Source of the DNA: a virus | Taxonomy: Duplodnaviria; Heunggongvirae; Uroviricota; Caudoviricetes | Virus record (IMG/VR): IMGVR_UViG_2657244940_000009 | Span: 1-8,998 of that record | Length of the DNA stretch: 8,998 nt | Direction: 5' to 3' (one strand) | Shown here: positions 1-8,998 of the stretch, piece by piece | How the letters are laid out: each line of letters opens with the position of its first letter | Position numbering within the stretch: the stretch's first letter is position 1 | The notes under the pieces: model-generated | Told to the model about the DNA's origin: nothing | Database searches by the model: none | What the model saw: the letters and a program-made list of their open reading frames with translations, nothing else | Program-made: the position numbers and the translations under genes

Positions 1-237
1 CAACGGTTCGTTCCCTTCACATAACCCGGCAGCAACATCCATGAAAAACTGCTTCGCCTGCTTTTTCGCCTCAGCTTCGTAAAACTCCAGCGTGGCACCT
101 TCAGTACGGTCAAGACTAATCGCCACATTTGCCAACAACAGTGACGGATACCCACCAATTTCCAGTGCCACAGTAACAGTAATCTTATCCGGGTAATGAT
201 TTATCCCTTTAACAACCAGTTCGTATTTTTTCTTCAT
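1..237 (-). CDS. Hypothetical protein, 5' part only (79 codons, continues off the left edge); not a recognisable endolysin
   Basis: Manual reverse-strand translation from ATG at 237..235: MKKKYELVVKGINHYPDKITVTVALEIGGYPSLLLANVAISLDRTEGATLEFYEAEAKKQAKQFFMDVAAGLCEGNEPL, no stop before position 1. Absent from the ORF track because it is open-ended. Starts 4 nt after the holin stop. Confidence 0.45.
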   Translation of the reverse strand, partial: MKKKYELVVKGINHYPDKITVTVALEIGGYPSLLLANVAISLDRTEGATLEFYEAEAKKQAKQFFMDVAAGLCEGNEPL

Positions 238-241
238 CGCT

Positions 242-457
242 TTACTCTCCCCGCGCCGCCTTACGACGGTCCTCTCTGATTTTGAAATACAGGTTAGTCA
301 GATATGTCAGCAGCCCAAACAGCAGACTTCCCAGTACGCCTATTGCCGCCCACTGAGACGGGGAAACCCTGTCCAGCAGCTGCAGGAACCAGTAGCCCGT
401 CCCCACCGCTGACGTGGTGTATGACACACCTGTTGTGATTTTTTCCATCTGGTACAT
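242..457 (-). CDS. S: Holin, S21/Stx-phage type (class II, pinholin-like), 71 aa
   Basis: Track ORF of 71 aa; sequence matches my recollection of the 933W/phage 21 holin family ([36 protein letters not shown]). Dual-start motif M1-Y-Q-M4; GGGAG Shine-Dalgarno upstream. Confidence 0.9.
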
Positions 458-532
458 ACCCCGTCTCCCGCAATCCGGAAGCTCACAACAACAAGAGGGG
501 CATCAGCTCACACCGACAGCCCCTGCGCATGG

Positions 533-802
533 TTACATCATCATTTCGCCGTCAGGCTGAGGCTCACTGCTACCATCAGGCTGAGACCCGACGCCATCTG
601 AAACAGCACTGTCATCCGCAATGCCTTCCGGCTCCGGAACAGTCGGTGCGCCCAGCAGTTCATCCAGAATGGCATCCACTTCTGCATCAAGACGCTCCTC
701 AAGGTTCTGCCGAAGTTGCTGTTTCAGTGCGCTTCTGACTTCTTCAGAGCGCAGGACTTCCTTCACTGCTTCAGCAGTGACCAGCGATTTTATTTCTGAC
801 AT
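533..802 (-). CDS. Hypothetical acidic protein, 89 aa (start taken at internal ATG; the track's 127-aa version would overlap the upstream ORF)
   Basis: Track ORF 533..916 uses a non-ATG start and overlaps ORF 840..1022. The internal ATG at 802..800 gives MSEIKSLVTAEAVKEVLRSEEV...PDGEMMM. Shine-Dalgarno is weak; no family recognised. Confidence 0.45.
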   Translation of the reverse strand: MSEIKSLVTAEAVKEVLRSEEVRSALKQQLRQNLEERLDAEVDAILDELLGAPTVPEPEGIADDSAVSDGVGSQPDGSSEPQPDGEMMM

Positions 803-839
803 GGTATTTTCTCGTTGAAAGGTGTTGTTAAGAAAGTTG

Positions 840-1022
840 CTACGGAATGAGAGGCTCTTCGGGTTTTGTTCCGGCTGACTGACTGGCACTGATTTTCTCA
901 GCGGCCCTTTTGTCAATCTGTCTGCGCCAGAAATCTCTCACGACTCTGTACCCACCAGAAAGAAGATACAGCACACAAACTGCTGTACAGAAATACAACA
1001 TAATCAGCTGTAAAAATGTCAT
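840..1022 (-). CDS. Small membrane protein, 60 aa, one N-terminal transmembrane helix and a basic C-terminal tail
   Basis: ATG at 1022..1020 preceded by GGAG at suitable spacing (GGAGATGAATAATATG on the minus strand); hydrophobic stretch LQLIMLYFCTAVCVLYLL. Confidence 0.55.
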   Translation of the reverse strand: MTFLQLIMLYFCTAVCVLYLLSGGYRVVRDFWRRQIDKRAAEKISASQSAGTKPEEPLIP

Positions 1023-1171
1023 TATTCATCTCCATTATTGACATGGTCAATGCCTGCCAGTAAAAAACTCCTGCATTTTTTGCTCAGCATATTTTTGCTA
1101 AGGATGTAGCGACTTCTGCCGCCGGTTCTGGCTCCTTGTTTTCCCTGCCACGGCGGTCTTTTTTTTCCTGC

Positions 1172-3115
1172 TTACGGGTTATTCACTTCCACTGTTATAC
1201 TTTCAATCAGCACCGTATACGTCGCCGCTTTTGTGATATCCGTTACACGTAATTTGTCTGCCGCAAAAGAACCTACCGGAGACTGCGACAGCATGAACGG
1301 TGCACCATCCTGACCATCAATCACCGGCGTCACCTGAATGCTGTTATTACCGGCAAAACGGAAGCCCAGCGTATGCCATTCGTTGTCAAATGCGCCGAAT
1401 GACCCCAGCTTCGTGTTCTGGTCAGCGTTACCCTTGTGGTACATCACGTTGAGGTCTGTGGCATCGCTCTGTACGTAAAACGACGCCAGCAGATTGTTAC
1501 CGGCATTACCTTCCAGTGTGACACCCTGAGGCAATGAAGAAACCGGCCAGTACAGCGCCAGTGCGTACTGATTAGCCGTAAGCGCGCCATCGAGTTTAAA
1601 ACGACAACTGACAAGACCACCTTTACCCAGCAGGTCCGCACCATTACCAGCATCATGCTCAAGGTACCAGGGGGCTCTTCCTGTTTCCTTGGTCAGTTTC
1701 ATTGCCTTACCCCCGCTGGCTCCGGCATCATCCACGATTTGAGCCTTGCCACCTCCAGCAGCCCAACCCTGTGGTGTCAACCGTCCTTCAGACTCAGATG
1801 CCCGGTAAGCAAATAGCGTACTCATCGTCGTGGTGTCTGCGGGTGGCGTGGACGGTTTTGATGGTGTATCAGGTGACGGCTTCTCATCCGGTGGTGTCAC
1901 GGTCTGCCCGCGCATCAATTCAGCCGTGCGCCCTGCATGGAGCATAATAGCTGAGGCCAGACGGTCTGAAATGACGCCCCTGCGTGCCCATGAGCTGAAA
2001 TGGCTGTCACGCTGTGTCGAAACAAAACTGCCCTGGGTTCGGGATGCTGCACCGTAATACCCGACAGCCACAATATCCGGGTCTTCCGCCGGAGCATTCG
2101 TTGGCGTGCTCTGTCCATTCTCATCCGTCAGGAACGGTACAAAGAAAATATTCTGTGCTTCCCTGCCCTTGTAACCGCCATATACCGCCTCATATTTATC
2201 GGCGTTAAGATTCTTCCAGTAATACGTGGTGTCACCACAAATCCACGGCACCGAGCCAGCACTTCCGCCAACACACTGTGCAGAATATGCAGCCATATCA
2301 GCCCTGAACTGCTGCACCATAGTGGTAAACAGGCCGCTGTGCTGCTGACTGCCGTCCGCAAGATCATTTTCCCCCTGCATCCATACCACGGCCAGAAGCC
2401 TGTTTTTCGGGTTCTTCGACAGCGCCGCTTTTGTACGGAAGAGAAAATCCTGATACAGCGGTTTACCCACTCCCCAGCGGGCTGAATTTGCCGATGCGCC
2501 AGACGTTTCGCTGAACGTGCCGTCATTACCCACGGTTAAACCAGACCCGCCACGGCAACAGGGCACCAGAAGAATCCCGGCATTCTGCGGGATATAAGGC
2601 AGCAGTTTTTTGGCAATATGCAGCCCCTGACCGACAGTCCCGTACTGGCCCTTACTCAGGTCTGCATGAGGATGGTTAAGTGCGCTCATGTCCTGAACAT
2701 CATGCAGACAGTGGTCTGCCGGAATAACGTCATTGTATGCACAGATATCACCACCCGGCGTCACAGTGCTGCGACGGGCCAGCTGCTTAATACGGGAGTC
2801 AGGGCGATCATAGGTCTCCGGCAGAGGAAGCCCCTCACCATAGGCCATACCGTTCGACTGCCCGGCCAGGGGAATAACGTAGTAATACTCCGGTTCAGTG
2901 GTAGCCACTCCCGGAGAGCCACCAGCCCCTGTGTCGGGCACAACCACAGGCGTGGTCACATCACCCTCTGCGGCAATGGCCTGCATCAGTGTATAAGGCG
3001 TGATAGCCACAGGACTGCCAAACGGCTGCCAGCCTTCCTTCAGTTTTTGTGTCAGTCGCTCCGCAAGGTCTGACGGCGACGCCGCCCTGACCACGTCATA
3101 GTGTTTAAATGCCAT
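1172..3115 (-). CDS. nanS-p: Prophage sialate O-acetylesterase NanS-p (N-terminal DUF1737-like region plus SASA/SGNH esterase), 647 aa
   Basis: Track ORF 1172..3145 starts at TTG; the ATG at 3115..3113 has a strong Shine-Dalgarno (GGGGAGGAATA-ATG) and gives MAFKHYDVVRAASPSDLAERL, the N-terminus I recall for Stx-phage NanS-p. GQSN motif (IPLAGQSNGMAYGEG) is the SASA esterase block. Position (downstream of Q/tRNAs, upstream of holin) matches Stx prophages. Confidence 0.85.
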   Translation of the reverse strand: MAFKHYDVVRAASPSDLAERLTQKLKEGWQPFGSPVAITPYTLMQAIAAEGDVTTPVVVPDTGAGGSPGVATTEPEYYYVIPLAGQSNGMAYGEGLPLPETYDRPDSRIKQLARRSTVTPGGDICAYNDVIPADHCLHDVQDMSALNHPHADLSKGQYGTVGQGLHIAKKLLPYIPQNAGILLVPCCRGGSGLTVGNDGTFSETSGASANSARWGVGKPLYQDFLFRTKAALSKNPKNRLLAVVWMQGENDLADGSQQHSGLFTTMVQQFRADMAAYSAQCVGGSAGSVPWICGDTTYYWKNLNADKYEAVYGGYKGREAQNIFFVPFLTDENGQSTPTNAPAEDPDIVAVGYYGAASRTQGSFVSTQRDSHFSSWARRGVISDRLASAIMLHAGRTAELMRGQTVTPPDEKPSPDTPSKPSTPPADTTTMSTLFAYRASESEGRLTPQGWAAGGGKAQIVDDAGASGGKAMKLTKETGRAPWYLEHDAGNGADLLGKGGLVSCRFKLDGALTANQYALALYWPVSSLPQGVTLEGNAGNNLLASFYVQSDATDLNVMYHKGNADQNTKLGSFGAFDNEWHTLGFRFAGNNSIQVTPVIDGQDGAPFMLSQSPVGSFAADKLRVTDITKAATYTVLIESITVEVNNP

Positions 3116-3203
3116 TATTCCTCCCCTTTCCGGGATTTTCCTCAACAGTTGCGGGCCACGGTCCGGCTACACGGAGAATCAAAAGAGGAGAACCGCAGCC
3201 CGC

Positions 3204-3234
3204 AAAACGAAAAAGGCCGCGCAGTTGCGCAGCC
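3204..3234 (-). terminator. Candidate intrinsic terminator or attenuator in the nanS-p leader
   Basis: Minus-strand stem GGCTGCGC / GCGCGGCC (8 bp, one G-U), loop AACT, followed by TTTTTCGTTTT. Confidence 0.45.
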
Positions 3235-3298
3235 TTATCACAGATGGTAAAAATCAGAACACGATAATAAAAATACCTGATGTATATTCATGCGACCC

Positions 3299-3326
3299 GC
3301 CCGCCACTCACTGCGGGCTTTTTTTT
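3299..3326 (+). terminator. Plus-strand intrinsic terminator-like hairpin (opposite to flanking genes)
   Basis: gcccgc (3299-3304) / gcgggc (3313-3318), 8-nt loop, then T8 (3319-3326). Confidence 0.45.
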
Positions 3327-3334
3327 GCCCATAG

Positions 3335-3361
3335 AAAAGCCCCTCCGGAGAGGGGCTTTTT
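3335..3361. terminator. Bidirectional intrinsic terminator
   Basis: Perfect 7-bp stem gcccctc / gaggggc with 4-nt loop, flanked by AAAA on one side and TTTTT on the other, so a T-run follows the stem on either strand. Confidence 0.6.
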
Positions 3362-3601
3362 ACAGTGGTAGTGTAGACAATTTTGCATGGTGCCGGGTGC
3401 CTCCCGGTGAGTTCAGTATCAGCACCTGAACCCGCACAGAAAGGATAAGGGTCGGTGACAAAACACCAGTTGCTGATTGCCCCTCCGCTTAGGGGGATTC
3501 ACCATGCCAGTTTCTTTTAACAAACTCCCCGCAAACCAGACAACAGTCAACCGCCTGAATTGTGAGGTATTTAAAAATTTCAACGGGTAACTGATACCCT
3601 G

Positions 3602-3763
3602 CTAATCGCCTGATGCTTTCTTTTTCAGCAACGGGAAAGCAACAACCACCACACCCGCCACCAGCACACCGTCAGCCAGCACTGACATTATCCGGCTGCT
3701 GAAGTCCACCATCACCACCATCACCACCAGAAACAGCAGGAGCGCAACCACAGCCAGACGCAT
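3602..3763 (-). CDS. Small hydrophobic protein, 53 aa, two predicted membrane helices; start 8 nt after the TerB-like stop
   Basis: Manual translation: MRLAVVALLLFLVVMVVMVDFSSRIMSVLADGVLVAGVVVVAFPLLKKKASGD. Below the ORF-track size cut-off. Weak Shine-Dalgarno and a repetitive GTG/CAC-rich sequence, so a chance ORF is possible. Confidence 0.3.
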   Translation of the reverse strand: MRLAVVALLLFLVVMVVMVDFSSRIMSVLADGVLVAGVVVVAFPLLKKKASGD

Positions 3764-3771
3764 TTTTACCG

Positions 3772-4203
3772 TCACAGATGATTCTCCAGACGAAGGCCCA
3801 GAACACCGGCAATCTCTTCCAGCACCTTGCGCTCTTCCGGCTCTATTTCGCCGTCTGCTTCGGCAATGGCCACCGCCACATCCAGCACGTCTTCCGCTTC
3901 ACGCGTATCGTGTTTCACATCCTCGATCTCACGTAACGCCGCTCGACGACCAATTTTAAAGTTCGTATCCAGCTGACCGATAATGGTTGCGCTAATCGCA
4001 TTAATTTCTGACGTAAACGCGGACAACGCAGGCTGGTTACGCAAGACCTGCTCGATCTTCGCTTTCTCTGAAGCCTCACATTCACCATCTGCATAGGCCA
4101 CCAGATAGGCAGCATTAATAACCGCCTGTGCCAGATCACGTTTCTCAAACTTTTTAATTTCCACTGCCGCTCGGCGGGCTTTTTTACCAAAAATACCAAA
4201 CAT
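3772..4203 (-). CDS. TerB-like (tellurite-resistance TerB family) domain protein, 143 aa
   Basis: Track ORF 3772..4275 starts at a non-ATG codon; ATG at 4203..4201 has AAGGAA 7-8 nt upstream and gives MFGIFGKKARRAAVEIKKF. Two TerB-like segments (AAYLVAYADGECEASEKAKIEQVL and VAVAIAEADGEIEPEERKVLEEIAGVLGL) resemble the helix-aDG-helix repeats of TerB as I recall them. Confidence 0.65.
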   Translation of the reverse strand: MFGIFGKKARRAAVEIKKFEKRDLAQAVINAAYLVAYADGECEASEKAKIEQVLRNQPALSAFTSEINAISATIIGQLDTNFKIGRRAALREIEDVKHDTREAEDVLDVAVAIAEADGEIEPEERKVLEEIAGVLGLRLENHL

Positions 4204-4335
4204 CGTGACGTTCCTTTGGGTGGGTGAGCCAACGCCCGGGAGCGATCTGCCCACAGAGAAAGTCACACTGACCACTCCGTAAGCTCACCCCCGAAAGGCT
4301 CTGTGGTTGATATGCGCCGGGCGTGGCGCAGATAC

Positions 4336-4358
4336 AAAAAAAGCCCGCCGAAGCGAGC
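4336..4358 (-). terminator. Intrinsic terminator after the tRNA cluster
   Basis: Minus-strand GCTCGC-TTCG-GCGGGC (one G-U) followed by TTTTTTT. Confidence 0.6.
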
Positions 4359-4371
4359 CTGATAATAAATC

Positions 4372-4446
4372 TGGAGCGGGTAGCGGGAATCGAACCCGCA
4401 TCATCAGCCTGGAAGGCTGAGGTAATAGCCATTATACGGTACCCGC
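4372..4446 (-). tRNA. tRNA-Gly (anticodon TCC), phage-borne, glyT-like
   Basis: Hand-folded: perfect 7-bp acceptor GCGGGTA/TACCCGC, anticodon stem TCAGC/GCTGA, loop CTTCCAG, T-arm GCGGG-TTCGATT-CCCGC, discriminator U, encoded CCA. Position 8 is C rather than the usual U. Confidence 0.75.
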
Positions 4447-4449
4447 ATA

Positions 4450-4525
4450 TGGTGCCGGCTACCGGAATCGAACTGGCGACCTGATGATTACAAGTCAGTT
4501 GCTCTACCATTGGAGCTAAACCAGC
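4450..4525 (-). tRNA. tRNA-Thr-like (anticodon TGT) with degenerate anticodon and T stems; possibly a pseudo-tRNA
   Basis: Acceptor GCTGGTT/AGCCGGC pairs with two G-U; canonical D-arm GCTC-CAATGGTA-GAGC; anticodon stem only 3 bp with loop CTTGTAA; T-stem has one mismatch; discriminator A; encoded CCA. Confidence 0.5.
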
Positions 4526-4530
4526 ATGTT

Positions 4531-4605
4531 TGGCGGGACAGCGTGGACTCGAACCACGATAAGAAGGTTAACAGCCTTCCGTAATGACCTTTATACGACT
4601 GACCC
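4531..4605 (-). tRNA. tRNA-Asn (anticodon GTT), phage-borne
   Basis: Perfect anticodon stem GAAGG/CCTTC with loop CTGTTAA; perfect T-arm CGTGG-TTCGAGT-CCACG; acceptor GGGTCAG/CTGTCCC with one mismatch; discriminator G; encoded CCA. Confidence 0.7.
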
Positions 4606-4609
4606 AAAT

Positions 4610-4651
4610 AAAAAAAGCCACCGTTGCAACTTAAGAGTCACTAACGGCAGC
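4610..4651 (-). terminator. tR'-like terminator between Q and the tRNA genes
   Basis: Minus-strand 9-bp stem GCUGCCGUU / AACGGUGGC (two G-U) with a 17-nt loop, followed by TTTTTTTATTT that abuts the 5' end of tRNA-Asn. Confidence 0.45.
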
Positions 4652-4696
4652 ATATGCCAATAGTGTTGCTCATTTGCTCAATGATGTCAACACGTC
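4652..4696 (-). promoter_or_regulatory. Candidate pR'-like late promoter / Q-utilisation region
   Basis: Consensus -35 hexamer TTGACA on the minus strand at 4690..4685, just after the Q stop; I could not identify a convincing -10, so this is positional inference from lambdoid architecture. Confidence 0.25.
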
Positions 4697-5185
4697 CTAT
4701 GCTACATGTTTAATTTTCTCTACACGTTTCCGGTTTTTAAACGCACTATCCAGAACCGGGTAAATCATAAACAACGAGGCATTAAGGATTTCGTCAACTT
4801 CCCGTCGACAGGTTGCGAGCGATGGTTTTTGAATGCGCCCGCCGCCCCGGCATAACATCTTGCGAGGTCTTGCGACGCAATGATAGTAAGATGCAATGGC
4901 GTGCCTGGAAGAACCATGAGCGTAGTAGCTGAGGAGGATGCCGAAGGCTTTCTTGTCAATGTACATGACGGAATCGACGACCTGAGAAATCAACATTCCA
5001 TCATCATCATTACACATTGGCCTTGTCATAACTCTTCCCGGCTCTACGCTCTCCATGAACTTCGCTATTACGCTGCTCATGCGCTTTTCCAGACGACCTG
5101 AATAAACCCATGCGCCCCACAGTTCAAGCCAGCCATTCAGCCACTCGTGCTGTTCTTTGGTGAGGTTTAGTTCTCTTATGCCCAC
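4697..5185 (-). CDS. Q: Late antiterminator Q (phage antitermination Q family), 162 aa; start codon uncertain
   Basis: WGAW motif and Cys/His cluster ([14 protein letters not shown]) as in Q proteins of 933W-type phages as I recall them; immediately downstream of ninI with a 10-nt overlap; track start is GTG with GGAG/AAGG upstream. Confidence 0.8.
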
Positions 5186-5847
5186 GCGCCTTCTCCCTGT
5201 ACCTGAATCAATGTGAGGTTTCCGCAGAACACTGCGCCGGTATCGATATACATCTGGTTGGCAAACTTGAGTGGTTTCACTGCTGGCGTATGACCAAAGA
5301 TGAACGTGTCCGCGCCTTTAATTTCTTTCACGATCCCGTCTTGTGAGTTGCCGATTCGTTCGCGGTTCCAGATTACCTGCTGAGGATCAACTGGCTTTCC
5401 AAATTCGTATTCGTTACAAGGATAATCGGCGTGGCAAATGACATATTTTTTATCTTTGCTCACCAGTTCGATGATTAACGGAAGTTCTTCTGCTTTATGG
5501 GCAAGAGCTTTAGCCAGAATCTCTTTGTCGTAATCGAGATTGAAGAACCAGCCACCGCCATTAAGCAGCCAGTGATTAACGTTTCCACGCTCTGATAAGC
5601 CATCAATCATCATTTGCTCATGGTTTCCACGTACAGCTCTGAACCAGGGGAATGTGATTAATTCCAGACATTCGACGTTCTCTGTACCGCGATCAACCAA
5701 ATCGCCAACCGAGATGAGCAGGTCTTTTTTGTTGTCGAATCCAATCGTATCCAGTTTGTTCATCAGGTTCGTGTAGCATCCGTGCAGGTCGCCAGCTACC
5801 CAAATATTTCGGTATTTGCTGCCATCAATTCTTTCGTAGATATTCAT
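5176..5847 (-). CDS. ninI: NinI Ser/Thr protein phosphatase (lambda PPase homologue), 223 aa
   Basis: Near-identity over most of the length to lambda phosphatase as I recall it; metallophosphoesterase motifs GDLHG, GDLVDRG, GNHE; ATGA overlap with the ninG stop. Confidence 0.95.
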
Positions 5848-6449
5848 GCAGCCTCACTTCTGCTATTTCGCAGTTTTTTAAGTTTCTGTTGGTACTCTTC
5901 CTTGATCGCCTTGCACTCTTCGACAGTCCAGCGATGGCGGTTATGGTTTGATTCGATTTCATCTACTGCTTCCTGCCCGATGCGGCTAATCAGTTCGACG
6001 CGATACGGAACGAGATTTCCGCTTTTGTGCTGGTTGCACACCACGCATTGCTTGTGAATATTGCGTTCATCAAATCGGAGTTGAGGTGCCGCAGCAGTTG
6101 TCCGGTAATGTCCGGCATCCCACTGAGCAGACGTGAGCGTTCCGCACGAGATACATGGTAAGTCGCGGTCTCTTTCTCTGATGAAGGCGTTTACGGCTTG
6201 TTGGGCTTGTTTAATCCAGTAACTGCGGGGCTTTAAGGCGAGTTTTCGAATCTTCAGTTTATCTTTCTGTTTCTGCTCCTCTCGTCGTCGTTTCTTCTCT
6301 GCTGCTTTTTCCGCTTTTTCGCGTTCTTTACTTCGTCGTTCGAGTGCTAATTGAGTTCCGTGTTCCGGGCAGCACCACCACTGATTTGAGAATGCCGGGT
6401 GAAACCATTCTTTGCATATTTTGCATTTCCTTCGCGCTGGTTTAGCCAT
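5844..6449 (-). CDS. ninG: NinG (Rap) protein, 201 aa
   Basis: Strong match to lambda NinG as I recall it ([65 protein letters not shown]); Cys-rich motifs; TAATG overlap with the upstream gene. Confidence 0.95.

Positions 6450-8998: not shown

Follow-up and report, generated by a model that had tools for sequence, protein, structure and literature searches.

Which protein is encoded directly behind a phage holin gene when the reading frame at that position does not look like an endolysin, and what does its presence mean for the lysis cassette? This question is raised by a stretch of viral DNA of 8998 bp (in the following, the window), which is the entire draft contig CDRA01000216.1 of assembly GCA_000947375.1. 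A preliminary description of the window, made from the sequence alone, had named the holin S21-type, had placed the start of the reading frame 4 nt after the holin stop, and had explained the missing resemblance to endolysins either by a small gene inserted between holin and endolysin or by a remodelled lysis cassette.

The junction itself is as described. On the minus strand (...GCG CGG GGA GAG TAA agcg ATG AAG AAA AAA TAC GAA), the ATG at 237-235 sits 4 nt past the holin TAA at 244-242, separated from it by the spacer AGCG (238..241, minus strand), and the frame stays open for 79 codons down to base 1. The resulting peptide (MKKKYELVVKGINHYPDK...CEGNEPL, 79 residues) is incomplete at the window edge. 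The assignment of the holin was also right. The gene in front of the spacer (242..457, minus strand) encodes a class II (P21 S-type) pinholin (Pfam PF04971, "Bacteriophage P21 holin S", E 9e-33). This protein has 71 aa and the dual-start motif M1-Y-Q-M4, and it is 100% identical to the holins of three other loci (L001, L005 and L009). The three-residue extension of the dual start (M1-Y-Q-M4) contains no lysine in the window's holin; the S21 71 antiholin form has a lysine in that extension.

Identity and predicted structure of the reading frame

The preliminary description had suggested a profile search that might assign the reading frame to a domain of unknown function. This search matched the 79 residues to Pfam PF07041 (DUF1327; E 1e-37, 128.6 bits with a cut-off of 25, profile positions 1-76 of 93). 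All residues conserved in the core of the family (Y5, E6, L7, K10, V21, R44, E46, G47, L50, E51, F52, Y53 and E54, and further along the alignment A57, F65, A69 and L72) are present in the window's ORF. The best protein match is 95% identical, near-identical E. coli loci carry the RefSeq name "YdfR family protein", and the PHROGs found for the ORF (2091, 1085 and 406) are all function-unknown families. Based on the translation, the Pfam match and an AlphaFold2 model, we are almost certain that a ydfR (DUF1327) gene begins at base 237 of the minus strand and that its first 79 codons make up bases 237-1 (1..237). The YdfR family and its place in the lysis cassette are already known, and the gene is annotated widely.

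That the ORF resembles no endolysin proved correct. We found no Pfam match to lysozyme, transglycosylase, amidase, spanin or holin families, an NCBIfam search with the ORF protein returned no match, and a profile search of PDB sequences gave noise only (E about 0.9). An endolysin was rejected, as the ORF has neither a lysozyme-type catalytic domain nor an N-terminal SAR or signal segment. An Rz/Rz1-type spanin was rejected as well: the highest 19-residue hydropathy is 1.36, a lipobox is missing, and relatives carry separate Rz homologs downstream of R. The sole mildly hydrophobic stretch (residues 22-40) corresponds to a β-hairpin and is hydrophilic in the other clade of the family. A holin or antiholin does not agree with a protein modelled as a soluble β3-α unit with no transmembrane segment. 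YdfR is thus not a lysis enzyme, holin, antiholin or spanin. The preliminary description had allowed for the full-length protein being a known endolysin or an Rz-type spanin; it is a DUF1327 protein instead.

For the structure prediction with AlphaFold2, we used the window's own 79 residues and an alignment including distant homologs. The model (pLDDT 90.9, pTM 0.79) contains strands at residues 5-14, 18-27 and 34-43 and a helix at residues 50-74. With a pI of about 5.3, no transmembrane segment and no lipobox, YdfR is predicted to be a soluble acidic protein, with a 72-residue core that folds as three β-strands and one long helix. The tail was poorly predicted in a 114-aa relative. A Foldseek search against the BFVD viral structures gave nothing at E <= 0.001, and a strong structural relative of the YdfR core was not found. 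The double-stranded RNA-binding domain (α-β-β-β-α) has a comparable arrangement, but YdfR is devoid of the N-terminal helix and has an acidic pI, and the scores obtained reflect generic fold resemblance. Membership in the double-stranded RNA-binding family PF00035 was rejected, as the protein has no Pfam match to it. A chance ORF was ruled out by the Pfam match, the confident fold and the purifying selection described below.

The exact protein sequence of the neighbouring esterase identified the window as a complete contig. The truncation of ydfR at base 1 therefore reflects a break in the assembly, with no biological cause, and the leftward extension suggested in the preliminary description is blocked within this record. 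Sister assemblies that share the esterase allele likewise break within ydfR. We infer that a repeat common to several prophages halts the assembler at this point and that no deletion has occurred. One sister contig extends the ydfR reading (...CEGNEPLPEKRPVILEAQDV), and the gene of the window presumably runs on into the common 114-aa form. Full-length relatives have 72-120 aa, mostly 103-120 aa, with residues 1-72 as the conserved core.

The lysis cassette with and without ydfR

In the window, the class II (P21-type) holin directly precedes ydfR, and the contig ends ahead of any lysozyme position. We examined 13 related loci, each with a close YdfR homolog. The set comprised the E. coli chromosomes L001 and L005 (closest to the window), the phages H-19B, mEp460 and Evi, the Qin prophage of K-12, representative genomes of E. 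ruysiae, E. albertii, E. coli and Shigella flexneri, and two MAG contigs.

All 13 loci carry a class II holin, 4 nt, ydfR and then a SAR-type lysozyme (N-terminus MN.KI.YGLSAAVLALIAAGA), which is located 50-640 nt downstream of ydfR or overlaps its stop. At least ten of the loci (nine judged by tblastn, Qin by its annotation) have an Rz-type gene next. The spacer between holin and ydfR is 4 nt long in 12 of 12 other loci, with varying letters (AGCG, AGTG, TTCA, GACA, TCCA), and ydfR occupies an unannotated gap between S and R in H-19B. The lysis cassette is intact in the relatives. The inserted small gene suggested by the preliminary description was therefore borne out by the SAR-type lysozyme behind ydfR in all related loci, and the suggestion of a remodelled cassette found no support there. 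A remodelling peculiar to this genome, in which ydfR has replaced the endolysin or represents a new type of lysin, would fit a contig that ends inside ydfR with no endolysin visible in the record. The downstream lysozyme in every relative, the 72-residue β3-α fold with no similarity to lysozymes, amidases or peptidases, and the sister assemblies with an identical esterase allele that break at the same place make such a remodelling extremely improbable.

Two of the loci (L011 and L013) are contigs of MAGs labelled Veillonella parvula and Bacillota that carry an Escherichia-type holin-ydfR-lysozyme cassette. These contigs are probably mis-binned E. coli prophage DNA.

The YdfR protein of K-12 Qin (b1555, P76160) belongs to the same Pfam family and is encoded between essQ and rrrQ. 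As in the window, ydfR starts 4 nt past a class II holin gene (essQ); in Qin, the lysozyme gene rrrQ and rzpQ/rzoQ come next. The Qin protein is 44% identical to the window's over 77 residues and keeps the motif R44-E46-G47...L50-E-F-Y-E-A, but it represents another allelic clade (MTQDYELVVKGVRNFENK...), and its C-terminal tail is unrelated. The ORF between S and R of the Stx1 phage H-19B is much closer, with 93.7% identity over 79 residues and a full length of 114 aa. H-19B and many Stx1a- and Stx2c-converting phages have the order holin-ydfR-R-Rz, which is that of the window's relatives. These phages bear stx upstream, at a position where a gene of the TerB family, one for a DUF3927 protein and the STnc100 sRNA are located in the window.

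An additional question was how ydfR and the endolysin gene are started. A Shine-Dalgarno-like GGGGAGAG is located in the last holin codons (245..252, minus strand), 9-13 nt upstream of the ydfR ATG, and GGAG-type motifs are found at -14/-13 relative to the ydfR start. Through this Shine-Dalgarno sequence inside the holin gene, ydfR is probably translationally coupled to the holin. Our scan detected no promoter-like or terminator-like site between holin and ydfR, and ydfR would therefore be co-transcribed with the holin as part of the Q-dependent late operon.

In VT2-Sakai, which has no ydfR, R starts 4 nt past the S stop, behind the same GGGGAGAG (L015 2190-2232). In 12 of 12 ydfR-bearing loci, a conserved ATAAATATC(C/T) lacking any GGAG-type motif stands before R instead (R start region at 7308-7360 in L001). 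In K-12 Qin, the stop of ydfR and the start of R overlap in the letters ATGA, and the window's clade has a 50-nt spacer after ydfR, ahead of R. Judged by these start regions, ydfR takes the putative Shine-Dalgarno-coupled start that is used by R elsewhere, and R is left behind an AU-rich leader with no recognizable Shine-Dalgarno sequence. The presence of ydfR thereby alters the initiation context of the endolysin gene and probably also the amount of endolysin made. One could go further and assume that this arrangement is the main effect of the gene and the protein is minor: the ydfR ORF would capture the coupled start and leave R with a weak leader or with re-initiation at ATGA, resulting in a lower or conditional endolysin:holin ratio. 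The position of R in VT2-Sakai, the leader shared by all ydfR-bearing loci and the overlap of stop and start in the K-12 type would all agree with this explanation. However, a core under purifying selection, a conserved confident fold and invariant surface motifs are unexpected for a pure spacer ORF, and we regard a purely architectural role as quite improbable.

To estimate how common the gene is, we used a 460-nt query of holin plus ydfR, which hit 3058 of 5426 complete E. coli genomes and was covered over at least 80% of its length in 1380 of these. Among 434 phage records with this holin type, 100 had a YdfR homolog, and these were mostly Stx1a- and Stx2c-converting phages. The holin of VT2-Sakai is 98.6% identical, yet ydfR is absent. 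A near-identical holin without ydfR indicates that the gene is dispensable for lysis by this holin type. We conclude that ydfR is an optional accessory gene of many Escherichia lambdoid prophages and Stx phages. For the window's own case this matters little: the cassette of its relatives is of the ordinary P21 type, and the accessory gene in it is common and annotated.

Diversity and possible function of YdfR

A profile search of 1.84 billion representative proteins yielded 96 YdfR members. In a scan with one genome per species, the close family was confined to Escherichia and Shigella, barring the two MAG contigs. The sequence R44-x-E46-G47-x-x-L50-E-F-Y-E-A is fixed in the close family, and Y53 and E54 are invariant even among homologs of 72-76 aa at 25-35% identity. 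Past about residue 75, we found at least four unrelated tails, several fusions and one tail-less form (Evi, 72 aa). Further, the clades differ by a swap of residues 27-42 (the β2-β3 hairpin) as one block.

A protein whose N-terminus is different and forms a coiled coil shares the common YdfR tail (EKRPIILEAQ.VWITYKGKLPGRITGSLKTPPKW; P0159, P0133, L008 2501-3052), and ydfR is fused to that coiled-coil ORF in some alleles. The sharing of tails and the fusions suggest that the interval between S and R holds a variable set of small modules.

Identity between loci ranges from 39 to 94% for YdfR, from 75 to 100% for the flanking holin and from 88 to 95% for the lysozyme, and holins that are 100% identical accompany YdfR alleles of 91% or just 53-54% identity. 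Between clades, dN/dS was about 0.2-0.3 for YdfR, where synonymous sites approach saturation, as opposed to 0.09 (holin) and 0.07 (lysozyme). These values mark ydfR as a real gene on which purifying selection acts, though less strictly than on the genes beside it. The window differs from the two closest alleles by 5 and 3 non-synonymous and 0 synonymous changes. Positive selection within the clade was considered and rejected, as these counts (5:0 and 3:0) are too few for significance.

Distant homologs of the core outside S-R junctions have 72-76 aa. One of them, a YdfR homolog with 30% identity (L006 3001-3231), is encoded in a tail gene cluster, after L-, K- and I-like genes (read by eye). 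Another (L024 3001-3219) shares 81% identity with the distant homolog P0203; it is the first ORF past a Q-like antiterminator and is followed by genes for an unrelated holin, a GH19-type endolysin and Rz/Rz1 (identities from translations by eye). Since both are off the S-R junction, the domain appears to be late-region cargo that is not tied to S and R. Scans of viral contigs with the single proteins P0173, P0166 and P0206 found nothing.

Against this background we considered two roles that have been left aside so far. YdfR could be a cytoplasmic regulator of lysis timing. Its target would be the basic cytoplasmic C-terminal tail of the pinholin or the not yet exported SAR endolysin, and its binding would delay or sharpen triggering. 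T4 RIII and P1 LydB are soluble lysis regulators encoded beside holins; YdfR may be likened to them by description only, as all three are small, soluble and co-expressed with a holin. The location of ydfR inside the cassette of 13 of 13 close-family loci, 4 nt past the holin stop and with its Shine-Dalgarno sequence in the holin gene, argues for such a regulator, as does the uninterrupted stretch between the two genes, which would be made together. Additionally, an envelope-integrity genetic screen is said to flag ydfR (cited in PMC13232886), but the main text of the screen paper is silent on ydfR, and we therefore gave the envelope claim no weight. Identical holins go with either of two YdfR clades (just 53% identity between them), and near-identical holins occur without any YdfR, all of which argues against a specific partnership. 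Distant homologs are found beside unrelated holin and endolysin types or among tail genes, and YdfR has no membrane segment. Taken with these points, a regulator of lysis timing is unlikely.

YdfR could also be moron-type cargo in a permissive late-operon site, with a benefit that lies outside lysis and RNase E (for example, anti-defence or superinfection). Much of the diversity described above is in line with cargo of this kind: the gene is optional, mosaic and far more diverged than the flanking holin and lysozyme, its tails, fusions and swapped hairpin vary between clades, its close family, with 96 representatives, is found only in Escherichia and Shigella, its distant homologs occupy other typical moron sites, and the closest alleles differ by non-synonymous changes only (5 and 3, not significant). 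However, the PADLOC defence models gave no match to the window protein or to its closest full-length relative, and our scan found no promoter-like site belonging to ydfR itself. Moreover, essentially no expression was seen in uninduced K-12 cells (PMC13232886), so that a role in the lysogen is not evident. We consider a moron function rather unlikely, too.

The only functional study of YdfR that we found in the literature (PMC13232886, RNA Biol 2026) points to RNA turnover. K-12 YdfR was recovered there by a two-hybrid screen with RNase G as bait and was found to bind Rne(1-597), the catalytic N-terminal half of RNase E. Rne(1-598) co-eluted with Strep-YdfR, residues 1-72 of YdfR were enough for the interaction, and DNase-resistant nucleic acid / RNA co-purified with YdfR. 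Overexpression of YdfR altered few transcripts, and RNA-seq showed ydfR to be essentially silent in uninduced K-12 cells. The authors likened such binders to T4 Srd and RapZ (PMC13232886).

The RNase E-interacting region of K-12 YdfR (residues 1-72) is the conserved core identified here, at 44% identity to the window protein. We tentatively propose that YdfR is expressed late and modulates host RNase E and RNA turnover from within the cytoplasm. The protein would be made late in the lytic cycle and stay in the cytoplasm, where its conserved core would bind the N-terminal catalytic half of RNase E and possibly also RNA. Once bound, YdfR would adjust how fast host or late phage transcripts decay, and it would take no part in envelope disruption. 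The altered translation context of R would be a side effect of the insertion that exists alongside.

T4 Srd is likewise a small phage protein reported on the catalytic half of RNase E and may serve as a functional analogue only; no homology is claimed. Srd stimulates host mRNA decay, whereas overexpression of YdfR left the transcriptome nearly unchanged, and Srd, unlike YdfR, is encoded outside any lysis cassette. In many Stx1 and Stx2c phages, YdfR is made alongside the lysis proteins. If the link to RNase E is true, YdfR would be a temperate-phage counterpart to T4 Srd and may influence how stable late transcripts, including stx, are in Stx phages.

A wider version of the RNase E proposal concerns the family as a whole and is more doubtful. 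YdfR proteins could be late effectors, found in Escherichia phages only, that attach to RNase E at its catalytic half (and to RNase G), maybe with an RNA-binding surface like that of a double-stranded RNA-binding domain. Lambdoid and Stx phages would thereby retune RNA decay as the lysis clock starts, and the swapped β2-β3 hairpin and the tails would provide allele-specific targets.

Other features of the window

The STnc100 sRNA family match (3327-3536, minus strand; 144 bits with a gathering score of 47) is located in the late operon, between the DUF3927 gene and a NanS-p-type esterase. The TerB-family gene and the gene for the small DUF3927 membrane protein (together 3602-4275, minus strand) fill the position of stx in Stx phages, which is after Q and the tRNAs and before nanS-p. 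Three tandem tRNAs were identified with Rfam (4375-4605, minus strand). ARAGORN detected only two of them (Gly-TCC and Asn-GTT) and missed the middle one (4453-4525), which is a tRNA-Thr in the annotation of a relative.

Toward the other end of the window, the chromosomal ogt (8256-7741, minus strand) and the McaS/IsrA sRNA (8698-8603, minus strand) directly adjoin an ORF with a P22_AR_C domain and an antirepressor gene (region 7246-8698). No integrase, repressor or replication module was found between ogt/McaS and the antirepressor genes in this region, and the prophage looks truncated or rearranged at the ogt end. A fragment resembling InsA of IS1 (about 8811-8996, plus strand) is located at the far end of the contig.

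Follow-up and report, generated by a model that had tools for sequence, protein, structure and literature searches.

Judging from its sequence, the 647-codon open reading frame described here is very probably an intact nanS-p gene, for a prophage-borne 9-O-acetyl-N-acetylneuraminate esterase. The gene sits in a conserved block of late genes, and its product likely hydrolyzes Neu5,9Ac2. It lies in an 8,998-nucleotide stretch of DNA (the window), which is the entire contig CDRA01000216.1 of the E. coli draft assembly GCA_000947375.1. We directly observed the domain architecture, the key residues, homology along the whole protein, conserved gene order, purifying selection, and a lack of stx, which together make this the best explanation for the gene (coordinates are collected in Table 1). 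The gene is already known and annotated, and its setting is the usual one. Its family is well studied, with published accounts of the enzymology, the location beside the stx slot, and the occurrence on many non-Stx prophages. Our analysis provides a useful correction, namely that the variable slot ends before STnc100 and nanS-p, with stx or TerB/DUF3927 as its swappable part. A possible further role, decoration of the capsids of non-Stx lambdoid phages by the type-A form of the DUF1737 domain, is considered below.

Table 1. Features of the window, with positions counted from its first nucleotide
Feature	Position	Strand	Basis or remark
Class II holin	242-457	minus	Conserved block
DUF826	533-802	minus	Conserved block
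DUF1378	840-1022	minus	Conserved block
nanS-p	1172..3115	minus	647 aa, three-domain sialate O-acetylesterase; identical to RefSeq WP_044695088.1
C-terminal lectin-like jelly-roll domain (DUF6645)	1175..1822	minus	Residues 432-647; 6yp6 match
SGNH/SASA esterase domain	1940..2893	minus	About residues 75-392; structure match, alignment
His372 codon (NanS His301), predicted catalytic	2000..2002	minus	Alignment; in RDSHFS, 1994-2011
Block I motif G85-Q86-S87-N88	2852..2863	minus	Alignment to NanS
N-terminal DUF1737 domain, type A variant	2951..3115	minus	About residues 1-55; Pfam, alignment
Terminator-like hairpins between STnc100 and nanS-p	3213..3353	minus	Consensus scans only
STnc100-family sRNA, directly upstream of nanS-p	3327..3536	minus	Rfam, 144 bits (gathering score 47)
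Non-stx module (TerB-like and DUF3927)	3602..4203	minus	Profile matches, comparison with 933W
DUF3927 gene	3602-3775	minus	Where stxAB sits in 933W
TerB-like gene	3772-4203	minus	Where stxAB sits in 933W
tRNA Gly	4372-4446	minus	
Third tRNA	4453-4525	minus	Thr by annotation in the near-identical locus L001 (E. coli NMBU-W12E19)
tRNA Asn	4531-4605	minus	
Antiterminator Q	4697..5185	minus	31% identity to 933W Q

Gene call, domains, and homology

The reading frame is intact, with an ATG start at 3115 and a stop codon whose last nucleotide is 1172. A mechanical list of open reading frames holds an alternative TTG start 10 codons earlier, but we regard the ATG as the better start because a good ribosome-binding site (GGAGG) lies about 5 nt upstream of it and the public gene record begins at the same codon. 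RefSeq names the protein “SASA family carbohydrate esterase”. It contains three Pfam domains, all of which score above their cut-offs: DUF1737 (PF08410; residues 3-50, 57.6 bits), SASA (PF03629; 45.8 bits, cut-off 24.8, with a best stretch that covers only residues 149-278), and DUF6645 (PF20350; residues 496-613, 229.8 bits). PHROG 143 covers the protein from end to end, and a tblastn search found it at 100% query coverage in 341 phage records. Two solved structures also match, namely E. coli NanS (3pt5; E 4.6e-113, residues 71-391) and the C-terminal domain of a NanS-p protein (6yp6; E 1.3e-98, residues 432-646), and both matches are far beyond chance. A search of the window with NCBIfam profiles gave no model for the esterase, and the naming of the protein therefore rests on the Pfam, PHROGs, and PDB matches together with the alignment.

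For this alignment we compared the protein with the NanS-p of phage 933W, vb_24B_21 of phage Phi24B, the homolog from strain NMBU-W12E19, and NanS of E. coli K-12. Identity to the 933W and Phi24B proteins is 67% across all 647 residues; in the esterase domain alone it is 71% to these two and 55% to K-12 NanS. An earlier, sequence-only reading of this DNA had placed a NanS-p esterase with an intact GQSN motif at 1172-3115. Its coordinates are exact, and its identification of the protein agrees with both the SASA/SGNH domain found here and the full-length match to characterized NanS-p alleles. The motif is likewise as that reading described it, and both Ser87 and His372 are unmutated.

Catalytic residues, substrate, and selection

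In chromosomal NanS, Ser19 and His301 are catalytic, Gln18 and a Gly contribute to the oxyanion hole, and there is no obvious catalytic Asp (PMC9063846). Ser87 of the window protein aligns with the nucleophile Ser19, and Gln86 with the oxyanion-hole residue Gln18. The Block I sequence AGQSN to which they belong is invariant in all 80 of the related loci that we collected from viral contigs. By analogy with NanS, the central SGNH type-II domain most likely hydrolyzes the O-acetyl ester of Neu5,9Ac2, either free or on mucin glycans, by means of a predicted Ser87/His372 dyad and an oxyanion hole made up of Gln86 and a backbone Gly. This de-O-acetylation would leave Neu5Ac, which, by homology, E. 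coli could take up and catabolize. The C-terminal jelly-roll domain would direct the enzyme to glycans. In Phi24B, the C-terminal residues Y510, Y515, Y540, and F611 are the proposed sugar binders (PMC10462455), and their counterparts Y517, Y522, Y547, and F617 are all retained in the window protein. In terms of biochemistry, 12 of 12 tested nanS-p alleles from EDL933 and O104:H4 were active esterases (PMC8065619); activity of the present allele is predicted by analogy with characterized alleles, to which its identity is 67%.

This level of identity would leave room for an SGNH esterase that targets not sialic acid but some other O-acetylated glycan, such as O-antigen, capsule, or peptidoglycan, and possible action on acetylated LPS has been raised in a review (PMC8065619). 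The middle residue of block III might be read in the same way, as it is Asn in the window protein (QGEND) and Phe in NanS, 933W, and Phi24B. However, this position varies freely across the family (Phe in 49, Ala in 20, Asn in 7, and Gly in 4 of the 80 loci), so the Asn is unremarkable, and we dropped it as a candidate for a change in specificity. The tested NanS-p alleles are themselves diverse and all of them cleaved Neu5,9Ac2 (PMC8065619), and the sugar-binding aromatics noted above also argue against a different target. We consider a substrate other than sialic acid to be very unlikely, and O-acetylated sialic acid remains the preferred one.

The gene is under purifying selection. Pairwise dN/dS against seven alleles is 0.17-0.26 for the whole gene and below 0.35 in each domain. 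The prophage, for its part, appears to be incomplete. Homology to the complete NMBU-W12E19 prophage ends at 7661, inside a P22AR-type antirepressor gene, while homology to the chromosomal flank of ogt begins at 7660; at this flank in other strains, ogt is followed by fnr. The junction at 7660/7661 was present in none of the complete genomes searched, and it could reflect either a genuine deletion or inversion, or an assembly chimera of a short-read contig. On the truncated side the immunity and early region is missing, which makes it uncertain whether this strain expresses Q and nanS-p. It could be argued from this cut beside ogt that nanS-p is a non-functional relic, left open by chance in a decaying, defective prophage; the contig also ends in repeats, and alleles at least 99% identical to this one occur in only four complete-genome records. 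Against this, the gene is full length with all 647 codons, every catalytic and binding residue is intact, dN/dS is about 0.2, and the identical protein is present in seven independent draft assemblies, downstream of at least two different Q genes. A relic is thus the least probable of the readings we considered, and we give it almost no weight relative to that of an intact esterase gene.

Gene order and the variable position

On the minus strand, the genes run in the order ogt, a 5'-truncated P22AR-type antirepressor, a KilAC antirepressor, ninG, a NinI-like phosphatase, and Q, followed by three tRNAs, the TerB-like gene, the DUF3927 gene, STnc100, nanS-p, DUF1378, DUF826, and the class II holin. 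The tRNA genes, at 4372..4605, number two according to ARAGORN and three according to Rfam. This places nanS-p among the late genes of a lambdoid prophage, between the antiterminator Q and the holin S.

Using blastn to compare this region with the Q-to-S region of 933W, we found one collinear block with 71% DNA identity. It starts 46 bp past the stxB stop codon in 933W and 37 bp past the DUF3927 stop codon in the window, and it spans STnc100, nanS-p, and the DUF genes as far as holin S. The exchange of stx for TerB/DUF3927 is therefore located upstream of the block that contains nanS-p. Rfam searches place STnc100 between stxB and nanS-p in 933W. In six of seven further loci it again precedes nanS-p, regardless of the genes that lie farther upstream. 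On the evidence of this collinearity, nanS-p is part of a conserved late backbone (STnc100, nanS-p, DUF1378, DUF826, and holin) and not content of the variable slot, and the swappable element that adjoins this backbone is stxAB, TerB/DUF3927, or something else. The sequence-only reading had held that the slot itself carries nanS-p. It was right that a non-stx module adjoins nanS-p, here the TerB-like and DUF3927 genes in the position of stxAB, but nanS-p lies outside of the swapped element.

Predicted expression and release

The enzymatic activity and substrate discussed above are predictions, as are the routes by which the protein would be expressed and released. Immediately past the stop codon of Q, at 4685-4690, lies a perfect TTGACA that is accompanied by a weak -10 element and represents a candidate pR' promoter; a simple promoter scan of the window called no pR' site. 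Mitomycin C induction of Stx lysogens has been reported to raise nanS-p expression by 1-2.4 logs (PMC10462455). Taken together, the TTGACA after Q, the hairpins before nanS-p, and this induction point to late-operon transcription under Q antitermination. In this scheme, the late genes, nanS-p among them, probably share a promoter of the pR' type, and Q-modified polymerase would need to pass the hairpins at 3213..3353 before it reaches the gene. We also considered whether read-through from ogt might drive Q, and set this aside given a weak hairpin after ogt and a strong terminator at 7208-7229. The N-terminus of NanS-p has no hydrophobic stretch that resembles a signal peptide, so its release would depend on lysis. 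Lysis by the phage, or carriage on virions, would then bring the protein to its substrate outside the cell.

Absence of stx

A tblastn search of the window with Stx2A and Stx2B returned nothing better than E 2.6, and there is no stx remnant. Where a Stx-converting prophage would have stxA and stxB, between Q and the tRNAs on one side and nanS-p on the other, the TerB-like and DUF3927 genes are found. The sequence-only reading had called this context stx-negative, which is borne out for the 9-kb contig, the scope to which the term applies here as opposed to the whole genome.

To see how usual this arrangement is, we surveyed 59 related loci on viral contigs, each with at least 2.5 kb of upstream sequence. 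In 48 of the 59 stx is absent; it lies within 4 kb upstream of nanS-p in the other 11, while TerB and/or DUF3927 occur in 18 and neither is present in 30. We obtained a similar picture from 5,426 complete E. coli genomes, in which a megablast search with the window allele found about 6,091 nanS-p-like places, spread over 1,123 genomes with a median of six in each carrier, and in which stx2 has 743 places in 602 genomes. The ratio of nanS-p-like to stx2 places is about 8 to 1, with stx2 as the one toxin type counted. Published work agrees with this. Seven active nanS-p alleles are known from EDL933 and five from O104:H4, all of them on prophages (PMC8065619), and of the copies of the sRNA PasA on chromosomes, where it flanks the esterase gene, fewer than 3% adjoin stx (bioRxiv 10.64898/2026.05.13.724894). 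On these grounds a stx-free setting for nanS-p is the ordinary one in E. coli and no surprise. The earlier suggestion that the gene is carried independently of stx is, in view of these counts and reports, not a new inference.

A possible role on the capsid

Another way to see NanS-p is as primarily a structural accessory of the phage, in which DUF1737 fixes the protein to the capsid and it is the virion, not the lysogen, that profits from the esterase and lectin domains. The gene would then be backbone rather than cargo, with roles such as mucus adherence, mucus penetration, or receptor destruction. This partly overlaps with the explanation of NanS-p as an esterase, and we regard it as possible, although the less probable of the two. 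It draws on recent work on Phi24B, whose NanS-p, gp84, was found to be an abundant and proteolytically processed virion protein (bioRxiv 10.64898/2026.04.10.717836). In that study, a hexamer formed by DUF1737 of gp84 sits as a plug in the central hexons of the T=9 capsid, and the domain has a capsid-anchoring loop with a Tyr42 “tooth”; the inter-domain SSP motifs are self-processing sites by proposal only (bioRxiv 10.64898/2026.04.10.717836). The location of nanS-p in the conserved late block, outside of the variable slot, fits with such a role. DUF1737 is also the most constrained part of the protein among type-A alleles, with dN/dS of at most 0.05 at a dS of 0.46-0.72, and the B (933W/Phi24B) and C types of the domain each go with one head module in our sample, a pairing that may merely reflect clonal copies of the same prophages.

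Other observations weigh against extending this to the protein described here. The head genes lie outside of the window, and we used the co-variation of DUF1737 subtype and head module as a proxy for capsid binding, among loci that are not independent. The type-A domain, to which the window protein belongs, is found with three terminase/portal types, and one identical 645-aa allele occurs with all three; the Phi24B terminase/portal type is absent among these three, again in a sample of non-independent loci. The closest full relative, the NMBU-W12E19 prophage, has an HNH-TerS-TerL head module (TerL of 553 aa), unlike Phi24B. Within the domain, residues 1-34 are 91% identical to gp84, whereas the half with the anchor loop is about 19% identical and three residues shorter. 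There is a Tyr at position 41, which MAFFT places off gp84 Tyr42. The inter-domain linkers read EGDVTTPVVVP and KPSPDTPSKPSTPP, neither of which holds an SSP motif. Finally, quasi-equivalence geometry suggests that a T=7 capsid would have no hexon on the three-fold axis, the only site that gp84 occupies on the T=9 capsid.

That the window protein decorates capsids as Phi24B gp84 does is thus a hypothesis. It is conceivable, if rather doubtful, that type-A DUF1737 might tether NanS-p to capsids of several head types among non-Stx lambda-like or HK97-like siphophages. If this were true, NanS-p would be a general virion-borne enzyme of lambdoid phages that binds mucus or modifies receptors, and any benefit to the host would be a by-product. 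The sequence-only reading had described nanS-p as a host-fitness gene. This is an assumption and one reading among others, and because the Phi24B homolog decorates the capsid (bioRxiv 10.64898/2026.04.10.717836), the label of host-fitness cargo should be treated with caution. An esterase of the NanS-p family, made with the late genes, remains our preferred account.

Comparison with known systems

Chromosomal NanS (YjhS, of the nanCMS operon; 3pt5) shares with the window protein a homologous esterase domain that has the same Ser/His dyad and oxyanion Gln. It is nevertheless a single-domain protein of 326 aa without a DUF1737 or lectin domain, and its gene adjoins nanC and nanM and is not on a prophage. 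The window protein, in contrast, has 647 residues, two extra domains, and phage genes as its neighbors.

Closer counterparts are found in the Stx2a phage 933W (z1466) and in Phi24B (vb_24B_21, gp84). Their NanS-p proteins have the same three-domain architecture in 645 aa, against 647 in the window, and share the GQSN motif, the catalytic His, and the C-terminal aromatics. The genes also occupy the same place, between Q and the tRNAs on one side and holin S on the other, with STnc100 before the gene. There are several differences as well. In the window, stxAB gives way upstream to the TerB-like and DUF3927 genes, and the tRNAs are Asn, the third tRNA (Thr in L001), and Gly in place of Ile, Arg, and Arg. 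The Q of the window is of a different type from that of 933W (31% identity), and AsxR was not detected in the window. In the NanS-p protein itself, divergence from the two phages is seen in the second half of DUF1737 and in each of the inter-domain linkers, and the SSP motifs are absent.

The nearest relative of all is the prophage of E. coli O10:H32 strain NMBU-W12E19 (locus L001). This is a complete prophage that carries cI/cro, O/P, and nin genes as well as a head module, whereas the copy in the window ends in the P22AR-type antirepressor gene beside ogt. From the antirepressor genes to the holin, the two are 98% identical at the DNA level and have the same TerB/DUF3927/tRNA arrangement, and their NanS-p proteins (WP_032184487.1 in NMBU-W12E19) are a single residue apart (I124T).

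Linkage of the STnc100 sRNA to nanS-p

The coordinates of the features considered here are collected in the table. An STnc100-family sRNA (Rfam RF02076) is flanked by DUF3927 and nanS-p in the window, and in the Stx2a phage 933W it is likewise located between stxB and nanS-p. As STnc100 also precedes nanS-p in six of seven other loci, the sRNA and the esterase gene behave as a linked unit. In another locus, nanS-p is immediately preceded by an array of four STnc100 copies in tandem (L011:8680-9795; 76.6-131.9 bits).

Features of the window
Feature	Position	Strand	Remarks
DUF1737 domain, type A	2951-3115	-	Compared with L013, L028 and L048
STnc100-family sRNA	3327-3536	-	RF02076, 144 bits
TerB-like and DUF3927 pair	3602-4203	-
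Third tRNA	4453-4525	-	Rfam, 49 bits
Candidate pR' promoter	4685-4690	-	Perfect TTGACA, directly after the Q stop codon
Prophage/chromosome junction	7660-7661		With 7246-7638 and 7741-8256
McaS sRNA, chromosomal	8603-8698	-	112.8 bits
IS1 copy	about 8756-8998		Contig end, after McaS

Exchange around and within the block

The TerB-like and DUF3927 pair is the commonest upstream module of nanS-p alleles with the type-A DUF1737 domain (17/32 sampled loci); judged by PHROGs labels, its predicted roles would be tellurite resistance and TciB-like cell-division inhibition or colicin resistance. In other assemblies (L088/L089), identical NanS-p, TerB and DUF3927 genes follow a DNA methylase gene and a Q of another kind, 131 aa long, which shows that mosaic exchange has occurred around this block.

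The N-terminal module of the nanS-p family is itself swappable, as a group of 683-692-aa homologues (L014:754-2808, L015-L025 and L042-L044) has the same esterase and lectin domains but begins, instead of with DUF1737, with an unrelated stretch of about 110 aa (MSDSKWKMLSAMPGEF...), for which we found no Pfam match and no informative PHROG match. Type-A DUF1737 is found with three different head-module types, and between the window and three other loci it shows almost no amino-acid change (dN 0.008-0.037 vs dS 0.46-0.72, noisy estimates from only 55 codons). This near-absence of amino-acid change across head-module types, despite such dS values, implies a putative conserved partner for the domain.

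Chromosomal end of the contig

The prophage comes to an abrupt stop within the gene for a P22AR-type antirepressor, which has 130 aa in the window and 224 aa in L001, the complete prophage of E. coli NMBU-W12E19. At this point the prophage overlaps by 2 bp with the sequence fused to it, which lies 80 bp past ogt, where fnr would normally come next. This junction is absent from every complete E. coli genome, and it could reflect a deletion, an inversion or chimeric assembly of the draft contig. The IS1 copy disrupts the AraC-family gene that is also interrupted by IS1 in strain SCU-176, pointing to a related host background.

Comparison with 933W

Rfam places the third tRNA between tRNA-Asn and tRNA-Gly; it is not reported by ARAGORN, and its counterpart in the near-identical L001 locus is annotated as tRNA-Thr. 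While AsxR was not detected in the window, 933W has it, and the 933W tRNA set (Ile-Arg-Arg) also differs from that of the window.

Follow-up and report, generated by a model that had tools for sequence, protein, structure and literature searches.

Convergent pairs of small RNA (sRNA) genes, placed between the coding sequence of a moron and a conserved open reading frame (ORF), have been described in eight Sakai prophages (Tree et al. 2014, Mol Cell 55:199, PMC4104026). Examples are EcOnc27/AsxR in Sp5, AgvB in Sp10 and Sp17, and EcOnc03 in Sp9 (PMC4104026). The published anti-sRNAs measure 51-60 nt and have a variable 5' end (PMC4104026), and the 5' ends of AsxR and AgvB were mapped by RLM-RACE (Tree et al. 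2014, PMC4104026). EcOnc27 gave Hfq-dependent northern bands of ~235 and 247 nt in Sakai (PMC4104026). The STnc100 family is the equivalent of EcOnc27/sRNA103 of O157. In EDL933, RNA-seq reads were obtained on all 11 STnc100 copies, one of which was confirmed by northern blot (PMC5331693), and PasD1 and PasD2 of EPEC are diverged, distant relatives of STnc100 (bioRxiv 10.64898/2026.05.13.724894). When 933W was scanned with Rfam models, STnc100 (207.7 bits) was located on the stx strand directly 3' of stx2B, and AsxR (88.1 bits) was located on the opposite strand, abutting the STnc100 3' end. The order in 933W is therefore stx2B, STnc100, AsxR on the opposite strand, a hairpin identical to the third hairpin described below, and nanS-p.

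The window analysed here is the whole 8,998-nt stretch of viral DNA to which all coordinates refer, and a lambdoid prophage has its late regulatory region here, on the minus strand (Table 1). A non-coding stretch of 486 bp (3116-3601) lies upstream of nanS-p, flanked by the DUF3927 moron gene and by nanS-p itself. The preliminary description had reported this gap, correctly, but had drawn its limits at 3146-3601; the lower limit was moved because nanS-p starts at the ATG at 3115 (MAFKHY...), in agreement with 933W and with the PGAP coding sequence of 647 aa in an identical locus. That locus is an E. coli chromosome in which the region is 100% identical, and DUF1378, DUF826, holin, lysozyme, Rz-type lysis and terminase genes follow downstream of nanS-p. 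The prophage in the window is truncated upstream of the nin region: at ~7640-7660 it gives way to chromosomal sequence with ogt, an abgR remnant and mcaS. The gap is homologous to the stx2B-nanS-p intergenic region of 933W (68-77% identity), with a mean column identity of 77% over the syntenic stretch. It shares with the EcOnc27/AsxR pair of Sp5/933W the position between a moron coding sequence and nanS-p, downstream of Q and pR' (the latter predicted in the window), as well as the gene order, orientation, abutting 3' ends, identical third hairpin and homologous nanS-p start; the moron here consists of a TerB-family gene and DUF3927, whereas in Sp5/933W it is stx. The gap is very likely a convergent sRNA cassette of the kind typical of lambdoid (Stx-type) prophage late regions, working by the mechanism set out below. 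The layout was published in 2014, and what is new here is a rare, uncharacterised anti-sRNA allele.

Table 1. Features of the window, from the upstream to the downstream end of the late (minus) strand.
Feature	Position	Strand	Basis
NinG gene	6449..5844	minus	Pfam
Ser/Thr phosphatase gene	5847..5176	minus	Pfam
Antiterminator Q gene	5185..4697	minus	PF06530
TTGACA promoter-like site	4689..4684	minus	by eye
Hairpin followed by T7	near 4640..4612	minus	by eye
Three tRNAs	4605..4372	minus	tRNA and Rfam scans
TerB-family gene	4275..3772	minus	Pfam
DUF3927 gene (moron)	3775..3602	minus	Pfam
Conserved block TTTTTAAATACC-TCACAATTCAG-GCG-GTTGAC-TGTTGTCTG, upstream of the Rfam 5' boundary	3537..3575	minus	column conservation
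STnc100-family sRNA gene	3327..3536	minus	Rfam RF02076
STnc100 internal hairpin 1, CCCCC-UAAGCG-GAGGGG	3480..3497	minus	RF02076 paired positions 42-58; unchanged relative to 933W
STnc100 internal hairpin 2, CCGGG-AGGCA-CCCGG	3396..3410	minus	paired in RF02076 alignment
Bidirectional intrinsic terminator, predicted (minus: STnc100 3' hairpin; plus: backup for the plus-strand sRNA)	3335..3361	both	RF02076 terminal helix
Intrinsic terminator of the anti-sRNA, predicted, GCCCGC/GCGGGC + U8	3299..3326	plus	folding, consensus scan
AsxR/AgvB/EcOnc03-type anti-sRNA gene, rare allele, ~65 nt	3262..3326	plus	AsxR position in 933W alignment; family model
Plus-strand sRNA promoter, predicted (-35 TTGCGC 3225-3230, spacer 17-18 nt, -10 TAAAAAT 3248-3254)	3225..3254	plus	conservation
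Third hairpin, 10-bp G+C-rich stem, then UUUCGUUUU	3204..3236	minus	folding; letters identical to 933W
Long stem of the nanS-p 5' UTR, 16 bp	3149..3205	minus	folding and covariation
nanS-p ribosome-binding site GGAGG and start ATG	3124..3120; 3115..3113	minus	alignment with 933W L0105
nanS-p, sialate O-acetylesterase, downstream late gene	1172..3115	minus	Pfam DUF1737, SASA, DUF6645 and annotation

Hairpins were evaluated by folding energy against 200 shuffles. The five hairpins listed in the preliminary description were recovered within a few bases of where it had placed them and proved stronger than chance, and for the three terminator-like ones the observed energy was matched by 0 of 200 shuffles. 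For the palindrome at 3335-3361 (AAAAGCCCCTCCGGAGAGGGGCTTTT), the folding energy is -20.1 kcal/mol (z -5.65) when read on the minus strand and -19.8 kcal/mol (z -4.77) on the plus strand. The plus-strand hairpin at 3299-3318, which reads GCCCGC-CACTCACT-GCGGGC and is followed by T8 to 3326, folds at -12.5 kcal/mol (z -3.63), and the minus-strand third hairpin at 3236..3213, with 10 bp of which 7 are G-C and with TTTCGTTTT running to 3204, folds at -19.2 kcal/mol (z -4.40). All three sites combine a G+C-rich hairpin with a U-tract and are stabler than shuffles (z -3.6 to -5.7), and termination is predicted at each. A consensus scan counted three terminator-like sites in 3116-3601, compared with 0.7 +/- 0.8 in shuffles, and the best two of the 9-kb window both fall in the gap. 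The stem letters of the 3335..3361 palindrome vary from module to module (GCCCCUC.., GGCCUCUC.. or GGCUCCUC..) with pairing kept. The 16-bp stem at 3149-3205 is additional to the five hairpins described earlier.

Homology shows 3536..3327 to be a putative gene for an Hfq-type sRNA of the STnc100 family, which would end at the 3361..3335 hairpin. With 144 bits (E 1e-32), the covariance match, which covers model positions 1-206 of 206, exceeds the gathering threshold of 47. The short stems at 3396-3410 and 3480-3497, which had been noted earlier simply as further stems, are the conserved internal helices of the STnc100 model, CCGGGAGGCACCCGG and CCCCCUAAGCGGAGGGG, and a 27-nt core that includes hairpin 2 was found exactly in >120 viral contigs. 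When genome contigs were searched with the core, the only matches were an E. ruysiae locus and an 888-bp 'Xanthomonas' contig that is probably a contaminant. The gene lies in the late region, 3' of a moron (stx in 933W) and 5' of nanS-p, and it begins 65 nt past the DUF3927 stop codon, as the 933W copy begins 75 nt past stx2B. It scores lower than the 933W copy (144 versus 208 bits) and differs from it in the central variable segment (model positions ~59-97); the northern probe used for EcOnc27 has its match in the 3' part of the 933W gene. Assignment to the PasD type was ruled out, since PasD2 scores 41 bits and its intergenic region has neither an antisense gene nor the third hairpin. A PasA-like sRNA was also sought in the window, and no match was obtained.

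The true 5' end of the STnc100 RNA is probably further upstream than the Rfam boundary, around 3561-3565, because the EcOnc27 bands of ~235/247 nt exceed the 206-nt model. Column conservation over 70 unique upstream sequences, which follow differing upstream genes, rises from ~0.3-0.4 to 0.7-0.9 at the 3537..3575 block, and a block of this type is repeated ahead of the second copies in tandem arrays. The block holds either the 5' end of the sRNA or its promoter. A scan with the sigma-70 consensus for an STnc100 promoter found none, and the candidates picked by eye were unconvincing: TTAAAT at 3574..3569 is preceded by a poor -35, and the conserved TTGAC is followed by no usable -10. Because no convincing promoter was found, the STnc100 RNA is possibly processed from the moron mRNA.

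On the plus strand, homology shows a predicted gene for a short (~65 nt) anti-sRNA of the AsxR/AgvB type with a conserved, predicted promoter of its own. The preliminary description had argued from the plus-strand terminator that a plus-strand sRNA or antisense RNA ends here, and this is borne out: the terminator coincides in position with that of AsxR in 933W and lies behind a promoter that is conserved in every related module. The arrangement is convergent, with the anti-sRNA ending at 3326 and STnc100 at 3327 and with the terminator abutting the STnc100 3' end, in alignment with AsxR of 933W. Transcription is predicted to start at 3260-3262, giving a predicted length of 62-67 nt. The RNA would read CGAUAAUAAAAAUACCUGAU-GUAUAUUCAUGC-GACCC-GCCCGCCACUCACUGCGGGC-U8 and is made up of a 5' variable region (CGAUAAUAAAAAUACCUGAU), a stem (GUAU-AUUC-AUGC) and the terminator, whose closing pair covaries (A-U in AsxR, C-G in the window, U-A in the variant L019). 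Its start, CGAUAAU, is shared with AsxR. Positions 5-13 of the RNA (AAUAAAAAU) form three perfect A-R-N repeats that are unpaired, as expected of a ligand of the Hfq distal face.

The anti-sRNA resembles AsxR, AgvB and EcOnc03 in its promoter, 5' CGAU start, A-R-N-rich variable 5' region, GUAU..CAUGC stem, GCCCG..CGGGC-Un terminator and convergent partner, and it differs from them in length (~65 versus 51-60 nt) and in a diverged linker and terminator loop. On the Rfam models it falls below both thresholds (AsxR, RF02703, 22.2 bits versus 63; AgvB, RF02702, 13.9 versus 56), and the published conserved 3' region of ~42 nt (GUAUCUCAUGCnnUUGCCCGAACCCAnUCGGGCUUUU) is absent in that form, its motif being recognisable but diverged (GUAUAUUCAUGCGACCCGCCCGCCACUCACUGCGGGC). 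Other Rfam matches at permissive thresholds (Leu/Phe/Trp leaders, SorY, STnc370, istR and others) were set aside as generic terminator matches far below their thresholds. A family model was built from AsxR, AgvB, EcOnc03 and two class-3 relatives, with the window sequence excluded; its best match in the window on either strand was 3262-3325 of the plus strand, a weak hit of 22.2 bits (E ~1e-3 by a rough calibration), and the next scored 9.4 bits. Class 3 is the closest class, and the window form departs from it by an insertion of 7 nt and by altered linker and terminator sequences. The allele differs from all four published anti-sRNAs, and its 5' region from the three published specificities. 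Among 5426 complete E. coli genomes, 17 contain the allele, none of them with an annotation for it, and it is 98-100% conserved across strains that are unrelated to each other and come from water, pigs, cattle and humans; NMBU-W12E19 and JKHS016 are two of its carriers. Pairing of the anti-sRNA 5' region with STnc100, McaS, the pR' short RNA region and the nanS-p 5' UTR was looked for, and none was above shuffled controls.

The >120 viral contigs with the STnc100 core were reduced to 77 unique modules, 43 of which include the nanS-p start. Among these 43, TTGCGC is present on the antisense strand in all, and a -10 hexamer (TATTAT, TAAAAT or AAAAAT) follows 18 nt after it in 42. The Rfam AsxR and AgvB models have their 5' end (CGAU...) 6 nt past the -10 in AsxR, AgvB and class 3, and every module ends in a hairpin and T-run abutting STnc100. 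The promoter agrees with the consensus at 8 of 12 positions and was missed by the promoter scan. The transcribed bodies behind this conserved promoter belong to unrelated classes, namely AsxR, AgvB, class 3 (body CGAUUAUAAAAAUGUAUAUCUCAUGC...), the window form, the single-variant body of L019, a GU-rich class (body CUUCACGUUUUGUUGUUUAUUCCUUGCC..., with no Rfam family) and a smaller related group (...UUCAUAUUGUUUCUUCUUGCC..., for example L021, L034 and L045) in which body and terminator differ. The GU-rich antisense class corresponds to a putative sRNA in EPEC RIL-seq. This shows the cassette to be modular, with unrelated sRNA bodies placed behind one invariant promoter and with reassortment between the alleles of STnc100 and of the antisense gene. 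The cassette was also found where the downstream gene is not nanS-p.

The third hairpin overlaps this promoter. Its loop and stem contain the -35, of which the invariant TGCGCAA core is the complement, and its U-tract is, on the opposite strand, an A-tract (3204-3214) at ~-47 to -57, an UP-element-like position upstream of the anti-sRNA promoter. Conservation of the hairpin is partly explained by the promoter. For modules of the window's class, the balance of evidence favours a second terminator of the late strand: the strong form (full 10 bp, -15 to -19 kcal/mol) with its U-tract is intact in all AsxR-type modules, its energy and z-score are on a par with those of the two accepted terminators, and pairing is kept through G-U substitutions and through a re-registered CCUUGC/GUAAGG stem. 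It is possible, though somewhat doubtful, that the hairpin is no terminator and that the site is kept only for the -35 TTGCGC and the UP-element-like A-tract, with the palindrome incidental. That alternative draws on the invariance of TGCGCAA (43 of 43 modules), on loss or shortening of the stem arms in 25 of 43, of which 22 fold at -7 to -9 kcal/mol and 3 have no hairpin at the site, on the location of the A-tract in the UP-element zone, and on CTGCGC-AA-CTGCGC, which doubles as a direct repeat; in modules of the GU-rich antisense class the stem is cut to 5-6 bp or lost and the core stays constant.

Covariation across homologous prophages, which the preliminary description had proposed as a check, was examined from the third hairpin to nanS-p, and both this hairpin and the stem in the 5' UTR were found to keep their pairing despite changes. 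The segment 3146-3261, comprising the long stem and the third hairpin, folds at z -5.0. Over 21 distinct homologues, the 3149-3205 stem is 84.6% paired with 7 of 15 pairs changed on both sides, and pairing of the whole structure amounts to 72% versus 31-47% in slid controls.

The window resembles a late operon of the lambda type (pR'-qut-tR', with the StxS/6S short RNA) in that a Q gene (PF06530) lies upstream and is followed by a TTGACA promoter-like site and by a hairpin with T7, and in that predicted intrinsic terminators lie within it, ahead of nanS-p and the lysis genes. It is unlike such an operon in that the early region that would drive Q is absent from the truncated element. In Stx2a strains, nanS-p rises by 1 to 2.4 logs on mitomycin C treatment, as measured by qPCR (PMC10462455). 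Since the late operon is downstream of Q and nanS-p is induced by mitomycin C, it is reasonable to suppose that the terminators are crossed only by antiterminated polymerase, and expression of nanS-p by Q-dependent read-through is plausible. Truncation at ~7640-7660 leaves Q with no early-region promoter within the window, so that Q-dependent expression by the element itself is doubtful, and Q may never be made in the truncated prophage.

The preliminary description had treated the whole gap as an anonymous structured cis-acting leader of nanS-p. That view did not hold, as ~275 of its 486 bases belong to two trans-acting sRNA genes of known families, to which four of the five listed hairpins also belong. 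A region that is chiefly a terminator-rich cis-acting leader, making nanS-p Q-dependent through hairpins that are attenuators instead of RNA-gene ends, would account for three strong terminator-like sites in 486 bp, for the late-operon position downstream of Q with induction of nanS-p together with stx2a, and for a conserved, covarying 5' UTR stem directly before the ribosome-binding site. It is nevertheless very unlikely: the four hairpins lie in sRNA genes with family matches or with published homologues expressed in cultures without induction, one terminator points away from nanS-p, and the cassette also occurs ahead of other downstream genes.

The truncation of the prophage, joined to the chromosomal ogt/mcaS region, and the rarity of the anti-sRNA allele might also suggest a decaying relic of a defective prophage, in which the late transcript and the sRNAs no longer matter. 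There is little reason to expect this, as promoter, both terminators, STnc100 core helices and the nanS-p reading frame are all intact, the same allele is nearly unchanged among strains from unrelated sources, and sRNAs with promoters of their own need no Q. Least probable by far, to the point of near exclusion, is that the region encodes small proteins, such as a 54-codon TTG ORF at 3583..3419 or an annotated 'hypothetical protein'. ORFs of 48-54 codons are present on both strands, some RefSeq genomes annotate a hypothetical protein, and ribosome footprints were reported on some EDL933 STnc100 copies (PMC5331693). However, the annotated feature is a pseudogene fragment that lies on the opposite strand and contains an internal stop, the 933W alignment places indels of 1, 5 and 11 nt inside the ORFs, and the sequence fits a structured-RNA model with compensatory changes. 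A coding role of the small ORFs was rejected on the grounds of those indels and that stop.

The convergent sRNA cassette would work as follows. By analogy with their homologues, each sRNA would be transcribed in the lysogen from a promoter of its own, and both would act in trans via Hfq. The A-rich 5' variable region of the anti-sRNA would bind Hfq, and the anti-sRNA would sequester a core sRNA, in the way described for AsxR and FnrS and for AgvB and GcvB. The anatomy of the gap suggests that on either strand a first terminator is backed up by another, the bidirectional hairpin serving the plus strand and the 3236..3213 hairpin the late strand, and these paired terminators would insulate nanS-p and the lysis genes from transcription begun at the promoters of the sRNAs, the tRNAs and the moron. 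Passage across all terminators, and with it expression of nanS-p, would be reserved for Q-modified polymerase coming from pR'; meanwhile this polymerase would run head-on through the promoter and gene of the anti-sRNA and produce a perfect antisense to it. The third hairpin would have a dual role, as a late-strand terminator and, in its loop, as the -35 of the convergent promoter.

A more far-reaching joint reading, which is rather unlikely as a whole, takes the plus-strand RNA as a further anti-sRNA specificity class, a sponge for a core sRNA other than GcvB or FnrS, and the third hairpin as a two-way switch (late-strand terminator, -35 in the loop, UP element in the U-tract). If it were true, Q-antiterminated transcription would occlude the anti-sRNA promoter and form a 65-bp perfect antisense duplex with the anti-sRNA, and at induction the sponge would thereby be removed, or the late mRNA cut immediately ahead of nanS-p.

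Of 5426 complete E. coli genomes, 2894 contain at least part of the gap, in up to 10 copies per genome, and this common intergenic region carries no sRNA annotation in the genome records inspected. The conserved hairpin upstream of nanS-p overlaps the anti-sRNA promoter, which is relevant to mapping the control of nanS-p and the lysis genes. Prophage anti-sRNAs rewire the core networks of pathogenic E. coli, AgvB acting through GcvB on amino-acid uptake and AsxR through FnrS on haem use. Three 5' specificities have been described so far; a fourth natural allele, carried by non-Stx prophages of isolates from water, livestock and humans, would enlarge this set and offer a new sponge/target pair.

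The AsxR slot, which is the position of the plus-strand anti-sRNA gene in the convergent sRNA cassette upstream of nanS-p, is filled by a widespread class of GU-rich antisense sRNAs, consisting of CUUCACGUUUUGUUGUUUAUUCCUUGCC and a terminator and using the same promoter as AsxR, in L042, L002, and about 25 others of the homologous loci collected for comparison. The class also occurs in the E2348/69 intergenic region E2348C_1409-1408 and matches a putative sRNA from EPEC RIL-seq. No family for it was present in Rfam. An ncRNA label for STnc100 or the anti-sRNA was absent from all annotated records inspected. At locus L126 (1735-1863) and in several RefSeq genomes, the STnc100 sequence is spanned on the opposite strand by a pseudogene (internal stop, incomplete) named ‘hypothetical protein’ by PGAP.

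Other features of the window are listed in the table below. ARAGORN did not call the middle tRNA, which PGAP annotates as Thr in the identical locus. The region following Q (4612-4689, minus strand) is probably pR'/tR', yielding a short StxS/6S-like RNA; it ranked second among matches to the anti-sRNA model, with a non-significant score of 9.4 bits.

Features of the window outside the sRNA cassette
Feature	Position	Strand	Remarks
Three tRNA genes and terminator	4341-4605	-	Asn-GTT, middle tRNA, Gly-TCC
Strong terminator	4360..4341	-	After tRNA genes, before TerB-family moron gene
Hairpin and T7	near 4640..4612	-	Downstream of TTGACA promoter-like site
Promoter-like TTGACA	4689..4684	-	Directly 3' of Q stop codon
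Prophage/chromosome junction	~7640-7660		
McaS/IsrA sRNA, full-length	8603-8698	-	RF00115, 112.8 bits

The P22AR-domain ORF by the junction (7246..7638) encodes 130 aa, versus 224 aa in an intact relative, and the immunity, replication, N, and int region is missing from the element on this side. Chromosomal DNA, including ogt (7741-8256), lies to the right with 99.5% identity, and this exact junction was found in no complete RefSeq E. coli genome. The McaS/IsrA gene is located ~350 bp from ogt, and all that lies near it is part of an IS1 and what is left of abgR (LysR), whereas in K-12 the interval between ogt and mcaS is occupied by the abg operon.

Tandem STnc100-type pairs, with 50-300 nt between copies, were detected in six viral contigs (L011, L056, L057, L015, L036, and L025), and each copy is preceded by the conserved block TCACAATTCAG..GTTGAC. 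An exact match to the E. coli-prophage STnc100 core in an 888 bp contig labelled ‘Xanthomonas pisi’ (L123, NZ_JPLE01000080.1) is most likely due to assembly contamination. The STnc100 allele of the window was found elsewhere beside very different downstream partners, so the cassette is mosaic.

Follow-up and report, generated by a model that had tools for sequence, protein, structure and literature searches.

A P1-type tciA-tciB module in the stx-equivalent cargo slot of a lambdoid prophage

The genes tciA and tciB have carried their names in the GenBank record of phage P1, on which our statements on the P1 genes rest, ever since the genome was annotated. In this record they lie, together with tciC, inside the ban operon, which is controlled by a C1 operator and repressed by C1. 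The three genes are transcribed during P1vir infection. In a CRISPRi screen tciA, tciB and tciC of P1 were all found to be non-essential (PMC10695390). In the literature we found no experiments aimed at any tciA or tciB gene.

The ter operons are associated with phage-inhibition and colicin-resistance phenotypes; tellurite resistance requires terBCDE at minimum. TerB has been reported to be membrane-associated and, as cited in PMC11003894, to partner the integral membrane protein TerC. TerB domains also occur in membrane-linked defence systems. A further system of comparison is the toxin slot of the Stx phages, in which the sRNA STnc100 sits 75 nt past the stx2 operon (PMC12370729).

The DNA analysed here (8,998 nt; "the window" always means this whole stretch) carries on its minus strand the lambdoid-prophage version of the P1 tciA-tciB module, whose products are TciA, soluble and of TerB fold, and TciB, a DUF3927 membrane protein of 57 aa. 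The module forms an exchangeable cargo cassette, and its slot is the one in which Stx phages carry stxAB. The prophage itself is cut at about position 7660 inside the P22AR_C gene, beside ogt, and because of this truncation its regulation may differ. The features needed in the following are:

4697..5185, minus strand: gene of antiterminator Q, the upstream late-operon regulator (Pfam Phage_antitermQ, E 1.4e-24)
4606..4690, minus strand: pR'-like promoter (TTGACA 4685-4690), then tR'-like hairpin and U7 terminator (about 4606-4651)
4531..4605, minus strand: tRNA-Asn (GTT) (ARAGORN; Rfam 55.3 bits)
4453..4525, minus strand: tRNA-Thr (Rfam tRNA 49 bits; not called by ARAGORN)
4372..4446, minus strand: tRNA-Gly (TCC) (ARAGORN; Rfam 55.4 bits)
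4334..4360, minus strand: post-tRNA intrinsic terminator, the upstream bracket of the cassette (stem 4360-4341, 8 pairs, then T-run)
3566..4324, minus strand: variable cargo cassette, positional equivalent of stx2AB (blastn against Stx2a phage AP012531)
3772..4203, minus strand: tciA homologue (PF05099; PHROG 632; PDB 2JXU)
3602..3775, minus strand: tciB homologue, DUF3927 membrane protein, 57 aa (PF13064; PHROG 1470; PGAP coordinates)
3327..3536, minus strand: STnc100 sRNA, which flanks the slot on its conserved 3' side (full-length match to Rfam RF02076, 144 bits, E 1e-32)
1172..3115, minus strand: nanS-p-type sialate O-acetylesterase gene (DUF1737, SASA and DUF6645 by Pfam), next gene of the late operon
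242..457, minus strand: class II holin S, with which the lysis cassette of this late operon begins (Pfam Phage_holin_2_1, E 9e-33)

In a 99.6%-identical locus PGAP labels the Q gene 'antiterminator Q family protein'; the tRNA-Thr gene is annotated by PGAP at the matching position in NZ_CP042892 and JLK-2012, and the esterase gene, which bears the PGAP label 'SASA family carbohydrate esterase', aligns with the gene downstream of stx2B. The blastn homology to AP012531 ends at window position 4325, directly past the last tRNA and the terminator (the terminator segment is common to the Stx2a phage; homology 4396-4325), and picks up again at 3565, 46 nt past stx2B; in AP012531 the segment between the two aligned flanks is occupied by stx2A and stx2B. 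The cassette takes the exact place of stx2AB, between the tRNA terminator and STnc100, and the slot has flanks common to Stx phages with a variable insert between them, as expected of an stx-slot cargo (moron). STnc100 is likewise common to Stx phages and is found 4-66 nt past tciB in 67 of 69 related E. coli loci. A non-stx prophage of O157:H7 has the order Q, tRNA Ile-Arg-Arg, TerB, DUF3927, SASA esterase. These shared flanks confirm what the first-pass annotation had claimed from the window sequence, namely that the pair occupies the stx-equivalent slot. It had also described the pair as bracketed by intrinsic terminators. There are indeed hairpins with T-runs on both sides (4360-4341 and 3353-3340 on the minus strand), but the downstream one is the own terminator of STnc100 (3340-3353) rather than a dedicated end of the cassette. 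The terminator scan as a whole gave 5 sites, with 1.7 expected.

TciA is encoded by the minus-strand ORF 3772-4203, and the earlier description of a TerB-like protein of 143 aa with a strong Shine-Dalgarno sequence held: AAGGA lies 8 nt ahead of the ATG at 4203, and the profile search returned PF05099 with 59.8 bits (E 3.9e-16; gathering cutoff 24.4), residues 26-138 aligning with positions 2-109 of the 118 of the profile. With phmmer against the PDB the match was 2JXU, TerB from Klebsiella (E 6e-8; residues 15-137 of the query on 21-144 of the chain), and the protein belongs to PHROG 632 (E 3e-69). The AF2 model (pLDDT 87.4) is all-helical; Foldseek placed the TerB-like structure 2H5N at the top (probability 1.00, TM 0.55-0.64) and 2OU3 at rank 13, though with E-values (0.02 to 1.7) too weak to serve as evidence on their own. 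TciA is a member of the TerB family and is predicted to be cytoplasmic and soluble. It carries two D-G-x5-E motifs, of which D39, G40 and E46 as well as D117, G118 and E124 are invariant in seven diverged phage homologues; in TerB the duplicated acidic D-G-x5-E is a proposed ligand or metal site. The N-terminal 22 residues are basic and amphipathic (charge +5/+6, muH 0.5-0.65). A GTG-extended ORF of 167 aa (start 4275) was rejected, the homologues all starting at MFGxF and PGAP using ATG 4203.

The small hydrophobic ORF that terminates at 3602 had been thought to encode 53 aa beginning 8 nt after tciA. The ORF exists and belongs to DUF3927 (PF13064, 70.8 bits, E 9e-20, cutoff 25; P1 TciB scores 106.4 bits) and to PHROG 1470 ('TciB-like'), but its start had to be corrected: the most probable start of tciB is GTG 3775, which forms a GTGA overlap with the TGA of tciA, and not the ATG 8 nt downstream. 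The homologues align from this GTG (P1 begins with MVIKARL, the window with (V)TVKMRL), and it is also the start chosen by PGAP. The O157 allele has Leu at the position of the internal Met of the window protein, and therefore ATG 3763 cannot be the general start. All three observations point to a TciB of 57 aa without a spacer. The previously proposed two helices correspond to a hydrophobic stretch of 18 aa and one of 22 aa with DFSSR in between; AF2, however, models the monomer as one continuous helix of 52 residues and does not draw the hairpin. Invariant in the homologues from P1, D6, Klebsiella, Actinobacillus and N4-like phages are R6, D24, S31, D35, G36 and P48, and in-frame VVM repeat alleles are tolerated. 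The window protein is identical to one found on 443 contigs. A relationship to a TerC fragment was considered and dismissed, since among Pfam families at E<=10 DUF3927 was the only meaningful match.

Conservation of the small ORF, on which the earlier proposal depended, is evident from the aligned homologues in P1, D6, Klebsiella, Actinobacillus and N4-like phages and from a dN/dS of 0.23-0.38 for TciB; both genes are under purifying selection. Of 183 loci with TerB, 176 have a DUF3927 match as the next gene downstream, and so have 8 of 9 species-level genomes; some phage TerB genes have no DUF3927 partner. In 12 diverse phages stop and start overlap or abut (GTGA, ATGA, TAATG, TGATG), and the GTGA overlap in the window couples tciA and tciB translationally. 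The count over the 183 loci comes from an HMM scan of fetched loci, which replaced a tblastn search of a phage collection with the 57-aa TciB; the latter yielded JLK-2012 alone because low-complexity masking strips the hydrophobic core. A scan of genome contigs with a narrow TciA alignment gave 9 loci, and single-protein viral scans from the TerB proteins of Pantoea LIET2 and Pseudomonas PMBT3 gave 3 loci each. Apparent TerB-DUF3927 fusions (P0127, P0185) were not accepted as Rosetta-stone evidence, as they look like frameshifted or chimeric gene calls, and the long DUF3927 matches P0249, P0289 and P0293 were read in the same way.

Whether the pairing was already annotated had been left undecided. 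It is: RefSeq/PGAP names the two products 'tellurite resistance TerB family protein' and 'DUF3927 family protein', PHROGs 632 and 1470 are labelled 'tellurite resistance' and 'TciB-like inhibition of cell division or resistance to colicin', and the 99%-identical genes of phage JLK-2012 are named tciA and tciB, the names that are also used in P1. Genes, pairing and position are all in public annotation, and the window adds nothing new to them. At least 789 of 5,426 complete E. coli genomes (at least 15%) hold most of the pair; its prevalence is high in pathogenic E. coli, including the non-stx prophages of O157:H7, and some E. coli genomes contain truncated DUF3927 remnants without TerB. The pair is also present in P1-like, Klebsiella, Actinobacillus, Pantoea, N4-like and Machinavirus jumbo phages, and among these the N4-like and jumbo phages are virulent and form no lysogens. 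The gene next downstream of it in Fostie and Actinobacillus phages is the holin gene. In the virulent phages it is located among early or middle DNA-metabolism genes and not among lysis genes, and for this reason a role in holin timing is not general. The pair recurrently adjoins phage tRNA genes, perhaps because the two share a mobile cassette or are co-regulated.

The signals for expression point to the phage late operon. The stretch from Q to the esterase gene contains three terminators, and the pair sits behind two of them, the tR'-like and the post-tRNA terminator, in a Q-dependent late operon. In the gap between Q and the tRNAs the best -35/-10 match is 9/12, and the tR'-like hairpin folds with -18.4 kcal/mol (z -3.4); the likeness to lambdoid late promoters suggests that the two elements function as pR' and tR'. 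A simple consensus scan, which weak or alternative-sigma promoters could escape, found no sigma-70-type promoter on the minus strand from 3150 to 4750; over the 169 nt ahead of tciA no match exceeds 7/12, and the 137 nt between the terminator and the tciA start contain no -10 element of the form TANNNT. We infer that the pair, like stx2, is transcribed mainly within the Q-antiterminated late transcript. With this placement the proteins would be made in phage-producing cells and not in quiescent lysogens.

From these observations we propose the following. The late transcript would run in the order pR'-tR'-tRNAs-terminator-tciAB-STnc100-nanS-p-holin. TciB might enter the inner membrane as a helical hairpin with both termini inside (N-in/C-in) and with conserved Asp residues, and might recruit or cooperate with TciA, which could contribute its basic amphipathic N-terminal helix and an acidic ligand or metal site formed by the double D-G-x5-E. 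Acting jointly, the two proteins could protect the infected cell's inner membrane or alter it. Superinfecting phages and pore-forming colicins might then be blocked from entry or from doing damage, or a premature loss of the membrane potential, and hence early triggering of the holin, might be prevented. The link to the membrane comes from the hydropathy of TciB and from the TciA N-terminus with its charge and amphipathic character, and the proposed role echoes the phenotypes of the ter operons, in which TerB partners the membrane protein TerC. The explanation as a whole, from the P1-type module via Q-dependent late expression to the guarding of the inner membrane, is tentative, and we give it a little less than an even chance.

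In the first-pass annotation the pair was likened to two-gene modules for exclusion or abortive infection. If it were expressed in the lysogen, TciA would sense infection or membrane stress and TciB would depolarise or seal the membrane. Such a function would agree with the presence of TerB domains in the validated defence systems Bunzi, Shango and Dionysus, with the phage-inhibition and colicin-resistance phenotypes of the ter operons, echoed in the name of the P1 gene, with the slot being a known moron position and with the intactness of the pair in a truncated prophage. Against it speak that PADLOC detected neither Shango nor Bunzi nor another system, a marginal match to the candidate system PDC-S48 (E 0.003) being the only one, that no promoter was detected for genes lying behind late-operon terminators, that the P1 copy belongs to a repressor-controlled lytic operon, and that the pair is carried by virulent phages, which are never lysogenic. 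As stated, the module is therefore unsupported, and we regard it as unlikely. The late-operon position, the failure to find an own promoter and the wide carriage among phages favour a lytic-cycle function at the inner membrane over abortive infection expressed in the lysogen. Exclusion during lytic growth is possible; exclusion has already been suggested for phage TerB genes (PMC7824862).

Three further explanations were weighed. That a decaying prophage carries the genes along as inert passengers, kept in this window only because the remnant is young, would fit the cut at P22AR_C and the truncated DUF3927 remnants without TerB in other E. coli genomes, but both ORFs are intact, TciB is the very protein shared by 443 contigs, and the family is under purifying selection and conserved across phage families; we consider it quite unlikely. 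In a counter-defence function a TerB-fold decoy with its membrane partner would disrupt membrane-surveillance or pore-forming abortive infection of the host, or repair the damage, allowing the lytic cycle to be completed. Carriage by temperate as well as virulent phages, transcription units of the lytic phase and the existence of TerB-containing host defences are what one would expect of it; the idea is, however, speculative, known anti-defence proteins show no similarity to the pair, and TciA is closer to the TerB of ter operons than to any TerB component in PADLOC, which makes it very unlikely. Equally improbable is a lysogenic conversion that benefits the host by ter-like tolerance to tellurite, oxidative stress, metals or colicins. 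The full-length homology to Klebsiella TerB, the homology-based resistance labels and the prevalence in pathogenic E. coli agree with it, but the window has no TerC, TerD, TerE or TerZ, the expression signals indicate the lytic phase, and virulent phages gain nothing from long-term stress tolerance of their host.

The proposed guarding of the inner membrane can be extended to the suggestion that TciA-TciB is not a lysogenic-conversion pair but a general lytic-cycle device by which unrelated phage families control the inner membrane, a generalisation that we rate as rather doubtful. In such a device a TerB-fold sensor would dock on a two-segment, Asp-containing micro-protein, and it could possibly serve to exclude superinfecting phages and colicins, to protect the membrane potential or to neutralise membrane-targeting abortive-infection effectors. 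The question merits attention because the pair occupies the medically most important cargo slot of the lambdoid phages and is at the same time conserved in virulent phages of several families. A simple genetic test could yield the first function for DUF3927, and work on tciAB could shed light on the role of TerB domains at membranes, which is of relevance to Shango, Bunzi and Dionysus.

How, then, does the locus compare with known systems? Small membrane proteins are used by phages for superinfection exclusion, as exemplified by Imm and Sp of T4 and RexAB of lambda. As in these, there is in tciAB a phage-encoded, non-essential small inner-membrane component for which exclusion of secondary infections is plausible, but no sequence or family relationship was detected, and while lysogens express RexAB from the immunity region, the place of tciAB is the late operon.

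With Shango (SngA), Bunzi (BnzA) and Dionysus (DinB) the module shares a TerB domain and membrane-associated partners, for which a role in 'membrane surveillance' has been proposed. Their helicase/ATPase, pore-forming toxin and MAEBL protein partners are missing from the window, and these systems are chromosomal and constitutively defensive, whereas tciAB is phage-borne, also by virulent phages. In PADLOC-DB v2, TciA matched PDC-S48 alone (E 0.0032 over 35 residues) and left the TerB models of Shango and Bunzi unmatched; TciB had no match at E<=1.

The TerB of the Klebsiella terZABCDE operon (2JXU) belongs to the same Pfam family as TciA, aligns over residues 15-137, and is likewise all-helical with conserved acidic D-G motifs; the phage-specific basic N-terminal motif M-F/L-G-x-F-x-K-K is missing from the 2JXU alignment. 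Its partner is the multi-pass TerC, that of TciA the 57-aa DUF3927 protein. Neighbouring terC, terD, terE or terZ genes were not found among the ORFs and Pfam scans of the window, the neighbours being Q, tRNAs, STnc100 and the esterase gene.

With stx2AB of 933W-type phages tciAB has in common the slot between the Q-proximal tRNAs plus terminator and the STnc100/nanS-p flank, and the arrangement as two co-oriented genes in a Q-dependent late transcript. The products, an AB5 toxin there and a TerB-fold protein with a membrane peptide here, are unrelated; the Q allele is another one, and the tRNAs are Ile-Arg-Arg in the Stx2 phages and Asn-Thr-Gly in the window, while in O157 non-stx prophages tciAB is found behind Ile-Arg-Arg.

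Closest is the P1 locus. In both phages the TerB-family gene is followed at once by the DUF3927 gene with overlapping stop and start (ATGA in P1, GTGA here), and genes for tRNA-Asn and tRNA-Thr are adjacent; TciA is 41% identical (tblastn against AF234172 over 143 aa, E 2e-22) and TciB 44%. The window TciA belongs to a different subclade, the D6/Erwinia type with the motifs AYADGECE and EADGEIEPEE. P1 has in addition tciC, which is without homologue here, no TciC-like ORF being found in the 66 nt between the tciB stop (3602) and STnc100 (3536). In both cases the genes are placed in a lytic-phase transcription unit, which is the ban operon in P1 and the lambdoid late operon in the window.

The minus strand of the window, which carries all of the relevant features, is the late-regulatory region of a lambdoid prophage and is organized as follows.

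7246-7638, minus strand: truncated P22AR_C gene
6449-7177, minus strand: KilAC antirepressor gene
5844-6449, minus strand: ninG
5176-5847, minus strand: Ser/Thr phosphatase gene
4697-5185, minus strand: gene of antiterminator Q
4531-4605, minus strand: tRNA-Asn
4453-4525, minus strand: tRNA-Thr (Rfam, 49 bits; annotated by PGAP in relatives, missed by ARAGORN), between tRNA-Asn and tRNA-Gly
4372-4446, minus strand: tRNA-Gly
between the tRNA genes and STnc100, minus strand: gene pair of a TerB-family gene (3772-4203) and a DUF3927 gene (ending at 3602)
3327-3536, minus strand: STnc100 sRNA (Rfam RF02076, 144 bits, full-length)
1172-3115, minus strand: nanS-p-type esterase gene
242-457, minus strand: holin gene

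A RefSeq E. coli chromosome with 99.6% identity to this region shows the same gene order. The prophage stops abruptly at about 7660, within the 5'-truncated P22AR_C gene (130 aa vs 224 aa in a relative) and 80 nt from the ogt stop; the McaS sRNA comes after ogt without the abg operon in between, and an IS1 match is found at the right end of the window (window positions for these observations: about 7640-7740, 7741-8256, 8603-8698 and about 8756-8998). The prophage-ogt junction is not found in any complete E. coli genome of the collection.

Alignment of the window with the annotated Stx2a prophage AP012531, in which the order is Q, ileZ-argN-argO, stx2A, stx2B, a spacer of about 490 nt, esterase gene and holin, bore out the proposal of the first-pass annotation that the pair occupies the slot of stx. 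Homology on the Q side stops at window position 4325, directly past the last tRNA and its terminator, and restarts at 3565, which is 46 nt past stx2B in AP012531 and 36 nt past the DUF3927 stop in the window. This places the exchangeable cassette at 3566-4324, with nothing in it but the TerB/DUF3927 pair. In a non-stx prophage of O157:H7 the tRNAs are of the Stx type (Ile-Arg-Arg), and TerB, DUF3927 and the esterase gene come next. Since two DLP12-like E. coli prophages, which have lost TerB, keep DUF3927 remnants of 43 and 28 aa 3' of Q and the tRNAs (L085 2969-3100 and L086 3009-3095, respectively), the cassette decays in some prophages; some E. coli genomes retain just a truncated DUF3927 remnant.

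The 3' flank of the cassette, STnc100, is common to hundreds of Stx phage records. It sits 75 nt 3' of the stx2 operon (PMC12370729), begins 66 nt past the tciB stop in the window (the P1 names are used here for the window homologues) and lies 4-66 nt 3' of tciB in 67 of 69 related E. coli loci. Because it flanks stx2 in the one case and tciB in the other, STnc100 may be a 3'UTR-derived sRNA of whichever cargo fills the slot.

The tciA homologue, with AAGGA 8 nt upstream of its ATG, encodes a 143-aa protein whose TerB-like identity is confirmed by Pfam TerB (59.8 bits; cutoff 24.4) and by the solved structure of Klebsiella TerB (PDB 2JXU; E 6e-8 over nearly the whole length). The AlphaFold2 model (pLDDT 87.4, confident; 30 homologues in the alignment) is all-helical; in Foldseek it comes closest to 2H5N and 2OU3, both TerB-like structures, with weak E-values. 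Kept across diverged homologues are D39, G40 and E46 as well as D117, G118 and E124. Residues 1-22 are strongly basic and amphipathic, the remainder is acidic, and the N-terminal motif M-F/L-G-x-F-x-K-K is common to every phage clade examined.

The small ORF scores 70.8 bits against Pfam DUF3927 (cutoff 25). It had been read as 53 aa after an 8-nt spacer, but it is most likely 57 aa long, because the GTG at 3775, overlapping with the stop of TerB as GTGA, is where the alignment with homologues of P1, D6, Klebsiella, Actinobacillus and N4-like phages begins, and because the O157 allele has Leu where the window has the internal Met; PGAP also annotates 57 aa. Of the two-helix description, the two hydrophobic segments stood (18 and 22 residues, with DFSSR between and Lys/Arg at each end), but the hairpin is deduced from hydropathy, and AlphaFold2 models the isolated peptide as one long helix. 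R6, D24, S31, D35, G36 and P48 are kept across diverged homologues. A 9-nt in-frame tandem repeat (GTGATGGTG x2) lies at 3700-3730 (minus strand), in residues 17-23 of the first hydrophobic segment; the only variation tolerated is in such VVM repeats, by the number of which the 54-, 57- and 58-aa alleles circulating in E. coli differ.

The pair is far older and broader than the lambdoid prophages. An ORF of about 50-60 aa directly 3' of the TerB gene, with stop and start overlapping or abutting, is present in P1 and D6, Klebsiella phage ST13-OXA48phi12.3, Escherichia phage Fostie, an Actinobacillus phage, the virulent N4-like Salmonella phage UTK0002, Pantoea phage LIET2, Pseudomonas phage ZY21 and the virulent jumbo Machinaviruses of Erwinia and Salmonella. 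Pfam DUF3927 is over threshold for the proteins of the window, P1, the N4-like phage, the Actinobacillus phage and LIET2, matches the jumbo-phage protein below threshold and does not match a Paracoccus phage ORF. The family is small: at 50% identity, 1.84 billion proteins yield 120 representatives, nearly all of 50-65 aa. A DUF3927 match lies directly 3' of TerB on the same strand in 176 of 183 fetched TerB loci, a phylogenetically redundant set, and in 8 of 9 species-representative bacterial genomes. Pseudomonas phages PMBT3 and AF carry TerB without DUF3927, as do Vibrio N4-like phages. Candidatus Pantoea communis (2894-6079 of the fetched locus L195) has four tandem TerB-like ORFs without DUF3927; here TerB is chromosomal and in another setting.

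Purifying selection acts on both genes (dN/dS from unsaturated synonymous sites only: TerB 0.03-0.41, small ORF 0.23-0.38). Across unrelated phage lineages tciA/tciB adjoins tRNA genes (Asn-Thr-Gly in the window at 4372-4605, Ile-Arg-Arg in O157, Asn-Thr...Ile in P1, Asn-Thr-Ser in D6, Trp-Cys...Tyr-Gln-Ile-Met in the jumbo phages, Arg in ZY21).

Whether the pairing was already annotated had been left open by the first-pass annotation; it was, and genes, pairing and position are nothing new against public annotation. In the 99.6%-identical chromosome PGAP names them 'tellurite resistance TerB family protein' and 'DUF3927 family protein'; in PHROGs they are phrog_632 ('tellurite resistance') and phrog_1470 ('TciB-like inhibition of cell division or resistance to colicin'), respectively. 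Phage JLK-2012 from E. coli O55:H7 has tciA and tciB annotated in the same position, 99% identical, and the P1 GenBank record lists tciA (TerB-like, 41% identical), tciB (DUF3927, 44% identical) and tciC. A preprint of the Storz laboratory places TerB (PF05099) among the conserved neighbours of the prophage sRNAs PasA and PasC. At megablast stringency at least 80% of the 602-nt pair is found in 789 of 5,426 complete E. coli genomes, and any part of it in 2,363. Experimental work on tciA/tciB function was not found in the literature; in a CRISPRi screen P1 tciA, tciB and tciC scored as non-essential (PMC10695390), and the P1vir transcriptome has all three transcribed in infection.

Between Q and the tRNAs (4606-4690, minus strand) lie a pR'-like element with TTGACA and, after it, a strong hairpin with U7 (-18.4 kcal/mol, z -3.4); together they look like a lambdoid late promoter plus tR' unit. 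Three terminators separate Q from the esterase gene: after this element, after the tRNAs, and that of STnc100. The hairpins with T-runs described as bracketing the pair are both present (4360-4341 and 3353-3340), but the downstream one belongs to STnc100. The stretch from STnc100 to the esterase gene has two more terminator-like hairpins, at 3299-3318 (plus strand; no obvious gene for termination) and 3213-3236 (minus strand). No promoter came out of a consensus scan of the minus strand over 3150-4750; TANNNT is absent from the 137 nt that lead from the post-tRNA terminator to the start of tciA, where the best -35/-10 match is 7/12. In P1 the genes are located 3' of the C1-controlled ban operator and promoters, and in Fostie and the Actinobacillus phage just 5' of the holin gene. 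From the terminators, the lack of a promoter, these placements and the carriage by virulent phages we infer that tciAB would be, like Stx2, mainly a lytic-phase product of the Q-antiterminated late transcript.

The model that we tentatively favour, by analogy, is that TciB, as an N-in/C-in inner-membrane hairpin, and TciA, as a peripheral TerB-fold protein contacting the membrane by its N-terminal amphipathic helix, TciB, or both, together would protect or alter the membrane of the cell that is making phage; this might keep out superinfecting phages or damage by colicins, or prevent premature depolarisation. In the literature, TerB is described as associated with the membrane and as partnering TerC, a membrane protein; TerB domains are found in Bunzi, Shango and Dionysus, defence systems linked to the membrane, and for jumbo-phage TerB a role in superinfection competition was suggested (PMC7824862). 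The earlier proposal of an exclusion or abortive-infection module expressed in the lysogen has become unlikely, weakened by the missing promoter, the terminators upstream, the fact that virulent phages carry the pair too, and PADLOC, in which the window locus matches none of the catalogued defence systems. Still less probable is an inert passenger of a truncated prophage, and least of all would we expect a counter-defence module or, just as improbably, host stress resistance, against which the absence of terC, terD and terE speaks.

The window locus is not part of a Ter operon. It belongs to the TerB family and to the P1-type tciA/tciB module, from which it differs in lacking tciC, and is the positional equivalent of stxAB of the Stx phages. 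That it represents a general lytic-cycle membrane module common to temperate and virulent phages is conceivable, if doubtful.

Follow-up and report, generated by a model that had tools for sequence, protein, structure and literature searches.

What do three tRNA genes, set end to end at the very start of the late transcript of a prophage, contribute to a phage? The locus that raises this question lies at 4372-4605 of the window, by which is meant the whole 8,998-nucleotide stretch of viral DNA analysed here. A sequence-only reading had described it as a trio, Asn(GTT), a "Thr-like" gene (TGT) and Gly(TCC), separated by 3-5 nt and placed right after the T-run of a terminator, and had suggested that such tRNAs supply codons or replace host tRNAs cleaved by anticodon nucleases. 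Both Rfam RF00005 and ARAGORN find three tRNA genes there, all on the minus strand, the earlier reading having evidently taken the reverse complement. The answer favoured here, to which we give a probability of about one half, is that Asn(GUU) and Thr(UGU) are late-expressed replacements for host tRNAs cut by Toprim nucleases (P2-OLD and PARIS AriB), and that Gly is a decaying passenger. The features on which the argument turns are these:

4697..5185, minus strand: Q antiterminator gene of phage-21 type, 162 aa (Pfam PF06530 Phage_antitermQ, 86.8 bits)
4655..4690, minus strand: late promoter pR', by base-for-base alignment with the mapped elements of phage 21
4690..4685, minus strand: -35 element of pR', TTGACA (phage 21 alignment)
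4682..4667, minus strand: Q-binding elements of pR', ATTGAGCA/AATGAGCA (phage 21 alignment)
4667..4662, minus strand: -10 element of pR', AACACT (phage 21 alignment)
4655, minus strand: start site of pR', A (phage 21 alignment)
4654..4648, minus strand: sigma-dependent pause element TATGCTG (TAAGCTG in phage 21, one base different)
4651..4606, minus strand: tR' terminator, with a hairpin at 4651..4617 and U7AUUU at 4616..4606 (fold; the hairpin is identical to the terminators of phage 21 and Sf6)
4605-4531, minus strand: tRNA-Asn(GTT) of phage-21 type (ARAGORN; Rfam hit 4605..4534, 55.3 bits, E 4.7e-10)
4525-4450, minus strand: chimeric tRNA-Thr(TGT) (ARAGORN at a 95% threshold only; Rfam hit 4525..4453, 49.0 bits, E 2.6e-8)
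4446-4372, minus strand: tRNA-Gly(TCC), derived from glyT (ARAGORN; Rfam hit 4446..4375, 55.4 bits, E 4.5e-10)
4331..4360 (4360..4341 plus T7), minus strand: second intrinsic terminator, with an 8-bp stem, UUCG loop and U7, directly after tRNA-Gly (terminator scan)

The covariance scores of all three genes exceed the RF00005 gathering score of 29 bits. At its default setting ARAGORN calls Asn(gtt) at 4531-4605 and Gly(tcc) at 4372-4446 and misses the middle gene (4450-4525), which at the 95% threshold is called as tRNA-Thr(tgt). This gene has the lowest Rfam score of the trio and is not the tRNA-Thr of phage 21, and the label "Thr-like" was apt. The spacers measure 5 nt (AACAT, 4530-4526) and 3 nt (TAT, 4449-4447), and the first base of tRNA-Asn (4605) does follow directly on the end of U7AUUU (4606). 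In each of the three, CCA is encoded and the T-loop reads GTTCGA. The anticodon stem and loop of Asn are regular; in Thr, three of the five anticodon-stem pairs are formed, with mismatches at C28-U42 and A27-C43. The established identity elements are intact in both, namely G73 and GUU in Asn, and G1-C72, C2-G71, G35, U36 and A73 in Thr, and both tRNAs would presumably be aminoacylated. Over all 75 bases (100%) tRNA-Asn is identical to its counterparts in phage 21, Sf6, JLK-2012 and CB9615, and it has no sequence relation to host asnT. Identity to chromosomal tRNA genes, which would have counted against the first description of the locus, was found for none of the three when they were compared with host asnT, thrU and glyT, but it is closely approached, with 71/75 bases of Gly shared with glyT and 46/50 bases of Thr nt 27-76 shared with thrU. 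The trio as a set of host tRNA copies was thus rejected, none being identical, although Gly and the 3' two-thirds of Thr are nonetheless host-derived.

The control elements in front of the trio are those of phage 21. Q and tRNA-Asn are 91 bases apart, and this interval can be aligned with the late promoter of that phage as mapped by experiment; the Q gene itself is annotated as Q or antiterminator in both JLK-2012 and phage 21. A simple sigma-70 promoter scan of 4250-4750 called no site, pR' going uncalled because its -10 box is weak, and the assignment of pR' was made purely by homology. The tR' hairpin folds at -18.4 kcal/mol (z -5.1), and 0 of 200 shuffled sequences were as stable; a 44-nt segment of the second terminator region (4371..4328) folds at -12.3 kcal/mol (z -3.0). 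Since pR', its Q-binding elements, its start site and tR' align with the mapped elements of phage 21, it is well founded to expect, as had been proposed, that the trio would be expressed by Q read-through, for the window copy by homology. RNA polymerase would start at pR' (4655) and halt at tR' (4616..4606) unless modified by Q at the Q-binding elements; once modified, it would transcribe on past tR', across the trio and beyond the second terminator to reach the late genes, and the tRNAs would be freed from the leader by RNase P and by processing at the 3' side. Genes for a NinI-like phosphatase, NinG and an antirepressor lie upstream of Q, and the trio is followed by TerB and DUF3927 genes, the STnc100 sRNA, a SASA-family esterase gene and a P21-type holin gene.

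The prophage in the window is itself incomplete. Homology to JLK-2012 stops at 7659, the joint between prophage and chromosome (ogt) falls at 7659/7660, and from 7660 onwards the DNA is chromosomal (ogt, McaS) and then reaches an IS1-like end. Given this end of homology and the chromosomal DNA beyond it, the window prophage is a truncated phage-21-type E. coli remnant without the early region. Here the cassette may have lost its expression from the resident Q, and the tRNAs of the window would need incomplete termination at tR', transcription that reads in from outside, or a protein of the Q21 type from another phage.

The trio is already known, being annotated in Escherichia phage JLK-2012 and in RefSeq genomes. 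Among 5426 complete E. coli genomes 13 carry it, the majority of them O55:H7 with a few others, and it is also present in 17 contigs of IMG/VR and in one of E. albertii; JLK-2012 (JQ347801) and 12 further complete E. coli genomes have it at 99.3-100% identity, with JLK-2012 at 99.3%. The JLK-2012 record is a 57-kb prophage in which an att site, int, cI, gam and tail genes are annotated, whereas the window corresponds to the right-hand part only and has a different esterase and holin allele. These annotations had escaped the sequence-only reading, as had the recombinant nature of Thr and the host origin of Gly and of Thr nt 27-76. Phages 21, Sf6, SfI and BTP1 and many P22-like phages have an annotated Asn-Thr pair after a Q of the phage-21 type, and this pair has been discussed for SfI (PMC3636060). 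The late leader of phage 21 (OL657228; also Sf6, SfI and BTP1) runs in the order Q21-pR'-QBE-tR'-tRNA-Asn-tRNA-Thr and shares with the window the Q family, the -35 element, Q-binding elements, -10 element, terminator hairpin, tRNA-Asn, the AACAT spacer and Thr nt 1-26. Unlike phage 21, the window diverges from nt 27 of Thr, has an added Gly gene and second terminator, and carries TerB/DUF3927, STnc100 and the SASA esterase gene before the holin gene.

In the 933W-type Stx phages, a moron-like array of tRNA genes (ileZ-argN-argO) lies upstream of stx, after Q and tR' and before the late genes. The window set had been thought to differ from this Ile/Arg/Arg array, and it does: the isoacceptors of 933W are rare-codon Ile and Arg species behind another Q family, the window has no stx, and its Q region is of the phage-21 type, in which the Asn-Thr pair is standard. 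The feature is a phage-21-type late-leader tRNA cassette with a recombinant middle gene that bears a plausible nuclease-escape allele, and is no new kind of system. What is new here is the Thr chimera, together with the match between its G42U/U43C allele and a published rule for resistance to P2-OLD, the recurrence of that allele in several lambdoid cassettes, and the contrast among relatives between conserved Asn and Thr genes and a Gly gene that gathers disruptive changes.

The recombinant nature of the Thr gene is seen on alignment. The first 26 nucleotides match the tRNA-Thr of phage 21 and Sf6 at every base, and nt 27-76 differ from host thrU only by G42U, U43C, A49G and U68C, with a crossover inside GGTAGAGCA, a 9-nt stretch common to both parents. 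By its sequence, the gene is a phage-21 tRNA-Thr joined to a thrU-derived phage allele, and it scores 49.0 bits against 61.5 for the phage 21 tRNA-Thr and 73.8 for thrU. The source of the 3' part is suggested by what follows it, as the TAT spacer and glyT-like Gly come after Thr in the same manner in those E. coli prophages whose Thr-Gly cassettes follow a Q gene of another family. In lambdoid cassettes of the Thr-Gly and Ile-Thr-Gly kinds (ETEC4068, H2 and AR437; IMG/VR L012, L030 and L035), a thrU-type Thr, TAT and a glyT-type Gly lie between Q and the lysis genes, as in the window; some of them have the same UCAUC arm (G42U/U43C), and their Gly shares C6U/G67A with that of the window. They differ from the window in having a full-length thrU-type Thr, in many cases 100% identical to K-12 thrU, and a Gly that is near-identical to glyT and keeps A38 and U8, with no Asn gene and with other Q families. 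Thr would thus have arisen by recombination in GGTAGAGCA between the phage-21 5' part and a thrU-derived allele from a Thr-Gly cassette that already had G42U/U43C.

The UCAUC arm appears to be a phage allele. It is present in 28 IMG/VR contigs. In 11 of these it belongs to a thrU-like gene of full length, and the 11 represent at least five sequence backgrounds and at least four Q types; their Thr gene follows Q and precedes the lysis genes, in arrays that include ileX-like-Lys(UUU)-Thr-Gly and Met-Arg(UCU)-Thr-Gly. One viral contig has CC at positions 42-43, which breaks the pairs 28:42 and 27:43 as UCAUC does. The arm was native to none of 185,579 species-representative genomes (one genome per species), and the possibility that it is the native thrU of another species was rejected because the sole match in that scan was the E. 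albertii prophage contig that carries the chimera. In viral contigs the host-like GT form greatly outnumbers UCAUC (at least 116 against 28), although this is a rough ratio only, as many GT matches may be host genes at prophage edges or from other taxa.

The significance of the two substitutions is best seen against what is known of P2-OLD and PARIS AriB, two tRNA-cutting defence systems of P2-like prophages and satellites. P2-OLD is toxic through the cutting of host tRNA-ThrU at paired CNG motifs (28-30 and 40-42), and a tRNA resists only if CNG is altered and the anticodon stem is also shortened (PMC12445682). When tested against P2-OLD, the tRNA-Thr of phage 21 protects cells (Govande et al. 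2025, PMC12445682), and tRNA-Thr6 and tRNA-Thr21 are nuclease-resistant phage tRNA-Thr(UGU) species that rescue cells from P2-OLD toxicity (PMC12445682). PARIS AriB targets Lys(UUU), Thr(UGU) and Asn(GUU) at U36AAUC|A41 (Belukhina et al., PMC12409363), and a change of U39 abolishes cleavage (PMC12409363). The anticodon arms of seven tRNAs (host asnT, thrU and glyT, the phage Asn, the phage 21 Thr, and the Thr and Gly of the window) compare as follows:

Host asnT: both paired CNG motifs present; AriB site UAAUCC; five stem pairs
Host thrU: both paired CNG motifs present; AriB site UAAUCA; five stem pairs
Host glyT: both paired CNG motifs present; CAAGCU (no UAAU); five stem pairs
Phage Asn: no CNG motif; UAACCU (C39); five stem pairs
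Phage 21 Thr: no CNG motif; UAAGCG; four stem pairs
Window Thr: 5' CUG kept, 3' CAG changed to CAU; UAAUCA intact; three stem pairs
Window Gly: both paired CNG motifs present; CAGGCU (no UAAU; G38); five stem pairs

All three host tRNAs have A37. The Asn arm of the window (GAAGG/CCUUC) is free of CNG motifs and has C39 for the host U39, so that UAACCU stands in place of UAAUCC, as expected of escape from AriB. The Thr gene is different. Like the P2-OLD-resistant tRNA-Thr species it has a UGU anticodon and a stem shortened from the five pairs of thrU to three; its CNG pseudo-palindrome is altered on one strand only, the 3' CAG having become CAU while the 5' CUG is retained with C28 unpaired. 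The substitutions themselves are not those of its counterparts, G42U/U43C standing against G30C/C40G plus U43A in Thr6 and C28U/G42A plus a G27-A43 mismatch in Thr21, and its resistance is a prediction. They break the pairs 28:42 and 27:43 at a cost of about 4.5 kcal/mol in cloverleaf stability and favour an alternative fold; with the UCAUC arm the cloverleaf is much less favoured, its gap to the ensemble being 9.3 against 2.9 kcal/mol. The site UAAUCA is that of host thrU and not the UAAGCG of the phage-21 allele that was replaced. On these grounds the window Thr is predicted to follow the two-factor rule for OLD resistance and not the pattern of PARIS escape, and it may be PARIS-sensitive because its AriB site is intact.

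These comparisons give substance to the favoured reading, in which Asn(GUU) and Thr(UGU) would be stand-ins for host tRNAs destroyed by Toprim-family nucleases in lytic growth. Asn would be the conserved phage-21 allele, with an anticodon arm that has neither nuclease motif, and the thrU-derived allele would have brought both P2-OLD-resistance features to Thr, a destroyed 3'-strand CNG and a stem reduced from five pairs to three. Two of the three main PARIS targets are Asn-GUU and Thr-UGU, and the latter is also the main target of P2-OLD. The earlier suggestion that the trio replaces nuclease-cleaved host tRNAs thus finds support for Thr, whose phage-21 parent protects against P2-OLD (PMC12445682), and for Asn and Thr as targets of PARIS AriB (PMC12409363), and finds none for Gly, a search of the literature for a Gly(UCC)-specific nuclease having found none. 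Other nucleases have other ranges: retron type IX cuts tRNAs indiscriminately, and HepS targets Thr, Ile and Ser tRNAs. A paper on FaRel2 reportedly concerns, at least in part, tRNA-Gly and tRNA-Thr. JLK-2012 carries gam, and gam is the trigger of P2-OLD. In the related L012 cassette, Thr(UCAUC) has beside it a Lys(UUU) gene whose AriB site is altered, with UAAGUU instead of UAAUCA. P2-OLD itself was nevertheless rejected as the main selective pressure, since old is present in 17 of the 5426 complete E. coli genomes and in none of the trio genomes identified among them.

The pattern of conservation points in the same direction. Among 21 trio loci, which are closely related and form eight haplotypes, none of the 75 sites of Asn and one of the 76 sites of Thr are variable, against 6/75 in Gly and 9/45 in the downstream spacer. 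The sole Thr polymorphism, U68C, replaces the pair G5-U68 by G5-C68 and makes the cloverleaf 5.6 kcal/mol more stable. In Gly, the polymorphisms U8C, G10A, G39U, G53C and U66C each break a pair or a conserved base, and C63U leaves a G-U wobble. Asn and Thr together vary less than Gly (Fisher p=0.006, with few independent events among haplotypes that are close kin). Relative to glyT, the Gly of the window has U8C, A38G and the compensated pair C6U/G67A, and it scores 55.4 bits against 64.9; its A38G is predicted to let the anticodon loop close via C32-G38. The base U8 is near-universal in tRNAs, and Gly has C8. We read this as Asn and Thr being maintained, with Gly a probable decaying passenger that would have arrived in the cassette as such, with its constraint now relaxed and its function presumably lost. 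The three isoacceptors had been expected to indicate which host tRNAs matter; Gly does not mark such a tRNA, because no nuclease specific for Gly(UCC) was found and the gene is apparently decaying.

Codon supply was weighed as a rival to replacement; on that view the genes decode codons that are rare in E. coli and common in phage genes, ACA by Thr-UGU and GGA by Gly-UCC, and so speed late protein synthesis. Such a bias exists. ACA makes up 22.7% of Thr codons in JLK-2012 against 9.9% in 48 K-12 genes (OR 2.7, p 2e-11), for GGA the share of Gly codons is 18.8% against 8.8% (OR 2.4, p 2e-11), the bias for ACA recurs in SfI (PMC3636060), and related cassettes hold other rare-codon tRNAs (ileX-like, Arg-UCU, Arg-CCG), with Gly-UCC nearly always last. 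It is an unspecific bias, however: AUA, AGA and AGG are enriched more (OR 4.8-6.8), yet JLK-2012 has no matching tRNA, and Asn codons show no meaningful bias there or in SfI (PMC3636060). The enrichment of ACA is also greater in the early genes (OR 4.1) than in the late genes (OR 1.9) that are co-transcribed with the tRNAs. Nor does codon supply explain why a stem-breaking UCAUC allele should persist, or why Gly, the best rare-codon candidate, gathers disruptive changes. We regard it as a doubtful account, a weaker and unspecific rival to replacement that may contribute for Thr and Gly and leaves the set as a whole unexplained; the earlier suggestion of codon supply survives to that extent.

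Less probable still, and in our view unlikely, is that recombination left Thr and Gly, or in this remnant all three genes, as relics without function that persist because of their place between Q and the lysis genes. The Rfam scores of Thr and Gly do fall below those of their parents, and a drop to 49 bits would also fit a damaged gene; Thr is missed by ARAGORN at default and unannotated by PGAP in the CB9615 lineage, Gly combines C8 and G38 with the lineage-specific changes G10A, G39U, G53C and U66C, the window prophage is truncated at 7659, and in strains PM4-5 and EC100 most of the cassette is deleted. A relic would not be expected to show an Asn invariant across phage 21, Sf6 and the trio, a Thr whose single polymorphism improves pairing, far less variation in these two than in Gly or the adjacent spacer, intact Thr and Asn identity elements, and a UCAUC allele kept on several backgrounds. 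The position of the cassette, with a terminator on either side where the late transcript begins, would also suit tRNAs that serve mainly as RNase P and RNase Z sites, detaching the pR' leader and determining the 5' end of the late mRNA and how stable it is, and tRNA-like punctuation of this sort is established in other systems. Here it is most improbable, as the late region is the same in relatives of phage 21 that have no Gly gene and in deletion variants that have no intact tRNAs, and punctuation gives no reason for conserved anticodons or for Asn and Thr identities.

The use of phage tRNAs as counter-defence against tRNA-cutting immune nucleases has been shown recently, mostly for virulent phages such as T5, and replacement at this locus would extend the same logic to temperate lambdoid prophages of pathogenic E. 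coli lineages. The recombinant Thr is in this respect a natural experiment: two bases have changed in a tRNA of host origin, and the change is found only in phage cassettes. If replacement is the correct reading, the tRNA content of late leaders could tell which tRNA-targeting defences a prophage lineage has faced; if it is not, the locus is an ordinary mosaic prophage feature.

A broader and more tentative proposal concerns how such alleles move. Recombination at segments common to all tRNAs, the D-arm GGTAGAGCA and the T-arm GGTTCGA, may re-assort nuclease-escape anticodon arms among tRNA bodies in lambdoid phages, with the G42U/U43C thrU as a selected escape allele against OLD-family Toprim tRNases that is spreading among late-leader cassettes. 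The window chimera would then have traded an arm that evades both PARIS and OLD for one that evades OLD and is PARIS-sensitive, and the range of defence systems that the phage overcomes would shift with it. The T-arm segment is where recombination is seen in PM4-5: there and in EC100, a deletion from the Asn T-arm to the Gly T-arm leaves a non-functional hybrid.

The tRNA cassette of the window is followed immediately 3' of tRNA-Gly by a second intrinsic terminator, with an 8-bp stem, a UUCG loop and a run of seven T, so that the cassette is enclosed between two terminators. Phage 21 and the donor-type Thr-Gly cassettes lack this terminator sequence. The sigma-dependent pause element reads TATGCTG in the window, whereas phage 21, JLK-2012 and Sf6 have TAAGCTG, and the window version is one base nearer to the −10 consensus. 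In Stx phages, the stx genes come directly after the tRNAs, while the window carries genes for a TerB-family and a DUF3927 protein at that position, which are named tciA/tciB in JLK-2012. The late region also contains the STnc100 sRNA in full length, flanked by the DUF3927 gene and a SASA esterase gene (Rfam RF02076 match of 144 bits, E 1e-32).

Features of the window
4648-4654, minus strand, sigma-dependent pause element
4331-4360, minus strand, second intrinsic terminator
3602-4275, minus strand, TerB-family and DUF3927 protein genes
3327-3536, minus strand, STnc100 sRNA
7741-8256, minus strand, chromosomal ogt, beyond the prophage end
8603-8698, minus strand, chromosomal McaS/IsrA sRNA (112.8 bits)
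8756-8998, IS1-like end, after McaS/IsrA

The regions on either side of the cassette look like hot spots for insertion. In E. coli UTME-3, an HNH endonuclease gene separates Q from the tR'/tRNA-Asn junction, and two small hypothetical genes are inserted 3' of tRNA-Gly in 2013C-4830. In E. coli PM4-5 (NZ_CP096834) and EC100, a deletion running from the T-arm of tRNA-Asn to that of tRNA-Gly, at their common GGTTCGA, has left a hybrid of the Asn 5' part and the Gly 3' part, whose acceptor stem does not pair. PGAP calls no tRNA at this site, and the TerB gene that follows is interrupted by a stop codon.

Features of the compared loci
UTME-3 (L009) 2440-2952, HNH endonuclease gene
PM4-5 (L159) about 1590-1680, Asn/Gly deletion hybrid
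IMG/VR 2718218098_000005 (L012) 7679-7988, reverse, ileX-like, Lys(UUU), Thr(UCAUC arm) and Gly tRNAs behind a lambda-like Q
L024 10122-10193, L028 3560-3633 and L034 3220-3293, reverse, three odd tRNA genes of related cassettes

The tRNA-Lys(UUU) of L012 reads UAAGUU at the position where host tRNA-Lys has UAAUCA, the AriB site. One of the three odd genes is glyT-like, with anticodon TAC and G38, and is called Val by ARAGORN; the other two are reported as 'tRNA-??? (cg)', with an irregular anticodon loop.

The prophage of the window is truncated. Homology to JLK-2012 ends at 7659, and the 7659/7660 junction is absent from every complete E. coli genome of the searched collection. Since ogt and Q are in the same orientation, transcription reading into the prophage from the ogt side is conceivable.

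Follow-up and report, generated by a model that had tools for sequence, protein, structure and literature searches.

A chimeric tRNA-Thr(UGU) gene in a truncated lambdoid prophage: the weakened anticodon stem as a probable means of resistance to Toprim nucleases

The window analysed here, that is the whole stretch of 8,998 nucleotides (positions 1 to 8,998 of IMG/VR record IMGVR_UViG_2657244940_000009), carries a cassette of three tRNA genes in the order Asn-Thr-Gly, which are separated by spacers of 5 and 3 nt and lie directly behind the Q antiterminator gene and the late terminator tR' (Table 1). Prophage homology stops at about position 7661, beyond which chromosomal ogt and mcaS, an abgR remnant and an IS1-like end were found, so that the window copy represents a truncated lambdoid prophage. 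No sigma-70-like promoter was detected between positions 4250 and 4800, and Q-dependent late transcription is therefore inferred to be the simplest mode of expression of the cassette; for the equivalent tRNA genes of P22-like phages, expression has been given as an open question (PMC8022706). An Asn(GUU)-Thr(UGU) tandem occupies the same position in SfI, Sf6, ST64T and phage 21, and the role of its tRNA-Asn has been called unclear (PMC3636060). The codon ACA makes up 28 % of the Thr codons in the phage ORFs of the window. In 19 loci with a Thr gene of the window type, the cassette is placed between three left-flank and four right-flank module types, so that the conserved tRNA genes serve as the points at which modules of the lambdoid mosaic recombine. 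Compared with host asnT, the tRNA-Asn of the window has lost both CNG motifs (A28-A-G30 / C40-U-U42) as well as U39. The tRNA-Gly differs from glyT by the compensatory pair C6U+G67A and by U8C and A38G; the unusual C at position 8 (window 4439), pointed out in the first-pass annotation of this DNA, was confirmed.

Table 1. Positions of the tRNA cassette, its parts and its neighbours in the window.
Feature	Position	Strand	Basis
Intrinsic terminator-like hairpin with T-run, just downstream of Gly	4341..4360	minus	sequence
tRNA-Gly(UCC), glyT-derived	4372..4446	minus	ARAGORN and Rfam; sequence comparison
Thr*: chimeric tRNA-Thr(UGU) gene, CCA encoded	4450..4525	minus	Rfam RF00005, PGAP on identical sequence, allele comparison
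Thr* positions 27-76, thrU-type	4450..4499	minus	sequence comparison with E. coli K-12 thrU
Thr* C68 (thrU and B' allele: U68)	4458..4458	minus	allele comparison, ViennaRNA
Thr* lesion U42+C43 (thrU: G42+U43)	4483..4484	minus	sequence; nuclease sites from PMC12445682, PMC12409363
Thr* positions 1-26, phage 21 tRNA-Thr (tRNA-Thr21)	4500..4525	minus	100 % match to OL657228.1, phage 21
tRNA-Asn(GUU), phage type	4531..4605	minus	ARAGORN and Rfam; invariant in 19/19 B/B' loci
tR'-type late terminator hairpin, directly upstream of Asn	about 4606..4653	minus	homologous to annotated 'tR' late terminator', phage Nil2; sequence
Q antiterminator gene, phage 21 type	4697..5185	minus	homology

The middle gene, referred to as Thr*, is 76 nt long and runs from 4525 to 4450, giving the RNA GCUGGUU-UA-GCUC-CAAUGGUA-GAGC-A-ACUGA-CUUGUAA-UCAUC-AGGUC-GCCAG-UUCGAUU-CCGGU-AGCCGGC-A-CCA. 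As had been read from the sequence by eye, the acceptor stem (7/7 pairs, two of them G.U), the D stem (4/4), the discriminator A73 and the encoded CCA are all preserved. Position 14 is C, likewise in the validated tRNA-Thr21, and the anticodon UGU (window 4492-4490) is placed in a canonical loop, CUUGUAA. Threonyl-tRNA synthetase (ThrRS) recognizes its tRNA by the identity elements G1-C72, C2-G71, G35 and U36, every one of which is intact in Thr*. The first-pass annotation had further described an anticodon stem paired at only 3 of 5 positions, and this holds: pairs are formed at 29-41, 30-40 and 31-39, A27.C43 (window 4499/4483) and C28.U42 (4498/4484) are mismatched, and the stem falls short of the five pairs that serve as a criterion for a bacterial tRNA. 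The alternative register with 4 bp and a 10-nt loop can be drawn (28-45 to 31-42) but does not occur in the ensemble computed by ViennaRNA (probability zero). A mismatch in the T stem (A52.C62) is present as well, but it is no defect: the T arm is otherwise that of thrU, and the same mismatch is found in thrU of E. coli K-12, a functional tRNA-Thr(UGU) gene, as well as in 28/28 distinct alleles examined, so that it is inherited from the thrU type and no sign of decay.

ARAGORN called the flanking tRNA-Asn(GUU) and tRNA-Gly(UCC) and made no call at Thr*. The covariance-model scoring proposed at the outset was performed with the Rfam tRNA model (RF00005) and gave 49.0 bits (E = 2.6e-8; gathering score 29), a match far above chance; the corresponding scores were 73.8 bits for thrU, 61.5 for tRNA-Thr21, 58.6 for an intact hybrid described below (L078) and about 55 for the cassette neighbours. 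PGAP annotates a tRNA-Thr on the identical sequence in 7 complete E. coli genomes and leaves a one-base variant (U68 for C68) unannotated in 6. Thr* is thus borderline for standard tRNA software, and alleles of its kind are rare (25/5,426 complete E. coli genomes).

Folding energies were predicted with ViennaRNA. Introduction of the UC change into the thrU body shifts the cloverleaf from -21.5 to -17.0 kcal/mol and strengthens a rival 7-bp hairpin in which the anticodon is hidden (29-35 with 43-49), by conversion of G35.U43 to G35-C43. In the allele of the window, the cloverleaf was predicted at -14.3 kcal/mol and the minimum free energy fold at -22.2 kcal/mol, values that leave out tertiary contacts and modifications and come from a method by which thrU itself is predicted to be misfolded by 1.3 kcal/mol. 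With U68C, G5.U68 becomes G5-C68, and the acceptor-stem pairs are predicted with a probability of 0.94 instead of 0.08. A stem reduced to 3 bp with a rival fold predicted to be stabler, tRNA finders that fail or are borderline (ARAGORN on Thr*, PGAP on the U68 variant), the rarity of the allele and the truncation of the prophage carrying the window copy all favour neutral decay. Under this explanation, Thr* is a crippled or hypomorphic copy of a redundant cargo tRNA. Its two-base lesion would go back to one event, or to several at a mutational hot spot, and would have drifted and recombined among prophages in the absence of selection against it, its closeness to nuclease cut sites being coincidental. 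Such decay is possible but is regarded as the less probable course of events, for the reasons that follow from the allele comparisons below.

Thr* consists of two parts of different descent. The sequence of its positions 1-26 is also found behind Q in Sf6, BTP1, HK446 and many Salmonella and E. coli prophages, and the phage 21-type tRNA-Thr ("type A") accounts for about 105/120 IMG/VR loci. Positions 18-76, on the other hand, differ from K-12 thrU only by G42U, U43C, A49G and U68C, and the crossover interval corresponds to the shared GGTAGAGCA (positions 18-26, window 4508-4500). Comparison with both parental types shows that Thr* is a recombinant of a phage 21-type tRNA-Thr (5') and a thrU-type cargo tRNA (3'). 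One IMG/VR locus (L078) contains exactly this hybrid with the thrU anticodon arm still intact, and the glyT copy that follows it is nearly unchanged. With E. coli thrU (tRNA-Thr4, UGU), Thr* has in common A52.C62, G1-C72, C2-G71 and the anticodon loop; it differs by its 5' third of phage 21 type (C14, A16), its two broken top anticodon pairs and its two acceptor G.U pairs.

The 3' parent is a frequent passenger of prophages. Copies of thrU/glyT that are flanked by phage genes and vary in their thrU sequence have been described in Shigella and E. coli (PMC4539685), and a junction search revealed that the module formed by a thrU-type Thr gene, a TAT spacer and a glyT-type Gly gene is widespread in prophages. 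The host thrU sequence was found unchanged in 63 of about 126 sampled prophage thrU-type copies. The window resembles the published modules in the gene pair, the 3-nt TAT spacer and the phage-gene flanks, but its Thr gene is recombinant and mutated, and it is joined to the Asn gene of a phage 21/Sf6-type cassette. A 15-mer spanning the Thr-Gly junction was also used as a contig query (596 Gb) and discarded as too short, with almost all of its matches arising by chance in unrelated bacteria.

The two bases of the lesion lie next to a site of published nuclease attack. P2 Old is the Toprim nuclease responsible for the classical phenomenon by which P2 lysogens exclude lambda; it kills via degradation of the thrU tRNA, which it cuts after C28 (site 1) and C40 (site 2) in the paired CNG motifs C28-U-G30 and C40-A-G42 (PMC12445682). 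The same tRNA is cut by PARIS AriB at C40|A41, in the motif U36AAUC|A41; the determinants of AriB are U39, A41 and the D-loop base U16, and the exchange U16C impairs cleavage of tRNA-Lys (PMC12409363). Both nucleases also attack host tRNA-Asn (PMC12445682, PMC12409363). Rescue from Old is provided by phage tRNA-Thr(UGU), phage 21's included, which resists cleavage, replaces the host tRNA and decodes ACA, with no competition involved; resistance depends on two changes in combination, an altered CNG motif and a shorter stem, either alone being insufficient, and was achieved by G30C/C40G plus U43A in tRNA-Thr6 and by C28U/G42A plus a shorter stem in tRNA-Thr21 (PMC12445682). Extra copies of host thrU gave little or no protection (PMC12445682), so that an unaltered thrU copy would be no help against Old. 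In the case of PARIS, AriB is neutralised by the joint expression of three T5 tRNAs, among them a tRNA-Thr(UGU) (Belukhina et al. 2025, PMC12409363).

When compared with these rules, Thr* carries both factors of Old resistance, because G42U removes the 3' CNG motif (C40-A-G42 becomes C40-A-U42) and unpairs C28, whereas U43C unpairs A27, so that A27.C43 takes the place of A27-U43; the 5' motif C28-U-G30 is unchanged. The lesion lies directly 3' of Old site 2 and the AriB cut (40|41). As to AriB, U39, C40 and A41 are kept, whereas both the neighbouring tRNA-Asn and tRNA-Thr21 are without U39; U16 has been replaced by A16 from the Thr21-type D-loop, a loss whose effect is known for tRNA-Lys. Thr* is moreover encoded by a phage, in a lambdoid late operon, and combines the anticodon UGU with the identity elements for ThrRS. 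From the sequence, it is proposed with a probability of roughly 0.55 that Thr* serves the phage as a replacement tRNA-Thr(UGU) and that the weakening of its anticodon stem probably confers resistance to Toprim anticodon-stem nucleases. According to this proposal, the cassette would be part of the late transcript that is made once Q has acted as antiterminator, and Thr* would be excised by the normal tRNA-processing enzymes, charged by ThrRS and spared by Old/AriB-type cleavage on account of the dismantled helix around the cut sites, keeping ACA readable when a P2-like prophage or PARIS destroys the host tRNA.

The closest published counterparts are tRNA-Thr21 and the T-even-type tRNA-Thr6 (Govande et al., NAR 2025, PMC12445682), with which Thr* shares the UGU anticodon, an altered CNG motif and the lost 27-43 pair. 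The phage 21 gene, whose positions 1-26 are identical, also occupies the same slot after Q and tR' beside a tRNA-Asn gene. The anticodon arm of Thr* is, however, derived from thrU and reaches the signature by G42U/U43C, whereas tRNA-Thr21 uses C28U/G42A plus G27.A43 and tRNA-Thr6 uses G30C/C40G plus U43A. In contrast to both, Thr* loses two adjacent pairs, leaving 3 bp, and retains the 5' CNG motif. The tRNA-Thr(UGU) of T5 shares with it the anticodon, the stretch C40-A-U-C43 and a pyrimidine-pyrimidine 28.42 mismatch beside the 40|41 cut (U28.U42 in T5), but has G39 instead of U39, by which Thr* keeps the UAAU motif, and retains G27-C43; the remainder of the two sequences is unrelated. Against the resistance proposed for Thr*, the validated resistant tRNA-Thr genes readable here each have a single mismatch, compared with two adjacent ones in Thr*; in addition, the 5' CNG motif (C28-U-G30) and the AriB motif U36AAUC|A41 are intact, and cleavage may therefore persist.

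The recurrence of the lesion was followed among further alleles. A search of IMG/VR for alleles without G42 returned 34 loci, and the resulting allele table (n=36 non-G42 loci) comprises IMG/VR loci, the window and two genome-derived loci. UC was found in the chimeric body in 19 loci (14 with C68, 5 with U68) and in ordinary thrU-type bodies with differing D-loop haplotypes and neighbours in 10; CC was present in a thrU-type body in 2 loci, and CCG at positions 42-44 characterizes a lineage of 5 loci that also carries G10A, C13U+G22A and G19A, as well as, in 4 of them, G67A and a change of CCA to CUA. Overall, 12/28 distinct thrU-type alleles have UC or CC at 42-43, often with no other departure from thrU. 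Positions 16, 20, 42 and 43 are those that vary in most thrU-type alleles. The first-pass annotation had suggested that an alignment of homologous prophage loci might uncover compensatory changes, and these exist in the acceptor stem but never in the anticodon stem. Among the 28 distinct alleles, all acceptor-stem pairs are formed in every allele (100 %) and two of them have changed on both sides (5-68, AU to GU to GC; 6-67, CG to UG to UA), with U68C and G67A occurring in alleles that already carry the broken anticodon stem; the D-stem pair 13-22 likewise shifts from CG to UA. Pairs 27-43 and 28-42, by contrast, are open in 12 alleles, and A27 and C28 are invariant, so that the break was never repaired.

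These data bear on the choice between decay and resistance in both directions. The CCG lineage has been damaged further (G10A, G19A, CCA to CUA), and the Gly gene of the cassette is itself odd (C8, G38), with several of its variable sites breaking stems, as expected if the cargo is degenerating. Over the 19 loci, variable sites amount to 1/76 nt in Thr* (a change that improves pairing), 0/75 in Asn and 6/75 in Gly, compared with 2-3 % in the flanks, figures that reflect few events and flanks made up of differing modules, for which a raw SNP comparison is meaningless. Within groups that share flanks, and thus on the basis of few SNPs, the SNP density of Thr* was indistinguishable from that of its surroundings; a density that is not below the flanks again agrees with decay. 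On the opposite side, the lesion sits exactly at the two positions that give the published resistance signature, it recurs on many otherwise intact thrU-type sequences with differing neighbours, every change in the acceptor stem keeps pairing, two such changes being improvements in lesion-bearing alleles, and the T5 tRNA-Thr has the same C-A-U-C. The decaying gene envisaged in the first-pass annotation thus remains the chief competitor in modest standing, and a resistant spare tRNA is considered more likely than a dead gene, as far as can be judged from the alleles.

The double change may have a simple mutational source. The new 8-mer created by it, ATCATCAG, is in reverse orientation exactly complementary to glyT positions 40-47, which lie at most 300 nt downstream in every TC locus, and this complementarity would fit a templated mutation, which would also suit decay. 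The arms of the wild-type quasi-palindrome comprise only 4+2 bp, however, and are weak for template switching, and thrU-type genes nearly always accompany glyT. A templated (quasi-palindrome) origin is possible; it would concern how the lesion arose and has no bearing on its function.

Two further roles had been put forward for the element. As a nuclease decoy or competitor, a non-decoding Thr* would bind AriB or Old, or be sacrificially cut by them, and so spare the host tRNA. The recognition elements are indeed kept (U36AAUC|A41, A37, C28-U-G30), and the authors of the AriB study suggest that overexpressed viral tRNAs might compete with host tRNAs (PMC12409363). However, when a resistant phage tRNA-Thr was expressed, host thrU tRNA was still depleted by Old, and extra thrU had little or no effect (PMC12445682). 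The gene is moreover present in single copy in a late operon, and its product would probably be too scarce to titrate away a nuclease that acts catalytically. The UC, CC and CCG alleles all retain UGU and every ThrRS identity element, which would be needless for a pure decoy. With the published phage tRNA-Thr working by resistance and replacement, a decoy is highly improbable for Thr*, although the suspicion of a nuclease pointed in the right direction.

The other role, that of a tRNA-like signal kept so that RNase P and RNase E release the Asn and Gly tRNAs, is the most far-fetched of the alternatives, and no feature in its support was found. RNase P recognizes the acceptor and T arms of its substrates, and both are conserved and 100 % paired in the element; the spacers of 5 and 3 nt are short. 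Asn and Gly, however, each form an RNase P substrate structure of their own, many phages have Asn-Thr or Thr-Gly without a third tRNA gene, and a processing signal would leave unexplained the invariant anticodon, the ThrRS identity elements and the location of the lesion at 42-43.

The proposal of a resistant replacement tRNA can be extended beyond the window. The commonest polymorphism of prophage thrU-type copies is U16C, and in one metagenome contig (L385), which covers the chromosomal thrU operon of E. coli, it is the sole difference in 715 nt. The idea that U16C represents the thrU allele of a foreign species was abandoned, as the only metagenome contig with C16 in the native thrU-tyrU context came from E. 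coli itself. Variation at 16 and 20, which are naturally tolerant D-loop positions, may be neutral. In a bolder interpretation, prophage thrU copies would become nuclease-proof by breaking their top two anticodon pairs, an elongator tRNA with three pairs would work, and positions 16, 20, 42 and 43 would form the record of a live arms race with Old and PARIS that reaches chromosomal thrU (L385); this is a speculative and rather improbable scenario. More radical still would be a version in which Thr* no longer decodes and inhibits Toprim nucleases instead. As a separate observation, the combination of Thr and Gly tRNA genes recalls FaRel2 (toxSAS), an enzyme from a Firmicute that has its determinants in the acceptor stem.

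Part of what was found here is already on record, since the tRNA-Thr annotation is public and the principle of a phage tRNA-Thr(UGU) acting against Old or PARIS by an anticodon stem that is both altered and shortened has been published. The chimeric allele Thr*, the G42U/U43C route on a thrU arm that leaves three pairs, and the series of prophage thrU alleles appear to be undescribed. If the resistance reading is wrong, Thr* is an ordinary decaying cargo tRNA. If it is correct, what annotation software takes for damage in phage tRNAs, such as mismatched anticodon stems, low scores or classification as 'pseudo', can be exactly what the gene is for. It would then also be simple to explain why lambdoid and P22-like phages carry Asn(GUU)-Thr(UGU) behind Q, a pairing that has long lacked an explanation, because both tRNAs are targeted by P2 Old and PARIS. 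Finally, prophages would hold a natural allele series leading from exact thrU through the intact hybrid to UC and CC, which could help to define more closely what Toprim anticodon-stem nucleases accept as substrates and how short the stem of a working tRNA may be.

Variable sites were compared across 19 cassette-bearing loci, and fell at 6 of 75 nt in the Gly gene of the Asn-Thr*-Gly tRNA cassette, at one position in its chimeric Thr gene (Thr*) and at none in its Asn gene. Three of the Gly variants in these loci (G10A, G39U and G53C) disrupt stems or conserved bases. By sequence comparison with host glyT, the tRNA-Gly(UCC) gene itself carries U8C, A38G and the compensated pair C6U+G67A, and its anticodon loop could be shrunk if A38G allows C32-G38 pairing. 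Relaxed constraint looks like a description of the Gly gene of the cassette, not of its Thr gene.

Thr* has C at position 14 (window position 4512), which derives from the phage 21-type D-loop. At this position A is nearly universal in tRNAs, because A14 pairs with U8. C14 is shared by tRNA-Thr21, which is experimentally functional. A rival 7-bp hairpin that pairs positions 29-35 with 43-49 and hides the anticodon can be formed in host thrU and in all derivatives, including Thr*, and its G35.U43 pair is converted to G-C by U43C. Using ViennaRNA, this hairpin was found to be favoured even in wild-type thrU, by 1.3 kcal/mol.

Features of the window and of compared loci
Feature	Sequence	Positions	Strand	Remarks
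tRNA-Asn(GUU)	window	4531-4605	(-)	
Thr*	window	4450-4525	(-)	
tRNA-Gly(UCC)	window	4372-4446	(-)	position 8 = 4439; position 38 = 4409
STnc100 sRNA family match	window	3327-3536	(-)	full-length; 144 bits
ogt	window	7741-8256	(-)	chromosomal gene
mcaS	window	8603-8698	(-)	Rfam 112.8 bits
L078	IMG/VR UViG_2698536369_000006	1279-1509		Asn, then exact Thr21/thrU hybrid, then near-pristine glyT
L385	metagenome contig OLJY01000043.1	7643-7718		E. coli chromosomal thrU-tyrU-glyT-thrT-tufB locus
HNH endonuclease gene (L387)	E. coli UTME-3, NZ_CP168984.1	660-1172		between Q and Asn-Thr*-Gly cassette

Among the related loci, L078 is a candidate intermediate, whose hybrid retains an intact thrU anticodon arm and, under the published rules, should be sensitive to the nuclease P2 Old. 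A thrU-type lineage with C42-C43-G44 (IMG/VR loci L157, L362, L364, L366 and L369) has further acquired G10A, G19A and the compensated pair C13U+G22A, and four of its loci additionally carry G67A (giving U6-A67) together with a change of CCA to CUA; structure-preserving changes here stand alongside decay-like ones. Across 715 nt, the chromosomal locus L385 shares 99.86 % identity with K-12, and U16C in thrU is the sole difference. U16C is also the commonest variant among prophage thrU-type copies, and has been reported to impair cleavage of tRNA-Lys by the PARIS nuclease AriB. Gene conversion from a prophage copy and host-side escape are both possible origins of U16C in L385.

Prophage homology ends at ~7661, and the prophage is therefore truncated in the nin region, with early genes missing on that side. 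In the flank beyond (7662-8998), which holds the chromosomal ogt gene, mcaS adjoins a remnant of abgR (LysR), and the sequence from ~8756 onwards is multi-copy and IS1-like. The STnc100 match is located in the prophage late region, between a DUF3927 gene and a DUF6645/SASA esterase gene. Some genomes have an insertion between Q and the cassette that carries an HNH endonuclease gene. This arrangement recalls T4 and T5, whose tRNA regions are populated by homing endonucleases.

Cutting by P2 Old and PARIS AriB is determined by the anticodon-stem CNG motifs and U39. Relative to host asnT, the phage tRNA-Asn(GUU), whose acceptor stem contains a U4.U69 mismatch, has lost both of these motifs as well as U39, which may explain why lambdoid and P22-like phages carry an Asn gene behind Q, a presence that had been puzzling. 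The toxSAS FaRel2 preferentially targets Thr and Gly tRNAs, with G1-C72, C2-G71, G4-C69 and G5-C68 as determinants (PMC11559606). All four pairs are present in Thr*, which has C68, whereas thrU has A5-U68 instead. The widespread pairing of thrU and glyT in prophages (here 4372-4525 (-)) might be linked to defences of the toxSAS type.
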